Shown here: positions 1-64,000 of the stretch, piece by piece
How positions within the stretch are numbered: the first letter of the stretch is position 1
Layout of the letters: each line of letters starts with the position of its first letter
Source: Candidatus Poribacteria bacterium
GTDB lineage: Bacteria > Poribacteria > WGA-4E > PCPOR2b
Assembly: GCA_965116925.1 (NCBI GenBank)
Contig: OZ220744.1
Span: 5,248,001-5,312,000, forward strand
DNA length: 64,000 nucleotides
Direction: 5' to 3'
Made by a program: the position numbers and the translations under genes
The notes under the pieces: model-generated
Databases searched by the model: none
Seen by the model: the letters and a program-made list of their open reading frames with translations, nothing else
Told to the model about the DNA's origin: nothing

Positions 1-1
1 A

Positions 2-220
2 CTCGACCACTTATCTTACCAGATTGCAACACGACTCCAGATCCCCCTGACGGACAAACAACAGTTGATAGAGACATTGTCAGTACATCAGCTTTTGGAC
101 CGAGAAATCGAACTTCTTGAGCGAGAAAATCGAAGATTAAAAATAAGCCTACTCGCTCGAAGAAGTTTTGAAAAGCACGACACTAACGTATCACCGTGGA
201 AAAACGCCTCCCTGAATTAA
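2..220 (+). CDS. 3' end of a LON peptidase substrate-binding-domain protein (partial, runs off window start)
   Basis: Frame 2 reads LDHLSYQIATRLQIPLTDKQQLIETL...ASLN*, resembling the C-terminal helices of stand-alone LON N-domain proteins; not in ORF track. Confidence 0.6.
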   Translation, partial: LDHLSYQIATRLQIPLTDKQQLIETLSVHQLLDREIELLERENRRLKISLLARRSFEKHDTNVSPWKNASLN

Positions 221-263
221 ATGGCGATTCTTTCTATCGCCGCTCTCGGAATCGAGGACAACG

Positions 264-902
264 ATGCAACGTCAACTCGCTTCAGATCGCTCTCCTCAAA
301 CATCTGGTTCTCTAATTGCGGTGCGAAATTTTTTCTATGTCAGCAACTTATTATCCATAATACGGCTTGCGCTGACCCCATTCCTCTTTCACACCATCAT
401 TCGTCGATCCCACGTGGCAGTCTTGGTGATAGGGGGATTGGCAATTCTGACCGACATGCTTGATGGTTACTTCGCACGCCGTCTGAATCAGCGCACCAAT
501 CTGGGTAAAATTTTGGATCCAATTGCTGATAAGGCGATAATTAGCGCGGTGATTATCGCCCTCATTTTATCTAATTCAAGCTTTCCGCGCTGGGCTTTTA
601 TCGTTATTATTATTCGAGATGTCTTAATTGTGGTTGCCAACATGTTTCTGTTCCATCGAACGCAGATCATTGCCCGATCTGACGTGTGGGGCAAATGCAC
701 AACCTTTTTCCTCGCAACCGCCTTGGCCCTTTACACCTTGGTAGATAATTTCTTTGAAGGTCGTGGGCCGATCCCTCCGTTTGTTCCCTATTCTGTGTTG
801 TGCATCGGTTTGGTATTTGCGTTAATTTCGGTCGCGAACTACAGCTGGCAGTTGCTGCGTTTATTACAACAGAATAGGGAACAGTCCAAGAAAGCACTGT
901 AA
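264..902 (+). CDS. CDP-alcohol phosphatidyltransferase (PgsA-like)
   Basis: DMLDGYFARRLNQRTNLGKILDPIADK matches the CDP-OH phosphotransferase motif; hydrophobic helices. Confidence 0.9.
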   Translation: MQRQLASDRSPQTSGSLIAVRNFFYVSNLLSIIRLALTPFLFHTIIRRSHVAVLVIGGLAILTDMLDGYFARRLNQRTNLGKILDPIADKAIISAVIIALILSNSSFPRWAFIVIIIRDVLIVVANMFLFHRTQIIARSDVWGKCTTFFLATALALYTLVDNFFEGRGPIPPFVPYSVLCIGLVFALISVANYSWQLLRLLQQNREQSKKAL

Positions 903-926
903 CAATCAAGTCGAAGAACATAAAAT

Positions 927-1421
927 ATGGCAGTTCCGCTTACCGTATCCGAAATTGCGAATATGATTGGCGTCGAAGAGGCTATCATTCGACAGACCCT
1001 TGAACGCCGTGACGAAGATCTCGCTCCCTATCTGCACGCCCCCGATGCCTCGGGAGAAGAAGCAGATGCCAACGTTTCACCTTCCCAACCTCAAACGCCG
1101 CTTTTAAGGCGTGAAGGGCTGCCATTGCTCATCACCAAACTGGCGTTTAATATCCCAACCTCAGACATTATTGAAAACCTCGCTAGTCAGGTGTTGCACC
1201 TCATGCTTGTTCAAGAGCAGAATACGGATTTGACAAGCAAACATCAAGAGTTACAAGAACAAAATGACCAGTTGCAACACCACACCAAAGAATTGCAACA
1301 AAGGGTTGATTCCTTAGAAAATGAGCTAGCAGAACAAATCCAGCTACGGGAAAAGGTTGAAGCTGAGTCTCGCAAAGGATTTTGGAGTATCTTCGGACGA
1401 CGAGAGTCCAAGAGTTCCTAG
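927..1421 (+). CDS. hypothetical protein: N-terminal HTH-like segment, coiled coil, C-terminal amphipathic helix
   Basis: LTVSEIANMIGVEEAIIRQ; Q/E/L heptads; ends KGFWSIFGRR. Confidence 0.65.
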   Translation: MAVPLTVSEIANMIGVEEAIIRQTLERRDEDLAPYLHAPDASGEEADANVSPSQPQTPLLRREGLPLLITKLAFNIPTSDIIENLASQVLHLMLVQEQNTDLTSKHQELQEQNDQLQHHTKELQQRVDSLENELAEQIQLREKVEAESRKGFWSIFGRRESKSS

Positions 1422-1463
1422 AAGCCTTCTGGCAAACTATACCCGTTTTGGAGGAGTCAACCA

Positions 1464-2057
1464 ATGACAAAGCAACGTCGTAATCAGCTCATTGCTATTA
1501 GCGCGCTGATTGTCGGTTTGGCATTTCTCTATCAACCGTCCTCAGTTTTGCTTCGGGGTGTTGCACTGCCCCTGCTGATTATTTCCGCTATCTTATCCAC
1601 TCTCTCCTTTTCGGCAAAGCGAATCATTGAAGTTATTGCCGGGTTAGGACTCATCGCCGGTTTTTCATTTCTCTATCTGCCCATCCCTCCAATTTTACGC
1701 GGCTCCGCTTTCCACCTACTTGCTGCAAGCGCAATCGCTTTTGGCATGACAACGAGGCTGATCAGATTCGCTGAAATTGCAGCGGTGGTTATCGCCATAA
1801 CTGGGCTTATTGCCCTTTACCAATCCTTTAGTCAACTTCTGCAAAGCAGCGGACTTCACCTCATCTTGATGGGCATAATTGTACTCGCGATTGTATCCCC
1901 ACGAAGAGTGCTAATCGAGCGCGTCTCAATCGGCGCAATTGTGCTTGGATTGGTCTTTCTCTGTCAACCTTTCGCTATCTTGCTTTACCAGACAGGTTTT
2001 CAGGTTCTTCTCGGCGGCTTAGCTGGGTTTATTGTTGTTGCACATAGGGCAACGTAA
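1464..2057 (+). CDS. hypothetical integral membrane protein
   Basis: GGAG RBS upstream; many hydrophobic segments with internal repetition. Confidence 0.7.
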   Translation: MTKQRRNQLIAISALIVGLAFLYQPSSVLLRGVALPLLIISAILSTLSFSAKRIIEVIAGLGLIAGFSFLYLPIPPILRGSAFHLLAASAIAFGMTTRLIRFAEIAAVVIAITGLIALYQSFSQLLQSSGLHLILMGIIVLAIVSPRRVLIERVSIGAIVLGLVFLCQPFAILLYQTGFQVLLGGLAGFIVVAHRAT

Positions 2058-2338
2058 TGCTGTACCACAGCCTAACCGAAGCTGCGTTTTATCTGCCCCC
2101 AAGTAGTTGTGAGTATCCTCCGATGCTGCACAGCAAGGTCATCCCACGTTAAAATCATCACGAAATATCCCTGCCCATGTTGATGATACTAATAAAGGGA
2201 GCATCAGCATAACCATTATGCACTTCATGTCGCATCACCTATCTTCAGATAGAATCAGTTCAGTTCTATTTCGAGTTTAGACCTCCAAAGCCTTTGAAAC
2301 TTCGGAAGTCTAAACGGATATAATCGTCAATCTGTCCC

Positions 2339-3880
2339 CTAGGGTGCATACAAGTTCCGTGACCGGTACTGGAAAAAGATCATCCGGCGGTTCTGTTCCC
2401 CTGTCCAAGGATATGCTCCGTGGGTTTGGGCGGAGGCAAGGAAAAGGAGTACATCGCCTGCCTTCATCTCTATATGCCGCACCATGCCCATCTCATTATC
2501 GCACGTCCGAATTCCGTCGGGCATGGGATAGCTCGTCTTATGGCTGCCCGGCACACAGACAAAGCCGCCGTCCGCCGAGGTGACATCGCGCAACTGCCAA
2601 GCGACATTGAGGTACTCACTATAGACCCGCCCATTTTGTTGGCGGTAGTGGTTGCCTACCTTTGATGGGAAGCCGTTGGCGTGCAGCGCATGTCCAGATG
2701 ATCCTTTCCCCGACAGGAACCCATTGCACATCATACACTCGAACCCGCTGCCCATAATCCAGTTCATGCGTTGAATTAGGGCGGGATGGGCAATCATCCG
2801 TTGGAACGGTTCGCCGTGAGGTGCGGGCAGCTGCCACGGATTGCCCATCGATGATCTGCCTACCCCCGTACCTGCCAACGGTTTCGAGTCTCCAGCAGCA
2901 GAGCCACCTGTGCTAATCCGATCGGCGTTGGCATCAATCGCCTCGTTAGCTGCCGCCAACCAATCCGCATCCATCACTCCCCGTAACACGAGGTGACCAC
3001 ACAGATCCCAATGGAAAAATTCCTTCTCATCAATCCCTGAATCCGGATCCCGTTTATAAATCGAAGGGTGAAGGATACCGGGTTCCGTTGACAACGAAAC
3101 TGTCTTACCATCCGAGTGCACTACAGGCGGTGGATAGCCCCGATTTGGGTTATGTAACACGGCGCGCTGCACCGGCGTCAGTTGTGCCGTCCATTCAGGC
3201 ATTGTGTCGTCCTCACCCGTAATTTCAGACTCCGCAGACGGACGGACTTCTGCGCTGATATAGCCACATTCAAGCAGGCGTTGGGGACCCTTCCCTTGCC
3301 ATGGATGTAGCCCCCACATCAAGGATTCGGTGCACAACAACAGATCGCCTGCCTGCAAAACCGGCTGCACAATCAATCCCATATCGTCGTCCCCACACAC
3401 AAGATCTTGGGGAGCGTCTACCGAGCTATTGTGGCTGGCTGGAACCACAACTAATCCACCGTCGCCCTCGTTGACATCCGCTAATGCCCATATCGCCCGC
3501 AAGCCCTGACAGAAACGGGATCCATTATGCTGACGATAGGCGCGGGACCAGTCCTGCCATTCGCTACCTCCCGATAGAGGTACTTTGCCATTTTCAGAGC
3601 CATCGGCGTTGACTTCAATCAGATGGGGTGACCGGTCGAGCCGAAAATTTTCGCCGCAGATCTCCTCCAAATACTGCGTCAGCACGGGATGGTCGCGCAG
3701 GAAGTCTAAAGCGGAGCAGGAGGACACGCACGATGGAGCTGCTCCATCAGCGGTTTCTAACTGATTGAGTGCCTCGTTGCAAGTCTTCAACTGATCGGAA
3801 GTCAGAACGCCGGGGACGATTAGATAACCTGTCACATCGAAATGATAGTTTTCTTCGTTGGTCATTTCTTTGCTATCCAT
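2339..3880 (-). CDS. tandem two-domain phytanoyl-CoA dioxygenase (PhyH)-family protein
   Basis: Two repeats of F/WD.xG.L...GV / GG.V.VP.SH / AGD.LL; start moved to ATG 3880 (AAGGAG RBS). Confidence 0.85.
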   Translation of the reverse strand: MDSKEMTNEENYHFDVTGYLIVPGVLTSDQLKTCNEALNQLETADGAAPSCVSSCSALDFLRDHPVLTQYLEEICGENFRLDRSPHLIEVNADGSENGKVPLSGGSEWQDWSRAYRQHNGSRFCQGLRAIWALADVNEGDGGLVVVPASHNSSVDAPQDLVCGDDDMGLIVQPVLQAGDLLLCTESLMWGLHPWQGKGPQRLLECGYISAEVRPSAESEITGEDDTMPEWTAQLTPVQRAVLHNPNRGYPPPVVHSDGKTVSLSTEPGILHPSIYKRDPDSGIDEKEFFHWDLCGHLVLRGVMDADWLAAANEAIDANADRISTGGSAAGDSKPLAGTGVGRSSMGNPWQLPAPHGEPFQRMIAHPALIQRMNWIMGSGFECMMCNGFLSGKGSSGHALHANGFPSKVGNHYRQQNGRVYSEYLNVAWQLRDVTSADGGFVCVPGSHKTSYPMPDGIRTCDNEMGMVRHIEMKAGDVLLFLASAQTHGAYPWTGEQNRRMIFFQYRSRNLYAP

Positions 3881-3902
3881 AACAGTCTCCTTTCTTATGT
3901 GT

Positions 3903-4697
3903 TCATTTTGTGGGTGGTCTACGAGGTGTGATTGGTTGGACAATTGCGCGTCGCTCTGGTGTGAGTCGCGCCAGCAGCTCCTCGGAAGGGACATAGGCAA
4001 AACGGTGTGCATACATCGAAGGTAGATAGCGAAAAATGATCATGCGCCGCTCGCCGGGATTCTTTCGCTCCGCGGAACCGTGGCACAAACAATCGTTAAA
4101 CAACAGGGCATCGCCACCGTTCAGATATACCTCCATCGCGCCTTCAATCGTTTCGCCCGGACTGTGGGTGATACCTGCGCTTGCCTTCTGCATCGGGTGT
4201 GGAAAATCTGACTTGTGGCTGCCGGGGATTATGACCGTCGGTCCATCGCCCACACCTACATCGGTCAACGGCACCATTAACGTCAGCAGGCAACAACACC
4301 ACTCGCCTTGACTGCGACCTGTGCGGTTGCGACTGTCGGGCATATGTCCACCGGAATGGACGCCGATATATCCACCTTGCCCACGTATGTTAATAAATCC
4401 CTCGTTGATAAATGGTCGATCGTGAGGACCGATGTAGTGACGGACCAGATCAATCCAAGCCGGGTGATCGATGAGTCGTTCAAAAATCTCTCCGCCTTCG
4501 ATGATATTTTGTAGATTCATCCCATCGATCCCCCCATAGGTGTGGACGTCGATATTGCCGTACCACTGATCGATTTGCAAGGGAGGCAGCGCATCAAGAA
4601 AGCCGTTCATCGCGCGGAGGTGATTGGGATCAATTGCTCTCTTGATAACTGTGTAACCGTGCAGGTCAAACAGGTATTCTTCCATCGGAGTTGGCAT
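3903..4697 (-). CDS. PhyH-family Fe(II)/2-oxoglutarate-dependent oxygenase
   Basis: YLFDLHGY, GPTVIIPGSHKS, GDALLFNDCLCHG. Confidence 0.88.
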   Translation of the reverse strand: MPTPMEEYLFDLHGYTVIKRAIDPNHLRAMNGFLDALPPLQIDQWYGNIDVHTYGGIDGMNLQNIIEGGEIFERLIDHPAWIDLVRHYIGPHDRPFINEGFINIRGQGGYIGVHSGGHMPDSRNRTGRSQGEWCCCLLTLMVPLTDVGVGDGPTVIIPGSHKSDFPHPMQKASAGITHSPGETIEGAMEVYLNGGDALLFNDCLCHGSAERKNPGERRMIIFRYLPSMYAHRFAYVPSEELLARLTPERRAIVQPITPRRPPTK

Positions 4698-4816
4698 GTT
4701 CTATCTCCTCAACTCATCAGTAAGCGGAAAAGGGTGGAACGTTTTGATGGCTGTCGATATTGTAAACAAACCTTGCAGAAAAAGCAACAACTGATTTTGA
4801 TGGAGGTTTTCCCATT

Positions 4817-4907
4817 CGCTCATGTTAAGATTTAGTGCAAAGAAATCGAGTTTTTTTTTGCAAACTCGGTTTCTCTTCGTGCTTTGCACTTTCTTTTTAT
4901 ATGAGCC
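4817..4907. mobile_element. MITE with (G/C)GCTCAT...ATGAGCC termini and 8-bp TSD TTCCCATT (ISL3-like ends)
   Basis: TTCCCATT at 4809-4816 and 4908-4915; termini match the copy at 26525-26639. Confidence 0.75.
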
Positions 4908-5006
4908 TTCCCATTTTACTCATTGCTTAAAATTTCAATGTGCTATATAATCGGTTTGATATCCTGTCTTTCGGCTGCATCTAATACCACTTATGGAGCG
5001 ATTGCG

Positions 5007-6671
5007 ATGGATTTGAGGGAACCTCCCCGGCTCATTTTTAACACCGATGGTCACTGGATCATCAATTACCAAGATCGGTGGGAACCGGACGACGTTACCA
5101 AAATGATGCCTATGCTCGCCGATGCCGGCGTGGATGCACTTTCTGTTCTTGTCGGGATCGACGATGATCTGTCTTGGCGGGGGAGTCCCCATGGCCAACT
5201 GTGGGGCGATAACATTGAGGACTGGAACCCCGATCCGCTACCTACCGACATTCACGGTCATCCGTTGAAATCTGTTGAACCGTTGCACATTCACGGCAGA
5301 CCTGTGAAGGAGATAGATGGCAGGATGCCCGCGAATGCCCATGAGTGTTTGTATAGACTTTTTGCGAAGGTCATCCAAGACGGTCACGATCTCATGCGGA
5401 TTTACATTGAGGGTTCTAGAAAGCAGGATATGGCGATCTACGCCTCCTTCCGTATGAACGATGCCCACGCCTGCGATGAAGCCCGTGGGTGGTATGGTCG
5501 TTCTCGCCAAAAGACGGAAAGACCCGATCTGCTTCTCGGATCGCCTGTTCCTGCAGGTGTCCACGGTGCGGACTGGTCCTTTTCTTGGCGATGGAACTAC
5601 GCGAAAGCAGAGGTAAGGGAACGCTTTCTAGGGCTGTTCGACGAAACACTAACCCGCTACGATTTTGATGGGTTAGAGTTGGATTTCAGTCGCGCGCCGC
5701 CTTTCTTCCGAGCCGGTGAGATTATTGAGAATATTCCGACGTTGACACAGTTCATGCGGGACACACGAGAGGTTGTGAAGCGACACAGTGCGTCAAAAGA
5801 CCGTGAACTGAGGCTCATTGTCCGGGTGCCTGTTGGTATTGGGGAGAATCTGGAGGCGGGGATCGACACAGAAACTTGGATACGCGAGGGACTTGCGGAT
5901 ATCCTCGTATTGGGCTCTCCGGGTTACTGCGTTCACGAGATTGATATCCGCAAAGCGGTTTCCTCTGCGGAGGAAAGCGGGACGTTGGTATTCACAGGGT
6001 TTGATGGGGCAACCTACACCGTTTCGCCGCAGGAGGGCTATGAACGGAGTCCTTCCAGTGTGCTGAGGGCTACCGCGCTGAACGGCTATCGTGAAGGTGC
6101 TGCCGGTGTCCATTTGTTCAATTACGATTATCCATCCCATCGCGCCGGTCCTACCGACAGCAAAGACTTCAACATCTTTGATGATTACCATCTCCAAACC
6201 ATACGAGATCTAAGGGAACCTTCGGCTCTGGAACGGCGAAACCGTTGTTATTACCTCCCGTCTCCTACTGGAGCGGGGAGAGCAGATCACCGCCTCCAAG
6301 TGCCGCGGAAATTGGCACTCATGGGCAGAGGAGCAGGCTCTGAGCACGCGATGCGCCTTATCGTTCACGACGATATTGAGGGTGGTAAAGCTGAAGGGAG
6401 AATCAGAAAGACCGAACTTAGACTTCGCACAGAAGATTTTGAAGATTCGCTGGATCGCATCCACTTTGAGGTCAACGGCAAGATTCTTCCCTTCACGCCG
6501 AGTCGGACGGTGACAAACAGTCAAGGTCAGGGTTGGTTCGTGTTCGATGATCCACCGTTACAACAGGGACTAAATACTATTCTATTGGTCTTGGAAGGCA
6601 TTGAAACACCGGACCCTTGGCCCAGCGTACAGCAGTGCGAAATCTTGGTTTTAACGAGCGATTTGACGTAA
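5007..6671 (+). CDS. putative TIM-barrel glycoside hydrolase-like protein (GHL10/DUF187-like)
   Basis: RLIFNTDG, ASFRMND.H, YDFDGLELDFSR, GVHLFN motifs; start refined by GGAG RBS. Confidence 0.6.
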   Translation: MDLREPPRLIFNTDGHWIINYQDRWEPDDVTKMMPMLADAGVDALSVLVGIDDDLSWRGSPHGQLWGDNIEDWNPDPLPTDIHGHPLKSVEPLHIHGRPVKEIDGRMPANAHECLYRLFAKVIQDGHDLMRIYIEGSRKQDMAIYASFRMNDAHACDEARGWYGRSRQKTERPDLLLGSPVPAGVHGADWSFSWRWNYAKAEVRERFLGLFDETLTRYDFDGLELDFSRAPPFFRAGEIIENIPTLTQFMRDTREVVKRHSASKDRELRLIVRVPVGIGENLEAGIDTETWIREGLADILVLGSPGYCVHEIDIRKAVSSAEESGTLVFTGFDGATYTVSPQEGYERSPSSVLRATALNGYREGAAGVHLFNYDYPSHRAGPTDSKDFNIFDDYHLQTIRDLREPSALERRNRCYYLPSPTGAGRADHRLQVPRKLALMGRGAGSEHAMRLIVHDDIEGGKAEGRIRKTELRLRTEDFEDSLDRIHFEVNGKILPFTPSRTVTNSQGQGWFVFDDPPLQQGLNTILLVLEGIETPDPWPSVQQCEILVLTSDLT

Positions 6672-6712
6672 ATCCCTAAATCTCTAACTTTCCTTTCAGG
6701 AGGAGGTTCGTA

Positions 6713-7771
6713 ATGACACTGAAGGTCGGTATCATCGGTTGTGGACGTATGGCGAATACTATTGAGGACGAGCAGATCGCGAAAAGAAAACAGGGTCCCT
6801 ACCGTAGCGGTCTAGTGTTACCCTACTGCCATGCGGGCGGCTATGCGGTCGTTGAAGATACAGAAATGGTCGCCGCGTGTGATATAGTCGAGGAGAAGCG
6901 GAAGGCGTTTCAAGAACGTTGGAACGTGCCACGGGGTTATGCAGATCATCGTGAGTTGATTGATGTGGAGAAACCCGATATCCTCAGTATTACAACCCGC
7001 CCGGAGCAGCACGCTGAGGCGATGATTTACGGGGCGGAGCACGGTGTCAAGGGAATGTATGCCGAAAAGCCGTTGTGCTGTTCACTCCTTGAGGCGGATG
7101 CCATCAATGAGGCATTTGAGCGAAACGGTGTTTTCCTTGAATTCGGACCGATGCGTCGAAACTGGGCGATCTATCGACAAGCGCACGATATCGCGCATAG
7201 TGGAGAGTTAGGGGCGGTTCGGTCGGTGATTGGGTTCGCTGGCAACAGCATCGGCGGACACTTTCTCGATACACTACTTTATTTATTGGGCGATCCCGAA
7301 CCGGTTTCCATTCGCGGGACATTGGGAGAACTGCACCACGACGAAGGGGATACCACCAATATGCGGTTCATGCGCGATACAGGCATCCTATCGGCGTATG
7401 TCGAATTCGATAACGGGACAACCCTCCATGCGGCAGCGACCGGAGCAAGCCGAGAGTATGAACTGGTTTGCGAGGCGGGGATTATCCGGATCCAGAACGA
7501 TGGCGAATCCTTATACGTGCGTAAAAGCGAAGAACAAGATCGCGCCTACGACCCAATCGAAGTCGAGCCGGTAACGCCGTGGAGCGGCACCGAGCGCAAG
7601 GTTCGTGAGTTGGTGGAGTCAATAAAAACAGGGATGCCGGGAGTCAGCAATCTGCGAGCAACGATGCTGGGAACAGAGATCGGATTTGGCATCTATGAAT
7701 CCCATCTACGAGGCGGGGTTGCTGTCCAACCACCTGTTCCGAATCGTGAGCGTTGGGTGTCGAGTTGGTGA
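6713..7771 (+). CDS. Gfo/Idh/MocA oxidoreductase
   Basis: KVGIIGCG Rossmann motif, AEKP. Confidence 0.9.
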   Translation: MTLKVGIIGCGRMANTIEDEQIAKRKQGPYRSGLVLPYCHAGGYAVVEDTEMVAACDIVEEKRKAFQERWNVPRGYADHRELIDVEKPDILSITTRPEQHAEAMIYGAEHGVKGMYAEKPLCCSLLEADAINEAFERNGVFLEFGPMRRNWAIYRQAHDIAHSGELGAVRSVIGFAGNSIGGHFLDTLLYLLGDPEPVSIRGTLGELHHDEGDTTNMRFMRDTGILSAYVEFDNGTTLHAAATGASREYELVCEAGIIRIQNDGESLYVRKSEEQDRAYDPIEVEPVTPWSGTERKVRELVESIKTGMPGVSNLRATMLGTEIGFGIYESHLRGGVAVQPPVPNRERWVSSW

Positions 7772-7933
7772 TTTGTATGCACAACGTGACTTCGGCAAGT
7801 GGTACAAACTCAAAGGATTTTGAATGGAGCATAAAACTCTGGGTAGAGCAGACTCACTTCATTTACATTTGCTTTTTGGTTCATTCGGGGCTATACTTAG
7901 GATATACATTCTATTGTTTTGAGGAGTTTGACT

Positions 7934-8182
7934 ATGTTGAGTAAAATTCAGAAATGGGGAAACAGCCAAGGGCTTCGGTTTACGAAGGCCCTGCTCCAAG
8001 AAGCCCAGATAAACGTGGGTGATGAAGTGAGTGTTTCAGTCCAAAACGGACGGATTATCGTTGAACCTGCGACCAAAGTGCGAGGCAAGTATGGTTTGAA
8101 GGAGTTGGTATCAAGGATACCCCAAGAGTATCAAGCCGAAGAACTAGACTGGGGTGAGCCTGTTGGAAAGGAAGAGTGGTAA
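7934..8182 (+). CDS. mazE: MazE/AbrB-type antitoxin
   Basis: KIQKWGNSQGLR and C-terminal DWGEPVGKEEW; GAGGAG RBS; abuts toxin gene. Confidence 0.9.
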   Translation: MLSKIQKWGNSQGLRFTKALLQEAQINVGDEVSVSVQNGRIIVEPATKVRGKYGLKELVSRIPQEYQAEELDWGEPVGKEEW

Positions 8183-8527
8183 ATGCCCCGATACATTCCG
8201 GAGAAAGGGGATTTCGTGATCTTGACTTTTGATCCGCAGGCAGGACGCGAACAACAAGGGCGACGCCCTGCGTTGGTAGTCAGCAACACGTTGTTCAATA
8301 GGCACACCGGGCTTGCAATGATGTGTCCAATAACCAACACGAAAAGGAATACCCCTTTTCATGTGGAGGTGCCCATAGGGGCATCTCTTACAGGGTACAT
8401 CATGGTTGAGCAGATCAAGTCGGTTGATTATACGAGCCGAAACGTAAGGTTTGTCGAGAAAGCTCCTGAATTCGTGCTCAACGAAGTTCTAAGCATTTTA
8501 GATGCCTGCCTATACGACCCCATCTAG
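8183..8527 (+). CDS. mazF: MazF/PemK endoribonuclease toxin
   Basis: FDPQAGREQQGRRPALVVS, CPIT, EQIKSVD. Confidence 0.92.
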   Translation: MPRYIPEKGDFVILTFDPQAGREQQGRRPALVVSNTLFNRHTGLAMMCPITNTKRNTPFHVEVPIGASLTGYIMVEQIKSVDYTSRNVRFVEKAPEFVLNEVLSILDACLYDPI

Positions 8528-8553
8528 CACGATTCAAGATTTGTTGATTTCTA

Positions 8554-9486
8554 TTACTCCGGGCGCAATTCCCCCAGAGAGGTTTCGTCAGGTGCTATAA
8601 AATCAACGGCAGGACTCTCGACGCGACCATAAGCATTCCACACCTTAAAACCAAGTAACGCCAACAGTTCCGGAGGCGCATTCTCCAAAACCTCTTTTGA
8701 TGTGCCGACTGTCAAGTTCTCTTGCGTCCGGAACTGGGGACCGCAAAATGTCGAAAGCACCCCCAATCGCGGACCGTCACTCACATTCGCGCCGGTTCCG
8801 TGCCACATACGACCATCGAACACCATTGCTGTTCCTGCGGGACCTTCGGCAGCAATCGGTTCAACATCCTTATCCAGTTCTTTGTCCGGATGCCGTCCCG
8901 TCAAATGGCTTCGGGGCACGATCCGGGTGCCACCGTTTTCAGCCGTAAAGTCAACCAACATCCACATAACGTTGACAACCACGGCAGGCGCAATCATCGA
9001 CGGTGGACCGGCATCATCGACATCGCGACGTTCCCGCGTGATTGAACCAGCAGGCAGCGGGGAGCGGTCACGCCGGGTTGGCGGCGGCATCCACCACTGA
9101 TCTGTGTGCAAATTCATCGCTACGCCGCCCGGTTTAGCGATATTGGCGGTATAGCACGACAACAGGTACTGCTCGCCGAGGACATGCCCGATCAGTTCGT
9201 GGACACCCTTATGAAGCAACGGTTCATGAAAAATCTCTCCCTTGTTAATCAGCATCCAGACTCGCTGATTGATACCGCTGTTCTTATCCTTACCACCATC
9301 CTCATGAGCAAGCCCTTGCTGCTTTTCTGCGGCTGCCTGCTCTACCAATCGAGTGCGTAACGCTTCAACCTGCTTTGGGGTGAGCGCGTTGGCGAGTAAG
9401 CAATAACCGAACTCGTCTAAATGCGCCTTCGCTAGATTAAGGTCTGTTGTCGGTTGAGGTAAATCATTTTTCGTTGTGCTCGTCAT
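8554..9486 (-). CDS. PhyH-family dioxygenase
   Basis: Canonical LHTDQ (HxD) ... WHGTG triad; NGGTRIVPRSH. Confidence 0.88.
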   Translation of the reverse strand: MTSTTKNDLPQPTTDLNLAKAHLDEFGYCLLANALTPKQVEALRTRLVEQAAAEKQQGLAHEDGGKDKNSGINQRVWMLINKGEIFHEPLLHKGVHELIGHVLGEQYLLSCYTANIAKPGGVAMNLHTDQWWMPPPTRRDRSPLPAGSITRERRDVDDAGPPSMIAPAVVVNVMWMLVDFTAENGGTRIVPRSHLTGRHPDKELDKDVEPIAAEGPAGTAMVFDGRMWHGTGANVSDGPRLGVLSTFCGPQFRTQENLTVGTSKEVLENAPPELLALLGFKVWNAYGRVESPAVDFIAPDETSLGELRPE

Positions 9487-9527
9487 AACATCATCTCCAT
9501 TAATGAACCAATGAACCAATGAACTAA

Positions 9528-10295
9528 TCAACTAACGGCGAATTTCCACACCGACAGTGCGGTGCGACCGAAAATCCACTCCCGCTCTTCCTCACTCAAA
9601 TCGGAGAAGTAGTCAAGCGGGAACTGAAGTGAACGGTGGTATCCTTCCCTCGAACTGACCGGCGGAAAGTCGCTCCCCCACATTACCCGTTGCGGTCCAA
9701 ACGCCTCCACAACCATACGTGCTAGCGGAGGGACGTTCTCGAATGGATACGGTAGGTTGCAGAATTCCCCGAAGCCCGGCAGTTTTATCGTCAGGTTGGG
9801 GTGTTTCGCCAAGGCGAGAACCCGTTTGAATTCGTCATACGGTGCCGCTGCATCTGTACCCACACCAGCTAAGTGTTCGATGACGATCTGGAGGTCAGGA
9901 AACAGCTTCAGGACTTCAGCAAATTCATTGCTGAGGAGTGTTGATGGACTTGACGGGGCACTGACGACAAGGTTGAGTTCAGCGGCGGTACGCCACTGGG
10001 CAAGCGGATCAGATGCTTCCGCGCGTGAGTCCGCACCGAGACGAATTCCCACAAGCCCTTGGTCTGCCCAGTAACGCATCCGCTCCCCATCGTCGGTGCT
10101 TTCCACAATCATTGCCGAAGCAAGTCGGTCTGGGTAAGCTTGCAAACATTCAACATGGTAACTGTTGTCAGTTGTTCCCTGATGCTGAATTAAGACCGCC
10201 CGATCGACACCGGATTGCTCCATGTGGTAAAGCAGGGTTTCGATGAGTTCATATTTGTTCAGCCCGGCATGACAATGGGTGTCGACGATAGTCAT
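9528..10295 (-). CDS. amidohydrolase_2 family protein
   Basis: DTHCH, IEHLA, MWGSDFP. Confidence 0.88.
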   Translation of the reverse strand: MTIVDTHCHAGLNKYELIETLLYHMEQSGVDRAVLIQHQGTTDNSYHVECLQAYPDRLASAMIVESTDDGERMRYWADQGLVGIRLGADSRAEASDPLAQWRTAAELNLVVSAPSSPSTLLSNEFAEVLKLFPDLQIVIEHLAGVGTDAAAPYDEFKRVLALAKHPNLTIKLPGFGEFCNLPYPFENVPPLARMVVEAFGPQRVMWGSDFPPVSSREGYHRSLQFPLDYFSDLSEEEREWIFGRTALSVWKFAVS

Positions 10296-10393
10296 TAGCC
10301 CGATCCTTTCTCTTTTTATGATTTTCACGTTTCACGCTTTTCACGTTTTGCACTTTCTTTTAACATGCCCCTGTCCATTTTAGGTGTATCGGC

Positions 10394-11068
10394 TTAGAGC
10401 CGTCCGCCGGGTGTGTAGCCAACTCCTACCTTGACTTGAGTCCCTTCCATCTGCTCCACAACATGCTGGAAGCATTCCTCAACTGTTTTGAACGGGGAAT
10501 TTGGATATGTTTCGAGACTAAATCCTAAATCATTCGCGCCGAACATAAGCATATCGATGCCGGGCTTGGCGAGTTTCCGGGCGTTGATAATCGCATCAAC
10601 GGATTCCAGCTGCAAGCTGAGGATGCCGTTGTTATTCCACCATTCGGCGTACTCCAAGCGCTCCATATCTGGTTTGAAGCCATGCCCCGAACTGGGTCCC
10701 CAACTCCGTTTTCCAACCGGCGGATAGTAGAAGGCATCGATTGCTTCGTCAACCGTTGCTTCCGTTTCAACCTGCGGCACGACAATCGCCAATGGACCCA
10801 AATCGAGGATATTCCCAATGAGATAAGCGTTCCGTGTGTGTTTGATGCGTAACTGAACGGGCATCCCCAACTCTTCCAAGTTAGCGCAAAATGAAACGAG
10901 TTTCTCCTCATTGAATGCAGAGTGTTGAGCATCGGTTCCAATTAAATCGTAGGAGTCCTGACTGAGAATTGCTTCAAGTTCACTTTTTGAGGCACCTGTG
11001 GGTGCTCCGCCGATATTAATAATTTCGCTGTTGTGTATCCGTTGTTTCAACGTGAGTTGTTCTGACAT
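10394..11068 (-). CDS. HpcH/HpaI aldolase family protein
   Basis: DAQH, VPQVET, YYPPVGKRSWG, QLES, FGANDL. Confidence 0.85.
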   Translation of the reverse strand: MSEQLTLKQRIHNSEIINIGGAPTGASKSELEAILSQDSYDLIGTDAQHSAFNEEKLVSFCANLEELGMPVQLRIKHTRNAYLIGNILDLGPLAIVVPQVETEATVDEAIDAFYYPPVGKRSWGPSSGHGFKPDMERLEYAEWWNNNGILSLQLESVDAIINARKLAKPGIDMLMFGANDLGFSLETYPNSPFKTVEECFQHVVEQMEGTQVKVGVGYTPGGRL

Positions 11069-11101
11069 ATCTATGCTTTCTCCTTAATTTGTTGATCATA
11101 T

Positions 11102-11412
11102 TAACCCATGGTGCTAGTTTGCAACTGTTGGTAACGTGAAACGTGATGCGTAAAAATCATTGGTTCAGCGGTTCATTTAGCCCCAGCGGGGCGATATGTA
11201 TATAGCACATCGGTAAACCAATTCCCTAAAGCCCCAGCGGGGCGACATGTGTTGGATTGAGTAGACACACGATAAATCCAGAAAACCATTACTTGCAATG
11301 AATTGACAAAACTACCGGATATTTGCGGTTATGGCTTGGATATGTCTATCCAAGTCTTGGACCCTCGGCGAAGTCGGAGCCGAGCGGGTTTTATAACTAG
11401 CAACTTGCGTTA
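11102..11412. mobile_element. putative MITE with TAAC(G/C)CA..TGCTAGT-type inverted termini
   Basis: TAACCCATGGTGCTAGT ... ACTAGCAACTTGCGTTA; right end identical to the element at 18443-18791; contains two GCCCCAGCGGGGCGA palindromes. Confidence 0.55.
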
Positions 11413-11613
11413 TAGGTAGTTAGATTGAACAGGAACCGCGAACCCCAGCCCCCATGGCTAATCTCTATACCCGTAGGTTGGGCATCTTGCCCAACCATGT
11501 ATCGGGGTTAAGGTAGTAGACATATTGCTTTGAATCCTGATCGCAGCATCGGAGCAATAATCCGCGCAATCCGCGTCATCTGTTTAATCCGCGATTCAGA
11601 CAATGCACCATAG

Positions 11614-11732
11614 AGTAGGCATACTCCGTATGCCGTAACGATGAACCACCATGGTAGTAGGCATACTCCGTATGCCGTAACGATAAACCACCATGGTAGT
11701 AGGCATACTCCGTATGCCGTAACGATAAACCA
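11614..11732. repeat. 42-bp tandem repeat (about 2.8 copies) built on a GTAG-led hairpin
   Basis: AGTAGGCATACTCCGTATGCCGTAACGAT(G/A)AACCACCATGGT starting at 11614, 11656 and 11698. Confidence 0.9.
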
Positions 11733-11895
11733 ATAAACAATGTGAAAACAATCCCCTCACCAACTATGGTGAATTCAAAAAATAAAGGGACACCTTCACC
11801 CCCGGTAGGTGCGGTTTTCAACCGCACCGGTTTGGAGTGTCTCATTAATTCTAAGATCTACTATAATACCAAAGGCAGCAATCCTCTGTTTGGAC

Positions 11896-13230
11896 CTAGT
11901 AAAGTCCAAGGTAGTTATCGGTTTCCCACTGACTGATGCTCTGATGGTAACTCCGCCACTCTTCACGCTTGACTTCGATGTAATAGGGAGCATATTCAGG
12001 TCCAAGCGCGCCCTGAATGACCTCATCCGCTTCCAGACAGTCGAGTGCTTGGCTGAGTGTTCTTGGTAGCACGCCAATACCGCGTCGTTGGAGTTCGTCC
12101 AGTGGCACTTCATAGAGGTTATCGTCATTGCGCGTGCCGGGATCAATCTGGTTCTCGATACCATCGAGCCCGGCGGCGAGCGTCGCTGCCATAGCGAGAT
12201 ATGGGTTGGCGGCACCGTCCCCCGAACGATTTTCAATCCGTCCGGCATCAGGGATACGAATCATCTGCGTCCGGTTGCTACCCCCATAGGTGATATAAAC
12301 AGGTGCCCACGTCGCACCGGAGCGAGGAGCACCAGAGATCAGCCGTTTGTAGCTATTGACGAGAGGGTTGGTAACAGCGACGAGTGCTTTGGCGTGGTGG
12401 AGAATGCCGCCCATGAACCAGTAGGCGAGTTGTGACAGCCCGTTTTCATCGGATTCATCGAGGAAGTGATTGGTCTGGTTTTCCGGATCCCACAGACTCA
12501 TGTGAAAATGTGCGCCATTCCCAGTTAAGTTTGCAAACGGCTTGGGCATGAAGGTCGCCGTCAGTCCCTGCTCTTCAGCAACGGTCTTGACCATCCACTT
12601 GAAAAAGGTGTGCCGATCTGCGGTGGTCAACGCATCGGAATAGAGCCAGTTGAGCTCAAACTGACAGTTGGCGTCCTCATGGTCGTTGGCGTATGGACCC
12701 CAACCTAACCCCTGTAGGTACTTAATCAGGGTGGTCATCGTATCGAGGTTACGGTGGAGTGCCCGCAGGTCATAACAGGGCTTGCCCAGCGTATCGAGTG
12801 GATCCCACGGCGCATAGCTGCCATCCTCTCCCTGTTTCAACAACATGAACTCTGCCTCGACACCGACGTTGAAGAGGTAGCCTTTCTGTTTGGCTTTCTC
12901 CAATTCCCGCTGCAAAATGGTGCGTGGGCAATAGGGCCAAGCCTCGTCACCCACATGCACATTTCCCGCTAACCACGCCACATTTTCGCGCCACGGCACG
13001 ATTGTGAGTGAGTCAAAATCGGGGAGGCTTGCCATGTCCGGATCATGCGGTCCCTGTCCCATTTCACCTGCCGCAAACCCGGCAAAGCCAGCACCCTCTT
13101 CCGCCATGTCATCAATATGCGTCGTCGGCACCACCTTCGCTTTTGGTGCGCCAGCCATTTCTACAAAGGAACAGAGGAAAAACTCGATTCCCTGCTCTGC
13201 GACTAACGTTTTAACCTCGTCTAACGTCAT
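11896..13230 (-). CDS. gmaS: type III glutamate-ammonia ligase / gamma-glutamylmethylamide synthetase
   Basis: GAGFAGFA, DHEDANCQFE, FMPKPF, NSYKRL, RIENR; downstream of mgsABC-like genes. Confidence 0.8.
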   Translation of the reverse strand: MTLDEVKTLVAEQGIEFFLCSFVEMAGAPKAKVVPTTHIDDMAEEGAGFAGFAAGEMGQGPHDPDMASLPDFDSLTIVPWRENVAWLAGNVHVGDEAWPYCPRTILQRELEKAKQKGYLFNVGVEAEFMLLKQGEDGSYAPWDPLDTLGKPCYDLRALHRNLDTMTTLIKYLQGLGWGPYANDHEDANCQFELNWLYSDALTTADRHTFFKWMVKTVAEEQGLTATFMPKPFANLTGNGAHFHMSLWDPENQTNHFLDESDENGLSQLAYWFMGGILHHAKALVAVTNPLVNSYKRLISGAPRSGATWAPVYITYGGSNRTQMIRIPDAGRIENRSGDGAANPYLAMAATLAAGLDGIENQIDPGTRNDDNLYEVPLDELQRRGIGVLPRTLSQALDCLEADEVIQGALGPEYAPYYIEVKREEWRSYHQSISQWETDNYLGLY

Positions 13231-13290
13231 TATAATGGCTCCTTTCTCATTGCTGTTGGAAAAGCTTCAATCTTTTTGATAAGGTAAGCA

Positions 13291-14634
13291 TTACTCCCGT
13301 TCCTTCCACCCCGGTCCGCCGCCAAACACACGGTTCGTTCCGACGAGCGGAATGCCACAAATCATTGATGCCTCCAAATTCAACGCCCGGAGGTCTTCAG
13401 GGTCGAGATCATGTACATCTGCCTTACCGCAAGCGCGGGCGAGGATCTGAATCTCTGAAGTCATCGCCTGCAGCAGGTTGGCGACGCGCTCTGACGCTTC
13501 GTCAATATCAAGACGTTTCATCAGGTCGGGATCCTGCGTTGTGATCCCGACAGGACAACGTCCCGTGTGGCAGTGGTGGCAGTGGTACGGTTCAGTGCCG
13601 AGTTCTTGATAATCTTCGATATGGATAGGTTTGTTGCAGTTGAGCGCCATCAACGCCGCTGTGCCAATGTATACAGCGTCCGCACCGAGTGCCATAGCCT
13701 TTGCTGCGTCCACACCGTGTCGGATGCCGCCTGCGATGATGAGCTGCACTTCGCCGTACAATCCGAGGTCTTCGAGCGCTGCGCGTGCCTCACATACGGC
13801 GGCAAGCGTTGGAACCCCTGTGTGCTCCTGACAGATTTCGGCGGAGGCACCGGTGCCGCCTTCCATTCCGTCCACGACGATGACATCGGCACCCGCCTTT
13901 GCTGCCAACTTCACGTCGTCGAATACCCGCGTTGCTCCCATCTTCACGAAGATCGGCACCTGCCAGTCGGTCGCCTCCCGTAATTCCTCGATCTTGATAA
14001 TCATGTCGTCGGGACCGAGGAAGTCGGGATGCCGCGCCGGGCTGCGCTGATCGACGCCGAGAGGTAGATCGCGCTGTTCCGCAACCGTATCCAACACCTT
14101 TGAACCGAGCAACAATCCCCCTGTTCCAGGCTTCGCGCCCTGTCCAATCGTCAACTCGATACCATCCGCCATCTGTAGGTGGTGCACATCAATACCGTAG
14201 CGGGAGGGTAGCACCTCGTAGATCAGTGTCCGGCTCTGCTCACGCTCCGCCATCAGCATCCCGCCGTCGCCGGTGGTGTTGGACGAACCGACGATATTCG
14301 CGCCTTTTGCTAGCGCGACCTTCGCGTTGTAGGAGAGCGCGCCCCAACTCATGCCGGTGATCATGATAGGAACATCAAGTTCTATCGGTTTTTCGGCGAA
14401 GCGGGTGCCGAGAACAGTTTTGGGGGAACAGCGTTCCCGATAGCCTTCGAGTGGGATGCGGGTCAGGGTACAGGGGATAAAGGTCAGGTCATCAAACGTC
14501 GCCCATCGCCGCTCACGCAACGTTCCAAATCCGCGGATACGGTATCGTCCTAACTCCGCTTTGACTTGGATATCTTCGATGATGTCAGGGGTGAATGTTC
14601 CGCTAGTTCGGAGGTAATCTGATTTGTCTGGCAT
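13291..14634 (-). CDS. mgsC: FMN-binding glutamate synthase family protein (N-methylglutamate synthase subunit C / GlxD)
   Basis: GMSWGALS, GQGAKPGTGG, DQRSPARHPD, CHHCHTGRCPVGITTQ. Confidence 0.82.
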   Translation of the reverse strand: MPDKSDYLRTSGTFTPDIIEDIQVKAELGRYRIRGFGTLRERRWATFDDLTFIPCTLTRIPLEGYRERCSPKTVLGTRFAEKPIELDVPIMITGMSWGALSYNAKVALAKGANIVGSSNTTGDGGMLMAEREQSRTLIYEVLPSRYGIDVHHLQMADGIELTIGQGAKPGTGGLLLGSKVLDTVAEQRDLPLGVDQRSPARHPDFLGPDDMIIKIEELREATDWQVPIFVKMGATRVFDDVKLAAKAGADVIVVDGMEGGTGASAEICQEHTGVPTLAAVCEARAALEDLGLYGEVQLIIAGGIRHGVDAAKAMALGADAVYIGTAALMALNCNKPIHIEDYQELGTEPYHCHHCHTGRCPVGITTQDPDLMKRLDIDEASERVANLLQAMTSEIQILARACGKADVHDLDPEDLRALNLEASMICGIPLVGTNRVFGGGPGWKERE

Positions 14635-14651
14635 AGTAAAAATTTCTTTTG

Positions 14652-14739
14652 TTATAACGCCTCTCGCCACACGGCTCGCTCGTCCTTGTCGATGTTCCAC
14701 AGCTTGCGCCCGGAGACGATTTTTTTTGAAATTACGAAT
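14652..14739 (-). repeat. degenerate duplicate of the mgsB 3' end
   Basis: Encodes IRNFKK(+1 nt)IVSGRKLWNIDKDERAVWREAL* versus IHNFKKVVSGRKLWNFDKDERAVWREAL* at 15111-15198. Confidence 0.9.
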
Positions 14740-14740
14740 T

Positions 14741-15082
14741 TCAACTTACATCTTGTATAGATGGTTTTTTAGTATAAAGTTCTTCCACCCTCACCTTTAC
14801 CTGTGTATTGTCGGAGAATAGAATAGCGGCACTGGAGCCATTGTCCTCAATGTGAATGGAGGAAAAGCGCACATCCGTTGGTATCGCGGAGATAACCTCA
14901 ATCTGTTCGGGACGAATTGCTTCAACTAAACCTTTTGTTGTTCCTTCGTCGGTGACAATCTCAATGTCGTAGGCTTCATAGGGTGTCGTGTAGACTTCCA
15001 CCACCGCCCCTTTCTCACCCTTCTGGAAACCGTTGATAGCCTCCAGCAGCACGACTGTATCATATCGTTTTGCCTTCACCAT
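14741..15082 (-). CDS. DUF4926-like small protein
   Basis: YDTVVLLEAINGFQKGEKGAVVEVY...AYDIEI pattern; start refined to ATG 15082. Confidence 0.65.
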   Translation of the reverse strand: MVKAKRYDTVVLLEAINGFQKGEKGAVVEVYTTPYEAYDIEIVTDEGTTKGLVEAIRPEQIEVISAIPTDVRFSSIHIEDNGSSAAILFSDNTQVKVRVEELYTKKPSIQDVS

Positions 15083-15110
15083 CTTCTTAACCCGTTCAGA
15101 GGACGTAAAT

Positions 15111-15821
15111 TCATAGTGCCTCTCGCCATACTGCTCGCTCGTCCTTGTCGAAATTCCAGAGTTTGCGCCCGGAGACGACTTTCTTGAAATTGTGGATAAC
15201 GGTCTGTGAATTGCCAACTTTGGAAGGGAGATGCTGAGACAGTGCGGATTTGAGGAAGGTCAGATCTTCTGCGGTCGGTTCTTCAATCACGGCGTCGTTG
15301 CCGAGTTCAGCGATGTCCCCGCCGACAAAACAAACCGCTTCATACATCGAATCAGCAAACGCTTCGCCGGTATCTCCGCAGACAATGATTGTCCCCCGCT
15401 GCGCCATGAAACCCGCCATGTAACCGCAGTTGCCGCCGACAATAATCAGTCCACCTTTCATCGAAACGCCTAGCCGTGAAGCTGCATCGCTACGAACCAC
15501 AACCGTCCCACCTCGGATTGAAGCCGCTGCGCCGTTGCCCGCATTCCCTTCGACGATAACCGTGCCGCCCATCATGGACTCTGCCAATCCCCAACCCGCG
15601 CTCCCTTTGATTTCGACGGTGGGACCATCAACCATCCCTGCACAGTAGTAGCCAACACTTCCGTCGAAGGTCAGCTTAACCGACTGTAGGATCGCCACGC
15701 CTAAGTTATGCCGGGCAACAGGGTTTGTCATGCGGATATCGGTTTCGCCAGCCGCGATGAGGCGTTTAATTTCCGTGTTGATGTCGCGGGTCGTTTTACC
15801 GTCACAGATTATCTCTGCCAT
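15111..15821 (-). CDS. mgsB: GXGXG beta-helix protein (N-methylglutamate synthase subunit B / GlxC)
   Basis: GSVGYYCAGM, repeated GG.V.V.G motifs, KGG.IIVGG..GYMAGFMAQ. Confidence 0.82.
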   Translation of the reverse strand: MAEIICDGKTTRDINTEIKRLIAAGETDIRMTNPVARHNLGVAILQSVKLTFDGSVGYYCAGMVDGPTVEIKGSAGWGLAESMMGGTVIVEGNAGNGAAASIRGGTVVVRSDAASRLGVSMKGGLIIVGGNCGYMAGFMAQRGTIIVCGDTGEAFADSMYEAVCFVGGDIAELGNDAVIEEPTAEDLTFLKSALSQHLPSKVGNSQTVIHNFKKVVSGRKLWNFDKDERAVWREAL

Positions 15822-15856
15822 ACACTTACATCCTTTGCTTGTGCTTCACGCACCTC
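15809..15856 (-). repeat. duplicate of the mgsA 3' end (also carries the mgsB start codon)
   Basis: 42/48 identical to 17497-17544; EVREAQAKDVSVWQR* versus DVREAQAKDVNVWQR*. Confidence 0.9.
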
Positions 15857-15866
15857 ATAGGGGCTC

Positions 15867-16823
15867 TCAGAAACGAATCTCTAATTGTTCAGAAGAATTC
15901 TGCTGTTCATCGGATGACAATTCCATTTTTGCAGCAGAAATAAGTTCCTCTACACCATCATCAGGATCGAAGCACTCACCACCCAGATCAATTAGATCCG
16001 CATTACCTTTTGGGGGATTGTCGAAGCATTCTGGATTTAAGACAAACAGCGGTAAGTTCATGCTGAGAGCCGTTTGGGCGGTGTTGAAAGTTCCGGACAT
16101 CTTACCTTGGGTATCTCGCTCAAGCCCTGATTCAATCACGACGACAGCCTTGGAGAGCCCACAAACAAGCTTATTCCGAACCATCGCATTGCGAGCCAAC
16201 CATTTGACATCTGGGTCAAATTGCGAAACCACCAGCACATCCCGCTGCCAGTCAAAATCCTTAAACGCGCTTTTCTGACGCAGTTCCTTGATGCCGTAAG
16301 GCAGCACCATTGTCGTCGTCCCTTCTGCAGCTAACGCACCCAAGTGGGCTTCAGAGTCCACCCCTTTGGCGTATCCAGAGACAACATTTAATTCCGCGTT
16401 TGCAAGTTCGACGGCAAGTTTCCGCGCAACGCAGATTCCCGTATCTGATACATGCCGCGATCCTACGATTGCGATCCCATCGGAATTAAGAAGTTTTCGT
16501 TGCCCCTTGATGAACAGCATCGGTGCGATTTCAAGAAGATGTGGAGGGAAATCAGGATGCCTTGGGTAGATAAACTCAACGCCTTGCGTTTTGAGTTGCT
16601 CGTACTCCGTATATGCCTTATCACTATCTGCTGCGCGAATTTTTCCGTTAAGGATTTTCGATAAGTCTGGAAATTGAACTGAGAGATCACTTTGACTCCG
16701 CGGCAACATTTCAGGCTGACAATCTTCCTTTTCGAGTATCTTGGCGATTGAAATCAGAGACTTGGGGCCAATTCCGCGTGCCTTAAAGAGTCGAAACCAA
16801 AAATAATCTCTTTCAATACTCAT
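15867..16823 (-). CDS. DprA/Smf-like Rossmann-fold protein (ShosA-like)
   Basis: IAIVGSR, VVSGYAKGVDSEAH, AMVRNKLVCGLS, SGTFNTA. Confidence 0.85.
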   Translation of the reverse strand: MSIERDYFWFRLFKARGIGPKSLISIAKILEKEDCQPEMLPRSQSDLSVQFPDLSKILNGKIRAADSDKAYTEYEQLKTQGVEFIYPRHPDFPPHLLEIAPMLFIKGQRKLLNSDGIAIVGSRHVSDTGICVARKLAVELANAELNVVSGYAKGVDSEAHLGALAAEGTTTMVLPYGIKELRQKSAFKDFDWQRDVLVVSQFDPDVKWLARNAMVRNKLVCGLSKAVVVIESGLERDTQGKMSGTFNTAQTALSMNLPLFVLNPECFDNPPKGNADLIDLGGECFDPDDGVEELISAAKMELSSDEQQNSSEQLEIRF

Positions 16824-16872
16824 CTGCTCGTCCTTGCTTGAGTAAGCGTTAGTAGCCCTAGAACTTACAGTT

Positions 16873-17475
16873 TCAATCTTTGCCTGTCCGAGTAAGCGTT
16901 AAGACAAACGCATGACGTACACTGCCCTGTTCATAGAGAATATTGGTTGCTTCCGTCAAGGTTGTCCCTGAATCATAGAGATCATCAAATAGCAATACCC
17001 AGCGTCTCTGCAAATCCTGAGATTGGACAACAAACGCCCCTTGAATTTCCGCCTGTTTACTTTCTACGTCTAAAAGATTCTTGAGCAATACCGTCTGTTT
17101 TACCTTAGTCAGATAATGGGTGTGAACTGGTCGATTCAGTAGAATTCCTATTTTCGCTGCGATTTCAGTAACGGGTTGAAAAGACCTATTTGTATCTGAA
17201 GGCGGAATAGGAATGATTGCATTCAGATAACGGTGGACTAGGTCACCATTAACTATAAATTCTTCTCTGACAAATTGAGCCGCGATTTCTGCGATGGATT
17301 GAATCTTGCTCCGGTCATGGCGATATTTGACTTGGAAAACCAATTCGCCAATTTCAGTGCGTTCTGTGTCATACGTTCCATCTGGCAAGAGATGGCTTGA
17401 TACCGTGTGGAAATCCAAGGCATATCCTGCCCGCCACCTCCCATGAATTTCCTGCGGGTTGATTTGTATGTTCAT
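16873..17475 (-). CDS. ComF-like phosphoribosyltransferase (ShosT-like PRTase)
   Basis: IIPIPPS, VLLFDDLYDSGTTL PRPP-binding loop; no N-terminal Zn ribbon. Confidence 0.8.
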   Translation of the reverse strand: MNIQINPQEIHGRWRAGYALDFHTVSSHLLPDGTYDTERTEIGELVFQVKYRHDRSKIQSIAEIAAQFVREEFIVNGDLVHRYLNAIIPIPPSDTNRSFQPVTEIAAKIGILLNRPVHTHYLTKVKQTVLLKNLLDVESKQAEIQGAFVVQSQDLQRRWVLLFDDLYDSGTTLTEATNILYEQGSVRHAFVLTLTRTGKD

Positions 17476-17496
17476 TTTTATGGATTCATTATTCCT

Positions 17497-18405
17497 TTAC
17501 CTCTGCCATACATTCACATCCTTTGCTTGTGCTTCGCGTACATCGCAGCTGTCCCCGAAGGCAGACCGGATCGCAATCTCTTCAGTTACGACAGCGACAA
17601 AATCATCCGTTTCGGTAAAGAGTAGCGGTTTGAAGGCGAAGGGATCTTTGGCAAACCCGATATAGTTCTCTGTCGCTGCGAGATAACTGAAGGAGCCGTC
17701 CAAATCGGTAAGCGACGCATCTAACGCCTCTTTGAACTCCAGCCCCTGAGACAGTTGGTCGGCGAGATAGACGCCGATAACTTCGGAGTCATTTTCCGTA
17801 TAGAATCTGACACCGCGCTGCTCATAGATGCAGCGTAATTTGTGGTAGTTTGTGATATGTCCGTTGTGGACGATGGCGAGGTCAGGATAATTGTGGGCCC
17901 AAAAGGGTTGCGAGTGGCTCAGATCCACCCGACTCTCTGTCGAAAGGCGGGTGTGTCCCAAACCGTGTGTCCCTTGGAATGTAGAGACACTGTGGGTCGC
18001 ATCGAGGTTTTGGGGTGTGCCCACCTGCTTGACGATTTCGAGTTCACGTCCCATGCTGACAACTTCGATGTCCTCATCTAAGGACTCAATGAATTGCGTC
18101 AGCGATGTTGCCTCCCCTTGCAGATCGATGACCAGCCGTAGATACTCGGCGGTTGCTTTCACTTCCTGCACCGAGCCGAATGCCTTGACCCCCTCTGCAA
18201 TTGAAGTGCCTCTCTCAACTGCACCATTAAGTTCTCCCAGTTTTACCTGCAGCGTGAACGCACCATTTTCTGGAGGTCCATAAAGCGCGACACCCGCCGA
18301 ATCCGGTCCCCGCACTCCCAACGCCGTGAGCATTGTGAGAACGGTCTTGCCCACAGGCGCGTTGCTATTTTGCGTTTTATCTAAAAAGCCAACAATACCA
18401 CACAC
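17497..18405 (-). CDS. mgsA: class II glutamine amidotransferase (N-methylglutamate synthase subunit A / GlxB)
   Basis: N-terminal MCGIVG (GTG start, GGAG RBS), RGPDSAG, GHTRLSTES, VHNG, NDSEV. Confidence 0.82.
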   Translation of the reverse strand: MCGIVGFLDKTQNSNAPVGKTVLTMLTALGVRGPDSAGVALYGPPENGAFTLQVKLGELNGAVERGTSIAEGVKAFGSVQEVKATAEYLRLVIDLQGEATSLTQFIESLDEDIEVVSMGRELEIVKQVGTPQNLDATHSVSTFQGTHGLGHTRLSTESRVDLSHSQPFWAHNYPDLAIVHNGHITNYHKLRCIYEQRGVRFYTENDSEVIGVYLADQLSQGLEFKEALDASLTDLDGSFSYLAATENYIGFAKDPFAFKPLLFTETDDFVAVVTEEIAIRSAFGDSCDVREAQAKDVNVWQR

Positions 18406-18442
18406 CCTTAGCTTCTCCTTGATTGTGCTTTAGGCTATATTT

Positions 18443-18791
18443 AGCCCAAGTTGCTAGTTATTAAAAATCCATCAGAACCTGTAGGTCGAGATTCACATCT
18501 CGACAAAATACCACATATTACCGATTGCCTGTAACTGCCCGCTTCATCAGTCTTTTTGTAGTTGCCTGATTTATCAGGCGTTTTTTTCTGTATTTGCTCC
18601 TGATTTGTCGGGATTCCAACCTGTCGAGACTATGCGTTAAAGTCATTATTCCTGCTAATATCCTGTAGGTCGAGATTCACATCTCGACACTAAACCGTCG
18701 ATTTTGGAAAATCGACCTACAGAAATGATACAATTTGCACAGACATTGAGGACTATTGGTTTGAATATGCTTGCTACTAGCAACTTGCGTT
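18443..18791. mobile_element. MITE with inverted termini and ATATTT target duplication, containing GTAG hairpins
   Basis: AGCCCAAGTTGCTAGT ... ACTAGCAACTTGCGTT; ATATTT at 18437-18442 and 18792-18797. Confidence 0.65.
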
Positions 18792-18832
18792 ATATTTGAG
18801 TTGTAAACAGTCACAGTTTTAAGCGAGTTAAA

Positions 18833-19801
18833 TTAGGTTTTCGGTCGCAATTCTTGAAGTTCCTGCCTTCTAATAGCACTGCTGCTAGCCGCGAAGTACT
18901 CCTGTGCGCTTGGGTCATGGTCTTGATAAAACATAACCGCTGTTGGGAAATCTTGATTCAATAGGTATGCCACATTTATCTGGCGTACATTCAGGTTACA
19001 TTTTGCTCCGAGTGCCGTTGCTCTTTCTCGAATCGCAAAATTTTCATCGGTATACCAGCGGTTTAATCGGCGGTCTTCCGGCACGGAATCTCGGTTAATC
19101 TCTCCTGGAATGAAGAACGATTGATTGAAATCGGAAGCCCATGCTAGGACTGGCAGCTGCTTCTGTGTGACAAGCCTCTTCATCGAGGCATCAAAGGAGG
19201 TATAACCCTCCCACACCGCCGACGTAGGAGTTGCGAGCGATAGCTCCGTCGTATTAACAAAAGAGAACCCAACGAGCCCCTTATTTTCTGCGTGATCCTG
19301 AGCTTCTTGAATCCTCGTAGGCGACCAATTGAATACGCCGTAGGCAGAAATGCGACCTTGCGCCTTCTCTCCCTCCAGCACATCAATGATTTCGGCTGCT
19401 GGAATATTCTCATTATCTCCGCCCAGTACGACAAGATCGAGATAGTCGGTGTCCAGAAGGTTAAAATTCTCTTCAATATCGTCGGAGACCGATTTGGGGG
19501 AAAACCGACTTTCCTCCAGCACCGATGCGACCTCATCATGTCCGTGACAGATTTGAAAAAAGAGGACGAGGTCATCTCTGATGCCAAGACGTTTTATCCA
19601 AGAGGCGACATTCTTGCGGGTCTGTGTCTCGCCTCCTTCGCCATGCAAATAGAAGCAATTCCCGCCCAACTCTACAAAATCATCGAAATCTTTATCATCA
19701 TGTGCTTTGCTCACACAATGCGGTCCAATAATCAGGGGAGAGATAGAGTGGCAACAGCCCTGAATTGAGATTGGTTTCATCGCGTTTCCCATGGCTATCA
19801 A
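18833..19801 (-). CDS. aldo/keto reductase family protein (divergent)
   Basis: LDTDYLDL, GRISAYGVFNWSP, QINVAYLLNQ. Confidence 0.75.
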   Translation of the reverse strand: MIAMGNAMKPISIQGCCHSISPLIIGPHCVSKAHDDKDFDDFVELGGNCFYLHGEGGETQTRKNVASWIKRLGIRDDLVLFFQICHGHDEVASVLEESRFSPKSVSDDIEENFNLLDTDYLDLVVLGGDNENIPAAEIIDVLEGEKAQGRISAYGVFNWSPTRIQEAQDHAENKGLVGFSFVNTTELSLATPTSAVWEGYTSFDASMKRLVTQKQLPVLAWASDFNQSFFIPGEINRDSVPEDRRLNRWYTDENFAIRERATALGAKCNLNVRQINVAYLLNQDFPTAVMFYQDHDPSAQEYFAASSSAIRRQELQELRPKT

Positions 19802-19853
19802 GTTGAACTATCTTATCACATTATCAAAATCCTGTCAAACGTCGTAGAGACCT

Positions 19854-21047
19854 CTATTTGTCTCGCAAATCTCTGACCCCCACAGCCAATCCTGAAAACT
19901 CATTCTTTTCAAGAAGAATCTTGGTGGTCTTGTTGCCTATCTGGACACCGATGTGTTCGCCACCTTCACGTATTTCGCTTATCTGATTTCCCCGAATCGT
20001 AATTGATTGGGTTTCACCCTGAATGTCAATACCGATACCATTTTTGTCCGATCCGCTGTTCGTAATCCGGTTATTTTCTACTATATTCCGGTGAGGACTA
20101 CGCCCTTCGTTCGGTTCATTACGGAAAGTAATTCCGACCTCTCCGCTGCCCTCGATTTGGTTGTTTCGGATGACGTTGTCGGTATCTCGATGCCCGATAG
20201 AGATGCCATACTGACGGTTATTGAGAATCTGATTGTTCTCTGCGATCCCGTGTTTCACGCCCCAGCAGAAGAAAAGCCCCAACCGATTTCCTGCAAGGTA
20301 ATTATCCTGCATGATCGGGCGTTGGGATCCAGAGCCCGGATGCAGCCCCAAATCGGCGTTGCTCAAGCTCCGACAATTCGTCACAGTCACGTCGTGGCAA
20401 ATCTGCCATGAAATGCCGTCGCCGTTATAGTTCCGCGCTTCGACGTTATCTATTTGAATTCGCTCACAGTCCTGCATAAAGATGCAACCGGCATAGTTCC
20501 CATCAAGGTGTCCATTGTTAGATTTATTGCCGTCGAGGACGAGATTGTGGATTTCAACGTCGCAGATATGCTCACCGCTCAGGATCGGAAACAGGGTTGA
20601 GATCTGCGCTTCATGGTCCGCCCAGAAGTTCTTTTCGAGTGATTTATCGAGCCAGAGACGGGTGCCCTCTTTTGCAATAATCGTGCGCTTGATGACATTT
20701 GAGCCACCGTGATGTGGTGTCTTTGCTCTCAAGCAAACCCCGTACCCTACCTCAAAGTCGTCGCTCTCAGTCAGGGTCACATCCGAATCGTACCAATCCG
20801 AATCAATGGCGAGAGGTGTGCTCACGGAAGGGTTTTTGACCAGCACCGTTTCATCGCCGCTCCCTTCGATCCGGATGTTGCTTCGCAGATAGATTGCATT
20901 GTTGAGATGATAGGTGCCGGGCAAGAGTTTCAGTGTTCCCCCGCCGAGTGTGGCGAGGTAATCGATGCCCGCCTGAATGGCACGATCATCGCTGCCGTTA
21001 ATCTGTCCGTCTTGTCTACCTACTGTTATTGATAACGACTTTCCCAT
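19854..21047 (-). CDS. right-handed parallel beta-helix protein (pectate lyase-like)
   Basis: AIQAGID...GGGTLKLLPGTY, repeated N/G-rich PbH1-like turns. Confidence 0.8.
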   Translation of the reverse strand: MGKSLSITVGRQDGQINGSDDRAIQAGIDYLATLGGGTLKLLPGTYHLNNAIYLRSNIRIEGSGDETVLVKNPSVSTPLAIDSDWYDSDVTLTESDDFEVGYGVCLRAKTPHHGGSNVIKRTIIAKEGTRLWLDKSLEKNFWADHEAQISTLFPILSGEHICDVEIHNLVLDGNKSNNGHLDGNYAGCIFMQDCERIQIDNVEARNYNGDGISWQICHDVTVTNCRSLSNADLGLHPGSGSQRPIMQDNYLAGNRLGLFFCWGVKHGIAENNQILNNRQYGISIGHRDTDNVIRNNQIEGSGEVGITFRNEPNEGRSPHRNIVENNRITNSGSDKNGIGIDIQGETQSITIRGNQISEIREGGEHIGVQIGNKTTKILLEKNEFSGLAVGVRDLRDK

Positions 21048-21095
21048 ACAAAACTCCTTTCACCTCCACCGACTCGTACTCATCGCACCTTTTTT

Positions 21096-22070
21096 TTATC
21101 CCAACACAATCCGCTGTTTCTCCTGCATTGATTGTTCGGCGGACAGACTCACCCGTATCGCTTCAAGTGCCGTGGATGCGTCTCTATCTGCTGCGGTTGT
21201 GTCTTGGGTTTGGATCTCCTGTATCCACTGTTCCTGAAGTGAAATGCTTGGGATATCAACCGCCGGAATTTCCTCTATCCCTTCCTCCGTTGAACAGTGC
21301 CATCCGCCACCGCTATCGCTGATTGTACCACCCGTCAGCACATACCGGGTGTGCTGCTCGGAATCCTGAATCTCGACTCCTCCTGCCCAGACCCAGCTTC
21401 CCACCCCGCCATTTCTGAACTCGACGTTGACGGTGTTGACAAATCGGTTATAATTTCCCTGATCCGTTAAGCCTTCGTAGACCGCAGAACCTTCGACAGA
21501 TCTAACACCTCCGAAGAGATCGATGATCGGGTAGATGTGATAGACGAAAAAGTGTGCCGGTGGACCAGAAACGGGCAAATTGAACAAAATCTCTGGGCGT
21601 GTGCCGCGCCCCGGTGTGAGGCGCAGAAAGGTGGTCAACAACAACTCTCCGAGTTCCTGTACTTTCTGCTTAATCGCTCGATGTGAATTCGACACGGTTT
21701 CCGAGTGGTTAATCCGTAGAACCCGTTGGTTACTTTGTGCAACTTCAACGACAGCTTCACCCGCATCAATTGATCGTGCCAACGGATATTCCATAAAGAT
21801 ATGTTTATCACAATGGAGTGCTGCGAGCGCGATTTCAGCGTGGGTGTCGTTATGGGTGCAGATGACGACACCATCCAGATTGTCACGCTCGACGAGCGCG
21901 TGCCAATCTGGGATAAACTCCGCATCATGTTTTTCAGCAAGTGCGTTGCCTGTTTCAGCGTTTCTTGACGCGATTGCTACAACCTCAGCAGTTCCCATTT
22001 CAGAAAATTTGTCTGCATGACGCGTTCCGGTGCCGCCAGATCCAATAATACCAATGCTTATTTTTGACAT
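21096..22070 (-). CDS. Gfo/Idh/MocA oxidoreductase (biliverdin reductase-like EYP variant)
   Basis: IGIIGSGG, KHIFMEYPLA. Confidence 0.85.
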   Translation of the reverse strand: MSKISIGIIGSGGTGTRHADKFSEMGTAEVVAIASRNAETGNALAEKHDAEFIPDWHALVERDNLDGVVICTHNDTHAEIALAALHCDKHIFMEYPLARSIDAGEAVVEVAQSNQRVLRINHSETVSNSHRAIKQKVQELGELLLTTFLRLTPGRGTRPEILFNLPVSGPPAHFFVYHIYPIIDLFGGVRSVEGSAVYEGLTDQGNYNRFVNTVNVEFRNGGVGSWVWAGGVEIQDSEQHTRYVLTGGTISDSGGGWHCSTEEGIEEIPAVDIPSISLQEQWIQEIQTQDTTAADRDASTALEAIRVSLSAEQSMQEKQRIVLG

Positions 22071-22260
22071 ATTCCTGACCTAACATATTGTGTGATGTGT
22101 AACAGGTGCATCTTATCACATTTGTACCCGTTCATGCTACCCAAAATCCGAAACTCTAATCAGGATTCGGTGAAAAATCTAACGCGGGGACACTATGACG
22201 CCAAGACGCAAAGTTTTTTATTTTCTTCGCGCCTTTGCGTTTTCTTTAATTTGATACCAT

Positions 22261-22376
22261 TAGGAGTTACGCCCTTCAGATTGTAGTTGCCCGATTTATC
22301 GGGCGTTGGTGATAGTTGCCGGCGGCGATTCATCGCTGAACTACAAAGCTTTGAGCGTTCAACTGCGTAAGTCCTT
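22261..22376. mobile_element. MITE, AGGA(G/C)TTACGC...GCGTAAGTCCT family
   Basis: Inverted termini plus internal GTAGTTGCCCGATTTATCGGGC; related copies at 23139 and 33555. Confidence 0.65.
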
Positions 22377-22451
22377 ATTTTCTTTGCAACGCTGCGCCTT
22401 CGCACCTTTACGTTTGATTTAACCTAATCCTGAAAATCCTGATTCAGACAG

Positions 22452-22478
22452 TGAACCTTTTTTCCCCCTGCGGTGTCA
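22452..22478 (+). promoter_or_regulatory. putative ECF-type promoter upstream of the sigma gene
   Basis: TGAACC-N16-TGTCA, 19 nt before ATG 22498; fits the general ECF AAC/GTC pattern. Confidence 0.5.
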
Positions 22479-22497
22479 TTTACAGTGAAACCCTTTT

Positions 22498-23112
22498 ATG
22501 ATGGAGCAATCAGACCAAACCCTCATTCGCAAGATCGTGAAGCGCGATGCCACTGCTTTTGAAACACTTTTTGCACGGCACAGTGCGTCTGTCCGTCAAC
22601 ATATCCTTAGCATTGTGCAAGTTGAAAGTGCCGCTGAGGATTTGGTTCAGGAGGTATTTTTGCGTGTCTGGACACGCGCCGAACAGTGGAATGGTCAAGG
22701 CGAGTTCAAGGGTTGGCTTTTCCGCATCGCAACGAATCTTGCCCTCAATCATCTGCGAACCGTGCAGCGACAGCGGCAGGAGCCCCTTGAAACACCGCCG
22801 GACGAATTCGACGACGAGGATGAACGTTCGCCGGATCCGGATTGGCTGGTCGATACCTCGTCGCGTGGTCCCGAAGTGATAGTGGAACAAGCCGAGCGAT
22901 CCCAGCTGCTCTGGCAACTTATTGATGGATTGCCCCAAGAGAAACGAGAAGTGCTCCACCTCATATATCAGAAAGAGATGGCGCTTCGGGAAGTTGCCAT
23001 AGAGCTGGGTATTCCAGAAGGCACCGTGAAGTCGCGTTTACACTACTCCATAAGACATCTCGCCCGTGAATGGAAGGAAATTGCAAGCGGTTGGGAAGAA
23101 GATAAAGAATAA
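22498..23112 (+). CDS. ECF (group 4) RNA polymerase sigma factor
   Basis: Region 2 AEDLVQEVFLRVW / FKGWLFRIATNLALNHLR; region 4 EVAIELGIPEGTVKSRLH. Confidence 0.95.
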   Translation: MMEQSDQTLIRKIVKRDATAFETLFARHSASVRQHILSIVQVESAAEDLVQEVFLRVWTRAEQWNGQGEFKGWLFRIATNLALNHLRTVQRQRQEPLETPPDEFDDEDERSPDPDWLVDTSSRGPEVIVEQAERSQLLWQLIDGLPQEKREVLHLIYQKEMALREVAIELGIPEGTVKSRLHYSIRHLAREWKEIASGWEEDKE

Positions 23113-23138
23113 GCGAGTAGGGACATTCCACACTCTAC

Positions 23139-23260
23139 AGGACTTACGCACTCCAGATTGTAGTTGCCCGATTTATCGGGCGTATCGGGGCAGGGATGCC
23201 CCTCCCACACGTCCTTCAGTCGGGAGGAAGGGCTTTGACCGTTCAGCTGCGTAAGTCTTA
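23139..23260. mobile_element. MITE, AGGACTTACGC family, between sigma and mini-RNAP genes
   Basis: AGGACTTACGCA ... TGCGTAAGTCTT with the same internal palindrome as 22261. Confidence 0.65.
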
Positions 23261-23312
23261 TCTATAATTTACACAAACGGAATATGCAATACGAAGGAAA
23301 TAGGAGGATAGC

Positions 23313-26300
23313 ATGTCACACAACATCACTACATTTTGGCACAAGGAATCCTTTGAGGAATTGATGAAAGAACGGCTGCCAGAGCTTCTTGCTGACCGGG
23401 TGCCGCTCGCCGGTTATCATTTTGATTCAACCGGAGGATACACCTGCCGTGTCAGAATCGTGCTGGCATCAACTGAGGGCTATGTTGAGGTTGAATACAT
23501 GGACATTCCGCAGCCTGATGGAAACGGTATGTTCACTCTCGACGGTGAACCTTATGTTGTCGTGCCGCTCGCTTCAACCGTGGAACTGGAACAAGCGAAA
23601 ATTGAGTGTATGGGTGATCAACTGTACGACTACTTCAAGGCGCGTATCAGGGAAGCACCGCCGGATATAGAATGGGATACGTCGCTTGTCCGCTCATGGC
23701 TTCCGATTGATAGATGGGTGCGTGAATTCTTTAGTGATACATTCACCGCTCAGGAACTGTCCCATACTAACTGGCTCGACAAACATACACATCTACGTCG
23801 GGTACGGATTTCGCAGGGGAATCAGGTGTTTAGCCCCGGACACTTTGGACGGACTTGTCCATTTGAAACGCCAGAGGGACCAAATGTTGGCAAGATTCTG
23901 ACGATTGCGAGGGGTGCGGAGATTCGCGATGGAAAATTGGTCATCATGGATGAAAGTCCTGAAGCAACACTTGGTCTGTCCGCCGCACTGATCCCTTTTC
24001 TCGAACACAATGATCCGCCGCGAATACTCATGGGTGCGAACATGATGCGCCAATGGTTGTCTCCTTCTGCTCCAGAAACCGCACCGATTAGCTGTCCCAA
24101 CGGAGTGTCAAGAGTGGCTGCTTCTCCGGAACCTGCGCTTGTCCAGACAGGGTACGAGCCTGATGCTCCCGACTTTTGGTGTGGGCGTAATCTGTTGACC
24201 GCTTTTATCTCTTGGGGCGGGGATACCTTTGAGGACGGCATCGCGATTAGTGAATCGTGTGCTGCGCGTCTAAATTTTCCTTACGCTATTGAACCGGGCG
24301 ATAAAATTAGTAACCGTCACGGAACGAAAGGGGTCATTTCGCGCATCTTACCTGACGATGAGATGCCCCATCTTGCCGATGGCACACCGGTAGAACTCGT
24401 TTTCAGTTTTGGTGCTTTGCATGGACGGATGAACTTTGGTCAAATCCGAGAAGCCGTCATGGGCCGCATTGCGCGGGCGGAAGGAGAAACCGCTATTGTG
24501 CCGCCATTTCAAGCCCCCAATGCCGATCAACTCCGTGAGCGACTCCAAAAGGTAGGCCTGCCTGAAGATGGGATGGAAACCCTCACGTCTGGACCTAACG
24601 GTAAGAAACTGGATCGACCGAGTACGGTTGGTTGGGTCTATTGGGGAAAGACGGTTCACATCGCGCTGGATAAGCTCAAGGCCTCCGAACCCATCGTTCA
24701 CGAGGCACCTATATACCATCAGGGGCTTGGCGAACTTGAATACTATACACTACGCAACATTTCAGCATTTGAGACATTGCGAGAACATTTCAACACCCGT
24801 GCTTCAACGCGAGTAGATGCGGAGACACTTCCCGATCGCGTTACGGGGGGGACAGTTGAGCAGGCGGGACCACCGACGCCGATGTTTGCCAATCTCAAGG
24901 AGCGACTGTCGGCGGGGGGCATCCACGCTAACTTTGATGGTGACAAACTGACCTTCCAATTTGCGAGTCCAATTGGGAATACACTCCAGCTTGCCCAGCC
25001 GGTTCCCCATCCGTGGCTACATGCTCAAGCTATTGATGAAGTTGGTATATGTGAAGACATTTCTGAGTATCGTGCACTTGCCGATGTCAATGCTAGAGCA
25101 GAGCGAATGTTTGCAAATGATGCGCCGGAAAGCCTAACCCTCCAAACCCTCAAACAACTCCAAACACGTCTTGCAGAATATTTCGACGCACTTCTAAGTC
25201 CCGCAGATATGCGCTTTACGGCACGGACGCTTTTCAGCGGGCGCAGCGTCATCGTACCAGATGCGGAGTTACGTGCTGATCAGGTTGGCATCCCTGAGCA
25301 GATGGCGTGGGCACTTTTCGGGCTGCAGGTTGCAAGAGAGCTTGGTGATACCAAAGAGGTACAGGGAAAAAGCCAGAGGGCGACGCATCTCCTTGATGAA
25401 TTGATGGCGCGTTCATGGGTAATTGTACATCGAGCACCTGCGTTTACGCCTACCTCCTTTGTTGCATTCCATCCAGTGCGGCAGCCAGACCGTGCCATTC
25501 GTGTTCCTCCCTTTGTTTGTGAATTAATGAACGCTGATTTTGATGGCGACCAAGCGGCGATTTTTCTGCCCATCACAGCGGAGGGTCAACGGGAAGCCGG
25601 TGAGCAGCTGTCTATCGCTGGGCATCTCAAACGAGATCCGAATATATGTGCAGCCTTAGCCCCGGGACATGATGCGATATGGGGGTTGGCAAGTTTAAGT
25701 CTCACACCCGAAGGGCGTGATGAACTCTCAGAAATTGTCGGGATGGAGATTGTTATTCCTGAAGGTTTGGTCACGCGGCACTCGTTAGCGGATACGCTGA
25801 AAACACTCCTCAAACGCGAAGGGATTGATCGCACCATTGAAGTCGCTGAACGTCTGATGCAGCGTGGACTCGAAATTGTAAAGGAATCGGGAGCATCTAT
25901 GAGTCCGTTCCTCAGTAGAGGCGATGGTAGTCCGCCCGTTCCTACAGATCCCGATGATGCAGCAGCGTGGAATGCTTACGCGGAAGAACTTATGGAATGG
26001 ATTGCCGCTTACGAAAACTTTGCTGATAACAACTTGGGACCACACATCCTCGCAGTCAAAAGCCGCGCCTTTACAAGCAGACTTTATCGACTCGCGTGTG
26101 TTGTCGGGGCACGAGGGACAGTTTCAGATATTCGAGATTTCGTTTGGACAATCAGGATGGTGGCAAGCCGAGGATTTGCACAAGGGACAGTTTCAGGCAT
26201 TGGAGACGGGGATATCGTGATTCGTAACGGGTATTGCGATGGTTTAACATCTGATGAACTTTATGCGCTCTGTGTCGGATCACGGGAAGGGCTTGTTCGA

Positions 26301-26501
26301 TTCAACTCCGAACTACAACGCGTTGCATGGGAACTACGCGACAGCAGCCAATCAAAAGGATTTACTGTGCTGTCTCGTGCGATGCGAGCCAAGCAGCCCG
26401 GTATCGTTTTCGCACGCGCCGCAGCGTGCGGTGAAGTTGATCCGCTTACAGATATTGACAGCCGGCTTTTCGTCGGGCTGCCCGTCACAACGTCCGAGTG
26501 A
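23313..26501 (+). CDS. miniaturised single-chain RNA polymerase beta-beta' fusion (RpoB/RpoC-derived two-barrel polymerase)
   Basis: In order: GMFTLDG, THLRR, GRTCPFETPEGPNVG, LIPFLEHND...MGANMMRQ, FEDGIAISE, GDKISNRHGTKGVIS, GRMNFGQ, QGLGELE (RpoB), then SGRSVIV, HRAP, NADFDGDQ, GSREGL (RpoC); AGGAGG RBS. Confidence 0.93.
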   Translation: MSHNITTFWHKESFEELMKERLPELLADRVPLAGYHFDSTGGYTCRVRIVLASTEGYVEVEYMDIPQPDGNGMFTLDGEPYVVVPLASTVELEQAKIECMGDQLYDYFKARIREAPPDIEWDTSLVRSWLPIDRWVREFFSDTFTAQELSHTNWLDKHTHLRRVRISQGNQVFSPGHFGRTCPFETPEGPNVGKILTIARGAEIRDGKLVIMDESPEATLGLSAALIPFLEHNDPPRILMGANMMRQWLSPSAPETAPISCPNGVSRVAASPEPALVQTGYEPDAPDFWCGRNLLTAFISWGGDTFEDGIAISESCAARLNFPYAIEPGDKISNRHGTKGVISRILPDDEMPHLADGTPVELVFSFGALHGRMNFGQIREAVMGRIARAEGETAIVPPFQAPNADQLRERLQKVGLPEDGMETLTSGPNGKKLDRPSTVGWVYWGKTVHIALDKLKASEPIVHEAPIYHQGLGELEYYTLRNISAFETLREHFNTRASTRVDAETLPDRVTGGTVEQAGPPTPMFANLKERLSAGGIHANFDGDKLTFQFASPIGNTLQLAQPVPHPWLHAQAIDEVGICEDISEYRALADVNARAERMFANDAPESLTLQTLKQLQTRLAEYFDALLSPADMRFTARTLFSGRSVIVPDAELRADQVGIPEQMAWALFGLQVARELGDTKEVQGKSQRATHLLDELMARSWVIVHRAPAFTPTSFVAFHPVRQPDRAIRVPPFVCELMNADFDGDQAAIFLPITAEGQREAGEQLSIAGHLKRDPNICAALAPGHDAIWGLASLSLTPEGRDELSEIVGMEIVIPEGLVTRHSLADTLKTLLKREGIDRTIEVAERLMQRGLEIVKESGASMSPFLSRGDGSPPVPTDPDDAAAWNAYAEELMEWIAAYENFADNNLGPHILAVKSRAFTSRLYRLACVVGARGTVSDIRDFVWTIRMVASRGFAQGTVSGIGDGDIVIRNGYCDGLTSDELYALCVGSREGLVRFNSELQRVAWELRDSSQSKGFTVLSRAMRAKQPGIVFARAAACGEVDPLTDIDSRLFVGLPVTTSE

Positions 26502-26524
26502 CACGCACGTGAGTTAAAAATCTT

Positions 26525-26639
26525 GGCTCATGTTAAGAATTAGTGCAAAAGCATTGACTTACCTCAAAAACCGTAGGCGGGGCATCTTGCCCCGCCGTCA
26601 ACGCGTTCATCGTAATTGCACTCCGTTTTTACATGAGCC
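26525..26639. mobile_element. MITE with GGCTCATGT...ACATGAGCC termini and 8-bp TSD AAAATCTT (ISL3-like)
   Basis: AAAATCTT at 26517-26524 and 26640-26647. Confidence 0.8.
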
Positions 26640-26656
26640 AAAATCTTATGTGGGGG

Positions 26657-27780
<1,124 letters not shown>

Positions 27781-27894
27781 GTTGTTTTCTCCTTGTGTTC
27801 ACGAATGTTAATGATAATTTTATTAGTGTAAATTATACCACACAAACATAAAGTAGTCAAGTAAAGTTATCAGATCTGATGGTTTATTCTTTCC

Positions 27895-29091
27895 TCATCG
27901 TTTCTGTTTCAGAAGGGGGACCAGCACAACGGTTATCAATGGAAGCATCACCAATCCATCTAGCAGTTTCGGCAACCCAACCTGATCGCCGATCATACCG
28001 ACCGGATAATTCAATATTCCTGCGGTTCCCCACGCTGCGCCCATTGCGAAGCTGGAAGCCAGATTTTCATGTCTAGGAAGCAGCTGTTGTGCCAGAACGA
28101 TATTGATCGTGACCGAGGTGGAAAGCGTAAAATTTCCCAGAAGAAGCAGAATCAGAAAGAGCGCGCCGCTACTATGCAACGCGGCATATAGAATCGGTGG
28201 CGCAACAAGCAACGAAAAGCGTAACAAAGTATAATGGTTAATCCGGTCTGAAAGAGAACCACCGGTCATGATGCCCATCGAACCCGCAAATACAAAGAGG
28301 GAAAGCACCGCTGAACGCTCGATGTTTGAAAAATTCTGCTGATCGAGGTGCAATGATAGGAAGTTCAACACCCCGACTGTCGTGACGGTTCTCAAAGTAG
28401 TGATTAGATATAACACAATGAGCGGACGCAGTTCGGGACGGAGGGCAATCCAGAGGGTTTCCTTCTTCGGTGTGCTATGCGAAAACGCGGTTGTTGCCGC
28501 AATCCCTTCTTTGGCTGGTCGAGAGTAGTTAGTTTTCGCGACAAGTAATGCGACGAGAAGCCCCGGAATCATGCACCATACCAACTGCTCCAATCCATAA
28601 CGGCTTAACAGAAGCATGATGCAGAACGGTCCAATCGCTTGTCCCACGTTTCCCCCGGTAATAAACAGTGACACGCCGAATCCCCTTCCCCGCTTAGCTA
28701 ATATCGCTGCTTGAACGGCTGCCGGCGGATGGAATGCTGCCACAGCCATACCACCGATTACCAGCAACAACGTCAGCATCAAAAGAGATGGGACGACACC
28801 CATTAAACAGGTGCAAACTGAAGGTATAGCAACACCGAGAATCAAAAAGTACGCGGTCCGCCCCCGATCTGCAAGCTGTCCGAAGAGGACCTGACTAAAG
28901 GAATTGAAAACCCCAGAAACGGCAATAAGTAACCCTGCGAGACTACTCCAAGAAGTGGTGTGTGACACTAGCTTTCTGAATAGGAGTGGTAAGAGATGGG
29001 GTAGGGTTGTGGAGTAGGCATCAACAACGGCATGAGCGAACGTCAACAGATAAAGCCGGTTCTGGAGGGTGGTGTTAGGTCTATCTAGCAT
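27895..29091 (-). CDS. MFS transporter (Fsr-like)
   Basis: HAVVDAY, FGQLADR, AAFHPP, SLFITGGNVG. Confidence 0.88.
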   Translation of the reverse strand: MLDRPNTTLQNRLYLLTFAHAVVDAYSTTLPHLLPLLFRKLVSHTTSWSSLAGLLIAVSGVFNSFSQVLFGQLADRGRTAYFLILGVAIPSVCTCLMGVVPSLLMLTLLLVIGGMAVAAFHPPAAVQAAILAKRGRGFGVSLFITGGNVGQAIGPFCIMLLLSRYGLEQLVWCMIPGLLVALLVAKTNYSRPAKEGIAATTAFSHSTPKKETLWIALRPELRPLIVLYLITTLRTVTTVGVLNFLSLHLDQQNFSNIERSAVLSLFVFAGSMGIMTGGSLSDRINHYTLLRFSLLVAPPILYAALHSSGALFLILLLLGNFTLSTSVTINIVLAQQLLPRHENLASSFAMGAAWGTAGILNYPVGMIGDQVGLPKLLDGLVMLPLITVVLVPLLKQKR

Positions 29092-30298
29092 ATTTCTGTT
29101 TCAGCAGGGGAACTAGCACGACAGTTATCAATGGAAGCATCACCAGTCCGTCCAACACTCTCGCCAGTCCAAAGTGGTCGCCGAGCATACCCACCGGAAT
29201 GCTCAACAATCCACCAATGCTCCATGCTGCGCCCATCATGAAACTGGAGGCAATGTTTTCGTGTTCAGGGAGCAATCGCTGAGCGAGAACGATATTAATC
29301 GTCGTTGAACTGGAGAGGACAAAATTTCCCAAGAAGAGAAGGGTCAGAAAGGTGCCCCCTGAGCTATGCAGAGAGAAGTATAAAAATGGGACGGAGGCGA
29401 TAAAAGAAAACAGCAATAAACCGTAGTAATTAATCCGATCGGAGAACGATCCGCCTACCATGATGCCCATCGAACCGGCGAATATAAATAGTCCAATAAC
29501 GCCTGACCGTGCGAGGTTGGAGTACTGCAAGTCATCAAGGTATAACGAGAGAAAATTTTCTAACCCAATTCCTGTTATTGTACGTACGACGGAGAGCAGA
29601 TATAGCACAAGGAGCGGTTGCCAGTGGGGACCAATTGCCGCCCAAAGATTCTTTCGTTTCGCAGAGCCGTTTGTGGGTGCTGCAACCACCTGAGATGATA
29701 CATTCACTGCTGCTGGCGGTAGTGTCTTTAAAACTTTCGGAATAAGCAACGCAACAAGTACCCCAGCGGACATGCACCACGGCATCGACTCTAACCCGTA
29801 ACGGTACACCACCAGATACATGATGACTAGGGGACCAAGACCGCGTCCGATGTTTCCTCCCGTCAGGAATATTGATATAGCAAAACCTCTCTCCCCGCTA
29901 GCGAGTGCTGCTGCTTGGCTGGTAGCTTTCGGATGGAAAGCAGCAACACCGCAACCGCCAATCCCTAGCAGTACGAGTGCGAAGAAAAGCGAAGGGGCAA
30001 TCCCCAATAGACTCAACGCAATAGCGGTGAACGCGACACCAAAGGTCACGAAATGGATCGTTTGAAACCGATCTGATGCCCAACCGAAGAAGATCTGTCC
30101 AAGCGAGCTAAAGGTGCTATAAACCGAAATGATTATTCCTGCAAGGCTATTCCGCGCAGCGGTTTGAGATGCGAGTTTTTTGAGCAGCAGGGGAAGTAGG
30201 TGCGGTAGGACGGTTGCGTAGGAATCGATTACGGTGTGGACGACGGTAAGGAAATAAAGCTGTTTTCGCGGGGAAAATGAGGAATTTTTTCGCATCAA
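29081..30298 (-). CDS. MFS transporter (Fsr-like), tandem paralog
   Basis: HTVIDSY, FGWASDR, AAFHPK, SIFLTGGNIG. Confidence 0.88.
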   Translation of the reverse strand: MMRKNSSFSPRKQLYFLTVVHTVIDSYATVLPHLLPLLLKKLASQTAARNSLAGIIISVYSTFSSLGQIFFGWASDRFQTIHFVTFGVAFTAIALSLLGIAPSLFFALVLLGIGGCGVAAFHPKATSQAAALASGERGFAISIFLTGGNIGRGLGPLVIMYLVVYRYGLESMPWCMSAGVLVALLIPKVLKTLPPAAVNVSSQVVAAPTNGSAKRKNLWAAIGPHWQPLLVLYLLSVVRTITGIGLENFLSLYLDDLQYSNLARSGVIGLFIFAGSMGIMVGGSFSDRINYYGLLLFSFIASVPFLYFSLHSSGGTFLTLLFLGNFVLSSSTTINIVLAQRLLPEHENIASSFMMGAAWSIGGLLSIPVGMLGDHFGLARVLDGLVMLPLITVVLVPLLKQKYAR

Positions 30299-30447
30299 TA
30301 TAAGCGTTCAAACATTTGGCGTGTGTAAGTCGCGGTCAAGGCATCTCAGCCGGACGACGTTATATCCAATCGGAAATCGAAAAAATATCGCTTGTCCGGC
30401 ATCGGGAGGTAGAATAGCGCAAAATTGTGATGAGGTCAAGGTAATTT

Positions 30448-31986
30448 TCATTCCGTTGGTTCCAATGCTGGGTACAACGCCATATGCTTTCCAGCACCGT
30501 CCATAGCGGTTACTGTGTTCCCCGACCACTGAATCCGATACGGATTCTCATATCCCACAGCGCGCTCCTGCGTCAGAAACTGCGGTCGATCAAAAGTCAT
30601 TTTAACCTGAGCCCCTTCACGGACTTGATCCGCCTTTAGGTAGTATCGAGTGATCGGTATTGTGTTTCCGTCAATAGTTGCTCTAAGACGTTCGCACCAA
30701 GGGGGAATACGAATGGACAGCGTCTCGATAGGACGTTTTGCTTCAACCACCAGAGTAGTGTTACCGCTGAGGAATGTGACTGCCTCGTGCTCGCGGGACA
30801 ATAGCAGGTTGATCCGGACGTTGCCGTTATCTTCACAGGTGATAATATGTTCCCAAGCGGCTGCAATACCCTGTAAAGCAGCACCGGTCAAATCTGAATT
30901 ATAGGAGTGAAAACCGTTCGGTTCGCCGAAGCAAAAAGCGCCTCGCGCCCGTCGTCGCAGCCCTTCATACGCACGCCTTTCGGTATTCTCCATCCCCTCA
31001 TTTTCCACAACCCATGACAGGTCGTCCATCTGAGAGGCGAGAAGGTGGTTGCAAAGCATCCGTTCCGCATCTTCAAAGTAGGAGCTATAGCCCGATGCAC
31101 CAAGCAGACACGCTGCCTCAATTAGGTCTGCGGTACAGTTCGCCTCACCCCGACCGTATTTTGCGTTTACGCTCTCCTTGACCCAACCGGTCGAGGTGCG
31201 ATAGGGCAGCATCCCCACATCAAAGATAAGCCGTGCCCGAGCGGTAAACTCTCGTTCCCCGGTAACCAATCCGAGTTCCGCTAACGAGGCGATTGTCCCG
31301 GTGATGGAGTGGATATGCGTCCCACAGGATGGGGTCAACTCTCCATTCTCCCCGAAGCTAACTGCGAGAGCGTGGCGGGCGAAACGGAGTGCCAAATCTA
31401 TTCCAAGTGAATCGTCAAAGGTACGACTATAGGCGATCAGTGCCCCGATTGCGCGTTCTGAAGTTGTTGTTGCTATGTTATCTTCCTGCCAACCGTCTGG
31501 TCCTAAGCATCTCGCCGGATAGGTTCCGGTGGCGCGGGTCGTTTTCTCCATCGCTGCGACAAGGGCTTTGGCATACTGCTCGGCTTTTGGGTCCCCCCAG
31601 ATCCGCCAGACAGCGATTAAGGCGAGCAACGCTTCGCGCTGATGGTGCATATAAGCCAAGGGTGGACCTGAATCGCTGCCCATATCGTCCCAAGCGAAAC
31701 CATCGTTGTGATCGCAACTATCAAAAATCTGTTTACGCAGCCCTTCCAATAACTCTGTATCGTCCGGTAAACCGACCATTCCATGGCACACATTGAGCGC
31801 ATGAAGGAACCTGCCGACGGTGTGCGGTGTATCGGCGGCTTCGTGCTGAGACCAGACAGGCGGCGAAATCAGGTTGAAGCGGAAATACGGACGGCAGTCT
31901 CGCTCGCGGTCTACACTGTTGCAAATATGTTCGATTCCGAGCAGTACGCTCTCCCGGAGATCTATCGGCTGCATTGGATCTTTCAT
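30448..31986 (-). CDS. hypothetical protein, possibly GH127-like (alpha/alpha)6 barrel
   Basis: HIHS, E.NCTAD, AERMLCNHLLASQ, LSIRIPPW. Confidence 0.55.
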   Translation of the reverse strand: MKDPMQPIDLRESVLLGIEHICNSVDRERDCRPYFRFNLISPPVWSQHEAADTPHTVGRFLHALNVCHGMVGLPDDTELLEGLRKQIFDSCDHNDGFAWDDMGSDSGPPLAYMHHQREALLALIAVWRIWGDPKAEQYAKALVAAMEKTTRATGTYPARCLGPDGWQEDNIATTTSERAIGALIAYSRTFDDSLGIDLALRFARHALAVSFGENGELTPSCGTHIHSITGTIASLAELGLVTGEREFTARARLIFDVGMLPYRTSTGWVKESVNAKYGRGEANCTADLIEAACLLGASGYSSYFEDAERMLCNHLLASQMDDLSWVVENEGMENTERRAYEGLRRRARGAFCFGEPNGFHSYNSDLTGAALQGIAAAWEHIITCEDNGNVRINLLLSREHEAVTFLSGNTTLVVEAKRPIETLSIRIPPWCERLRATIDGNTIPITRYYLKADQVREGAQVKMTFDRPQFLTQERAVGYENPYRIQWSGNTVTAMDGAGKHMALYPALEPTE

Positions 31987-32066
31987 CTCTCAACCTCTCC
32001 TTCCGGCTAAATTGTAGGAAACGCAGATCTGCGTTCCCTACAGGGTTTCGCCTCTTGCGCTGCCCG

Positions 32067-33524
32067 CTACGCCCAACGTTCCACGACCACCTTCTTCTGT
32101 GTGAAGAACTCGACCGCGTCTTTGCCCTGTCCGTGCATATCTCCGAAGAAGCTATCCTTCCATCCACTGAACGGGAAGAAAGCCATCGGTGCTGCGACGC
32201 CGAGGTTAATTCCGATATTGCCAATCTCCGCCTCGTAGCGAAATTTCCGCGCGGCTGCGCCGCTACTGGTGAATAGACATGCCATATTCCCATAACTCCC
32301 ACCGTTCACCAAGGAAATCGCATCGTCGATCGTGTCCACATGGATGGCACTCAAAACCGGACCAAAAATCTCCGTCTTGACTATTTCGCTTGCTGGATTC
32401 ACATCACCCAAGAGCGTCGGGCGGACGAAATTTCCATTTTCATATCCGGAGATCTGCGGGTTGCGTCCGTCGACCAAAGCCTTCGCCCCCTCGTCCACCC
32501 CCTTCTGGATAAGCCCCTCGATCCGGGATCTGCTTTCAGGCGTTATCACGGGACCCATCTCAACACCATCCTCTAACCCATAGCCAACGACTCGCGTTTC
32601 TGCAGCATCGGTCATCGCCTCCGTGAACCACTCTCGCGCCTCACCAACGGTAACAGCCAGTGAAGCTGCCAAGCACCGTTGCCCTGCACATCCGAAGGCG
32701 CTCTCGGCGGTCGCGTGGCGCGTTGTCTCCGGATCTGCGTCCGGTAGGACGATAATTGGATTCTTCGCTCCACCTTGGCATTGGGCGCGTTTTCCGTTCG
32801 CTGTCGCCCGGCTGTAGACATATCTGGCGGTGGCGGTCGAACCGACAAAGCTGACCGCCTTAATGGTGGGATTATCTAGAATAGCGTTCACCGTTGCCTC
32901 GGACCCGTTCACCAGATTGACGACACCTTTGGGCAGCCCTGTGCTTTCGATGAGTTGAAAAATCTTCTGCATCGTCAGCGGCACTTTCTCAGAAGGCTTA
33001 ACGATGTAGGTGTTACCGCAGGCGATTGCATACGGCATAAACCACGATGTAATCATACCGGGAAAGTTAAACGGAGCGATTGCGGCACAAACACCTACAG
33101 GCTGCCGAATCATGATTTCGTCAATGCCGGTGGCAATGTCTTCAAGGTTGTAACCCTGCATCAGCGTCGAAATGCCACAGGCGACCTCAACGTTTTCAAT
33201 GGCACGACGCATCTCCCCCTGTGATTCAACTAACGTTTTACCACATTCTAACGTGATGGTACGAGCGATATCCTCAAAGCTTTCTTCAAGCAAGTTTTTT
33301 AGTTTGAATAGGTATTGGACACGGTCTGGTGCCGGTGTGCGCCGCCATTCAACAAGTGCCTCCGCAGCTGCCTGAGCCGCCCGATCGACTTCGGCACCTG
33401 GAGAGAGGGGCACCGCTCCGAGAACTTCTGCTGTCGCTGGGTTGGTGACATCCAGATATTCACTCGCACTGGACCGACGCCATTCATTGTTGATATAATT
33501 ATTGAGGACAGTTTCTGTGCTCAT
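32067..33524 (-). CDS. mmsA: CoA-acylating methylmalonate-semialdehyde dehydrogenase
   Basis: [48 protein letters not shown]. Confidence 0.92.
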
Positions 33525-33554
33525 GGTTATTTCTTTCCTTTCCTATAACGATAA

Positions 33555-33704
33555 TAGGAGTTACGTACTTCAGATCGTAGTTGCCCGATTCATCGGGCAT
33601 CAAGGGACATGTTCAGCTCCACACCTATCGTAGGCGGGGCATCTTGCCCCGCATTGGTGGTGAAGCATCGAATTACAGTATCTCGTCTTGCTGCGTGAGC
33701 CCTA
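33555..33704. mobile_element. MITE, AGGAGTTACG family
   Basis: TAGGAGTTACGT ... GCGTGAGCCCTA; internal GTAGTTGCCCGATTCATCGGGC and GTAGGCGGGGCATCTTGCCCCGC. Confidence 0.6.
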
Positions 33705-33871
33705 AATAAGAGAAGTATTCCTTTGAGGTAAGCGGAGTTAAATCCCAATTTATGAGAACGCGCACTGCCAGTGTTCAGGATCTAATCAGTATCCGCTAAT
33801 TACACGAATCCACACTAATACACTCTCACCATTACAGACTATTTCGCGTAGATTTGCGTAGATTCGTGGAT

Positions 33872-34411
33872 TCAGTTTGTATTCAGTTTATCCCGAAACG
33901 CCTTCCTGAATTTCCGCACTTTCGGGTCAATGACCACTTGACAATACGGCTGATAGGGGTTCAGTCGGAAATAATTCTGGTGATACGCTTCTGCGGGATA
34001 AAAAACATCCACCGGCTCAATTTCTGTGACGATTGGATCCTTCCATAACCCTGAAGCATCGGTCTCTTCCTTTGATTTTTGTGCTATCTCTTTCTGTTCC
34101 TCACTATGATAAAAGATCGCAGAGCGGTATTGTGTGCCGACATCAGCGCCCTGCCGATTCAAAGTGGTTGGATCATGGGTACGCCAGAAAATGTACAGTA
34201 TATCTTCGTAAGAGATAACTTCAGGATCGAAACTAATCTGCACAACTTCAGCGTGTCCGGTGGTCTCACTGCAAACCTGTTGATAGGTTGGGTTTTCAAC
34301 GACACCACCTGAATAGCCGGAAATCACCTCATGCACGCCTTGGAGATCTTGATAGATAGCTTCGACACACCAGAAACATCCACCGGCGAGCGTTGCAGTT
34401 TCTTTGTTCAT
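33872..34411 (-). CDS. msrA: peptide methionine sulfoxide reductase A
   Basis: GGCFWC, TGHAEVV, HDPTTLNRQGADVGTQYRS, YHQNY. Confidence 0.97.
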   Translation of the reverse strand: MNKETATLAGGCFWCVEAIYQDLQGVHEVISGYSGGVVENPTYQQVCSETTGHAEVVQISFDPEVISYEDILYIFWRTHDPTTLNRQGADVGTQYRSAIFYHSEEQKEIAQKSKEETDASGLWKDPIVTEIEPVDVFYPAEAYHQNYFRLNPYQPYCQVVIDPKVRKFRKAFRDKLNTN

Positions 34412-34470
34412 CGAAATCTTCGCTGTGGAAACCCCGTCTTTTAAGGCGGGGTTTCCACAGCGCCTCCTTC

Positions 34471-35478
34471 TTAGATATAGTTAAAGTTTAATCGTGTGAG
34501 GACTTTGAAACTCTCACGTTTCGCAGACTGAGTGAGACGTTTGCCCTCCAACGAGTATAGAGAATACCCTTTTTTCTCCATATAGCCGCTAACACGAGTC
34601 AACCCGTGTGTTACATGTTTGACCAGCGTGTTCTTGGCTATGCCATTGCACATTGTACCCCCGTAGCGTGGGCGTCTGCCACCCTGCTGTGGGTTCTGTC
34701 TGTGCAATTGCCGCCGTGCAATGGGTATCGGACTGACATAAAACACACAGGTATTGTCCACTTGGTCTGTATCGCTTCCGATGACATGATATGCCAAGCA
34801 CCATGAGTCTACACAATGGGCGCTGAAGTCGTTCGACATCTTGTTGCCAGACTTCTGGAGTCCGAGCGAATCACGAATTGCCTTTGTTTCAAAACCTTTA
34901 AGTGTGACCAATATCCAACGGTTCTGGATTTCAGCGTAGAACCATTGCTTCCCTACCTCAAAGGGGCTAAAAGATTCGTTCCAGTGACGGGCACCCTTCG
35001 ACGTTCGTGCCTTGATATCGTCAACACAGACATGCGTTATCGGAAACATCGTGGACAGGTAGTTGAGGATTCGGAGTTTCCAATCCCACCGTGTCCGTGT
35101 GCCGGCGGGTAGCCGTTGTTGATTCGCCATGCGGTTGGTGCGGTGCTTTCGATTCGGACACTTCCGTGACCGTCTACCCCGTCTCAATTGACGACGTGTT
35201 TCAACTTTTTTGCTAACCTTGTTATGAGCGTCAGTTTGTACATTCAGATATGTCGATTTCCCTGACTTGACAGTGAACCCTTCCTTCTTGCTACCGGGGT
35301 CAATCCCAACGGCTATCTCTTGTGTTTGGGTGCCAGAGGGTTCGCCATTCAACCGTACGCAGAATACGCCATTCCGAAAAAACGGTGTGGCTTTACCGGA
35401 CTTCATCCACTTCCTTGCCCTTGCGGGTGTGGTCGGCATTAAGGGGTTACGATTTTTGTCAATGACAGGAACAAACAT
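34471..35478 (-). CDS. isrB: IsrB RNA-guided nickase (PLMP, split RuvC, RRXRR helix, no HNH)
   Basis: NPLMPT, VGIDPGSK, RRQLRRGRRSRK, VCVDDIKA, SAHCVDS; 335 aa with no HNH/CxxC insert. Confidence 0.85.
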   Translation of the reverse strand: MFVPVIDKNRNPLMPTTPARARKWMKSGKATPFFRNGVFCVRLNGEPSGTQTQEIAVGIDPGSKKEGFTVKSGKSTYLNVQTDAHNKVSKKVETRRQLRRGRRSRKCPNRKHRTNRMANQQRLPAGTRTRWDWKLRILNYLSTMFPITHVCVDDIKARTSKGARHWNESFSPFEVGKQWFYAEIQNRWILVTLKGFETKAIRDSLGLQKSGNKMSNDFSAHCVDSWCLAYHVIGSDTDQVDNTCVFYVSPIPIARRQLHRQNPQQGGRRPRYGGTMCNGIAKNTLVKHVTHGLTRVSGYMEKKGYSLYSLEGKRLTQSAKRESFKVLTRLNFNYI

Positions 35479-35479
35479 T

Positions 35480-35679
35480 GTAAATCACTCCTGCGGGTGT
35501 GTGTATTACCCCATCGACATCACGGAATCAGAGCGGAATCAGGCTTGGGGAGCACCTGAAACATCAGTTAGGCTGCCACGCCTTAGACCCGTGATATAAT
35601 CGTCTAGTCAACGGTTTAACGTGCAAGTGCCCGTTGGCACGGAATTGCAAGCCTCGCCCTTTAGGGCGGGGTTATTGAC
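35480..35679 (-). ncRNA. putative omegaRNA scaffold of IsrB
   Basis: About 200-nt non-coding, hairpin-rich segment between element left end and isrB start, the position known for omegaRNAs; ends approximate. Confidence 0.65.
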
Positions 35680-35834
35680 ACGTTCCTCCATGTATATGCC
35701 CGATGAATCCCGATCAATCGGGACAAGCCGAGAGCAGGTCCCGACTCGTCGGGATTCTCGGAACGGAACAGGCGGGATTAAGAATCGGGCGACTACAACA
35801 GAATTTATCGAGTAGGGAACAACGATCGTTGTTC

Positions 35835-37067
35835 CTACGTCCATGCCCGTTGAATCTTCGCAATCGCTTCAACGATGTTGTCCATATCCTTGCGTGAACC
35901 GAGCAGCAGATTCTGGAACAGCCAAACACTCTCTTGACACACCTGCTTCGCGACGGGACAGGGAAGTTCACGAATCAAGTGCGGATATTTCTGGGCGGCA
36001 TGTGCGACACCAGCTTCCTGTGAAAGCGGCGCGCCATAGCCGCTTGAGCAAGGGATCCCCTCTGCGCTTAACGCTTCGAGAAATTTGCTTCTCGGCATCC
36101 CGCCGAACCCTTCCGGATTGTACTTGGCACAATATAGGTGATAACCGTGTTGAGTCACCCAAGGGCTCAATTTCGGAGGTGTGAAACCTTCAATCTGTTT
36201 CAATTCCGTTGAGAGATACGCTGCGTTCGCATTTCGGATTTTGGTTTGTTCCTCCAATTTGCCTAGACGCGGGATCAGCAACGCCGCAAGGTACTCCGAC
36301 GGACGATAGTTCCAACCGAGGCGCGGGTACTCCCATCGTGCCCCACCCGGTGCCCGTCCAACGTTCATGAAGGCATAAACGCGGTCACAAACATCTTTAT
36401 CATCCGTTGTAACCATCCCGCCTTCACCCGAAGTTAGGTTTTTGGACGATTGGAAACTGAAAGCCCCTGCACTACCGAGTGCCCCCACCTTTGTCCCTTG
36501 AAATGCCGCACCGTGTGCCTGTGCACAGTCTTCGACGATTGCGAGTCCATGCCGATCCGCGATTTGTTGCAGGGCATCCATCTGTGCGGGGTGGCCGCCC
36601 AAGTGCACCGGCAGAATTGCCCGGGTCCGGTTTGGGTCAATTGCAGCTTCCACAGCAGCTGGATCAATCGTGAAGCTATCCGGGTCAATGTCCACAAACG
36701 CAATTGTGCAATTCCGATCAAGGGCGGCGCTTGCCGTTGCAACAAAGGTGTAGTTGGGAATAATCACCTCACCGCCATCGCCGAAGCCGTCCAGATCGAG
36801 TGCACCAGCTAGCGCGGCACTGATCGCGTCGGTCCCGTGCGGCATAAACATGGCATATTTTGTGCCGGTGTATTCAGCGTACTTCTCGTTGAGTTCTTCT
36901 ATTTTTTGACCGCCCAATCCCTCTGTCGCGCTGAGATACACTTCGCGCAACCTCGGTTCGATTTCCGATTCCCACTCTTCCACACCGCTTAAAGGCGAAA
37001 TGGGCCACGGATCTTTTTGTGTGTCGCGGACGGGTGTCCCACCGGATATAGCGAGTTTAGTTGCCAT
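35835..37067 (-). CDS. DegT/DnrJ/EryC1/StrS PLP-dependent aminotransferase
   Basis: YTFVAT, EDCAQAHG, FSFQSSKNLTSGEGG, GWNYR; AAGGAGG RBS. Confidence 0.92.
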   Translation of the reverse strand: MATKLAISGGTPVRDTQKDPWPISPLSGVEEWESEIEPRLREVYLSATEGLGGQKIEELNEKYAEYTGTKYAMFMPHGTDAISAALAGALDLDGFGDGGEVIIPNYTFVATASAALDRNCTIAFVDIDPDSFTIDPAAVEAAIDPNRTRAILPVHLGGHPAQMDALQQIADRHGLAIVEDCAQAHGAAFQGTKVGALGSAGAFSFQSSKNLTSGEGGMVTTDDKDVCDRVYAFMNVGRAPGGARWEYPRLGWNYRPSEYLAALLIPRLGKLEEQTKIRNANAAYLSTELKQIEGFTPPKLSPWVTQHGYHLYCAKYNPEGFGGMPRSKFLEALSAEGIPCSSGYGAPLSQEAGVAHAAQKYPHLIRELPCPVAKQVCQESVWLFQNLLLGSRKDMDNIVEAIAKIQRAWT

Positions 37068-37315
37068 AAATTCCTCCTTAACCCCAAAGCAGGGTTCACT
37101 TCTGAAACCCCTTAAATCCTGTTTCAATCTCTTTGCCCGGTTATTATATCACGAAAGCCAAATTTTTACCCAGAAATTTACCGCTCATTTTATCATGCGG
37201 ATAGTGCTGAAACGTAGTATAATAACACCAATGAACTAATGAGCTAGTTATTTTTACGTTTCACGCTTGCTTTTGATATGAGCCAATCTCATTCATTTGG
37301 AGGAAATCAATTATC

Positions 37316-37990
37316 ATGGAACTTTACCTGATTCGACACGGACAATCCACCAACAACGAAGGAAAGCACCCACGCGTCGCAGATCCGCCGCTAACAGATA
37401 TTGGGGTAGAACAGGCACGTTGGGTCGGTGAATCCCTCAAGGATGAAGGCATTACTCGCCTATACTCTAGCCCGATGTTAAGAACTTTGCAGACCGCTCA
37501 GATTATCAGCGACATCATTGACCTCCCCCCGCACATCTTCGTTGGGCTGCATGAATGGGGTGGTATCTGGGAAGCCCGCGGAGATGGAACCGCTGTACAA
37601 CTGCCCGGATTAAACCGTGCTGGAATGCGTGAAGTCTGCCCCAATGTCGTTTTATCCGACGATGTAACCGACCAAGGTTGGTGGTTTAACAAAGGATTTG
37701 CAGGGGAGATTGAGGGAATGGCAGAACTATCCCATGAGAACGGCTTGGCTTTTATCGCCCATTTAATGGAACATCACGGCGATACAGAGGAACGGGTTGC
37801 CGCTGTCTCTCACGGTGGCTCCGGTGGGAGCTTGATCAGTGCCTTCTTTGGCTTGCCACCCGATGTGGGCTATTCGCGTTTTACCCAAAACAATACAGGG
37901 GTCAGTAAATTATCATTTACATCGGAGCGAAGACAGCTGCTCTGTCTTAACAGAATCAGCCATCTGCCGCCGGAGGCAGTCACGTCATAA
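37316..37990 (+). CDS. histidine phosphatase (phosphoglycerate mutase-like)
   Basis: LYLIRHGQS, SSPMLRTLQTA, VSHGG. Confidence 0.9.
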   Translation: MELYLIRHGQSTNNEGKHPRVADPPLTDIGVEQARWVGESLKDEGITRLYSSPMLRTLQTAQIISDIIDLPPHIFVGLHEWGGIWEARGDGTAVQLPGLNRAGMREVCPNVVLSDDVTDQGWWFNKGFAGEIEGMAELSHENGLAFIAHLMEHHGDTEERVAAVSHGGSGGSLISAFFGLPPDVGYSRFTQNNTGVSKLSFTSERRQLLCLNRISHLPPEAVTS

Positions 37991-38017
37991 GACTTGGAAT
38001 TTCAAAGGAGGAGATCA

Positions 38018-39019
38018 ATGAAAATTAGACTTGCACAGTACGGTATCTCCCATGACCATGCGTCAGGAAAAGCACGGGTAATGCAGGAGAACGATGAAGT
38101 CGATTTTTGCGGTATCTTTGAGCCGACACTCGACACCCGCAACACGATCGGAAGCAAACCGCCCTTCGCCGATGCACACTGGTTTTCATCGAAAGAGGAG
38201 ATGCTAGAAGATGAAACAATTGTTGGGGTTGCTATCCAAGGGAAAGTCTCGGAGAACCTCGGCTTTGCGCGGGAAGCACTTGAGCACGGCAAACATGTCT
38301 GGCTCGATAAACCTGCCGGCGATGACTTGGAGGCGTTCCGTGCAGTTTTAGACATCGCACGAGAGAAAGAGTTGCTGGTGCAACTCGGCTATATGTTCCG
38401 CTATAACGCCGGCTTTCAGTTTATCCTTGATTGGGCGTGGTCGGGCAAGCTCGGAGACATCTTCTCCGTCCGTGGACGGATAGCGTCCGGCGGTTCGACC
38501 GAAGATGCGTGGAAGCTGTGGGACTCACGCGGGGAACATGAGGGCGGTATTATGTTCATACTCGCTTGTCATCTTATCGATATCTTTGTCGCCTTATTGG
38601 GGCGTCCAGAGCGGGTGACTCCGTTTTTGAGAAATGAGGACGAGGATTTTCCGTGGTATCAAGACAACACGGTGTCTATCTTTGAATATCCGAACGCGAT
38701 GGCAGTTATAGAGTCAACGGGATTGGAAGTTTCGTCGGGGGCGTCGAGACGTTTAGAAGTTTACGGCACACGCGGCAGCGCAATCCTTGAACCGCTTGAA
38801 CCGCCGGCGTTACGCCTGTGTCTCGACGAAGATCGGGATGGATATGTCGAAGGTTGGCAGACGGTGCCGGTAGAAAATCGTCCCCGTTATGTTGAAAGCC
38901 TTCGCGCGTTCATTGCGGATATTCAAGGTGAGAAATCGCCAGACCGTTCGCTCGATCACGAATTCACCGTTCAGGAGACTGTGCTTCGTGCTGCGGGCAT
39001 AATTGATGGGAACGATTGA
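38018..39019 (+). CDS. Gfo/Idh/MocA oxidoreductase
   Basis: GKHVWLDKPAG, QLGYMFRYN; AGGAGG RBS. Confidence 0.87.
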   Translation: MKIRLAQYGISHDHASGKARVMQENDEVDFCGIFEPTLDTRNTIGSKPPFADAHWFSSKEEMLEDETIVGVAIQGKVSENLGFAREALEHGKHVWLDKPAGDDLEAFRAVLDIAREKELLVQLGYMFRYNAGFQFILDWAWSGKLGDIFSVRGRIASGGSTEDAWKLWDSRGEHEGGIMFILACHLIDIFVALLGRPERVTPFLRNEDEDFPWYQDNTVSIFEYPNAMAVIESTGLEVSSGASRRLEVYGTRGSAILEPLEPPALRLCLDEDRDGYVEGWQTVPVENRPRYVESLRAFIADIQGEKSPDRSLDHEFTVQETVLRAAGIIDGND

Positions 39020-39078
39020 CTATCAATTCCACCGAGGTCTAGAGGTCTTAAGTGCAGTACATAATCGGAGGTCAAAGC

Positions 39079-40572
39079 ATGGCAGACAGAGATGCACCAA
39101 TTGTTGTCAATTCAGAAAAACAGCTGTTTATTGATGATAAATTTATCGCTGAAAGCGATGGGGGCACCCTCACGATGAATCCCCCACAACAGATTCCCGA
39201 ACCGGTTTTGGAAGTGGATCGACCGTGGGAAGGGGTCATCGGTGCCTATAACACCGTGTTGAAGGAAGGCGATCGATTTCGACTCTGGTATGACGTGATC
39301 CTGCCGGAAGGGTCATCGGAAATTTTACGAGGTATCGCTTATGCAGAATCAGACGACGGCATCCACTGGACGAAACTGAACCAGAACCTCATTGAGTTTC
39401 AAGGCTCAAAAGAAAACAACCTCGTTGCGCCGCGTCTGCCGGACGCACCACGCGGCGAGATGGAAGGTGCGACCGTTTTCAGAGATACGAATCCTGCCTG
39501 TCCGCCCGAAGAACGCTACAAGCTCTGGACCAAGATGCAGCGCATCCCCCCGGAGGATATTCAGGCTGGAAAAACCGGCGGTCTGGTGCAGATGTATTCC
39601 GAAGATGGCATCTACTGGAACGTGTATGACAAGCGCGTTGATACCCGCCACTGCGATACGCAGAACGTCCCTTTCTGGGATGAGCGGCTTCAAAAATATG
39701 TTGGCTACGTCCGTTCACGGACGGAGACGGAGGATTACCGAGGTCGTTCTATCGGGCGTGTTGAATCGGATGATTTTCAGGATTGGTCGGAGACTCAGAT
39801 TGTGTTCCAAGCGTCACCGGAAGATTGCCGCGCCCCAATCCCACCCGCTTATCGTGAGCGTCTTGGGTCGTATGTGGATGTTTATACCAACGGCTGCATG
39901 AAGTATCCCTTCGCGCAGGACGCCTACTTTATGATGCCAAGTTTCCTGTATCATTGGGATTGCAAGGAGATACCAAACGAGCGGCAGATTAATTTTCCTG
40001 ATACCTGTGATGTCCGATTGCTGACCAGTCGGGATGGAATCAATTGGAGATACACCGGGGGACGGAAGCCTTTTCTACGGCTTGGAGCGTGGGGGAGCCT
40101 CTCGGCACGGATGATTTACGCAGCACCCGGCGTTGTAAGGGTGGGAGATAATCTGTGGCACTACTACAAGGGATCCAACTTCGACCATTCCAGCCAGCCT
40201 GACCCGGGATCAAACGCAAAGGGTAGCGGGCTATTTCGAGCTATTTCTCGGTTGGACGGCTTCATCTCAGTAGACACCCCTTATGAAGGTGGGACGCTGA
40301 CCACCCCTCCGCTGATATTCAAGGGAAATGAGTTGGCGGTGAATATAGACACAAGTGCAGGTGGTATCCTCCGCGCCGAAATTCAGTCCGCTGATGGGAA
40401 ACCAATTGAGGGCTATACCTTAGCGGATTCCGACGAACACAATGGGAATTCAGTCTCTATGCCGGTTCGTTTCCAAGGGAAATCAGATGTCAGCGGACTT
40501 GCGGGCGTTCCGATCCGTTTGCATTTTCAGATGTACGACTGCAAACTCTATGCGTTTCAGTTCACGGTCTAG
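39079..40572 (+). CDS. hypothetical beta-propeller glycosidase-like protein (GH32/GH43-like fold)
   Basis: QLFIDD, repeated S.DG..W Asp-box-like motifs, RLDGF, C-terminal KLYAFQF. Confidence 0.55.
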   Translation: MADRDAPIVVNSEKQLFIDDKFIAESDGGTLTMNPPQQIPEPVLEVDRPWEGVIGAYNTVLKEGDRFRLWYDVILPEGSSEILRGIAYAESDDGIHWTKLNQNLIEFQGSKENNLVAPRLPDAPRGEMEGATVFRDTNPACPPEERYKLWTKMQRIPPEDIQAGKTGGLVQMYSEDGIYWNVYDKRVDTRHCDTQNVPFWDERLQKYVGYVRSRTETEDYRGRSIGRVESDDFQDWSETQIVFQASPEDCRAPIPPAYRERLGSYVDVYTNGCMKYPFAQDAYFMMPSFLYHWDCKEIPNERQINFPDTCDVRLLTSRDGINWRYTGGRKPFLRLGAWGSLSARMIYAAPGVVRVGDNLWHYYKGSNFDHSSQPDPGSNAKGSGLFRAISRLDGFISVDTPYEGGTLTTPPLIFKGNELAVNIDTSAGGILRAEIQSADGKPIEGYTLADSDEHNGNSVSMPVRFQGKSDVSGLAGVPIRLHFQMYDCKLYAFQFTV

Positions 40573-40584
40573 CACAGCGTTTGC

Positions 40585-41622
40585 TTACCATCGTCCCAGA
40601 TACAGCGACCGGTTTTCCATCGGCATTTTGACCCGCGCGCCCTTTTGACGCTGTGAATCGACGATGCCGAGCGTGATTTCGGTGCTGATACGCGCAAGAT
40701 GGATGTTTCCTGTTGTTTCACAACCGGTATCGATTGCTTCGACGATATCCTCAATGCAGCCGACGGTGCCGCTTTTCCGCACAAAGGGAGGATACGCAAC
40801 GTCCAGGATCTCGTTGAACTCTCCCCGTTTACGCAGTTGAAAACCGCTCCCGTTATTCAACGAGCGCACGGTGCCGTCGCTACAATCGACTTCAAATTCA
40901 TAAGCACTTCCGGGGATACTAACCCCGTGAACGCCATTTTTGAATCGGACGTATCCCATCACGATGGATGGGTCCGCGTCGGTGCGGTTATCGTCGAAAT
41001 CTGCGTCATCGACAGCGACATTGCCCTGAACATATTCGACTTCGGAATCGCTTGCTAGAAAGAGGAGCATGTCTGCAGCGTGCGTATATCCCCAAAGCGC
41101 AGAGCCGCCGGAATAGGCGATGACCGAATGCCGCTCCCCAATCTCGCCACTCTCCACAATTTCTCGCATCTTGAGATAGCCGGGGGTGTACCGACGTTGT
41201 GTCCCCAGATTGAACTTCATCCCATACCGATCGCAAGCCTCAACCATGGCATCTGCTTCCTCCATTGAAGCGCATAGCGGCTTATCGCAGTACACCCCCT
41301 TCACCCCATGTTCCGCCGCAAAGATAGTGATTTCCGCATGGTTTCCCGGACGGGTTGCTACACTAATAATATCCGGCTTCTCTTTCTCTATCATCTCCCG
41401 ATAGTTCGCGTATTGTTTGGGGATATTCCACTTCGAGCACACATATTTTGCTTTTTCTTCCACAACATCCGACGCAGCAACGATGGTTGTCCGCTCATAA
41501 GCTGTATATCCAGCGGCATGAGAATAGGGCAGAGCCGGATGTCGACCGCCTCCTACCTCTTCGTCGATAGTTCCGCCCATCCTGCCACATCCGACAATAC
41601 AGACACGGTATTGATTTGCCAT
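40585..41622 (-). CDS. Gfo/Idh/MocA oxidoreductase
   Basis: VCIVGCGRMG, YCDKPL; paralog of 6713-7771. Confidence 0.88.
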   Translation of the reverse strand: MANQYRVCIVGCGRMGGTIDEEVGGGRHPALPYSHAAGYTAYERTTIVAASDVVEEKAKYVCSKWNIPKQYANYREMIEKEKPDIISVATRPGNHAEITIFAAEHGVKGVYCDKPLCASMEEADAMVEACDRYGMKFNLGTQRRYTPGYLKMREIVESGEIGERHSVIAYSGGSALWGYTHAADMLLFLASDSEVEYVQGNVAVDDADFDDNRTDADPSIVMGYVRFKNGVHGVSIPGSAYEFEVDCSDGTVRSLNNGSGFQLRKRGEFNEILDVAYPPFVRKSGTVGCIEDIVEAIDTGCETTGNIHLARISTEITLGIVDSQRQKGARVKMPMENRSLYLGRW

Positions 41623-41690
41623 CTGTTTCCTCCCTTTCGGTATTGGTTGTAGGGGCAACCCTTGTGGTTGTCCTCCTCGGTTGCTTCGTC

Positions 41691-44600
41691 CTAATGCTCT
41701 TGGTTCTCGAAGGTCGATTTCATCTGTGAAATCCAATCGTACAGCAGTTGCGCCGCTTGCAGGTCTTGCTGCGAAGTTGCCAGAGGTGGCATCTGACCCT
41801 CGCCGCGACGAGCGACACGCTGGTAAAGGATCGAGCGTTCCGGATCGCCGGGCGCGATGAGCACCGCGTCAGGGATTCCGTAAGTATCGTGTTGTGGACG
41901 GAAACCGACGCTATAAGTTTTGTCCAGCTCTGTTGTGAAATCTAACACGATACGAGCGTTGCCACCGCCTGTGTGGACATGACAGTTTGCACACGCAGCG
42001 TGTAGATACGACCGCGCCCTCGCCTCAAGGGGTTCTTTAGGGTTGTATGGGTCAGCTAGCTTGGGGTACTCCTTTGGCGACTTCGGCAGCGGTTTCTTGA
42101 AAACGCCGATGTGGTTCAACGCTCGCAGTTGATTGTCCGAAACGGCACCGTAGTCGTGGACTTTGTTCATTTGGAGCGTGGTGAGTCCTAGGACGTAATT
42201 GGCAGCGCGACTATGACACTCCATACACGTCTCCCGACTAGGATAGTGCCAAGACTGCTCACGACTGCCACTAGGGACAGTTGAATCCTGAATCGTAAAG
42301 ACACGGTCTGTTCCAGCGGCGTCCACCAGAGTGGCGTCGGTTTGTTCATCGTTCCAGATATAGGAATATCCCACCCATTCGCCCTGTTGTCGAGTCAGCA
42401 GCCGTGTTTCAACTCGGTGTCTGGAGGTAGGATTTCCTGCTTCCAAATCGAGCGCGAAGGTTTGGATCAGTGCCGTCCCATCCGGGAAACTCCATCCGAC
42501 CCCATCGGCAGCGGACATCTCGATTTGAGAATCACCCGGTAATGCGATGAATCGTTCTACATGTGCCCCAGCTGCCCACAGCGGCGCGTTGACTGAATAG
42601 GGAATAAGCCCCGGATCGGTCTGATGCTCTTTAATCGATGTAAACATACCCGTTTCGCTCAAGCGGGTCGGAAACTTTTCCGTGGATTCAGGTTTGCGCT
42701 CTAATTGATAGATACCACGTGCCAGATCCACGATTAACATTTCATCGTTATGATCGGTGCCGAAACTCACGATCTGCAGCGTTGTATCGGCAATTTCCCG
42801 ATGCCAGATAAGTTTCTCGCCATCGTGCCGCAATGCCCACATTTTTCCAGTTGCGTAGTCGCCGTAGACATAGGCACCCCGCAGTTCTGGGAACTTTGAG
42901 CCGTAATAGACAACGCCCCCGGTGATTGAGCGGGCTTCGGAGTGGGGGTGTTCGACTGTTGGCTTGACAATGGGTGTGGGACCCTGTTTGCGGTTAAGGA
43001 AGAAGGGATGGCTGCCTTCGTAAAGGCTCCAGCCGTAGTTATCCCCGCGACGCACCAGATGGATCATCTCCCACCGATCCTGCCCGACATTTCCTGCCCA
43101 TAGATGCCCCGTCTCGCGATCAAAGGTGATGCGCCACGGGTTGCGAATCCCGTAAACCCAAATTTCAGGGCGTGCACCCTCAAGGTGGACGAAAGGGTTA
43201 TCGCTTGGGATCGAATAGGGATGCCCCGCCTCCGGATGATCGACATCAATGCGCATAATTGTCGCGGGTAGGTTACTGAGATCTTGCCCCTTGGGATCTC
43301 TATCGTAACTTCCGGGGAGACCGGTGAGGTTAGTATCGGAATCCATCGCGCCGTCGCCGGCAGGGATGTAGAGGTATCCGTCGTGACCAAACGCGAGATC
43401 GCCGCCGTTGTGATTGTTCGACAGCCACTCTAGGAGAATCAGCTCGGAGTTCGGATCACAGTCATACGGCGGTTGGCGATTCACCGTAAAGCGCGAAACG
43501 TAATTTCTGGTCTCAGTTACTTTTCCCCCTATCGGCCCATTGCTGACCACGTAGAGATAGCCGTTTTCTTTGTAATTTGGATGGAATGTCAAGCCGTAGG
43601 TTTCGCGCCCGGTATCAATCAGAAATTCGGCATGTTCTGCCTCTGGATCGTCTTTGAAGCGACGAATCTTACCCCCTAGCTCAATCACAAGCAGTTGGTC
43701 TGTCCCCGGCTCAGGCTCGATATAAACGGGTTGATCTAACGGAAATTTGGTAAACGTTTGCTTGGGCTGGAGTGATATAGTTGGTCCAGATTCTGACCCT
43801 GACGTTTTGCCGGTCAGCGTCGATAGAAATGCGAGTAAGTTATAATGGTCATCAACCGACAGGAGTTGTGCGTAGTTATCCGGCATCGGGGATTTTACGT
43901 TGATTCGCTTTCCGAAAGCACGGCTATAGATTGGACCCTCGTCAACATCGAATTTATCAACGATTCGTTTCGCGCCGTTAACCTCCAAGACAATCTGGTT
44001 TTCGTTCTCAGAAACTAACGTACCGACAATCGACTCGCTGTCAAAGAGGGTGACAGTCACGTAGGTCTTCAGGTTTGATTTTGATACCGTTTGCACCGCT
44101 TCGGAGGGGGCTGCCACTTTGAGCGTAAGCGTCTCTTCATCCTCTCGGACGAGATCGCCACTAATCGGCTCCGAATTGGTAGGCGTCACCTGAATCCAAA
44201 AATACCCTTTCTCCGCTAAATCCGTCAACGCTTCAATAGGTTCAGGATCAATCTCATTCAACGGGAGCGTCATCTCGGTTGTTTCCGCCGATTCTTCGAT
44301 ACCCAAGACGATTTTTTCGGTATCTTGTGAGATGAGCGTTCCCTGAAGAACCGTGCCACCGGTTATGACCGACGCCACGCCGTACCCGCGGACAATCTCA
44401 GCGTTCGGTTTCAAAATTGATTCTTCGATATAACCGATGCTGTTTAATGCAGCAATACCTGTTAAGTCAGGACCCGGGAAGATCTCAACCCCATCGTCAA
44501 GCGTTTGGTTTTCAGGCTTCTCAATCCCGCTAATATCGTGACAGGCGATACATTTTACGACATTGACGAATACATCCGCCCCTCGTTCCGCGTCTGCGGC

Positions 44601-45245
44601 ATGGATAAGTGGACGTGCCTCCATCTCCTTCGCAACGGTTTGTATATCAACCGGCGGCTCAAACGGCGTCAGATCTACCGCTCCGCCCTGACTCTGAAGG
44701 AATGCGATGACCGCTTCAATCTCTAAATTCGACAAGCTAATCGGCGGTTTCCACGCCGGCGTCATAGTCTTACCGTACCCGTGGAGGAGGAATGCAGCTG
44801 GATCATAGAGAGATTCGATGAGATACGCCTTCGCCCCCATACCCGGCTTTCGCGTTGCGGCATCCACCCCAATATCGGTGAGATCGGGGCCTCTGCTCGG
44901 CGGTGCGGAGGGATTGAGCGTGTGACAGGAATAGCACGAACCTTGCCCGTTGAAAATCGCTTTTCCTGCCTCCACAAACCGCCCCGGCTCACGCGCTAAG
45001 GTTGAGAGATTGTCGGTATTGTCGGGGACACCTACGACGCGAGAGGTCTCCCACGGAATCCGTCGATCTATTCCATAGGGTTTCTCATCTGACGAGTTTT
45101 CGTTGGTTGATGCTGCTCCGCAAAAAACTAACATCAGAATAACGCTAACTCCAAAAAGAAAAAAAGAGCCAACGAGCGTGCAAAAGCGGACAAGTGTTTG
45201 CATCTCGATCCGTCGGGGGCGAAACAGATAACTGCTAATACGCAC
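41691..45245 (-). CDS. exported multi-heme c / PQQ-dependent sugar dehydrogenase (GSDH-like) fusion
   Basis: Signal-like N-terminus (start may be 45203); CYSCH, CIACH, CMECH, CANCH; NHNGGDLAFG, GIRNPWR, GDNYGW, SITGG. Confidence 0.8.
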   Translation of the reverse strand: MRISSYLFRPRRIEMQTLVRFCTLVGSFFLFGVSVILMLVFCGAASTNENSSDEKPYGIDRRIPWETSRVVGVPDNTDNLSTLAREPGRFVEAGKAIFNGQGSCYSCHTLNPSAPPSRGPDLTDIGVDAATRKPGMGAKAYLIESLYDPAAFLLHGYGKTMTPAWKPPISLSNLEIEAVIAFLQSQGGAVDLTPFEPPVDIQTVAKEMEARPLIHAADAERGADVFVNVVKCIACHDISGIEKPENQTLDDGVEIFPGPDLTGIAALNSIGYIEESILKPNAEIVRGYGVASVITGGTVLQGTLISQDTEKIVLGIEESAETTEMTLPLNEIDPEPIEALTDLAEKGYFWIQVTPTNSEPISGDLVREDEETLTLKVAAPSEAVQTVSKSNLKTYVTVTLFDSESIVGTLVSENENQIVLEVNGAKRIVDKFDVDEGPIYSRAFGKRINVKSPMPDNYAQLLSVDDHYNLLAFLSTLTGKTSGSESGPTISLQPKQTFTKFPLDQPVYIEPEPGTDQLLVIELGGKIRRFKDDPEAEHAEFLIDTGRETYGLTFHPNYKENGYLYVVSNGPIGGKVTETRNYVSRFTVNRQPPYDCDPNSELILLEWLSNNHNGGDLAFGHDGYLYIPAGDGAMDSDTNLTGLPGSYDRDPKGQDLSNLPATIMRIDVDHPEAGHPYSIPSDNPFVHLEGARPEIWVYGIRNPWRITFDRETGHLWAGNVGQDRWEMIHLVRRGDNYGWSLYEGSHPFFLNRKQGPTPIVKPTVEHPHSEARSITGGVVYYGSKFPELRGAYVYGDYATGKMWALRHDGEKLIWHREIADTTLQIVSFGTDHNDEMLIVDLARGIYQLERKPESTEKFPTRLSETGMFTSIKEHQTDPGLIPYSVNAPLWAAGAHVERFIALPGDSQIEMSAADGVGWSFPDGTALIQTFALDLEAGNPTSRHRVETRLLTRQQGEWVGYSYIWNDEQTDATLVDAAGTDRVFTIQDSTVPSGSREQSWHYPSRETCMECHSRAANYVLGLTTLQMNKVHDYGAVSDNQLRALNHIGVFKKPLPKSPKEYPKLADPYNPKEPLEARARSYLHAACANCHVHTGGGNARIVLDFTTELDKTYSVGFRPQHDTYGIPDAVLIAPGDPERSILYQRVARRGEGQMPPLATSQQDLQAAQLLYDWISQMKSTFENQEH

Positions 45246-45387
45246 TGGTAAAAGCCTCCAAATTGCTTAGTAAATTTCGACACTCGACTAACTCTTTTGA
45301 CATTTTATCAAATATGAGTTACACTTCTGCGAATCGTTATTGAGGGATAGCATCAAAATTTATTATAAAATAAAGGTTGGGTGAACA

Positions 45388-45774
45388 ATGCGACGAAAGA
45401 GATATTTTACGGTAGAAGAAGCGAACCGATTGATCCCTATGCTAGAACAGAGACTGTCAGAACTGAGGGAGTTTCGGGTGGAGTTAGAAGAACTTGGGGC
45501 AGACTTGACTCCGCTCTTTGAAGTTATTCGTCACAACGGTGGACATCCAAAGACACCGCAGTTTCTCGAATTGACAGGAAAGTTCCGGGACGCTATTGAG
45601 GAGATTCAGTCCTATGGGTGCACGATAAAAGATATAAATCCGGGATTAATCGACTTCCCTCACCTTCTGGAGGGTAGGGAGGTCTACCTCTGCTGGAGGG
45701 TTGGGGAAGAAGCGATCATGTACTGGCACGAAGTTGATGCCGGGTTTGCCGGAAGACAGTTGGTTGAAGAGTAA
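45388..45774 (+). CDS. DUF2203 family protein
   Basis: YFTVEEANRLIP, IKD...GLIDFP, YLCWR.GE, WHE...GFAGR. Confidence 0.85.
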   Translation: MRRKRYFTVEEANRLIPMLEQRLSELREFRVELEELGADLTPLFEVIRHNGGHPKTPQFLELTGKFRDAIEEIQSYGCTIKDINPGLIDFPHLLEGREVYLCWRVGEEAIMYWHEVDAGFAGRQLVEE

Positions 45775-45882
45775 AACGGTGTCTACAGGGTTTGAGAAAT
45801 TGAGGGATTGGGATAACCCAATCCCTCAGTTACGCAGAATATCGTCGTTCCTATCAAAACACACCTTCTTGTCCGCTTGCCC

Positions 45883-46899
45883 TCAAATTTCCCCTTTATA
45901 CTCCCGCTCAAGGGTATCGGTGAAATCAATTACCCGATCTAAAGCCTCACTCGCACGATCGCGAGCTGTACTCGTGGTTTCCTCCTCGGCAAGCCATTTC
46001 TGTCGCTCCGGAATCCAATGCTCCTTGAGATACCCCAATTGATTCATAAAGTGCGGATCTTCGGTGTCACTGACGAAGTATTCAATCACGCCGAGCAGCC
46101 CGTATTTTCGATTCGTCTCCATATCTTCCACTTCCGCCGCAATCTGGTCTGTTAGCACCTTGTTTCGATCCTGCCGTGCCTGCCCGACCTCCTTTGCTGA
46201 TTCTGTCAATAAGTGTTCAACGAAAGCCTGCTTGGAATTGACCCAGCGGGGTAGGCTCTGAGCATACTCCTCAAGATCGAACCTGCCGTTGCGCCGGATA
46301 GCGGAATAGCTGTGGATATGGACGTTGCGGAAAAATGCGGTATAACCCACATTTGGGTCCATCGTGTCAGCATCGTAGAGGATCTGATTTTCGACATTCC
46401 CGTAGAGAAAATCGTACCGCTCGTCGGTGAGGTTCATCGGCTTCAGGTGAGCCAGCACAATGGCGCGAACCGCGTCAACAAAGTCCTGATCAAAATCATA
46501 CATCGCCAGTATCTTTTCGGTGATAACCGCCCCTGATTCATGATGAACCGTGCCGGCAAGGTTGTTCTCGTTATAGAGCCGGGTGACGAGGTTCTCTCGA
46601 CTCGGCATGAGTTGTTCATTCAACCAGAGCCCGTCATGATTAAGAACCCGCTTGCCGTTCTCATCCGACAAGATTTCACCGTCATACCGCTTGGTGATGT
46701 CGTGCAACGTTCCCGCGACTTCGAGCTTGGTGACATCGCCGCCCTCACGCCTACCGAGTTCCATGCTCATAGCGCGAACCCGCATCGTATGGTTCCAATT
46801 ATAGTGTCGCCATTGGAATCCGACACGATTATGATCCCATAAGCTGTTGGTTTCAGCGAGGAGATTTTCAAGTTCTCTTAATACTTGGGGGTAGTTCAT
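45883..46899 (-). CDS. HD-domain phosphohydrolase
   Basis: HTMRV, LHDITK, HH, YDAD. Confidence 0.8.
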   Translation of the reverse strand: MNYPQVLRELENLLAETNSLWDHNRVGFQWRHYNWNHTMRVRAMSMELGRREGGDVTKLEVAGTLHDITKRYDGEILSDENGKRVLNHDGLWLNEQLMPSRENLVTRLYNENNLAGTVHHESGAVITEKILAMYDFDQDFVDAVRAIVLAHLKPMNLTDERYDFLYGNVENQILYDADTMDPNVGYTAFFRNVHIHSYSAIRRNGRFDLEEYAQSLPRWVNSKQAFVEHLLTESAKEVGQARQDRNKVLTDQIAAEVEDMETNRKYGLLGVIEYFVSDTEDPHFMNQLGYLKEHWIPERQKWLAEEETTSTARDRASEALDRVIDFTDTLEREYKGEI

Positions 46900-46970
46900 A
46901 AAGCCTCCTTTTGCGTCATATTGGGCACAGCTGCTTGCACCCCGATTCTATCCGAGCGTAAAGGGTCGTT

Positions 46971-49376
46971 TCATCCTGATGTTTTGGCAAATTGAACGCT
47001 GAACTGTACGAGTGCTGTGCTTGAATTGAATTCAATTTCATAGATCTGTTTGTCCCAACGAAAGCGGTAGTCTGCACCGTAACAAGCGATTCCGGCGGGG
47101 GCGTAATCTTGAGGCACATGAATGAATAATGTCCCTTTGCTGCGCCTAGGGGGTTTACAAACCGCTAAGAAACTTTGACTTCGCTTATCCCAGCCGGCGG
47201 ATAGCACATCCACCGCGCCCTGTGTGAGGTGGATATCTGTAGCGAGCAGTTGAGGTACATTCTGTTCTGCACGCAGACACAGCAATTTAACAGAGCGGGA
47301 TGGGAGATCGAATAGTGTTACCCGTTCTCGGACATTTCCAAGAAATTCACGGTTCCAGAAATCGTGCACAAGATAATATCGAGAACGATTCAAGCCGAGC
47401 GAATCCAAAGTAAAATCGACATCAGCTTTTATATCCGTCCAGTTGAAGACTCCAACGATATTGTAGGATTCGTAAGGAGAGGTTACCGGTAGATTCCAGA
47501 TTTGCGGAAATTTGCTGTCGTAGAGATCAACCGGCATTGCAGCATCACCGATGAGTGGAAAAATCTTGGCGAGCAATTCTGCCCGCTCCGGCTTGAGCGT
47601 CCTAAAGTCATCGCCGCAAGTAACAACCCCGCCACTCAAACCTGCCATTGTTAGTGCGATAAGTGCTTCGTTCAGAGGGAGTGGTTCATTGATGGTTAGC
47701 GTGCCAAACTCATTTGTCCATGCGTCGCCATACATCGGAAGATGCGCCGCGTGAGCATTGGCAATCGGTTTTAATCCTTGTGGACTTTCCCAAGACCCTT
47801 CACCGATATAGCCTCCATAACCTGAAGATGTTTCATTCAGTGCAAAGTCCCCGATGCTCGGGCCCCGGCATGTGTTACACGCTGCGAGGACAACCTCCTT
47901 CTCATTTTCATCAATAATCTGATTCAGTAACTGTACCCCAAGTCGATAAAGTTCAACGGCGGTGAGCGATGCGTCATGCGCCACGAAGTTGTTCAGTTCT
48001 GTCAGTGGTCCTATTGCGTATGCGAGTAAATCCGCTTTGACCAGATCATATCCCCACTCATCAATCAGTTTTCGGGTATTTTCACGAATATGCGCTTGTG
48101 CCCCCGGCTGCGATACATCGAGTACCGCAACCTCCAGTCCATCCTCCGGCAAAACGATTGCAGCCGGCCTCTTTCTGTCATGTTCTTGCAGGAAATACTC
48201 TGGATGCGTCCTCAAAAGTTCGGAGCTCGCTGCCACACAAAACGGCGTAAATCGGATGCCTGCTTTTAGCCCCTTGGCATGGATCTGGTCCGCAACCGAT
48301 TTCATCCCATTTGGGAACTTTTGTACATCTGCTTGATAGCTGCCGATTGATGCTTCCCACCCCTTTCCGATCTGGACGTACTCAAAGCTACCAGGAATTG
48401 ATAGGTCAGATAATCGGTTTTTAGTAATTTGTTCAATCTGTTTGGAGATTTGTGACGCATCTATTGTTCCTTCCTCACTATCCTGAGCACACCAACCTGA
48501 GAAAACACGATTTAGCGATTTTGGTTTCACACGCTGTCCGACCATTTCGGCGTAGTGATTATATGCCTCCCATCCCTGATGTGTGAAGTTCAGGTAAACG
48601 GGTTCACCGTACACCTCCTCACCTTGACGACAAATTTGATTTTCACACTTATGGTAGAGAGCCCAGTGATTTACACCGTGATTTTCTTCCTTACCTCGTT
48701 GCGTGCCTCCGTCATATCCCATCTGGACAGCAGACCACCATTTTTGGAAACTCAAAAAGCCGAAGACGAGAGATCGCTTGCTCTCCGTGTCGTAGAGAAC
48801 TCCGTTGTAACAGGAGGTGGTAGACGCATCTTCGTTGATGCGAAATCCGTCGTGAATCTCCTGAAGTCCAGACACCGTCGGTGTATTCATATCCAGAAAA
48901 GTATGATAGCCCGATGGTGCACCTCCCAGATAGACACCACCTTTGGCGTTACCATTGTGAGGGGAGACGTCAATAGTGGAAATCTGTTCTAACGAAATTG
49001 GTTCCTCATGGGTGTTTTTTACGCCAACGGTCAATACAACATAAGGTTTCTTGGGGTAGCATTTCAGATAGAGATGGGTTTGCAGTCCATGCCCTTCGGG
49101 TTGGTGCGAAAATGTAATTGGTTGGTAAACCCCAGATTCATCTTCGCTGATAGAATTTGTAATAAACTCCGAACTTCCCGGATCCAATGTTGTTAGGACT
49201 GTTCCATCTTGCAAAATAATCTTCGTATATGCGTCCCTGATGATATTGTAGCCTGTTTTGTCAATGTAGTTCCAAGTCCCTTTGGAAAGATCAAAATTGA
49301 TTTGGAATAGCTTGTTTTTCGTGATGACCTGGCTGCCTTGTCGACTAATCGCCAGATCACCCGCTTCTTCTTTCAT
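46971..49376 (-). CDS. alpha-galactosidase-like glycoside hydrolase (GH36/GH27-like, divergent)
   Basis: SGWC, KFPNGMK, GLKAGI, WGYDLVKAD; usual QIDDGW appears as QIGKGW. Confidence 0.7.
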   Translation of the reverse strand: MKEEAGDLAISRQGSQVITKNKLFQINFDLSKGTWNYIDKTGYNIIRDAYTKIILQDGTVLTTLDPGSSEFITNSISEDESGVYQPITFSHQPEGHGLQTHLYLKCYPKKPYVVLTVGVKNTHEEPISLEQISTIDVSPHNGNAKGGVYLGGAPSGYHTFLDMNTPTVSGLQEIHDGFRINEDASTTSCYNGVLYDTESKRSLVFGFLSFQKWWSAVQMGYDGGTQRGKEENHGVNHWALYHKCENQICRQGEEVYGEPVYLNFTHQGWEAYNHYAEMVGQRVKPKSLNRVFSGWCAQDSEEGTIDASQISKQIEQITKNRLSDLSIPGSFEYVQIGKGWEASIGSYQADVQKFPNGMKSVADQIHAKGLKAGIRFTPFCVAASSELLRTHPEYFLQEHDRKRPAAIVLPEDGLEVAVLDVSQPGAQAHIRENTRKLIDEWGYDLVKADLLAYAIGPLTELNNFVAHDASLTAVELYRLGVQLLNQIIDENEKEVVLAACNTCRGPSIGDFALNETSSGYGGYIGEGSWESPQGLKPIANAHAAHLPMYGDAWTNEFGTLTINEPLPLNEALIALTMAGLSGGVVTCGDDFRTLKPERAELLAKIFPLIGDAAMPVDLYDSKFPQIWNLPVTSPYESYNIVGVFNWTDIKADVDFTLDSLGLNRSRYYLVHDFWNREFLGNVRERVTLFDLPSRSVKLLCLRAEQNVPQLLATDIHLTQGAVDVLSAGWDKRSQSFLAVCKPPRRSKGTLFIHVPQDYAPAGIACYGADYRFRWDKQIYEIEFNSSTALVQFSVQFAKTSG

Positions 49377-49500
49377 CTGTAATATGCCTCCATACGTGAA
49401 ACGTGAAATATGAAACGGAAGTTGGATAAGTTTGACAGACGTTGAGGCAAATTTATCTCAAAATTATAAATCTGTTCCCCTATTTCTATTCTCTGATTGC

Positions 49501-50226
49501 CTATTTTGCTAACGCCCAACAATGAAGCAGCGTAGTTGGCTCGCTGCCAACCTGTGATAGCGAGAAGGTGTCTTCAGGGTTGAGAAAAATCACGTCTCTC
49601 AAGCCAAGCGTTGATGTTTCTCCATTCGTCTGTACCGTCGCGTCTCCACCAATCAATACATAAATTGATTCTGCGTTGAGGGGTTCATGCGTAAACGCTT
49701 CGCCGACATTGAGTTGGACGTAATCGAGCGACAGATGTTGACTTCCTTTCTGTGGCGATACAACGCTACGCCAATCTCCTGATTTACCGAACACCGGTCC
49801 TGCTTTTGCCATCGAAATTACTTGGACACCGCTTCGGTGCCCCAGCTCCGGTTTGGGTGAATCGTTGGGGTGATCTCGTTCACCACGGTACAGTGCCATG
49901 TCTGGCGGGGACTGGAAACTGATGAGCCGCGCCGGTTGGTCTGTCGTATTTACAGTGCCGTGAACCTCACGCGCCGGCACAAAGATCCCATCGCCCGCAA
50001 TGATCGGCGTGTAAACCTCCCCCTGACGGATGTGACCGCCGCCCTCAAGCACCACAATCATATCCTCCGATTCGTCGTGAAGATGTTGGGTGAACTCTTG
50101 ACCGGGCGCATGTTGACCGTGGTTGAGGGTTATCTGTGTTGCTCCCATATCGGGATGGACGACGCGCCAGTTTTTTCCTTTTCCCATCCGGAAAGGCGTT
50201 CCTGATTCAAGATTAAGAATTTGCAT
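49501..50226 (-). CDS. bicupin protein
   Basis: HLHDESED...EVHG cupin motif, second degenerate cupin. Confidence 0.8.
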   Translation of the reverse strand: MQILNLESGTPFRMGKGKNWRVVHPDMGATQITLNHGQHAPGQEFTQHLHDESEDMIVVLEGGGHIRQGEVYTPIIAGDGIFVPAREVHGTVNTTDQPARLISFQSPPDMALYRGERDHPNDSPKPELGHRSGVQVISMAKAGPVFGKSGDWRSVVSPQKGSQHLSLDYVQLNVGEAFTHEPLNAESIYVLIGGDATVQTNGETSTLGLRDVIFLNPEDTFSLSQVGSEPTTLLHCWALAK

Positions 50227-50328
50227 GAGGACTCTCCTGTTTTAATTCTTCTCACAAATGCCAATATCCAATTCGGATATGGTAAAGCTGATGTATCAGG
50301 GGAATAGGTAAATTTTCGCACATAACCT

Positions 50329-51909
50329 TTACATCCCCCACACCTTGATTGTTTTTCCGCGATGGCTTTCTACCCGACAAAAAACTTTCTCTGCCCACGC
50401 CTTATCCGGCTCTCGGTCAAAAATTAACAGGTGCCCCTCTTCTGTATCGCAGCTATCCATATATGCCCATGTCTGCGAAAGCCCTTCTTCCAGCGTTTTC
50501 TCAAAAGCACCGTAACGGATTTTGAGTTCGATGACCGATTTTTGGACACCCCCCGGATACGGCCAAATCACTAGTAGATCCGTTCGCCTCCGTCCAAGTC
50601 CGTACTCCCTTTCCACACGCCCCCCACTGTTAACAATCCGTTGCAAAAACGCCTGCATCAGCAACTGTGGCCCCGCCTCCTTGTAATCGAAACGTTGTAT
50701 CCAGCTTTCGGAGTGTTCCCGAAAAAACTGCTGAAAAGCAGAAAGAAGTTTGTCTATATCAAGCCGCCCATCCGTTTGAATATACCATGCGGGTTGATGC
50801 GTGATGGTCAATTGGGTGCTAAAGGTGAGCTCTCTAGGAATAATTTCCTGATAGATTTGATTGGCGATATTCAACTGCCCTTTCTCTGTCTGTATTAATC
50901 CAAGATCGCGCACATACTGGACATCGTCTGTGGCAATGCGATTGGGATCATCCATTCCTGCCAAAATCGGTTCGATTACCTGTCTAACACGCTCTTCAGA
51001 CAGCTTATCCACTAGTTGGTCAATATGCGTCTCACGTCTTAGAATGAGTTGTTCCTTGGCTTGTGCTACCATCTCAACGGTAATGGTTTCTGTACGATCG
51101 CGGTTCGCTTTCATCTTGAAACAAACTTCATAGGCGAGGGCATTGACCAACCAAGGCTGGCCATGCGTCAGTTCCCAAACGAGAAAACGGGCGGCCTTCT
51201 CAAACACCTGTCCAGTTTCATCGGTATGCTGATTGAGAAGGGTTTCTACCTCTGTGTGGCTGAAGTCTCCTAGGCGCAACGATTCCGCTTTAACGTTAAA
51301 TGCGCTGCCACCTGTGATAATAGTTCTCTCTTTCTCCGAATGGATTCGATAATCGCGCACATCTCGCACACCGCAGAGCAGGATGCTTTGTGGAAATGAC
51401 GCCGGCCGCTTGAAATACCCGGCTCGCAGTTGTCGCAAAACCGCAATTAACGTATCACCGATCAGTGAATCGATTTCATCGATCAGAAGAATAAGCGGTT
51501 TTGGGGACACTTGCGTCCAGCGAGTTAGTATCTCGTTGAGAGCCGCATGTGCTCCATTTTTTTCTAGAATCTCTGACCAAATATCTTCCACAAACCCCTC
51601 GCCCAAGAAATCCCGCGCCATGGAAGCGACTTCACTTAAAATTGCTTGCATTCCTCGCCTGACGTCCTCTCGGGCCGATTGTCCCCCTTCGACGTTGACA
51701 TATAAGCATCGGTATTTTCCCTGTTGATTAATCTTATCCATCAATGCCAACAGACAAGTAGTCTTACCGGTCTGTCTTGGGGCATGTAGTACAAAATATT
51801 TCTTCTGGTCAATGAGGAGCAGAATTTCCTCCAGATCCCATCGGGTCAGCGGTGGTAAACAATAATGATCTTCACTCCGGACAGGCCCTGCCGTATTAAA
51901 AAAACGCAT
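50329..51909 (-). CDS. AAA ATPase with C-terminal PD-(D/E)XK nuclease-like domain
   Basis: APRQTGKTT, LLIDEID, REYGLGRRRTDL...VIELK. Confidence 0.85.
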   Translation of the reverse strand: MRFFNTAGPVRSEDHYCLPPLTRWDLEEILLLIDQKKYFVLHAPRQTGKTTCLLALMDKINQQGKYRCLYVNVEGGQSAREDVRRGMQAILSEVASMARDFLGEGFVEDIWSEILEKNGAHAALNEILTRWTQVSPKPLILLIDEIDSLIGDTLIAVLRQLRAGYFKRPASFPQSILLCGVRDVRDYRIHSEKERTIITGGSAFNVKAESLRLGDFSHTEVETLLNQHTDETGQVFEKAARFLVWELTHGQPWLVNALAYEVCFKMKANRDRTETITVEMVAQAKEQLILRRETHIDQLVDKLSEERVRQVIEPILAGMDDPNRIATDDVQYVRDLGLIQTEKGQLNIANQIYQEIIPRELTFSTQLTITHQPAWYIQTDGRLDIDKLLSAFQQFFREHSESWIQRFDYKEAGPQLLMQAFLQRIVNSGGRVEREYGLGRRRTDLLVIWPYPGGVQKSVIELKIRYGAFEKTLEEGLSQTWAYMDSCDTEEGHLLIFDREPDKAWAEKVFCRVESHRGKTIKVWGM

Positions 51910-51933
51910 CCGGAACCTCCTCTCATTTTTTCC

Positions 51934-52689
51934 CTACCACACTTCATTAGCAATCTCATAATCCTGTGTAGTATCGATCTCGTAATACCCACCGGCAATA
52001 TCTACCTTGTGAATTTCCACACCCTGCTCAATCATCTCCTGAAAGAGTTGAATCAGATACGCTTTCTGCACAGAGGCTGCGCCCTGAAACGGCTTACCAC
52101 TATATTCGTGACAAACTCGGTGGAAATGGTCCCGCAGGAGATTCGCCCCGCGTTGACTAAATTTTGCAACGCCGATATACTCACCATGCGCTTCTTCGGG
52201 TGCTATGTCACGACTGATCCTTGTGACTCGTGCTCCTTCTACAAGGATTTTTTCACCATCATCTTCGGGATGAAGTGTGCGCGCCGCGTAGCGTTCCCGC
52301 CAAGCAGTATCGACAACAAGCGTGATGTCATAAGGGCTATCCATCAACCTCCGTGTCACCCAAGGACGGTAGATAATATCCGCATAGGTGCAGGCAAACG
52401 GTTCGTTCATTTCGGCCTCAGCGCGAAAAAGCGAGACTAAGATATTATTCTGCTGCCAATCGGTGTTGTGGTAAAAGTGGAAGGCAGGATAATCGTGCTG
52501 GATGCGTTGAATCTGATACCCGCCGACGAAAACAATATCCGCTACATTTGCTGCACGCCACGCTTCAAGTATCCAATCGAGGATACGTTTACCTTTAACT
52601 GTTGCAAAGCACTTAGGTGTCTCCTCTGTCAGCGGCATGAGCCGTCTGCCGCGTCCTGCACCGATAATAATCGTCTTCATGTATGCCAA
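51934..52689 (-). CDS. phosphocholine cytidylyltransferase-like nucleotidyltransferase
   Basis: IIIGAGRGRRL.PLT...PKC, GEYIG, EIDT. Confidence 0.85.
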   Translation of the reverse strand: MAYMKTIIIGAGRGRRLMPLTEETPKCFATVKGKRILDWILEAWRAANVADIVFVGGYQIQRIQHDYPAFHFYHNTDWQQNNILVSLFRAEAEMNEPFACTYADIIYRPWVTRRLMDSPYDITLVVDTAWRERYAARTLHPEDDGEKILVEGARVTRISRDIAPEEAHGEYIGVAKFSQRGANLLRDHFHRVCHEYSGKPFQGAASVQKAYLIQLFQEMIEQGVEIHKVDIAGGYYEIDTTQDYEIANEVW

Positions 52690-53054
52690 TCTCCTTAACT
52701 ATATTTTACACGACTGCACCCCAATCGTAAATCTTTTTTTCGGCGGTCTTGGATCGTTTTTTCTGTTTTCCTTTTGAAAGGGGTGTGTTAAAATACAATA
52801 ACCCAACTAAACGTCGAAACCGGTAGCACCGCAGTTAAGTGTGGTAGGCATCAAATGTCTGAAATTATGGGCAAAATCCGAGGCACACCCAGAAATGGCA
52901 TACATCGGTAATACGCCTCGAAACCCCGTGTTCATTGAGGATTTCTCTGATGAATGCCTTGTTGCTGTATGAACAATTTTGCAAACTTGAGTGCCGATTT
53001 CACTACTCCACACTTTAGTGCAGACCTACCTCGAAACCAATAAGGAGACTTTTT

Positions 53055-53948
53055 ATGTCAAACGTTAATCCCTTCAAACAGCCCGGACAGTGGTATCGCG
53101 GTAATACCCACAGCCATAGCACCGAGTCAGATGGCAGGCTGCCGATGGCAGACCGCTTTGCGGCTTACCGTGAAGCAGGCTACGACTTCTTAGTGCTGAC
53201 TGATCATCGAAAGGTCAACGATGTTTCTGCTCACAGCAGGGACGGCTTCTTAGCAATTTCTGGTAGTGAAGTCCATCCCAACAACCCCTATGGCGGCGAC
53301 ACATATCATATCGTCGGTATAAACCTCCACGAACGCATCAATTGTGCTGAGCTGCATCCCAACGCCGTAATCGAAGAGATAAACCGGCAAGGGGGCGCAG
53401 CGGTGCTCTGTCACCCCTACTGGTGCGGACACACGCTGCTAGACTATCTACCGCTGAGTGGATACTTTGCGGTTGAGGTCTACAACGACACCTGCATGGG
53501 TATCGGCAAAGGCTTTTCCGAACAGGCTTGGGACGATTTATTGGACAAGGCAGGTCGTCCTGTCTTTGGCATCGCTGCTGACGACGCACACGGCACGGAG
53601 CATGACTGTTTTCACGGTTGGGTCATGGTCAAAGCGCCTGAACTCACCACCGATGCGATTATGACAGGGTTCCGCACGGGTGCTTTCTATTCAACCCTTG
53701 GACCGGAGATAATCGATTTCGAGGTGGTAGGCGAAGACGACGAGAAACAGAGCGTTTCTGTCAAATGTTCACCCGCACAGTCCATTGTGTTCAAAGCCCA
53801 GCGCAGTCGTGGAAAGCGTATCGTTGCCCCTGAAGGCGAGGCACTAACTGAGGCAACGTATGAATTGCCGAGCGGTATCAAGTACGTTCGCGTTGAGATT
53901 ACCGATGAGACCGGCAAGAAGGCGTGGTCAAATCCATTTTTCTTTTAA
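53055..53948 (+). CDS. PHP-domain metallohydrolase (CehA/McbA-like)
   Basis: GNTHSHSTESDG, LTDH, CHP, DDAH, AWSNP. Confidence 0.85.
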   Translation: MSNVNPFKQPGQWYRGNTHSHSTESDGRLPMADRFAAYREAGYDFLVLTDHRKVNDVSAHSRDGFLAISGSEVHPNNPYGGDTYHIVGINLHERINCAELHPNAVIEEINRQGGAAVLCHPYWCGHTLLDYLPLSGYFAVEVYNDTCMGIGKGFSEQAWDDLLDKAGRPVFGIAADDAHGTEHDCFHGWVMVKAPELTTDAIMTGFRTGAFYSTLGPEIIDFEVVGEDDEKQSVSVKCSPAQSIVFKAQRSRGKRIVAPEGEALTEATYELPSGIKYVRVEITDETGKKAWSNPFFF

Positions 53949-54109
53949 GCTCAGTTTGTAAGTCGCGGGTGATTGCCACTCTCTCTTAAAACGGATCCGG
54001 GTGGGCAGTCACCCCGCGCTTCCTAAAAGGCGCGTTGATAGTGACGTTCTCTAAACTCTCAACAGCACATAGATAGACAGGGTTTAAGCGAAGAGGAGGA
54101 AATTGTACA

Positions 54110-55084
54110 ATGGCGGATCTGAAAGTCGGTGTTATTGGCTGCGGTGGGCACGCACAAGGGCACTTTGCGATGATTAAAGATGAGCCCCGGATGAAACTCA
54201 TCTCAGTCGCAGAAATCAGCGACCAACGGTTGGAGCAGGCAAAGCTCACCCATGAACCCGAATCTGCGTTCAACGATTATCGGGAGATGCTGGATCAGGT
54301 GGACCTAGATGTCGTCTATGTTGTTACCATGCCCGGTCATCTGCTGCCGATTGTGGTAGAGTGCTTGGGACGTGACCTGCACACATCAGTGGAGAAGTCG
54401 CCGGGGATGAACGTCGGAGAAACGCAGCAGATGCTCGACGCTGCCCGCAAGAGTAAGGGCAAGGCGATTCTGTCCGTCAATCGCCGTTACAAGCCGGAGG
54501 TGTTGGCGGTGCGAAAGTTACTGCAAGAGCGTGGCGGAGCGGTACAGGTGGCAGCGAACTATCATAAACCGCCATCGGGCTTGCAGGTTCCGGGTCGCAA
54601 GGAAGTTGCGCCGCCGGAGATTATCTGCGATGCGATTCACCACGTTGATCTACTCCGCTGGATGGCAGGACGCACACCAACTGAAGCGGCGGCTGCCGTA
54701 GAAGTCTATGGTCATTCGTGGCACGGCAAGCGGGAAGGCACACCCCGCTACAACGCCGTCATCGCATTTGACAACGGTTGTCATGGAACAATGATGAGCC
54801 ACTACGGGGTCGGCTACAGGATTCAGTCAGCGGAGGTTCACACCGAAGATATGTCAGCATATCTCGACTTGACACGCGCACCGAAAATCACCCTCTACTT
54901 AGACGGGGCACTGTGCGAGGAGCCGCTTGATCTCGACGCTGTCGGTGGACCCGACTTCAATGAGACACGCCATTTTGCTGACTGCATCCTGAACGACACT
55001 ACCCCTTGGAGTCCGCTGGAGGAGGCAGTGAAGACGATGGAACTGTGCGAAGCCATTGAACGGGGACATCGAGGGAGGCTCTGA
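54110..55084 (+). CDS. Gfo/Idh/MocA oxidoreductase
   Basis: KVGVIGCGG, VEKSPG. Confidence 0.88.
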   Translation: MADLKVGVIGCGGHAQGHFAMIKDEPRMKLISVAEISDQRLEQAKLTHEPESAFNDYREMLDQVDLDVVYVVTMPGHLLPIVVECLGRDLHTSVEKSPGMNVGETQQMLDAARKSKGKAILSVNRRYKPEVLAVRKLLQERGGAVQVAANYHKPPSGLQVPGRKEVAPPEIICDAIHHVDLLRWMAGRTPTEAAAAVEVYGHSWHGKREGTPRYNAVIAFDNGCHGTMMSHYGVGYRIQSAEVHTEDMSAYLDLTRAPKITLYLDGALCEEPLDLDAVGGPDFNETRHFADCILNDTTPWSPLEEAVKTMELCEAIERGHRGRL

Positions 55085-55096
55085 TCCTTATTCAGC

Positions 55097-56482
55097 TTAA
55101 CGGGACAGCCGATTAAGTACATTTTGTGTGATGCGTTCCACAACTGTATCACCGCCTTGCAATCCGTGCGCCCAATCGGTTGTAGCGGCAGTGAAAACGG
55201 TTCCTCCACGCGTATAAATCCCCATCGTCGCAGCACCGGTGCGGCCTCTATCCCAACGTTCGTACCACTCGCAGTCGTCTGGATGCCAGCGCACCGGGGC
55301 AGTGCAGAGGATGAGGAAGCTATCGGGTGTGCCATCCCGATGTGTTGGGACAGGAAATCCATCCTTAATTTGTAGCTCGCATCCGTCACATTCGTAGCCC
55401 ACGATAGTGTGCATACCGCCGAAGGTATCTCCCCGCTTGAGATCTGTTCCTTCAAAAATCCAATGCTCCGGGCGATGGACTGTGTATTCGCCCGAACCAT
55501 CCATGAACTGACCGTGGCTGAGATGGTAGCCGCCGTGAAGAAAACCGACGCCGGTCAATTCGTTTTCAGGACGACCAACGAGGTAATGACTCCACAGAGT
55601 ACTCAAGGTTCGGTAATCACCTGTCTTGTAAATGGGATCCATATTGTACCACTGTTTCCAACAGGTCAAGGCGCGTCCTTCGTCTTCGGGGCGGACTTGC
55701 CAACAAACCGAATTTCCGCTAAAGAACGCCGCATTCCCACCATCAGCGATGAATGTCTCTAGGTTGTCTCGCATCCCTCCAGACCAGTATTCATCGTGAC
55801 CGACGCTCAATACCAGTCGATATCCCTTTAAGATTTCCGGGTGAAATTCAAGGTCGCTGTTAGCGGCGTAATCGAGTGTATAGCCATTCTGTTCCGCCCA
55901 TTCCACGAAGAACGACTCCCATCTGCTAAAAAGCCCCGCCATCGGTCGGTCGAAAGAGATACGATGCCCCTGTAAGTTGCTGTGACCATGATAGCCGTAG
56001 ACACTATATCCACCCCAGTTGTTGTAGGCGTTATAGGTGTTCGTCGCCAGTTGAAGCAGGATTTTCGTGTCACGTCCGGGCTGTGCGGACCGCACGATGA
56101 AGTGCATCGTTCCCTCAGCGGTTCGGCGGTTTCTGTACGTGAAATCTCCACCGTTATCCTCCGCTTGCATTGACACTTCGTAGTATCCACTCCGCCATGT
56201 ATCCGGGACACGCAGCTTGAAACTTGTGGGCCAGCGACAGCCGTGCGACGATGCCTCCTCTGGAATCGGATACGCAGATCCGGGGAGTTCTTTCTCGCTC
56301 CAGACCACCTCACGAGTTGCACCGACGCGCACAATTTCCAATGAATACTCCGATGCGCTGGTGGAAATATGAAACCCAATTTCGTCGCCCGGTGCGTAGC
56401 TGAGTTGGTCGGTGTACCCTTCGATATAAAGTGGACGCAACTGTACCTCTGAAAATGCTAACTGCGCCTTGTATGCTTCCAT
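55097..56482 (-). CDS. N,N-dimethylformamidase large-subunit-like domain protein
   Basis: TYNAYNNWGG, SVGHDEYWS, FFSGN, VGYECDG; start refined by AAGGAG RBS. Confidence 0.75.
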   Translation of the reverse strand: MEAYKAQLAFSEVQLRPLYIEGYTDQLSYAPGDEIGFHISTSASEYSLEIVRVGATREVVWSEKELPGSAYPIPEEASSHGCRWPTSFKLRVPDTWRSGYYEVSMQAEDNGGDFTYRNRRTAEGTMHFIVRSAQPGRDTKILLQLATNTYNAYNNWGGYSVYGYHGHSNLQGHRISFDRPMAGLFSRWESFFVEWAEQNGYTLDYAANSDLEFHPEILKGYRLVLSVGHDEYWSGGMRDNLETFIADGGNAAFFSGNSVCWQVRPEDEGRALTCWKQWYNMDPIYKTGDYRTLSTLWSHYLVGRPENELTGVGFLHGGYHLSHGQFMDGSGEYTVHRPEHWIFEGTDLKRGDTFGGMHTIVGYECDGCELQIKDGFPVPTHRDGTPDSFLILCTAPVRWHPDDCEWYERWDRGRTGAATMGIYTRGGTVFTAATTDWAHGLQGGDTVVERITQNVLNRLSR

Positions 56483-56509
56483 ACAAATCTCCTTCTTGGC
56501 TGGGCAGGC

Positions 56510-56549
56510 AATAAAAAAAGCAGCCAAATGAATGGCTGCTTTTTTTATT
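56510..56549. terminator. intrinsic (bidirectional-type) terminator downstream of the DUF4159 gene
   Basis: AATAAAAAAAGCAGCCA-AATGAA-TGGCTGCTTTTTTTATT hairpin with A/T tails. Confidence 0.8.
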
Positions 56550-56582
56550 GCTTGATTCGAGATGTGTCCGAATCAACAGATT

Positions 56583-58061
56583 CTATTCAAATGCCCCAAT
56601 TTTTGCTGCCTCTGGTGCTTCGGTCGGCAGCTTCCGGGCTGCCATTCTATCTTCTGGCACATAACCGGAGTAATCCGAAATCGCGCCACTTGTCAGGGCA
56701 TAAACTGCGACGTTGGTCATGAAACGATAGACGCCGGGAGAGTATTTGACAGAGCGGGTTGGTAAGCTGACCGACTCCATCGCACACATGTAGTCACGGC
56801 GAACCAAAATGACCGAAATTTTGTCGCCAACGGAGATCCCTTCAAGGAAGTTTCTCCTACCTGGCCGAGACCCCCACCAGAAAATGTCAAATCCAGTCGG
56901 CGGACCACCCATCTCATAGAAGTTATCGTAAATTTGGTGCTCGTTTGGGATCCGTTGCACCTGATATTCTGGCATCACATAGCGCATCTGTGCCAAGAAT
57001 AGGCGAGGCATCGCTTGCGTCGCTGCGTCAATACCGCAGTCGTCAAAGACGAGAAGACCGCCTTTCTCGACAAGATATCGCCGCAACTGAGCCATTTCTG
57101 TCTCGGAAAATCGGCTGTCCATCTTGCCGCCGCCATATTGACGACCCATCAGGTTCTTGGAACGGACGTGTGCCGGGTCATGGCCCGTCATGAAGAGTAA
57201 CGGACATTTCATCAAGTTAGCATCGTTTAACTTCAACGCGCCGCCTTCGACGTTCATGTCAGTCTTAATCTTGGTACGCTCATTAAGCCACTTGGTAAAA
57301 GCGTTCAGTGAGGACGCATCTGCCCACCAGTCAGCAAGGCTGTGACGGACACGCGTGAAGCGGAAAACGCCGCGGATATCAGCACCACGACCAACAACAC
57401 GCCCACCGGGTTCGCCGCGTGGCAATGGAGGCACCTCAACGTTACCGAGGTTAATGTTCTCAACGACGTCGCTCAAAGCATCGCGAGCGGCACCGACATG
57501 TTCGACCATAGCGAGTCCCTTCGGACGCGCAAAGGCAACCTTCACCTGCACAATGCCACCAATTCCACGACCGATGTTGGCGGGTGCGGCACTTGGAGCC
57601 GTTGCAACGGGTGCGGAAAATGCCAACGCCCCCGGTGCATCAGAGACCGGTAGGTCAGCATGTGTCACGACTTGCGGCACCGGCTGATTCGGGCGTGTCA
57701 CTTTCGGAACGTTGGGATTGAGGGGGGCATCCAGCTTTACTACCTTATTGGCAAATTCCAAAACGGTTTGCGGCTGCACAGAAGTCGGACGCACAACCGC
57801 CGCTGTTGTCACTCTGGGTTGGACTTGAACTTGCTCAACTACCACTGTGTTTGTGGTTGGAACGGTTGGTTTTACCACCGGCTTGATGACCGGTTTCCGA
57901 ACTTGCGGTTTGGGGGGTTCCTTTGCCTGTAGGACTTCGGCACCAACTAAATCTTTGAACTGCTGGGTCTGAGTAACGAGGTAGATACCCGTGATAAAGA
58001 AGGCGACTCCGTGAACAATCACCGAGGTCATCAAAGCCCCTGAGGTTTTTTTGGCACTCAT
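56583..58061 (-). CDS. membrane-anchored DUF4159-domain protein
   Basis: N-terminal TM (SVIVH), Pro/Val-rich linker, PLLFMTGH, LRRYL..GG.L.FDDC, NVAVYALT. Confidence 0.75.
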   Translation of the reverse strand: MSAKKTSGALMTSVIVHGVAFFITGIYLVTQTQQFKDLVGAEVLQAKEPPKPQVRKPVIKPVVKPTVPTTNTVVVEQVQVQPRVTTAAVVRPTSVQPQTVLEFANKVVKLDAPLNPNVPKVTRPNQPVPQVVTHADLPVSDAPGALAFSAPVATAPSAAPANIGRGIGGIVQVKVAFARPKGLAMVEHVGAARDALSDVVENINLGNVEVPPLPRGEPGGRVVGRGADIRGVFRFTRVRHSLADWWADASSLNAFTKWLNERTKIKTDMNVEGGALKLNDANLMKCPLLFMTGHDPAHVRSKNLMGRQYGGGKMDSRFSETEMAQLRRYLVEKGGLLVFDDCGIDAATQAMPRLFLAQMRYVMPEYQVQRIPNEHQIYDNFYEMGGPPTGFDIFWWGSRPGRRNFLEGISVGDKISVILVRRDYMCAMESVSLPTRSVKYSPGVYRFMTNVAVYALTSGAISDYSGYVPEDRMAARKLPTEAPEAAKIGAFE

Positions 58062-58420
58062 TTGTTACCTCCAAAAATAGTTTGCGTCAACAGTTAAATA
58101 ACCCTTTGTATCATCTTACATAGGATGCTAAAGCAGGCTTGTTTTTTTTTGTGGCAGACGATTTACCAGTCGATGGAGAGACGCTCACACGATAGAATCC
58201 TGACTGGAAAGATGTGCAGAGTCAGCGGCGATCCGTCATCCACCGGCTATTCACGCAGAAAATCTCGCGAAAAAGTGAAATTCTCGTACTCTAACCTTGC
58301 ACTCACTGTTAAAACGCAGAAATCGCCCGAACGACTTAGAGATTTCTCGATATTATCAACACCTTATTAATTGTATTCCAAGATAACCATTCGGTCAAGA
58401 AAAAAATGAGCCTACCTCTA

Positions 58421-59515
58421 TTACACATCATTAATTATTTTTTTGTTTTGAATCTCAATCCATCTCTTCTGCTGTGTAGATTCAACGACAGCGTCAATTG
58501 CTGACTGCGCCTTCCAGCCATCAAGGAAGGAGGGATCTCGATCCGAGTTAAGTTTTCCCCTGAGAATTCCCTCAACAAAGCAGCCCATCATTCGCCCTAG
58601 GGCGTGCGGTTTGCCTTCGGCAGCTTCAGGTGGTAGATCAATTGTCTCCCAATCACCGTCCCGGTGACGAAACCGTAAGCCCTCCTCGTGACCACGACTC
58701 AAGTAAGAGAACAGCACCCCCTCCTCACCGATAACCTCAATATATTTGTTTTCTGGGCGTGACGGCGTAATACTGCTGACAAAAAACTGACCTTTCAAGC
58801 CAGATTCAGTCTCGAACCAAGCGGCAGCAAGATCATCGGTATCAATCGGAGTTGGTTCACCTGTACTAACGTGTGGGCGAACGCGCGGCACGTTATGCAA
58901 CACACCGCACACCTGCGTGATATCGCCACATACCCACCGAATCGCATCAAAAAAGTGGGAACCCATATCGCCAAGAATGCCGGTGCCAGAAAGGCTTTTT
59001 TGATTACGCCATGCTGCCGTTGCCGATGATTGCAGCGCACCCCAGCCATCGCATTGAATGCGAACATAAAGGGGTTTGCCAATCGTGCCCTTTTTGAACA
59101 TTTGGCGTAATTTATAGAGGCAATGTGTGTAGCGGAATGTAAAGGCGACCTGATGAATCTTACCGCTGGCTTCAGCAATATCATACATCTCGCGCGCTTC
59201 GGAGACATTCATTGCTAAGGGTTTCTCGCAGAAAACGTGCTTTCCCGCCTGGAGTGCCTCTATCGCAATCGGATGGTGGAAGACGTTTGGTGTCACGATT
59301 GTTACTGCATCAATTGTGTCATCAGCGATCACATCTGCGTGGTCTGTATAGGTTTTTGGAACACCAAATTTGAGTGCAGTTTGCTCGCACAAATCACGGT
59401 TGCGACGGCACAGTGCGACAACCTCTGCGTTGGGGTGACGCTGCAAGCCGGGGATTTGACACTCCTCTGCAAATCTACCGGCACCAATCACGGCAAAACG
59501 GAGTTTACGGTCCAT
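58421..59515 (-). CDS. Gfo/Idh/MocA oxidoreductase
   Basis: FAVIGAG, GKHVFCEKPLA, GILGDMGSH. Confidence 0.92.
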   Translation of the reverse strand: MDRKLRFAVIGAGRFAEECQIPGLQRHPNAEVVALCRRNRDLCEQTALKFGVPKTYTDHADVIADDTIDAVTIVTPNVFHHPIAIEALQAGKHVFCEKPLAMNVSEAREMYDIAEASGKIHQVAFTFRYTHCLYKLRQMFKKGTIGKPLYVRIQCDGWGALQSSATAAWRNQKSLSGTGILGDMGSHFFDAIRWVCGDITQVCGVLHNVPRVRPHVSTGEPTPIDTDDLAAAWFETESGLKGQFFVSSITPSRPENKYIEVIGEEGVLFSYLSRGHEEGLRFRHRDGDWETIDLPPEAAEGKPHALGRMMGCFVEGILRGKLNSDRDPSFLDGWKAQSAIDAVVESTQQKRWIEIQNKKIINDV

Positions 59516-59590
59516 GCGATTTCTCCTTGATTCTGCTTTCCTAGTCCTTCATGAATGGAGGTGGGGGGTAACTCGCGCAGGTTTGGCAAG

Positions 59591-60421
59591 CTAATTCAAT
59601 TTAGCAATCTGTTGGGTCAGGACACGGATATTCCTAGAAATTTCCTCCTGATCTGGTGGATCAGCCGATAGGTGGAGATAAGTATTAAAAGCAGCCAAAG
59701 ACTTACCGTAGGCGTTGACTTGGTAGTACAGGTAACCGAGATCCCGATAGTCTTGCGCGGATTCAGTGGCAAGCCATGTGATCTGCTCCGCAGTTCTAAC
59801 CGCTTTCTCATACGCCCCTTCCCTGAAATGGATCTGTCTCAGGTTTCGCAGCATCCGCGCAAGAATCTCCTTATTTGTAACCGCTTGCAGAAACTGCGGA
59901 TGCATCGACATGGGCTCACGGAAAATCTGCGTCAACCTTTCGGTGAGATCCGCATCGGACAAAATTTGCCCTTTCTCAAACGGATCGATCACGGTTTCTA
60001 AGTCCCGATGCTTGACGATAAAGTGTCCGGGGAAACCGACTCCCACCAACGGCAATCCAATCCGCTTGCCAATCTCCATATACACCACTGAAAGCGTTAT
60101 CGGAATGCCAATTTTGCGCTCAAGCACTTCGTTGAGATAGCTATTCCGTGCATCGTAATAATGTTCTTGGCTGCTGCCCACAAATCCCTGCGTCTCAAAT
60201 AGATAGTGGTTGAGGTGGTGAATCTGTTCACTCGTATTCGCTTCGTCACCAATCTGCGATTGCAGTTCTTCAGCCATTTGGTTTAATCGTTGTAGATACA
60301 CCTCAATGTCCAGATCAGCATAGGCATCTTTGGCAATCAAGAGAGCACCCGTAGCCAAATCAATCTGGTCATTTTCTAGTTGTGCGAGCTCAAAAAGAGC
60401 ATCTCCAGCTGCGTTTTTCAT
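59591..60421 (-). CDS. SirB1/transglutaminase-like protein with C-terminal TPR
   Basis: YYDARNSYLNEVLERKIGIPITLS, GVGFPGHF, ILARMLRNL. Confidence 0.88.
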   Translation of the reverse strand: MKNAAGDALFELAQLENDQIDLATGALLIAKDAYADLDIEVYLQRLNQMAEELQSQIGDEANTSEQIHHLNHYLFETQGFVGSSQEHYYDARNSYLNEVLERKIGIPITLSVVYMEIGKRIGLPLVGVGFPGHFIVKHRDLETVIDPFEKGQILSDADLTERLTQIFREPMSMHPQFLQAVTNKEILARMLRNLRQIHFREGAYEKAVRTAEQITWLATESAQDYRDLGYLYYQVNAYGKSLAAFNTYLHLSADPPDQEEISRNIRVLTQQIAKLN

Positions 60422-60736
60422 AACTGTGGACGGGGTTTGTGTCCTCCACCTTCCCTTTTTTTTGACATTCTCAGATGAGATCGCTATCGTTGTGAGTTTC
60501 AGACTTCTCAAAACAGGCTTTGATTCTCGGAGTCCTTGATGCAATCAGGACTTGAAAAGATCTGGAAAATGCGGTATCATGGGTATCAGATTCACCTGCA
60601 TTGGGCGATCTTTTCGTTTCATAATACTGCCCTGACAGAACTCATATTATTGGGTCAAAAGATATTTTACCATAACCACGACGACTTTCCCACCTCCATT
60701 ATCTAGAAACCGCCGGTGGTAGGAGCAAAGCATATC

Positions 60737-62758
60737 ATGACTAACAACATACAAGAACGCCGAGAATTGAGAACATTTCAACCAGAAGATATTGTCGGGA
60801 TGAAAGGATTGAGTGGATCAGTGATCTCGCCCGACGGTAAATGGGCCGCATTTGTCCGAACCGTTCCAATCCTTGAAGTGGAAAAGAGCGAACATCGAGG
60901 TCATATTTGGCTAATTTCAACCGATGGCGGTGAACCGTTCCAGTTGACGAATGGTCCCAACGGAGACAGCAATCCGCAATGGTCCCCCGACAGCACACGG
61001 CTTGCCTTTGTCTCAAAACGTGAAGACGGCAAAACGCAAATCTGGATTATTCCAATTGGGGGTGGCGAGGCAAAGCAACTCACCTATACAAAAAACGGCG
61101 CGTCAAATCCGCGATGGTCATTCGATGGAAAACGGATCGCATTTCTGAAGGCTGAGGAAGATAGCGCAGATGAACAGAAGCGGAAGAAAGCCGGGGATGA
61201 CCGGGTGATCATAGGGACAGATGACTTCACGCAGCAGCATCTGTGGACTATTGAGGTCGAAACACTAGACGATGAGCCTGAATTGCTCTTTAATTTGCCG
61301 GAGGAGGGGGTGGATGAAAATGTCATTGTGGACAGATCCCAGAGATTGACAGGAGGAGATTTCCACGTCAGCGAGCCTTGTTGGTCGCCAGATGGGCAGC
61401 AGATCGTCTTTGTCTCCACATCTTCCCCAAAGGCAGATGATACGATGTTTAACGGGGTTGTTCACATTGTTGACCTTGAAACGAAGCACATCCGAAAATT
61501 GACGGCGCACACCGGCGGAGAGAGTTCGCCGCGTTGGTCGCCCGATGAGGGACATATCGCATACTTGCATAGTTCAGCAGGATATGGTCAGAAAGACCTC
61601 CACACCATCTCAGCGGAAGGCGGCACATCAACAAACCTGACCGCCACCCAGCTCGATCGTAACGCCGACCTACCAGTCTGGTCCCCGGATGGAGAGACCA
61701 TCTACTTCATTGCAATGGATCGGGTGCGTTGGCAACTCTATTCTGCTTCAACAGCGGAGGGCGAAATTCGTCAAATCACCCGTGGCGATTGTGTCATTGG
61801 AGAGATTTCCATTGCCGATGATGGCGATACATTCTTGTGTGCTCGCAGTGAGGCACACGCCCCAACGGATATTTGGGTTGGTGCTATCCGCACAGGGGAG
61901 ATGAAGCAGCTCACAAAACTCAATCCACAACTAGAAAACTTCGCTCTCGGGGAAGTGCAGGTGATTCGGTGGCAGAGCAGCGACGGACTTGAGATCGAAG
62001 GCTTACTCTGTTTGCCCGTTGGCTACGAAGCGGGTAAAAGCTATCCGCTGATTGTCGAGCCGCACGGCGGTCCCCGTAGCTCACGCGATTTGGGGTTCAA
62101 ACCGACATGGCACTATTTCAGCGGCGAAGGTTTTGCCTATTTTGCCCCGAATTTCCGCGGCGGGGATGGATACGGAAACGACTTCGCCACAGCAAACTAC
62201 AATGATTGGGGTGGTGGCGACTATCGGGATATCATGACGGGCATAGATTTTCTGATTGAAGAGGGGATCGCTGATCCTGACCGTCTAATCGTCGGCGGCT
62301 CAAGCTACGGCGGCTATATGACAAGTTGGATTATCACTCACTCTAACCGCTTTAAAGCCGCCTGTAATGTTTGTGGTGTCATCAATCTAGTCAGCTTTTA
62401 TGCCCAAACCGATATTCCGAGTTTTATGTCGCTCTACTTTGCCGGTCCTCCGTCACAGAGCTTAGAATTGTATCGTGAACGGTCGCCGATTAACCATGTG
62501 GATCGCGCCCAAACCCCAACTCTCATCCTGCACGGTGAGGAGGATATCCGAGTTCCTTTGCCACAATCAGAGGAGTTCTACGCTGGCCTCAAAGCGGCCG
62601 GGGTTGAGACAGTGTTTGTCAAATATCCACGCGAAGGCCATAGTATTGGGGAACCGCGTCATCAGTTGGATATGCTCAAGCGACAGTTAGCGTGGTATAA
62701 TAAGTATGTGACTCATGATGCGAACGGTGGTAGGCAGGAGGGAGGGGAGAGCGTGTGA
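60737..62758 (+). CDS. S9 family (prolyl oligopeptidase/acylaminoacyl) peptidase
   Basis: WSPD propeller repeats, HGGP, GSSYGG, HGEEDIRV, EGH. Confidence 0.92.
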   Translation: MTNNIQERRELRTFQPEDIVGMKGLSGSVISPDGKWAAFVRTVPILEVEKSEHRGHIWLISTDGGEPFQLTNGPNGDSNPQWSPDSTRLAFVSKREDGKTQIWIIPIGGGEAKQLTYTKNGASNPRWSFDGKRIAFLKAEEDSADEQKRKKAGDDRVIIGTDDFTQQHLWTIEVETLDDEPELLFNLPEEGVDENVIVDRSQRLTGGDFHVSEPCWSPDGQQIVFVSTSSPKADDTMFNGVVHIVDLETKHIRKLTAHTGGESSPRWSPDEGHIAYLHSSAGYGQKDLHTISAEGGTSTNLTATQLDRNADLPVWSPDGETIYFIAMDRVRWQLYSASTAEGEIRQITRGDCVIGEISIADDGDTFLCARSEAHAPTDIWVGAIRTGEMKQLTKLNPQLENFALGEVQVIRWQSSDGLEIEGLLCLPVGYEAGKSYPLIVEPHGGPRSSRDLGFKPTWHYFSGEGFAYFAPNFRGGDGYGNDFATANYNDWGGGDYRDIMTGIDFLIEEGIADPDRLIVGGSSYGGYMTSWIITHSNRFKAACNVCGVINLVSFYAQTDIPSFMSLYFAGPPSQSLELYRERSPINHVDRAQTPTLILHGEEDIRVPLPQSEEFYAGLKAAGVETVFVKYPREGHSIGEPRHQLDMLKRQLAWYNKYVTHDANGGRQEGGESV

Positions 62759-62957
62759 CAAGTGCGTTCCAACATTCTCTCATTTTTAATTTTCATGTTG
62801 ACCCTTTTTTGTCAGTAGAGGTATAATGCACATCAGCGCGAAAGGTGACGGACAAGTGCCGTGAGTGTTGAAATTCGTTTGGTAACCGAAATAGACGAAG
62901 GATAACTGTGGGAACGTTTCCCGGATTACCCATAAGCCGAATACAAGGAGGTTGGTC

Positions 62958-64000
62958 ATGGACACAATAACAATCAACCAAATGGTACAAAATACCATAC
63001 AGCAACATGGTTCAGCAACTGCGCTATCTCACAAAGTTGACAAGGAGTATCAGGACATCTCTTATGCATCGCTTGCAGAGCGGATCAAGCACTTCTGTTT
63101 AGGGCTGATTGAACTCGGCTTGCAAAAGGGAGATCGGGTCGCGCTGCTATCTGAAAACCGTCCGGAGTGGGCAATAACCGACCTAGCGATTCTCGCCGGT
63201 GGTGGGGTCACCGTGCCGATGTTTTCGACGCTGACATCCGCACAGGTGGAGTACATCGTCAGAGATTCAGGGGCAAAGATCCTCTGCGTATCTAGCGAGA
63301 GGCAGCTGCAGAAGATCAAGGACTGGGATGAAAATGTACCAACAAGTCTTCAGCACATTATTATTTTTGATGAGCTGCAAGATGACTCGGTACGCACATT
63401 CGATCAGGTGTGTGAACTTGGGCAGGGGGTTGAAAACGGGGATCAGGTCTACCAGCAATCTAACGAAGCTGTTACACCGGACGACCTCGCCTCAATTATT
63501 TATACCTCCGGCACAACGGGCGATCCGAAGGGCGCGATGCTGACCCATAGCAATTTTATGTCGAATATACAGGCAGCCACGGGGATTGTAACACTTACCC
63601 CTGATGACGTTTTCCTCTCTTTCCTCCCACTGTCCCATGTATTTGAACGGATGGGAGGACACTATCTGCCACTTAGCAGTGGTGCGACAATTGCGTATGC
63701 TGAAAGCCCGTTTACTATTCGCCAGAATATGCAAGAGGTCCGTCCGACAGTTATGATGAGTGTGCCGCGTGTCTATGAGGCGATGCACGAAAGAATTCTC
63801 AACTCTGTCAAGGAAGGTTCTCCGACTAAACAGAAGATCTTTCACTGGAGCGTCGGTGTCGGATCGAAGGTGAGTCAAGCCATCCAACAGAAGAAGAAGC
63901 CTTCCCTTGGCTTATCGATGAAGGCGAGTATTGCCAATAAATTGGTCTTTGAAAAACTTAAGGCGGTAACCGGCGGGCGGCTACGCTTCTTTGTTTCCGG
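62958..64000 (+). CDS. long-chain fatty acid-CoA ligase (partial, runs off window end)
   Basis: AAGGAGG RBS; GDRVALLSENRPEW, IIYTSGTTGDPKGAMLTH, SFLPLSHVFER; not in ORF track because no stop in window. Confidence 0.9.
   Translation, partial: MDTITINQMVQNTIQQHGSATALSHKVDKEYQDISYASLAERIKHFCLGLIELGLQKGDRVALLSENRPEWAITDLAILAGGGVTVPMFSTLTSAQVEYIVRDSGAKILCVSSERQLQKIKDWDENVPTSLQHIIIFDELQDDSVRTFDQVCELGQGVENGDQVYQQSNEAVTPDDLASIIYTSGTTGDPKGAMLTHSNFMSNIQAATGIVTLTPDDVFLSFLPLSHVFERMGGHYLPLSSGATIAYAESPFTIRQNMQEVRPTVMMSVPRVYEAMHERILNSVKEGSPTKQKIFHWSVGVGSKVSQAIQQKKKPSLGLSMKASIANKLVFEKLKAVTGGRLRFFVS

Follow-up and report, generated by a model that had tools for sequence, protein, structure and literature searches.

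An ECF sigma factor gene paired with a gene for a single-chain minimal RNA polymerase in Candidatus Poribacteria

Bacterial RNA polymerase holoenzymes are composed of beta, beta', two alpha and omega subunits together with a sigma factor; the beta' clamp helices form the main dock for sigma region 2, and in established holoenzyme structures sigma domain 4 sits on the flap tip. To our knowledge, the clamp helices of every cellular polymerase additionally serve as a binding site for NusG/Spt5. ECF sigma factors are commonly, yet not obligatorily, co-transcribed with an anti-sigma factor, and their self-regulated promoters harbour a GAAC-like -35 and a GTC-like -10 element about 16 nt apart. Helicobacter and Wolbachia produce housekeeping beta::beta' fusions of about 2,840-2,890 residues (NCBIfam PRK09603 and PRK14844, respectively). 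Orf6 of pGKL2, a 982-aa Rpb2::Rpb1 fusion of yeast cytoplasmic linear plasmids, is described as having about half of the sequence deleted (PMC2919709). YonO from the Bacillus prophage SPbeta is portrayed as an active DNA-dependent RNA polymerase, a two-barrel single chain of about 100 kDa in which trigger-loop homology is absent (PMC5467207). Finally, a bacterial-type polymerase with its own sigma is reported for the Salmonella phage Arash (Gp206/Gp216/Gp10; PMC10585845). A pair formed by a sigma factor and a one-chain mini-polymerase was not found described in the literature searched.

Such a two-gene unit is present in the window, i.e., the whole stretch of 64,000 nucleotides of Candidatus Poribacteria DNA analysed here, where a small ECF sigma gene is followed by the gene for a one-chain mini-polymerase, both on the plus strand. 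The host is a sponge-symbiont-type bacterium. The co-orientation of the two reading frames, the upstream position of the sigma gene and the coordinates given in the original prediction were borne out by an ORF check. The operon region comprises the following features:

22263 to 22375, no strand assigned: MITE-like small dispersed repeat, copy upstream of the promoter (core 22283-22308; ends approximate, read from the sequence)
22452 to 22477, plus strand: ECF-type promoter TGAAC-N15-GGTGTC ahead of the operon (motif conserved across phyla; matrix score)
22498 to 23112, plus strand: ECF sigma factor gene, 204 aa, sigma-2 and sigma-4 domains (Pfam, NCBIfam)
about 23139 to 23261, no strand assigned: MITE-like repeat, second copy, within the sigma-polymerase spacer (core 23160-23185; inverted ends read from the sequence)
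23302 to 23307, plus strand: Shine-Dalgarno sequence AGGAGG of the polymerase gene (read from the sequence)
23313 to 26501, plus strand: gene for a single-chain minimal beta::beta' RNA polymerase, 1062 aa (Pfam, NCBIfam and PDB matches to beta and beta'; AlphaFold)

The spacer between the two genes spans 200 nt and contains, as had been noted before, a MITE-like element, recognizable as a repeat with inverted ends. The 26-nt cores of the spacer copy and of the copy at 22283-22308 match each other, and the core occurs 92 times in the genome at no more than 4 mismatches (54 copies on the plus and 38 on the minus strand), including four copies within the window, of which the one at 22283 precedes the sigma gene. 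The MITE-containing spacer is specific to this lineage; among 37 other loci, 24 have the two genes overlapping or at most 26 nt apart. The spacing among the 37 loci ranges from an overlap of 1-8 nt (17 loci, a 4-base overlap being frequent) through gaps of 2-26 nt (7) and 73-263 nt (9) to the insertion of unrelated genes (4), and in most loci compared the polymerase start is preceded by a GGAGG-like sequence.

The sigma protein matches the Pfam families Sigma70_r2 (7e-17; residues 24-91), Sigma70_r4 (residues 142-188) and Sigma70_ECF, as well as NCBIfam TIGR02937 (114.8 bits, cut-off 42.9). With sigma-2 and sigma-4 domains only and a length of 204 aa, it conforms to the ECF (group 4) sigma-70 architecture of about 200 aa. 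No equivalog cut-off is reached: PRK12513, the best NCBIfam equivalog, gives 131 bits where 206 would be needed. The closest paralog within the genome shares 35-36% identity with the sigma. The main text and one supplement of the ECF classification by Casas-Pastor et al. make no mention of Rpb1/Rpb2 neighbours.

A promoter-like TGAAC-N15-GGTGTC sequence begins at position 22452; its -35 and -10 elements, at 22452-22477, are of the GAAC-like and GTC-like type of ECF promoters. Across phyla, 35 of 36 upstream regions contain the motif, which is presumably the sequence read by the sigma. A promoter matrix made from the other loci was run over the 6.47-Mb genome, where the operon site reaches 44 bits and the runner-up 22 bits; the operon promoter is thus the only strong copy. 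The 16 further strict pattern matches in this genome all lie inside a long ORF, and in five further genomes the pattern is no more frequent than expected by chance once copies of an IS3 element are set aside. No second promoter, regulon or target beyond the operon itself was found in these six genomes.

The mini-polymerase combines matches to both large subunits in one chain, i.e., to the Pfam families RNA_pol_Rpb2_3, Rpb2_6 (4.5e-41) and Rpb1_2 (2.5e-18) and to beta (1e-45) and beta' (1e-18) sequences in the PDB. It shares 36-38% identity with beta across residues 326-527, and an hhalign profile comparison with the beta' subunit of the same genome yields a probability of 99.8 (E 1.3e-28). The AlphaFold model (pLDDT 90.7, pTM 0.89) aligns over residues 1-545 with beta/Rpb2 chains at a Z score of about 30. 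The chain contains the following elements:

24297 to 24332, plus strand: beta basic loop GDKISNRHGTKG, residues 329-340 (K331 and K339 conserved)
25062 to 25193, plus strand: beta' clamp-helix hairpin, residues 584-627 (host beta' alignment; model hairpin)
25530 to 25550, plus strand: catalytic loop NADFDGD, residues 740-746 (three Asp conserved)
26235 to 26348, plus strand: bridge-helix segment, residues about 975-1012 (host beta' alignment; model helix 980-1012)

With 1062 aa, as opposed to the 1378 aa and 1439 aa of host beta and beta', respectively, the mini-polymerase amounts to about 40% of both subunits combined and is roughly one-third the size of the cellular RNA polymerase core. It retains both catalytic barrels, the bridge helix, a switch-2-like SGR motif and the clamp helices; about 90 residues stand in for beta residues 1-493, and the rudder region is shortened. 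Residues 968-1010 align to the bridge helix of host beta' (779-822), and about 50 residues remain thereafter, with no counterpart detected for roughly 617 host beta' residues beyond the bridge helix. Likewise, no trigger loop was detected when host beta' was aligned from its bridge helix onward (673 residues) and matched at the bridge helix only, a comparison that a very short or diverged equivalent could escape. Two-barrel polymerases share eight universal residues, namely three Asp (DFDGD), a beta Asp, two beta Lys and a beta' Arg and Pro, as described in PMC2919709. Counted over 66 family members, the beta lysines are conserved in 66 (K331) and 64 (K339), the beta' residues in 64 (R707) and 62 (P709) and the NADFDGD aspartates in 63 (D742), 66 (D744) and 66 (D746), while the beta Asp D308 is found in 58 and replaced by Glu in 5 more. 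Judged by these alignments, seven of the eight universal residues are conserved in 62-66 of the 66 members, and the basic loop GDKISNRHGTKG aligns with GDKMSGRHGNKG of host beta. Between phyla, the mini-polymerases are about 50% identical, and the whole 1000-aa fold is strongly constrained.

Compared with a bacterial holoenzyme containing an ECF sigma, the module is alike in beta/beta' homology, catalytic residues, bridge helix and clamp helices, in the sigma-2 plus sigma-4 composition of the sigma and in the GAAC/GTC-type promoter. Instead of separate subunits, however, it employs one chain, from which the flap and other insertions are deleted, no gene for alpha or omega is linked to it in the loci compared, and no sequence corresponding to beta' is detectable after the bridge helix. 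The beta-then-beta' order is shared with the Helicobacter and Wolbachia fusions, whereas the mini-polymerase is much shorter and the host genome retains separate rpoB and rpoC genes. A full-length beta::beta' fusion was rejected, the mini-polymerase scoring 177 bits with PRK14844 and 155 bits with PRK09603 against cut-offs of 4632 and 5372, respectively. By description, pGKL2 Orf6 resembles the mini-polymerase in architecture, with the second-largest fused to the largest subunit at near 1000 aa, yet it is of eukaryotic descent, plasmid-borne and without a sigma partner. YonO, as published, has the single-chain two-barrel fold in common with the mini-polymerase; it is phage-borne, has no known sigma and shares almost no sequence with beta/beta' beyond a few catalytic residues, whereas the mini-polymerase is plainly derived from bacterial beta/beta', chromosomal and linked to a sigma. 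Membership in a YonO-like class was also discarded, given the strong Pfam and PDB matches to beta/beta' and the non-phage context, the distinction from YonO itself being drawn from its description. The Arash enzyme, according to its description, likewise is a non-host beta/beta'-type polymerase accompanied by its own sigma, but belongs to a phage and consists of two large chains detected in virions rather than of a 1000-aa single chain. The gene order of the module, with the sigma gene first, the partner directly downstream and a putatively self-regulated promoter, is that of ECF sigma/anti-sigma operons; in contrast to these, the downstream gene encodes a polymerase core, and no regulon was found beyond the operon.

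A close relative of the sigma (E 1e-30 to 1e-121) is encoded upstream on the same strand in all 37 assessable genome loci; a 38th locus, with 52 nt of upstream sequence only, was not assessable and was left out. These loci belong to at least six phyla (Poribacteria, Chloroflexota, Armatimonadota, Planctomycetota, Latescibacterota and Gemmatimonadota). The sigma relative is also present upstream in 7 of 9 assessable metagenome loci, the exceptions without an adjacent sigma gene being L196 and L202, where in L202 the promoter motif directly precedes the polymerase gene. Overall, 44 of 46 assessable related loci show the pairing, a recurrence that is not due to chance. A lack of linkage between homologs of the mini-polymerase and this ECF clade had been named, together with a lack of physical interaction, as grounds for abandoning the original prediction; the near-universal linkage across phyla instead speaks in favour of it. 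Pairwise distances of sigma and polymerase correlate (r 0.92 over all pairs, 0.48 among deep pairs). Around the module, no third gene family common to the lineages was found, and neither was a sigma-polymerase fusion protein, which is weak evidence against a two-part enzyme. Within the phylum, the module occurs in 22 of 121 genomes and 3 of 19 genera. In four genomes of the same genus, the polymerase is absent and the sigma is a pseudogene with 2 stops (G055) or an 87-residue remnant (G089), a 55-residue polymerase remnant persists where the sigma ortholog is absent (G095), or both genes are absent (G106). Accordingly, sigma and polymerase are lost jointly, and the module is accessory, patchy in the phylum and repeatedly lost.

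The peptide predicted from 25065-25197 was confirmed by translation, and its assignment as a clamp-helix homolog was substantiated by an hhalign alignment of residues 584-627 with a host beta' segment, which we take to be the clamp helices, and by a two-helix hairpin in the AlphaFold model (helices 584-601 and 606-627). N593 and P605 are found in all 66 members and R598 in 60, but the conservation of the clamp helices is only average for the mini-polymerase (majority fraction 0.62 versus 0.66). Because NusG/Spt5 bind there as well, retention of these helices is not sigma-specific. The beta flap including the flap-tip helix is deleted, since host beta residues about 880-1125 have no counterpart and are bridged by about 10 residues; recognition of the -35 element by mini-core and sigma would therefore need a new dock for sigma domain 4. 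A complex prediction with the sigma and polymerase residues 267-1062 scored 0.36 (runs 0.36, 0.38 and 0.34), compared to 0.00 for the best of 3 controls, with a partner pLDDT of at least 64 and a contact agreement between runs of at least 25%. It passes a mark that 116 of 157 solved complexes but also 2 of 215 mismatched pairs reach; scores of 0.60 or under account for only 18 of the 157 and for both of the passing mismatches. The prediction thus lends weak support to a pairing of sigma and mini-core; since sigma-core complexes have already been solved, the pass may reflect likeness rather than binding.

We propose, with a probability of roughly one half, that the operon encodes a self-contained two-part transcription enzyme composed of a single-chain catalytic core, i.e., a stripped-down fusion of beta and beta', and a dedicated ECF sigma. 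Domain 2 of the sigma would dock on the retained clamp helices, and the sigma would direct initiation at TGAAC-N15-GGTGTC; as this promoter drives its own operon, a positive feedback loop would result. If sigma-guided, the module may be the smallest such transcription machine known. The dedicated holoenzyme originally envisaged gains from the linkage, the joint loss and the clamp homology, and the conserved active site and the operon-specific promoter also speak for the two-part enzyme, whereas the flap deletion, the ordinary ECF spacing of the promoter, the undetected trigger-loop counterpart, the average clamp conservation, the failure to find a regulon, the two loci without an adjacent sigma gene and the weak complex prediction count against it. 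Alternatively, the sigma might serve the host core only, as a self-activating switch with this operon as sole target, and the mini-polymerase would be a product acting independently of sigma, as YonO may do, and might use special templates such as single-stranded or nicked DNA or RNA, or serve as a back-up. We regard this alternative as possible, though doubtful. The -35 and -10 elements and their spacing are ordinary for ECF promoters, and because of this canonical architecture the host core with the sigma could read the promoter without the mini-core; moreover, host beta, unlike the mini-core, possesses the flap on which sigma domain 4 is positioned, the L202 promoter drives a polymerase gene alone, and this reading accounts for joint loss and linkage just as well. 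For YonO, described as an active polymerase with a two-barrel single chain, no initiation factor is known (PMC5467207). However, the clamp helices survived the loss of over half of beta/beta' with N593 and P605 invariant, the stop/start overlap in 17 of 37 loci fits synthesis of the two proteins in fixed proportion, a self-activating one-target sigma without an anti-sigma would be an odd control for a single enzyme, and the complex prediction, while passed weakly, did not fail.

The original prediction also considered that the mini-core might be a decoy, which sequesters the sigma via the clamp helices as a core-mimic anti-sigma in the usual anti-sigma position. The gene order, the retained clamp helices and the weakly passed complex prediction agree with this notion, and so does the absence of an anti-sigma gene, which had been noted beforehand and was confirmed among the neighbours on either side. 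Yet the 1062-aa protein yields no Pfam match to an anti-sigma domain or a zinc-binding HxxxCxxC motif, which weakens membership in an anti-sigma family rather than an ability to sequester sigma. A 40-residue hairpin would suffice as a sigma sink, which would not need an active site conserved across phyla, including the three Asp, two beta Lys and beta' Arg/Pro, in a strongly constrained 1000-aa fold; since the sigma has no detectable target beyond its own operon, there is also nothing for a decoy to hold back. A pure decoy role hence is disfavoured and appears very unlikely. An accessory conflict or defence module, in which a polymerase insulated from inhibitors of the host polymerase would be switched on by feedback in response to attack or stress and would target foreign or damaged nucleic acid, would match the patchy presence, the repeated loss or decay within one genus, the scatter over distant phyla at about 50% identity and the absence of chromosomal targets; nevertheless, we deem it unlikely. 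PADLOC defence models gave 0 matches for the polymerase and one marginal match (E 9e-4) for the sigma, over its helix-turn-helix, and no mobile-element or defence genes were found as conserved neighbours. On either side, the module is flanked by ordinary genes of metabolism and transport that are encoded on the opposite strand, and these surroundings stay stable and syntenic between closely related genomes. The family was not found in the viral contigs or plasmids searched; the best viral-contig matches to the mini-polymerase are 21-30% identical, and the viral loci L115 and L137 harbour separate beta-like and beta'-like genes.

The genome consists of a single 6.47-Mb contig, of which the window spans 5,248,001-5,312,000. 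The elements concerned here are:

22452-22477, forward strand, promoter TGAAC-N15-GGTGTC before the sigma gene
22498-23112, forward strand, sigma gene, co-oriented with the polymerase gene; 204 aa; domain content of an ECF sigma factor (sigma-2 and sigma-4)
23313-26501, forward strand, polymerase gene; 1062 aa with the Pfam domains Rpb2_3 and Rpb2_6 (second-largest subunit) and Rpb1_2 (largest subunit)
18558-18583, 22283-22308, 23160-23185 and 33577-33602, core copies of a MITE-like repeat

The sigma falls below every NCBIfam equivalog cut-off, and its closest paralog among the 38 sigma-like matches of the genome is 35-36% identical. Since the genome also contains a separate normal rpoB (1378 aa) and rpoC (1439 aa), the mini-polymerase is an extra, single-copy gene. 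Estimated from their lengths, the mini-polymerase has a mass of about 118 kDa and the sigma of about 23 kDa.

The linkage to this ECF clade that the original prediction assumed is borne out by the relatives. Species-representative genomes supplied 80 loci, of which 38 harbour true family members and the remainder ordinary rpoBC; all locus titles seen denote metagenome-assembled genomes. Of the 38 loci, 37 encode a close relative of the sigma (E 1e-30 to 1e-121) upstream in the same orientation, and in the last one the upstream sequence amounts to only 52 nt. Ten metagenome loci were added, nine of them judgeable, and seven carry the sigma. In one of the other two contigs (L196) the polymerase is N-terminally truncated and without sigma. 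In the second, of low GC content (L202:827-851), TGAAC-N15-GGTGTC is followed immediately by the polymerase gene and preceded by a tRNA-synthetase-like gene; no sigma gene intervenes, and one must be located elsewhere. In 17 of the 37 genome loci the two genes share 1-8 nt; gaps of 2-26 nt occur in 7 and of 73-263 nt in 9, and in 4 unrelated genes are inserted between them (a peptidase, two ABC transporters and an unknown protein). The sigma C-terminus (23092-23112 in the window, and related loci) ends in a conserved Trp-Glu-Glu/Asp encoded by TGGGAGGA, which, where the genes overlap, constitutes the Shine-Dalgarno sequence (ribosome-binding site) of the polymerase gene; the protein motif may be constrained by this RNA signal. 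Pairwise distances of sigma and polymerase correlate (r 0.92), as expected for linked genes. Clustering of all neighbours revealed no other gene family common to the lineages, and no longer protein contained this sigma at E <= 1e-20, which is weak evidence against fusion forms.

The gene is present in 22 of 121 sampled genomes of the phylum, within 3 of 19 genera. Remnants and losses were found in four further genomes of the same genus:

G055: polymerase not found; sigma a pseudogene with 2 stops
G089: polymerase not found; sigma an 87-residue remnant
G095: polymerase a 55-residue remnant; no sigma ortholog
G106: neither polymerase nor sigma found

The polymerase gene is also broken in genome G098. 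The module is therefore dispensable, and both genes stand or fall together. On an Armatimonadota chromosome (genome G003; L029:5965-9006 and L086) the mini-polymerase is read in three overlapping frames, and hence frameshifts or assembly errors are to be assumed; that genome also contains an IS3-type element, in at least 10 copies, with a chance promoter-like match.

The AlphaFold model of the mini-polymerase, computed from 66 family members, is confident (pLDDT 90.7, pTM 0.89), and its residues 1-545 align end to end with beta/Rpb2 chains (Z about 30). Sequence matches in the PDB cover bacterial beta over residues about 129-530 and beta' over 638-804. Profile comparison with the host beta subunit (probability 100, E 1e-47) indicates that about 90 residues stand in for host residues 1-493, that several internal insertions are missing and that the flap, host residues about 880-1125 from the ED motif to the GDKxxGRHGNKG loop, is wholly absent. 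From the host beta' subunit (probability 99.8, E 1.3e-28) the protein retains the strand ...PVPHPW..., the clamp helices, the NADFDGD barrel and the bridge helix, as well as a shortened link to the SGR motif. For roughly 617 host beta' residues past the bridge helix no counterpart was detected, and the mini-polymerase has only about 50 residues there; the missing stretch is presumably the region where the trigger loop would be placed. A suspected likeness of this tail to the C-terminal end of beta' was supported by neither BLASTP nor hhalign. Eight active-site residues are common to all two-barrel polymerases according to section 9 of PMC2919709, and these are conserved in 58-66 of the 66 family members. 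By this conservation the family looks like an enzyme rather than a relic.

Compared with close relatives of 1039 aa, the protein carries a 23-residue insertion (26133-26207, residues about 941-965), which resembles a partial duplication of the adjoining ...GARGTVSDI... segment and is apparently common to some 1061-aa relatives. The model is of low confidence over a long stretch at residues 942-965 only.

Sigma domain 2 docks mainly on the clamp helices of beta', which NusG-type factors also use. The peptide that the original prediction read at 25065-25197 agrees with the translation, and its assignment to the clamp helices holds, as it aligns to the corresponding host beta' segment and is modelled as a hairpin of two helices. 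In this hairpin all 66 family members share N593 and P605, and 60 of them share R598. Modelling of the sigma with the mini-polymerase, which the original prediction had proposed, was carried out with residues 267-1062 and speaks for contact to a limited degree: the score of 0.36, against 0.00 for the best of three controls, is weak support and may be an echo of already solved sigma-core structures. Of 157 solved complexes 116 pass the mark of this test, as do 2 of 215 mismatches, yet at scores of 0.60 or under only 18 of the 157 solved complexes passed, along with both passing mismatches. The partner pLDDT did not fall below 64, and at least 25% of contacts agree between runs.

Of 36 cases, 35 have TGAAC-N15-GGTGTC at 52-169 nt upstream of sigma codon 5, which served as a fixed reference point, and the remaining one reads GTTGTC. 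With a matrix built without the window, the site at 22452-22477 scores 44 bits and the next best site of the genome 22 bits. The 16 other strict pattern matches in this genome all lie within long ORFs; neither the strict pattern nor the matrix scan yielded a second credible site there. In five other genomes the pattern counts were at chance level, save for one in which 10 identical copies fall within an IS3-type transposase gene. The 4 loci with inserted genes show no further copy of the motif before the polymerase gene. Judged from these scans, the sigma apparently serves a single promoter, that before its own gene, which would imply a feedback loop; no output was identified beyond the two proteins. 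In three metatranscriptome runs from two studies, parts of both genes are covered by short contigs of 150-490 nt that are 90-99% alike and have a low depth of 2-9, although such contigs can show neither strand nor starts and the libraries may contain DNA. High depth in the RNA libraries is confined to copies of the MITE-like repeat, on which contigs pile up to depths of 200-700. This repeat consists of a hairpin core (GCCCGATTTATCGGGC) with inverted ends, and its 26-nt core occurs in 92 genome copies at up to 4 mismatches.

Taken together, the active core, the retained dock for sigma, the translational coupling, the loss of both genes in common and the promoter of their own are most simply read as a two-protein holoenzyme of sigma and mini-polymerase; we rate its probability at about 0.5. 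Somewhat less assured is the fuller version, a minimal sigma-dependent machine without alpha, omega, flap, lobes and trigger loop. Here, the ECF sigma would dock on the retained clamp helices of the single-chain core and aim it at the private promoter, and the resulting loop would be orthogonal and self-amplifying, independent of both the host polymerase and its inhibitors. The main competitor, in which the sigma works with the host core and does no more than turn on the operon, strikes us as unlikely, albeit to be taken seriously: the mini-core has no flap to hold sigma domain 4, the promoter spacing is ordinary, and clamp helices also serve NusG-type factors.

A role in conflict or defence would fit the patchy distribution, but gains no direct support from the searches and is improbable: PADLOC gave no match, plasmid matches were ordinary rpoB/rpoC with no record matching at least 80% of the query at one place, viral contigs matched at 21-30% identity, and PHROG matches were confined to full-length beta-like and beta'-like families. 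The core-mimic decoy offered by the original prediction fares worse still, as sequestering the sigma as sole function would leave the conserved active site unexplained; we consider it very improbable. A reduced polymerase with 21-26% identity to the mini-enzyme is encoded on many IMG/VR viral contigs, and in two of them (L115:3308-9164 and L137:3188-9118) it consists of adjacent genes for a beta-like protein of about 890-900 aa and a beta'-like protein of about 1010 aa.

A full-text literature search, covering sources other than the 2012 review by Iyer and Aravind (J Struct Biol), reportedly a survey of unusual bacterial polymerase homologs, retrieved no description of this sigma-polymerase pair. 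Nor is the pair described in the consulted parts of the ECF reclassification paper PMC7826278 and one supplement. Source annotations name the mini-polymerase hypothetical, and the ESM Atlas clusters that share its architecture bear the name “hypothetical protein” (135 members) or “DNA-directed RNA polymerase family protein” (73 members). The pair combines a bacterial-type polymerase, in minimal single-chain form, with an ECF sigma. A working holoenzyme would be a bacterial counterpart of the yeast-plasmid Rpb2::Rpb1 fusion and of phage YonO, would reveal the small part of the bacterial enzyme (roughly 400 kDa) that suffices for sigma-directed, promoter-specific initiation, and would provide a compact model for structural and single-molecule studies and a ready-made orthogonal set of sigma, core and promoter for synthetic biology. 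If the sigma is only a switch, a conserved cellular single-chain polymerase remains a functional puzzle in several large, mostly uncultured phyla. Either way, the once-per-genome promoter is a clean experimental handle.

Other ESM Atlas clusters, with no recorded taxa, combine Rpb2_6 and Rpb1_2 in single proteins of 1221-1787 aa, and fused polymerase forms of further sizes therefore exist. Finally, outside the window the same genome contains clusters of sigma-like domains that open long frames of 460-930 aa (G000:C1:5635513-5668685 and 1221337-1228022), which points to ECF sigma families that carry large fused extensions at the C-terminus.

Follow-up and report, generated by a model that had tools for sequence, protein, structure and literature searches.

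Textbooks credit bacteria with one RNA polymerase core only. The locus described here raises the question of whether a bacterial chromosome may encode a second, much smaller core together with a sigma factor of its own. The window, the whole 64,000-nucleotide stretch of Candidatus Poribacteria DNA that was analyzed, contains a gene read in the first-pass annotation as a miniature beta-beta' RNA polymerase in a single chain. No part of the locus is more informative than the ECF-type sigma factor gene directly upstream, which was absent from that annotation. The coordinates of all features are collected in Table 1. We interpret the locus as a two-gene chromosomal module consisting of a dedicated ECF sigma factor and a pruned single-chain beta-beta' polymerase, likeliest a minimal holoenzyme, a reading to which we give about an even chance. 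If true, a chromosomal, sigma-paired second core of one third the normal size would be an exception to the single-polymerase rule.

Table 1. Positions of the genes, sites and protein elements of the module in the window.
Feature	Position	Strand	Description or basis
Conserved ECF-type promoter TGAAC-N16-GTGTC	22452..22489	+	TGAAC 22452-22456, GGTGTC 22472-22477
AGTGAA-like conserved block	22484-22489	+	about 6 nt past GTGTC, near the expected transcript start
Cognate ECF-type sigma factor, 204 aa	22498..23112	+	regions 2 and 4, acidic linker, conserved Trp near the C-terminus
Dispersed short repeat (MITE/REP-like, inverted ends)	23137..23262		strand unassigned; between the sigma and polymerase genes
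Shine-Dalgarno AGGAGG	23302-23307	+	5 nt before the ATG; direct sequence reading
Mini beta-beta' polymerase gene	23313..26501	+	ATG start, 1062 aa, no internal stop
Beta-like half (residues 1-542)	23313..24938	+	structure alignment to 6j9e_C, Z 27.2
Beta'-like half (residues 543-1062)	24939..26498	+	structure alignment to 6edt_D, Z 17.4, rmsd 3.3 A, 487 aligned
Clamp coiled coil, helices 584-601 and 606-627	25062..25193	+	helices in model; aligned to own beta' 290-335
NADFDGD, Mg-binding Asp triad D742/D744/D746 (residues 740-746)	25530..25550	+	translation
Sub-clade insertion of about 23 residues, predicted disordered	26136..26204	+	pLDDT <50 at residues 942-964
Long bridge-helix-like helix (residues 980-1012)	26250..26348	+	helix in model; start aligns to own beta' 798-814

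The polymerase gene is one uninterrupted reading frame with a strong ribosome binding site, as had been claimed. Separate, normal genes are present in the same genome, with rpoB at C1:4205217-4209233 (1774.6 bits) and rpoC at 4209736-4213788 (1652.3 bits). The mini gene, at C1:5271313, lies 1 Mb away from these, in agreement with its earlier description as being outside the rpoBC context. Since the cell's own beta and beta' subunits are 1378 and 1439 aa long, the single chain amounts to 38% of their combined length, close to the 40% estimated previously. Misassembly had been named as a finding that would speak against the gene, and DNA contigs of two studies span the whole frame; all 30 of the 30 bins of positions 22400-26600 are covered by contigs from two runs, one of them possibly the source sample.

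Of 240 candidates in the genome, at least 50 match the short repeat between the two genes, and its depth in DNA run X1 is 8416, as compared to approximately 150-330 in the adjacent bins. The repeat is an insertion between the sigma and polymerase genes and does not belong to the conserved module. Most other loci have the two genes end to end or overlapping. Contig joints from 23181 to 26572 were considered as a deletion form of the locus and rejected, being due to copies of the dispersed repeat that flank the gene on both sides.

The catalytic motifs of RpoB are followed by those of RpoC in the translation, in the order and at the places that had been read by eye. FEDG is found at residues 306-309, GDKISNRHGTKG at 329-340, GRMN at 371-374 and KTVH at 446-449, followed by SGRSV at 642-646, HRAP at 706-709 and, at the nucleotide positions given earlier, NADFDGD. 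Alignment of residues 1057-1147 of an E. coli beta chain (10ma_I) to residues 323-413 identified K331, K339 and R372 as the equivalents of E. coli beta K1065, K1073 and R1106, as proposed. The corresponding beta' residues are presumably R352, R425 and D460/462/464 in E. coli numbering. A scan with Pfam models, one of the suggested checks, detected Rpb2_3 (residues 149-204, E 6.9e-09), Rpb2_6 (326-457, E 4.5e-41) and Rpb1_2 (691-764, E 2.5e-18), and the sequence matches in Pfam, NCBIfam and PDB were exclusively to beta and beta'. Bacterial models scored higher than archaeal ones, both for rpoB (184.9 vs 138.5 bits) and rpoC (82.2 vs 44.7 bits). These model scores support a bacterial-type ancestry of the chain.

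Structure prediction with AlphaFold2 yielded a model with a pLDDT of 93.8 and a pTM of 0.92. Residues 1-542 superposed on bacterial beta with a Z score of 27.2 (rmsd 2.9 A, 520 aligned), and the structure alignment switched from beta to beta' at residues 542/543, which places the junction at nucleotide 24939 where a position near 24940 had been predicted. The best 50 Foldseek matches were all second-largest subunits of RNA polymerases, nearly all of them bacterial or plastid beta, with E-values down to 5e-23. Residues 5-151 aligned to 3mlq_A (Z 10.3) and 4kbj_A (Z 9.4), and isolated double-psi beta-barrel (DPBB) chains aligned at residues 640-760 (Z approximately 6-7). Profile comparison with hhalign matched residues 89-542 to positions 493-1368 of the cell's own beta subunit (E 5e-47) and residues 562-1002 to positions 263-814 of its beta' subunit (probability 99.7%). 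With bacterial models ahead of archaeal ones and both halves superposing on bacterial beta and beta', the view of the protein as a second polymerase derived from a cellular one by in-frame domain deletions was upheld.

The beta-like half consists of a reduced beta1/protrusion (approximately residues 5-151), the fork (Rpb2_3, 149-204), a double-psi barrel (approximately 290-460) that holds FEDG, GDK...KG and GRMN, and then the C-terminal clamp part. Both double-psi barrels with their catalytic residues have been kept, in addition to the fork, the SGRS motif (switch-2), the funnel helices, the bridge-helix-like helix, the small beta1 domain and the clamp coiled coil. A pair of DPBB domains, the DxDxD motif and a bridge-type helix between them place the chain in the two-barrel RNA polymerase superfamily. 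The beta2 lobe, the flap, the first approximately 260 residues of beta', which have shrunk to about 20, and the rudder stretch have no counterpart, and the stretches of the cell's own beta that hhalign left unmatched are 646-697, approximately 740-835 and 884-1129 (flap). Only a short C-terminal segment of 50 residues follows the bridge-like helix, as compared to about 625 residues in the cell's own beta', which runs to 1439; the trigger loop, the jaw and other late beta' domains are therefore absent. Measured against canonical beta/beta', the chain retains the two barrels with the Asp triad and the basic beta-barrel residues, and it lacks the flap domain, the trigger loop and the later beta' domains. 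The insertion of about 23 residues is specific to the sub-clade of the window and absent from 19 of the 19 other rows of the family alignment.

Homologues of about 1,000 aa, which the first-pass annotation had proposed searching for, proved abundant. Of 8,000 proteins scored, 1,043 matched at E<=0.001, and 569 family representatives matched at E<=1e-30. Lengths ranged from 990 to 1106 aa and identities from 49 to 91% among the 120 matches listed. The family, which comprises hundreds of clusters, occurs in at least eight named bacterial groups and yet is annotated only as "hypothetical" in the sources seen. Purifying selection, another of the proposed checks, was evident from dN/dS values of 0.11-0.21 in 21 pairs. 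The catalytic residues are largely kept: among 188 full-length members, the Asp triad is D/D/D in 175, and K331, R335, K339 and R372 are conserved in 181, 188, 181 and 183, respectively. The triad is altered in the other 13 members, ten of which have N-D-D (some of these 88% identical to the protein in the window) and three of which are degenerate. The few broken copies in the family (three pieces in L026; two pieces with 3 TGA in G049; a shortened match with one stop in G010) would suit a pseudogene, whether decaying or chimeric, or an artefact of assembly. However, the reading frame is unbroken here and in 30 of the phylum's 32 carrier genomes, and with the low dN/dS, the high pLDDT and the DNA contigs of two studies this explanation retains hardly any probability.

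Orthologues of equal size were identified in 32 of 176 genomes of the window's phylum, and near-complete genomes of the same genus, such as G044 and G054, are without the gene; the mini polymerase gene is dispensable. In the phylum of genome G176, reached via a Chloroflexota locus (L022), the gene was found in 3 of 401 sampled genomes with two candidates scored per genome. Full-size beta and beta' were present beside the mini gene in five of five genomes of other phyla. Should the sigma factor and the mini chain by themselves be a complete transcription machine, bacteria of several phyla would have two nuclear-type RNA polymerases, against the textbook picture of a single enzyme. This patchy distribution across phyla, and a family tree in which the Poribacteria clade nests beside Chloroflexia, would also be expected of a YonO-like polymerase that belongs to a mobile element, such as a phage or plasmid, residing in the chromosome. 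Such an origin is very improbable given the rest of the data. The protein was covered to 80% in none of 37 phage and none of 68 plasmid records with matches, all of which were of the ordinary rpoB/rpoC type, and matches in viral contigs (80 loci kept) were just 21-30% identical. PHROG matches were to beta/beta'-type families only; PADLOC contained no family for the polymerase and gave a 17-bit match at chance level for the sigma factor. The locus is surrounded by metabolic genes, with neighbours that are syntenic in L007-L009, and the phylum label is clustered on the family tree (8 changes vs a shuffled mean of 15.1).

The upstream gene encodes an ECF-type sigma factor, with Pfam matches to Sigma70_r2 (E 7.4e-17), Sigma70_r4 (E 2.7e-11) and Sigma70_ECF (E 2.3e-05), and a TIGR02937 score of 114.8 bits against a cut-off of 42.9. 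It contains regions 2 and 4 only, as in the ECF class (group 4). A family-specific profile gave 139-335 bits in 33 loci vs 72 bits for another ECF sigma factor, and dN/dS was 0.09-0.23. Among the 34 family loci in total, one (L015) has no upstream DNA, and the cognate sigma gene is located upstream on the same strand in 33 of the remaining 33. No other neighbour gene is conserved across the family loci. Within the phylum, the cognate sigma factor (>300 bits) was found in 31 of 32 genomes with the polymerase, and an intact copy in none of the 144 genomes without it; one of the 144 has a 282-bit remnant interrupted by two stop codons, and the ECF paralogues that rank next do not exceed 159 bits. 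The sigma factor and the polymerase are thus conserved as a pair, and have been gained and lost together in the window's phylum. No fusion of the two was found among the 188 full-length members, the longest of which has 1106 aa.

An ECF sigma gene normally has its anti-sigma gene after it. No such gene is conserved across the loci and no anti-sigma domain was detected among the neighbours in the window; the mini polymerase, as the sole conserved neighbour, occupies the usual anti-sigma place. It could accordingly act mainly as a sigma-binding partner, a decoy core or anti-sigma factor that keeps the ECF sigma from the real core, with catalysis secondary or lost. The retained coiled coil and the 13 of 188 members with an altered triad in an otherwise conserved protein agree with such a role. 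We nevertheless consider it improbable, as all three Asp residues are present in 175 of the 188 members and the basic beta-barrel residues hardly vary, the conserved fork, SGRS, funnel and bridge-helix-like elements would be useless to a decoy, and 1,000 aa far exceeds what a sigma trap needs.

In the minimal holoenzyme that we favour, the sigma factor would bind the mini chain itself. The clamp coiled coil of bacterial beta' is the docking site of sigma region 2, and in the normal polymerase the tip of the flap holds sigma region 4. With the flap deleted and the beta' N-terminus reduced, the canonical sigma geometry cannot simply be assumed. Prediction of a complex between polymerase residues 1-796 and the sigma factor gave a weak score of 0.32, as compared to 0.00 for the best of three controls. 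Among solved complexes, 116 of 157 attain the mark applied to such scores, as compared to 2 of 215 among mismatched pairs; scores of at most 0.60 include just 18 of those 157 together with the two mismatches that attained the mark. Agreement between the runs extends to at least 25% of the contacts, and the partner pLDDT is at least 61. Since sigma-core complexes have been solved, even this score may reflect a likeness to structures known to the model.

The promoter dyad upstream of the sigma gene was present in 28 of 32 upstream regions, as compared to at most 8 in 20 shuffles. In 28 of 35 sources the core matrix identified a single site per locus; the reversed controls contained none, and no second site was located within 6 kb in the 34 loci. 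Genome-wide, the module's own site was the best match (38.7 bits), followed by a match of 25.1 bits, with a maximum of 24.8 bits in the reversed-genome control. This matrix includes positions of the transcribed leader, the core blocks alone being too poor in information for 13 Mb, so there may be weaker or differently extended sites. The next four matches, which have imperfect second blocks, were rejected; apart from the module's own promoter, no target site in this genome stood above the reversed-genome control.

This promoter has standard ECF architecture, and its ordinary spacing would be equally readable by the host core with the same sigma factor. An ordinary ECF sigma on the host core might hence switch on the operon, with the mini polymerase as a sigma-independent product such as a primer-making, gap-filling, promoter-independent or RNA-templated synthase. 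Region 2 resembles that of other ECF sigmas (92 NCBIfam sigma families matched), the anchor of region 4 is missing with the flap, and only the operon's own promoter was found, as in autoregulated ECF operons. Single-chain relatives that lack the trigger loop, for example QDE-1, use RNA templates (PMC9508822). We judge this explanation unlikely, although it carries more weight than the other alternatives: an intact sigma without the polymerase occurs in 0 of 144 genomes, with one pseudogene, the clamp coiled coil has been kept though most of the clamp periphery is pruned, and the complex score, albeit weak, exceeds the controls.

According to the two-protein holoenzyme reading, both genes would be transcribed from the single conserved ECF-type promoter that precedes the sigma gene. 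The mini chain would be an active nucleotide polymerase that may need neither alpha nor omega, because its two halves are covalently joined. Sigma region 2 would dock on the retained clamp coiled coil to form a holoenzyme of about 1270 aa, which would open the TGAAC-N16-GTGTC promoter and feed back on its own operon. Since it is without trigger loop, flap and rudder, the enzyme may be slow, poorly processive or specialised, like other two-barrel enzymes that have no trigger loop. Counting against this reading are the deleted flap, the 13 of 188 changed triads, the dispensability of the gene, the weak complex score, the promoter spacing and the fact that the module's own promoter is the sole one to stand out.

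A stronger version, that the sigma factor and the 1062-aa chain alone constitute a complete promoter-specific machine of bacterial type without alpha, omega, flap, trigger loop and the beta' N-terminal region, orthogonal to the host enzyme, falls somewhat short of an even chance in our estimate. Such a machine might also be insensitive to drugs and phage factors that act on the main polymerase, because the stretch aligned to what we take to be the rifampicin region of the host is divergent (11 of 25 residues identical, counted by hand on the alignment). The gene pair may then be the smallest promoter-specific transcription machine of bacterial type. If true, it would represent a natural deletion experiment on the roles of flap, lobe, rudder, trigger loop, alpha and omega in promoter-specific initiation, and a polymerase made by two genes, with a promoter of its own, would lend itself to use as a compact, orthogonal system for expression.

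Compared to known systems, the module resembles a canonical core with an ECF sigma in its barrels, catalytic residues, fork, SGRS, funnel, bridge-like helix and clamp coiled coil, in sigma regions 2 and 4, and in a two-block promoter with ECF-type spacing. It differs in being one chain of 1062 aa rather than two of 1378 and 1439 aa, outside the rpoBC operon, dispensable and patchily distributed, and its scores are far below the equivalog cut-offs (184.9 vs 801.15 bits for TIGR02013, 82.2 vs 963.5 for TIGR02386). Full-length beta::beta' fusions (NF011417 and NF007172), presumably those of the Helicobacter and Wolbachia type, likewise contain beta followed by beta' in one polypeptide. Unlike the mini chain, they are the cell's only polymerase and, as had been stated, full length, with models of 2839 and 2890 positions; the mini chain scored 177.4 vs a cut-off of 4632 and 154.9 vs 5372, and is not a member of this class.

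YonO lacks a trigger loop. The mini chain is similar to YonO, crAss-like phi14:2 gp66, P23-45 gp96/gp64 and QDE-1 in having two barrels and no trigger loop in one chain. These enzymes are from phages or eukaryotes and are not known to be paired with a sigma factor. Those of phages had been described as far more divergent, consistent with Z scores of 7.3-10.2 for phage and RNAi chains (YonO not among them) vs 17-27 for cellular ones; with this difference and no phage or plasmid record at 80% coverage, the mini chain falls outside the YonO-like phage class. Compact polymerases in viral contigs are likewise derived from bacterial beta/beta' and reduced in size, but are encoded by separate genes for 888-903 aa and 1000-1010 aa in L086 and L095. 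Orf6 of the yeast cytoplasmic linear plasmid pGKL2 is an Rpb2::Rpb1 fusion of 982 aa in which about half of the coding sequence has been deleted and the active-site core is still recognisable (PMC2919709). By description, both proteins are pruned fusions of the two large subunits in the same order, whereas Orf6 is of eukaryotic ancestry, plasmid-borne and without a sigma factor. The mini chain would, if the reading is true, be the bacterial counterpart of this enzyme.

A description of the family was not found in the literature search. The atypical enzymes listed in the sections consulted of PMC2919709 are those of yeast plasmids, an insect virus, phages and the YonO-like type only, and the corresponding part of PMC7281927 assigns single-chain enzymes with two barrels to phages and fungal plasmids. 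RpoB, Rpb or similar terms have no occurrence in the main text and one supplement of the ECF classification (PMC7826278), and the part consulted of bioRxiv 10.1101/2020.03.07.982082 contains nothing relevant to the family. PMC10770324 mentions "derivatives with fused DPBB domains" among 23 families, and an earlier mention is possible in the alignments of that paper or in Iyer and Aravind 2012. The conserved pair of sigma factor and mini polymerase appears to be undescribed.

Rfam and tRNA scans of the window gave no matches, and no sigma-70-type promoters or terminators at 22100-26800 exceeded the shuffles. Contigs from two RNA libraries covered 15 of 30 (X18) and 23 of 30 bins (X19) of positions 22400-26600 at 90-99% identity and a depth of 1-15, values to which carry-over of DNA may contribute. 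The T-run of a hairpin at 26576-26596 lies on the minus strand, which fits the convergent gene.

The mini polymerase is encoded by a single uninterrupted ORF that starts with ATG and runs for 1,062 codons with zero internal stops. The sequence AGGAGG lies 5 nt ahead of the start, and the GC content around the ORF (0.49–0.53) is comparable to that of the remaining window. The first-pass annotation had read this ORF as a fused beta-beta' chain with intact catalytic motifs, and all of its motifs were recovered in the translation at the positions it gave, including NADFDGD at nt 25530-25550. It had also suggested a domain search, and Pfam matched both Rpb2 and Rpb1 domains (see table). The bacterial NCBIfam models scored 184.9 bits for rpoB (cut-off 801) and 82.2 bits for rpoC (cut-off 963.5), and the archaeal models scored lower, at 138.5 and 44.7 bits, respectively. 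The best sequence matches among solved structures were bacterial for both beta (8i23_C, E 9.6e-46) and beta' (8i23_D, E 8.5e-19). Residues 323-413 aligned to 1057-1147 of an E. coli beta chain, so that K331, K339 and R372 correspond to K1065, K1073 and R1106.

Features of the sigma-polymerase module (nt, window positions; residues, mini polymerase) and structural matches of the predicted model
Feature	Position	Match or basis	Values
Promoter blocks of the module	nt 22452-22489	upstream of sigma	
AGTGAA-like block	nt 22484-22489		
ECF-type sigma factor gene	nt 22498-23112 (+)	regions 2 and 4	204 aa
Mini polymerase gene	nt 23313-26501 (+)		1062 aa
Dispersed repeat copies	nt 22260-22380, 23137-23262, about 26520-26600		
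Rpb2 domain 3	residues 149-204	Pfam	
Rpb2 domain 6	residues 326-457	Pfam	E 4.5e-41
Rpb1 domain 2	residues 691-764	Pfam	E 2.5e-18
Clamp coiled coil	helices 584-601 and 606-627	aligned with own beta' 290-335	
Sub-clade insertion	nt 26136-26204 (residues 942-964)	just ahead of bridge-helix region; predicted disordered	~23 residues
Beta-like half, model	residues 1-542	bacterial beta 6j9e_C	Z 27.2, rmsd 2.9 A, 520 aligned
Beta'-like half, model	residues 543-1062	bacterial beta' 6edt_D	Z 17.4, rmsd 3.3 A, 487 aligned
Beta1 domain, model	residues 5-151	3mlq_A and 4kbj_A	Z 10.3, 9.4
Whole model		QDE-1	Z 10.2
Whole model		P74 gp62	Z 9.4
Whole model		P23-45 gp96	Z 8.3
Whole model		crAss-like gp66	Z 7.3

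An AlphaFold2 model built with an 81-row alignment had a mean pLDDT of 93.8 and a pTM of 0.92, with 960 of 1062 residues at 90 or above. The sole poorly predicted stretch was the insertion at residues 942-964, which is found only in the sub-clade of the window, being present in relatives of 1061-1067 aa, whereas most relatives have 1039 aa. Exhaustive structural comparison was run for model ranges and for the whole model, and the predicted halves matched bacterial beta and beta', the comparison with the bacterial core that had been proposed. The best 50 chains retrieved by Foldseek were RNA polymerase second-largest subunits, nearly all of them bacterial or plastid beta. We conclude that the mini polymerase belongs to the two-barrel, bacterial-type polymerases.

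Profile alignment to the ordinary subunits of the same genome showed which parts have been lost. Residues 89-542 corresponded to 493-1368 of the genome's own beta (E 5e-47), with no counterpart for 646-697, about 740-835 and 884-1129, the last of which is the flap with its insertion. Most of the lobe region (own beta 160-420) also lacked a counterpart in the alignment. Residues 562-1002 corresponded to 263-814 of own beta' (probability 99.7%), and about 20 residues are all that is left of the first ~260 of beta'. The stretch from the second clamp helix to the SGRS motif, which holds the rudder in bacterial beta', is ~27 residues shorter than in own beta'. In the alignment, a long helix, 980-1012, begins where the bridge helix region does; it is followed by only 50 residues, as compared to about 625 in own beta', and thus there is no room for the trigger loop or later domains. 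The chain retains the two barrels and the fork, together with the SGRS and RAP motifs, the funnel helices and the clamp coiled coil.

The window genome is a single contig of 6.47 Mb, 99% complete, and carries the separate normal rpoB and rpoC genes that the first-pass annotation had wished to see confirmed. These are adjacent at 4.205–4.214 Mb, and the mini gene is at 5.271 Mb. Their products are 1378 and 1439 aa, so that the 1062-aa fused protein is 38% of the sum, in agreement with the earlier estimate of about 40%. Full-size beta and beta' were also present in five of five genomes of other phyla that carry a relative. That the mini polymerase is an artefact is scarcely credible: contigs of two DNA runs, one of them possibly the source of the assembly, spanned 30/30 bins of 22400-26600 as exact pieces. 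Low-depth pieces of both module genes were found in two RNA libraries, which does not establish transcription.

Homologues of the same size were also found. A word-indexed search, in which 8000 candidates were scored, gave 1043 proteins at E<=0.001. The 120 matches listed were 990-1106 aa long and 49-91% identical to the mini polymerase; among them, source names were "hypothetical protein" or bare Pfam domain lists, and the named organisms were Poribacteria, Hydrogenedentes and Chloroflexi. An exhaustive search of 50%-identity representatives gave 569 at E<=1e-30, with roughly a hundred full-length clusters at identities down to 38%, followed by a gap to ordinary beta and beta'. The 34 family loci obtained from species-representative genomes were assigned by record titles to Poribacteria, Chloroflexota (several classes), Phycisphaerae, Brocadiaceae, Armatimonadota, Kiritimatiellae, Latescibacterota and Myxococcales.

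Within the phylum of the window, 32 of 176 genomes carry the mini polymerase. The share is 21 of 28 in the window's own family, 9 of the 11 genomes of a second family and 0 of the 112 genomes of a third. Near-complete genomes of the window's genus without it exist. In a quick tree of 30 copies, the Poribacteria grouped as a single clade with support 96, next to two copies from Chloroflexia, and the phylum labels required 8 changes, as compared to a shuffled mean of 15.1; inheritance is thus mostly vertical, with some transfer. Decaying polymerase genes were seen in two pieces with 3 TGA codons (genome G049, C2:821095-824204) and in three frames (locus L026).

The ratio dN/dS, another of the proposed checks, was 0.11-0.21 among seven Poribacteria copies (21 pairs) and marks the family as one under purifying selection. 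Among 188 full-length members, R335 was kept in all, K331 and K339 in 181 each, R372 in 183 and the Asp triad of NADFDGD (D742, D744, D746) in 175. Ten members, all Poribacteria-like (P0014, P0015, P0032-P0038, P0040), have an N-D-D triad, two of these being 88% identical to the window protein, and three distant members (P0159, P0165, P0189) have a degenerate motif. The altered-triad proteins are conserved outside the triad.

A polymerase borne by a mobile element is very improbable. At 80% coverage of the protein, 0 of 37 matching phage records and 0 of 68 matching plasmid records were retained, and PADLOC gave no match. The window neighbours are metabolic and transport genes, and the flanking regions keep their synteny in the closest genomes. 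So far as these data show, the mini polymerase is not a phage or plasmid gene. Viral-contig matches (80 loci retained) were 21-30% identical to the window protein; in the two inspected (L086 4308-10164, L095 4311-10210), a beta-like gene of 888-903 aa and a beta'-like gene of 1000-1010 aa lie side by side as separate genes. Each of these proteins is smaller than the bacterial subunits.

The first-pass annotation knew of no described family like this one, which is in line with our full-text literature search: in the texts covered, a chromosomal, sigma-paired and pruned beta-beta' chain was not found described. The nearest analogue in these texts is the 982-aa Rpb2::Rpb1 fusion carried by yeast linear plasmids (PMC2919709).

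Upstream of the polymerase lies an ECF-type sigma factor gene, which the first-pass annotation did not include. A profile built from the genes upstream of the polymerase matched at 139-335 bits, on the same strand and just upstream, in 33 of 34 loci; in the remaining locus, L015, no more than 52 bases of DNA lie upstream. The sigma gene is split over two frames in L010, and L028 is cut by a contig end. All-vs-all comparison of the ORFs within 6 kb identified sigma and polymerase as the only conserved neighbours, and every other cluster consisted of shadow frames of the two. In many loci, the polymerase start abuts or overlaps the sigma stop; the 200-nt gap in the window is due to insertion of a dispersed repeat. 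In one Poribacteria lineage (L024 3233-5638; G025), an 801-aa prolyl-oligopeptidase-family gene is inserted between the two, and the promoter stays with sigma.

The cognate sigma (>300 bits) was present in 31 of the 32 polymerase-carrying genomes of the phylum, the exception being a genome of 79% completeness in which the polymerase match is truncated. The profile search found no intact cognate sigma in the 144 polymerase-less genomes, in which the best matches were one 282-bit remnant with two stop codons and then ECF paralogues at 159 bits or less. Thus, sigma and polymerase have been kept and lost together. The remnant (G056:C1:5436388-5436942) is in a genome without a polymerase match. The next-best profile match in the window genome is a paralogous ECF sigma (C1:266270-266833; 149 bits vs 324), and paralogues like it are found in most of the phylum's genomes, with or without the module.

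A blind dyad search found TGAAC followed by GTGT/TGTC in 28 of 32 sigma upstream regions, whereas 20 shuffled sets gave no more than 8. When aligned, the instances read TGAAC-N16-GTGTC, with the second block mostly as cGGTGTC, and lie ~40-60 nt ahead of the likely start codon. An AGTGAA/AGTAGA-like block follows ~6 nt past the second block, close to where the transcript is expected to start; it occupies the same place in 27 loci and, like the promoter, is conserved across phyla. The matrix built from the two core blocks gave a single site per locus in 28 of 35 sources, as compared to 0 in reversed controls. In the whole-genome scan, the site before sigma scored 38.7 bits, the next 25.1 and the reversed-genome control 24.8. 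These results indicate that the module has a conserved ECF-type promoter of its own; no second target was found in the genome scan.

Beyond the anatomy, the conservation, the coupling to sigma and the promoter, which the data show, we see an even chance that the mini polymerase and sigma form a minimal sigma-dependent holoenzyme. The chain would be an active polymerase that could dispense with alpha and omega since its two halves are joined, sigma would dock on the retained clamp coiled coil, and the pair would read the private promoter. Complex prediction for polymerase residues 1-796 with sigma scored 0.32, as compared to 0.00 for the best of three controls, with at least 25% contact agreement between runs and a partner pLDDT of at least 61. 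Of 157 solved complexes, 116 attained this mark, as did 2 of 215 mismatches, and scores of 0.60 or less occurred in only 18 of the solved complexes and in both passing mismatches. The prediction weakly favours binding of sigma to the mini polymerase, and the pass may reflect likeness only, because sigma-core complexes have already been solved.

Several results speak against a simple holoenzyme. The flap, which anchors sigma region 4 in the normal enzyme, is gone, and the genome scan revealed no output beyond the module's own promoter. The host core with the same sigma could read that promoter, and it is possible, if somewhat doubtful, that sigma acts in this way and that the mini enzyme works without it. 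The triad is changed in 7% of members, which also counts against the holoenzyme; a protein that serves as a sigma-binding decoy is unlikely, and the triad is intact in the large majority of members.

The repeat that flanks the sigma and polymerase genes is short and dispersed, with inverted ends (MITE/REP-like); of 240 candidates in the genome, at least 50 matched it. In sponge-metagenome runs, the repeat bins were at 30-50x the depth of their neighbours.

Follow-up and report, generated by a model that had tools for sequence, protein, structure and literature searches.

The described enzymes closest to the one reported here are single-chain or reduced two-barrel RNA polymerases. YonO, encoded by the Bacillus prophage SPbeta, is a processive single-chain enzyme of about 100 kDa with no trigger-loop homology, which is described as forming phosphodiester bonds as efficiently as the multisubunit enzyme, with lower accuracy and no RNA cleavage (PMC5467207). 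Orf6 of pGKL2 (K2ORF6p), from the yeast cytoplasmic linear plasmids, is an Rpb2::Rpb1-like fused polymerase of 982 residues (PMC2919709, PMC6211774). The non-virion polymerases of AR9 and PhiKZ, described as having their own promoter-recognition subunit, and gp64 of P23-45, described as a compact crab-claw enzyme, are likewise reduced enzymes of the beta/beta' type. Full-length fusions of beta and beta' of the Helicobacter/Wolbachia type are covered by the NCBIfam models NF011417 and NF007172.

We analysed a stretch of 64,000 nucleotides (the window) from a Candidatus Poribacteria chromosome, on which an intact open reading frame at 23313..26501 encodes a 1062-aa mini RNA polymerase, P0001; all features described here lie on the + strand of the window. 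Pfam searches detected RNA_pol_Rpb2_6 (E 4.5e-41), RNA_pol_Rpb1_2 (E 2.5e-18) and RNA_pol_Rpb2_3 (E 6.9e-9) in this one chain, indicating polymerase homology far above chance. P0001 scored far below the curated NCBIfam cut-offs for rpoB (TIGR02013, 184.9 versus 801.15 bits), rpoC (TIGR02386, 82.2 versus 963.5 bits) and the fused beta::beta' form (177.4 versus 4632 bits). The beta-like half (residues 1-543, 23313..24941) runs from the N-terminus of the beta skeleton to its last residues and is followed head to tail by the beta'-like half (residues 542-1062). No linker separates the halves at the junction (residues 541-545, 24933..24947): the match to the end of beta runs up to residue 543, and residue 542 already corresponds to beta' residue 16. 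With 1062 residues, the whole chain is less than half as long as the canonical pair of ~2750 residues (1342 + 1407 in E. coli). P0001 is an accessory gene beside a normal rpoB (1378 aa) and rpoC (1439 aa) pair, which the same genome also encodes.

In P0001 the two double-psi barrels retain their catalytic (Mg2+- and NTP-binding) residues; the bridge helix and the clamp helices are also kept, together with the fork region, the N- and C-terminal clamp strands of beta, part of switch 2 and the beta' C-terminal segment. Conservation was counted over 87 alignment rows for the beta-half positions from R246 to K339 and over 36 rows for the beta'-half positions. In the beta barrel, R335 was found in 86 of 87 sequences (the 87th having a gap), K331 in 80, K339 in 82 and R246 in 85, and the acidic pair was represented by D308 in 78 (with E in 5 more) and E307 in 74. 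The catalytic Mg2+ loop NADFDGD (residues 740-746, 25530..25550) aligned to beta' 458-464; D744, G745 and D746 were present in 36/36 sequences and D742 in 33/36. R707 (35/36), P709 (34/36) and N740 (only 26/36) aligned to beta' R425, P427 and N458, residues that contact the NTP ribose. Conservation of this order points to selection on the active site. The bridge helix (residues 977-1011, 26241..26345) was delineated with the family HMM, positions 886-962 of which aligned to beta' 720-798, covering the F region and the bridge helix (E 1.2e-5). Its start, GLTSDELYALCVGSREGL, corresponds to residues 977-994 (nt 26241-26294), the model places a helix at 980-1011, and G977 and L978 were kept in 36/36 sequences. 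The clamp helices, the coiled coil on which sigma region 2 docks (residues 584-627, 25062..25193), matched E. coli beta' 266-310 in both the family HMM and hhalign comparisons, were modelled as helices 584-601 and 606-627 and have an invariant N593 and P605. The E. coli clamp-helix positions R275, E295 and A302, presumably important for sigma70 binding, carry other residues in the aligned P0001 sequence.

The structure models agreed with this anatomy. The beta-half model (m93467a62e6f8; pLDDT 93.7, pTM 0.88) aligned over residues 1..523 with 9n9q_F 18..1246 (Z 30.3, 488 aligned, 32% identity; VIA) and over residues 1..545 with 6wmp_C 22..1355 (Z 29.4, 524 aligned; VIA). By hhalign, P0001 10-86 matched beta 31-148 (E 5e-4) and P0001 470-543 matched E. 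coli beta 1268-1341 of 1342 (E 9.8e-6). For the beta' half (542..1062), 484 residues aligned with E. coli beta' 16..1365 at an rmsd of 3.2 A (Z 18.8); the alignments of both halves extend along the entire parent chain. The full-length model was of moderate confidence (pLDDT 70.1). Just before the bridge helix lies a 22-23-residue insertion (942-964, 26136..26204) confined to the window's own subclade; in alignment A1 (36 rows), P0001 and P0003 carry it and the remaining 34 sequences do not. The model of region 940-965 has pLDDT <50, and no DNA tandem repeat was found at the insertion.

We examined three spacings, with the E. coli rpoB and rpoC sequences as reference numbering for all of them. 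The first spans the flap. FEDG starts at residue 306 and GDK at 329 in P0001, which places D308 and K331 23 residues apart (22 residues between, 24234..24305); in E. coli beta, NFED is at 811 and GDKM at 1063, giving a distance of 251 residues from D814 to K1065. By phmmer, P0001 279-317 aligned to beta 785-823 and P0001 323-413 to beta 1057-1147, and this break leaves ~230 beta residues, the flap plus SI2, without a counterpart. In the beta-half model, strand 309-313 is connected to strand 331-334 by a helix and a loop, with no flap domain. Over the 185 full-length members the gap ranges from 22 to 47 residues and is 22 in 175 of them. The loss of the flap claimed in the preliminary description is therefore borne out, its 23-residue spacing being exact against E. 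coli rpoB and short in 185/185 members.

The second spacing covers the zipper and the Zn-binding domain of beta'. FASP at 550 and PHPWL at 565 lie 15 residues apart in P0001; the 11 residues between P553 and P565 (24969..25007) contain no Cys, and C580 is the sole Cys within residues 530-640. The E. coli beta' counterparts, LASP (24) and HIWF (113), enclose four Cys (70, 72, 85 and 88). P0001 555-582 matched beta' 102-129 by hhalign (E 0.014). The gap measures 9-17 residues in 185/185 members, with 0-2 Cys within 540-585. The short spacing of the preliminary description is exact for P0001 and holds family-wide, and the absence of the Zn-binding domain that had been read from it is confirmed.

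The third spacing should contain the trigger loop, jaw and SI3, in place of which P0001 has a ~7-residue loop (1012-1018, 26346..26366). GSREGL at 989 and AAACGE at 1036 are 47 residues apart, versus 557 between GARKGL at 778 and AAVAGK at 1335 of E. coli beta', where the trigger-loop motif GTQLTMRTFH is at 927. All 185 members have 37-55 residues in this span between bridge helix and region H, where E. coli has about 550. The chain resumes with a segment like region H of the beta' C-terminal region (residues 1014-1058, 26352..26486). The best local hhalign match of the tail, 1032-1055 to beta' 1331-1354, has an E-value of 0.2 alone and agrees with the structural alignment; VIA extends to beta' 1363-1367, and R1022, A1023, A1036, A1037 and G1055 were kept in 36/36 sequences. 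In the full-length model the bridge helix (980-1011) leads to helices 1019-1039 with no helical hairpin in between; judging from the model, helices 1019-1039 could fill the trigger-loop position. These results agree with the earlier observation that the chain jumps from the bridge helix to the beta' C-terminal segment without a trigger loop, and neither a trigger-helix hairpin nor a flap domain is seen in the P0001 models.

The short gaps in all 185 full-length relatives show that the family as a whole lacks the flap, the Zn-binding domain and the trigger loop. A reduction by these three modules understates the losses: most of the beta lobe/protrusion is absent as well, and from beta' the lid, the rudder, the jaw, the insertions and the bulk of the clamp core have gone. 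In the family HMM alignment, a ~25-residue gap follows the clamp helices at the position of the rudder.

P0001 thus resembles canonical RpoB/RpoC in both barrels, in the GDKxxxRHGxKG and NADFDGD motifs, and in the fork region, clamp helices, bridge helix and C-terminal segment, and it shares the beta-then-beta' order of the full-length fusions; unlike either, it has no flap, lobe, Zn-binding domain, lid, rudder, trigger loop or jaw. Structure-based identity was highest to bacterial chains (30-32% for beta), versus 25-26% for archaeal and 20-22% for eukaryotic chains. It probably originated from a bacterial rpoB-rpoC pair by fusion and loss of nearly all peripheral modules. Compared by description with pGKL2 Orf6, it has a similar ~1000-residue chain, the same order, about half of each parent deleted and no detectable trigger, rudder or lid (PMC2919709, PMC6211774). 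Orf6, however, is described as belonging to a eukaryotic plasmid and as being of viral origin (PMC6211774), with the beta' C-terminal regions on the separate small subunit ORF7, no sigma partner and a different promoter (UCS), whereas the P0001 family is bacterial and chromosomal and has these regions in the same chain. Like YonO as described (PMC5467207), P0001 combines both barrels in one chain that has no homology to the trigger loop. YonO is described as sharing only a few catalytic residues with cellular enzymes (PMC5467207), and it is phage-borne and needs no sigma; P0001, in contrast, matches beta (E 1e-41) and beta' (E 1e-18), and its family is found on chromosomes, next to an ECF sigma gene. 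The AR9 and PhiKZ enzymes are viral and, by their descriptions, consist of several polypeptides with specificity subunits that are not ordinary ECF sigmas; P0001 is one chain accompanied by a standard sigma2-sigma4 ECF sigma gene on a bacterial chromosome.

The family has at least 185 full-length members from several phyla, with identity down to 38%; where named, all are annotated as hypothetical protein, and our literature search found no description of the family. The gene is carried by 30 of 151 genomes of the phylum; it occurs in 14 of 19 genomes of the same genus and in none of the 100 from family f3. Relatives in other phyla are 44-53% identical, about as close as families within the phylum are to each other (52-55%), a hint of transfer. 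In one relative (G093), two in-frame TGA codons split the gene. Phage records, plasmid records and IMG/VR loci yielded no family member: 0 of 37 matching phage records covered at least 80% of the query, and the counts were 0 of 68 for plasmid records and 0 full-length among 76 IMG/VR loci. The polymerase had no PADLOC match (0 families), and no defence or mobile-element gene was conserved beside its gene.

Immediately upstream of the polymerase gene lies a gene of 204 aa (22498..23112) that matched Sigma70_r2 (E 7.4e-17), Sigma70_r4 (E 2.7e-11) and Sigma70_ECF (E 2.3e-5) in Pfam and scored 114.8 bits against the NCBIfam sigma70-ECF model TIGR02937 (cut-off 42.9). By sequence, its product is an ECF (group 4) sigma70-family factor with sigma2 and sigma4 domains only. 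We compared 34 loci from Poribacteria, Caldilineaceae and Latescibacterota. In 32 of them, counting the window's own locus (L087) and one that is present twice (L005 = L094), an orthologous ECF sigma gene immediately precedes the polymerase gene in the same orientation; the two genes overlap by 4 or 13 nt in three loci (L103, L007 and L008) and are 690 nt apart in another (L106). The flanking genes beyond sigma were not conserved among the loci and thus give no clue to targets.

An ECF-type promoter-like motif, TGAAC-N15-GGTGTC (22452..22477), precedes the sigma start codon by 20 nt. It was found upstream of sigma in 30/34 loci, including one Caldilineaceae (Chloroflexota) locus, and in L106 the motif recurs immediately ahead of the polymerase gene. 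The 6.47-Mb genome contains 17 matches, versus 6-7 in shuffles; 14 of them lie inside open frames of at least 280 aa and two in frames of 137 and 145 aa. The copy upstream of sigma is the only clearly intergenic one among the 17, and a regulon beyond the sigma-polymerase pair was therefore not seen in this genome. The preliminary description had suggested non-standard promoter recognition. This is partly supported. The gene is accompanied by a sigma with ordinary sigma2 and sigma4 domains and by an ordinary-looking -35/-10 motif, and the clamp helices are kept; the flap-tip helix that normally holds sigma4 is lost, which implies that sigma4 would be held differently if sigma works with the mini enzyme. 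Non-standard anchoring of sigma is plausible, and the ECF sigma could equally use the host core.

On balance, we favor the interpretation that P0001 is a catalytically competent, drastically reduced two-barrel RNA polymerase, likely DNA-dependent, that works with the upstream ECF sigma. Sigma2 would dock on the retained clamp helices, sigma4 would be held by an element other than the flap tip, and sigma would recognize the ordinary ECF-type -35/-10 promoter that may drive the sigma-polymerase pair itself. Catalysis would proceed without a trigger loop, by analogy with YonO, in which case one expects reduced fidelity and an absence of intrinsic RNA cleavage, but not necessarily slow synthesis. 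The earlier proposal of a slow or short-product enzyme, drawn from the lost trigger loop, does not follow, given the efficiency described for YonO (PMC5467207).

A less probable but serious alternative is that P0001 is a sigma-independent, special-purpose polymerase whose operon is merely switched on by the ECF sigma and the host core. Such an enzyme might use unusual templates (nicks, single strands or RNA) and make primers, short RNAs or long R-loop-forming transcripts; the short-product idea of the preliminary description falls under this alternative. The loss of all elements of the RNA exit channel and of RNA peeling (flap, lid, zipper, Zn-binding domain and rudder) is consistent with this, as are the loss of the flap tip that holds sigma4, the lack of a further intergenic promoter copy in the genome and the precedent of other single-chain two-barrel enzymes, such as YonO as described, that need no sigma. 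The clamp helices, however, are the main sigma docking site and survived the loss of more than half of beta', and a pair kept in 32/34 loci, with overlapping genes in three, exceeds what a simple regulator and its target need. Published work also describes lid-less and rudder-less enzymes that still transcribe double-stranded DNA.

A role in defence or as a stress back-up concerns function rather than chemistry, and would fit either a sigma-dependent or a sigma-independent mechanism. The unit would be aimed at invading DNA or would be insensitive to blockers of the host polymerase, their binding sites having been deleted: several inhibitors and phage proteins contact the trigger loop, flap, lid and Zn-binding domain, all of which are lost here. 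The patchy, accessory distribution (30/151 genomes), the broken copy in G093 and the hint of transfer point the same way. We nevertheless consider this role improbable, because the polymerase has no PADLOC match and no conserved defence or mobile-element neighbors and the phage, plasmid and IMG/VR sets yielded no family member.

It is very unlikely that P0001 is a non-polymerizing mimic of the core that holds the ECF sigma, as an anti-sigma or reservoir, or competes for other factors. In favor of such a mimic, P0001 retains the helices on which sigma docks, and the window shows no separate anti-sigma gene in the space between the sigma and polymerase genes or adjoining them; but the catalytic residues of both barrels, needless for a mere binder, are near-invariant down to 38% identity, and about 1000 residues of polymerase fold are maintained. 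Despite the split relative G093, P0001 is almost certainly neither a decaying rpoB-rpoC duplicate nor an assembly artefact, since its reading frame is intact, 185 full-length relatives from several phyla have a common architecture, and the contig is a single 6.47-Mb chromosome, 99% complete, with a DNA run that contains 85% of the sampled words.

In textbook accounts, catalysis and fidelity depend centrally on the trigger loop, while the flap tip and Zn-binding domain position sigma4 and form the RNA exit channel. Selection removed these modules from the family but spared the active site, the bridge helix and the clamp helices on which sigma2 docks, and the pairing with an ordinary ECF sigma and an ordinary-looking promoter was retained. 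The family thus represents a natural deletion experiment on the minimal sigma-dependent polymerase. Returning to the sigma-dependent interpretation, the 1062-residue chain and its 204-residue ECF sigma may, we tentatively suggest, constitute the smallest known sigma70-family-dependent RNA polymerase, a self-contained and self-activating transcription unit of bacterial chromosomes. If so, sigma-specific initiation would need no flap tip, Zn-binding domain, lid, rudder or trigger loop, and a cellular lineage would have trimmed its polymerase to approximately what all two-barrel enzymes share. The mini polymerase is small enough for expression as a single protein and, if active, could provide a compact orthogonal transcription system. 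The family also bears on the relation between single-chain and multisubunit two-barrel polymerases.

The mini RNA polymerase of the window (P0001) is encoded by an intact open reading frame of 1062 residues at 23313-26501 (+). Three Pfam RNA polymerase domains were found on this same chain: RNA_pol_Rpb2_3 (residues 149-204, E 6.9e-9), RNA_pol_Rpb2_6 (residues 326-457, E 4.5e-41) and RNA_pol_Rpb1_2 (residues 691-764, E 2.5e-18). The protein also matched the NCBIfam rpoB, rpoC and fused rpoBC models, each at a score well under the curated cut-off (184.9 bits versus 801, 82.2 versus 963.5 and 177.4 versus 4632, respectively). Its host genome, a single 6.47 Mb contig with a completeness of 99%, carries normal rpoB (1378 aa) and rpoC (1439 aa) genes at other positions, and the mini polymerase is therefore an extra enzyme.

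We compared the spacing of conserved motifs in P0001 with that in the E. coli rpoB and rpoC sequences, which confirmed the absence of the three modules that the preliminary description had reported missing. In place of the flap, only 23 residues separate D308 (FEDG at 306) from K331 (GDK at 329), versus 251 residues from D814 to K1065 in E. coli beta (NFED at 811, GDKM at 1063). The beta' Zn-binding domain is missing between FASP (550) and PHPWL (565), a stretch without any cysteine, versus four cysteines (70, 72, 85 and 88) between LASP (24) and HIWF (113) in E. coli beta'; C580 is the sole cysteine of residues 530-640. The trigger loop is missing between GSREGL (989) and AAACGE (1036), versus E. 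coli GARKGL at 778 and AAVAGK at 1335 with GTQLTMRTFH at 927 in between. The bridge-helix stretch, residues 977-994, lies at nt 26241-26294, just where it had been placed. The flanks of these gaps were aligned by phmmer (P0001 279-317 with E. coli beta 785-823, and 323-413 with beta 1057-1147), by the family profile (positions 886-962 with E. coli beta' 720-798, E 1.2e-5) and by hhalign (555-582 with beta' 102-129, E 0.014). For the tail, the best local match by hhalign (1032-1055 with beta' 1331-1354, E 0.2) is weak by itself; the structural alignment of the beta' half of the full-length model with E. coli beta' 16-1365 (Z 18.8, rmsd 3.2 A, 484 residues, 24% identity) gave independent support and, at the level of a predicted structure, confirmed the tail as the beta' C-terminal segment.

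The same deletions were surveyed in 185 full-length members of the family of single-chain mini polymerases, aligned to the family profile. The D308-K331 gap measured 22 residues in 175 of the 185 members and 47 at most; a flap of normal RNA polymerases takes up more than 100 residues. In all 185, the FASP-PHPWL gap was 9-17 residues long, with 0-2 cysteines in 540-585, and the bridge helix was separated from the C-terminal segment by 37-55 residues. Judged by these spacings, every member has too little space for a flap, a four-cysteine Zn domain or a trigger loop, and the three deletions are a defining trait of the family.

The list of losses proved correct as far as it went, but further modules are also gone. 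The N-terminal piece of beta is retained (residues 10-86 with E. coli beta 31-148, including the GxFxxxG motif; hhalign, E 5e-4), as are the fork region (130-202 with beta 496-579), the stretch 209-258 (beta 650-698) and both parts of the beta barrel, while the lobe and most of the protrusion (E. coli beta ~150-490) have no counterpart. The beta-like half stops at beta's own end (470-543 with beta 1268-1341 of 1342; hhalign, E 9.8e-6) and the beta' half begins directly, without a linker, residue 542 being structurally aligned with beta' 16. The beta' half retains the clamp helices (584-627 with beta' 266-310), followed by a gap of ~25 residues at the place of the rudder and of part of switch 2 and by the beta' barrel with NADFDGD (636-795 with beta' 344-513). 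Past the barrel ~55 residues are absent and the rim-helix region is shorter; both F region and bridge helix remain. Because only ~15 residues lie between PHPWL and the first clamp helix, the lid is most likely gone as well. An alternative hhalign path pairs 562-583 with beta' 242-265, which leaves the placement of these ~15 residues ambiguous.

The full-length AlphaFold model had pLDDT <50 over 174-308 and over several stretches within 333-469, in the beta barrel. A second model, limited to residues 1-550 and built with 87 sequences, cured these weak regions (pLDDT 93.7, pTM 0.88), and its structural alignments ran along whole beta/Rpb2 chains, including 9n9q_F 18..1246 (Z 30.3, 488 residues, 32% identity) and 6wmp_C 22..1355 (Z 29.4, 524 residues). 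The beta half is more similar to bacterial chains (30-32% identity) than to archaeal (25-26%) or eukaryotic ones (20-22%), a ranking consistent with an origin from a bacterial enzyme. Immediately ahead of the bridge helix lies an insertion of 22-23 residues (residues 942-964, window 26136-26204), which only 2 of 36 rows of the polymerase alignment contain and which is limited to the window's own subclade, P0001 and P0003 (lengths of 1061-1062 versus 1039). It is poorly modelled and resembles a diverged duplication of the adjoining segment, and no tandem DNA repeat was detected beneath it.

Identity within the family ranges down to 38%, and the catalytic residues are close to invariant. R335 was conserved in 86 of 87 rows (the remaining row has a gap), R246 in 85, K339 in 82, K331 in 80 and D308 in 78, with glutamate in a further 5. 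D744, G745 and D746 were found in 36/36 rows, R707 in 35/36, P709 in 34/36 and D742 in 33/36, with N740 less constant (26/36). R707, P709 and N740 correspond to E. coli beta' R425, P427 and N458, which contact the NTP ribose. Near-invariance at this level of divergence favours an active ribonucleotide polymerase over a protein that only binds or a copy in decay.

The missing trigger loop had been read as the mark of a slow or short-product enzyme, a reading that does not follow from this loss. YonO, a single-chain relative likewise without trigger-loop homology, forms bonds as efficiently as the cellular enzyme, with lower accuracy and without cleavage activity, according to PMC5467207. By analogy, loss of the trigger loop predicts low fidelity and no proofreading in the mini polymerase rather than slowness, and the nucleotide addition cycle would proceed without this element. 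Alternatively, the helices at 1019-1039 may stand in for the first trigger helix, which is reported in the P23-45 paper to be retained in all the single-chain enzymes compared there. The yeast plasmid enzyme pGKL2 Orf6 is a 982-residue Rpb2::Rpb1 fusion with the same trigger, lid and rudder losses as P0001; in the papers on it (PMC2919709, PMC6211774), it is argued that lid-less enzymes still cope with double-stranded templates.

An ECF sigma gene with sigma2 and sigma4 domains lies directly upstream of the polymerase gene (22498-23112, +). We examined 34 family loci, 30 from the phylum search and 4 from a genome-contig search that was dominated by ordinary rpoB-rpoC (4 of 80 kept loci were family members); the window itself (L087) is among the 34, as is one duplicate (L005 = L094). 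An orthologous ECF sigma gene was located directly upstream on the same strand in 32 of them (E 1e-53 to 1e-137 versus the window's sigma), the two exceptions being L110, a fragment with a stop codon, and L114. These loci come from Poribacteria, Caldilineaceae (Chloroflexota) and Latescibacterota, and the genes flanking the pair vary among them. In L103, L007 and L008 there is an overlap of 4 or 13 nt between the sigma and polymerase genes.

The motif TGAAC-N15-GGTGTC (longer form GTGAAC...TGCGGTGTCAT) occurs immediately before the sigma gene in 30 of the 34 loci, the Chloroflexota locus included; in the window it occupies 22452-22477, 20 nt before the sigma start codon. L106 (G140:C35), where 690 nt separate the two genes, has one copy ahead of each gene, at positions 30 and 1338 of the reversed locus. 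The motif looks like an ordinary autoregulated ECF promoter. Short-motif scans of the 6.47-Mb genome gave 17 matches to a looser pattern versus 6-7 in shuffles. Of the 17, 14 fell within open frames that are 280 aa or longer and 2 within shorter ones (137 and 145 aa), which leaves the module's own site as the one clearly intergenic match. A fuzzier pattern gave 22 matches versus 12-16 in shuffles. No regulon past the sigma-polymerase pair was visible in the window's genome by these scans, and weaker promoter copies may exist elsewhere in it.

The spacer before the polymerase gene contains a short conserved sequence, ...TTTCACAC-TTTATAAT-TTACAC... (window 23113-23142 and 23256-23312; relatives L088-L099), which resembles a sigma70-type -10 box and is a putative second promoter. 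In the window this sequence is interrupted by a miniature inverted-repeat element of ~110 nt (23143-23255; termini CTTACGCA...TGCGTAAG), so that the spacer is 200 nt long versus 64-73 nt in most close relatives; other relatives bear other insertions at this site. Similar copies flank the module at ~22264-22375 and ~26524-26640, and the genome holds ~30 copies whose 8-nt termini are perfect. Run depth over the inverted-repeat stretches was up 20-40-fold, and many of the "joints" between stretches were repeat artefacts.

The polymerase of the pair is a reduced two-barrel core whose active site, bridge helix and clamp helices are intact; its partner is a cognate ECF sigma, and a conserved promoter of the ECF type precedes the two genes. 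In the most likely mechanism, sigma2 would dock on the retained clamp helices, sigma4 would be held at a place other than the missing flap tip, and the sigma would guide the mini polymerase to the TGAAC-N15-GGTGTC promoter. It may instead be that the sigma serves the host core only. Some of the clamp-helix positions that contact sigma70 differ in the mini polymerase, a point against this mechanism. Complex predictions of the sigma with polymerase residues 267-1062, run without controls, scored 0.26 and 0.30, where the mark is 0.32, and speak neither for nor against docking. The sigma2-sigma4 linker threads the active-site cleft and RNA exit channel in ECF holoenzymes. In the cognate sigma this linker (residues ~97-125) is long and strongly acidic (DEFDDEDE...), with a P..W motif (P114, W116) invariant over three phyla, and most walls of the channel that it would thread are absent in the mini polymerase.

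The distribution of the family was examined by several searches. A word-indexed protein search returned 1043 matches, the best 120 of which are all 990-1106 aa long with 49-91% identity, come from Poribacteria, Hydrogenedentes and Chloroflexota where an organism is named, and carry, where a product name is given, 'hypothetical protein' or lists of Pfam domains. In an exhaustive search, family members filled nearly all of the top 150 representatives. Within the phylum the gene was present in 30 of 151 genomes, the window's own counted: in 14 of 19 genomes of its own genus, in 4/4 and 9/9 of two other genera, and in 0/100 of family f3. In G093, of the same genus, the polymerase gene is split, and its second piece is interrupted by 2 in-frame TGA codons (L105 and the adjoining stretch, G093:C2:821383-824204); this copy is probably a pseudogene, though the upstream sigma gene seems intact.

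None of the 37 matching phage records covered at least 80% of the query, none of 68 plasmid records held a family member, and no full-length member was found among 76 IMG/VR loci. PADLOC gave no match for the polymerase and a single weak helix-turn-helix match for the sigma (E 9e-4). Metatranscriptome contigs from three runs of two studies covered parts of both genes at a depth of 2-14 and a likeness of 90-99%, a weak hint of expression, since DNA carry-over or related strains may account for them, strand, start and level cannot be read from them, and the uncovered stretches are uninformative.

No description of the family was found in the literature searched, which did not extend to Iyer and Aravind 2012, and rpoB, rpoC and Rpb had 0 occurrences in the main text of the ECF re-classification paper. 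The mini polymerase is a two-barrel polymerase of the beta/beta' lineage in a cellular, single-chain, sigma-paired and trigger-loop-less form, and with its sigma it is an accessory chromosomal module that has possibly been exchanged between phyla.
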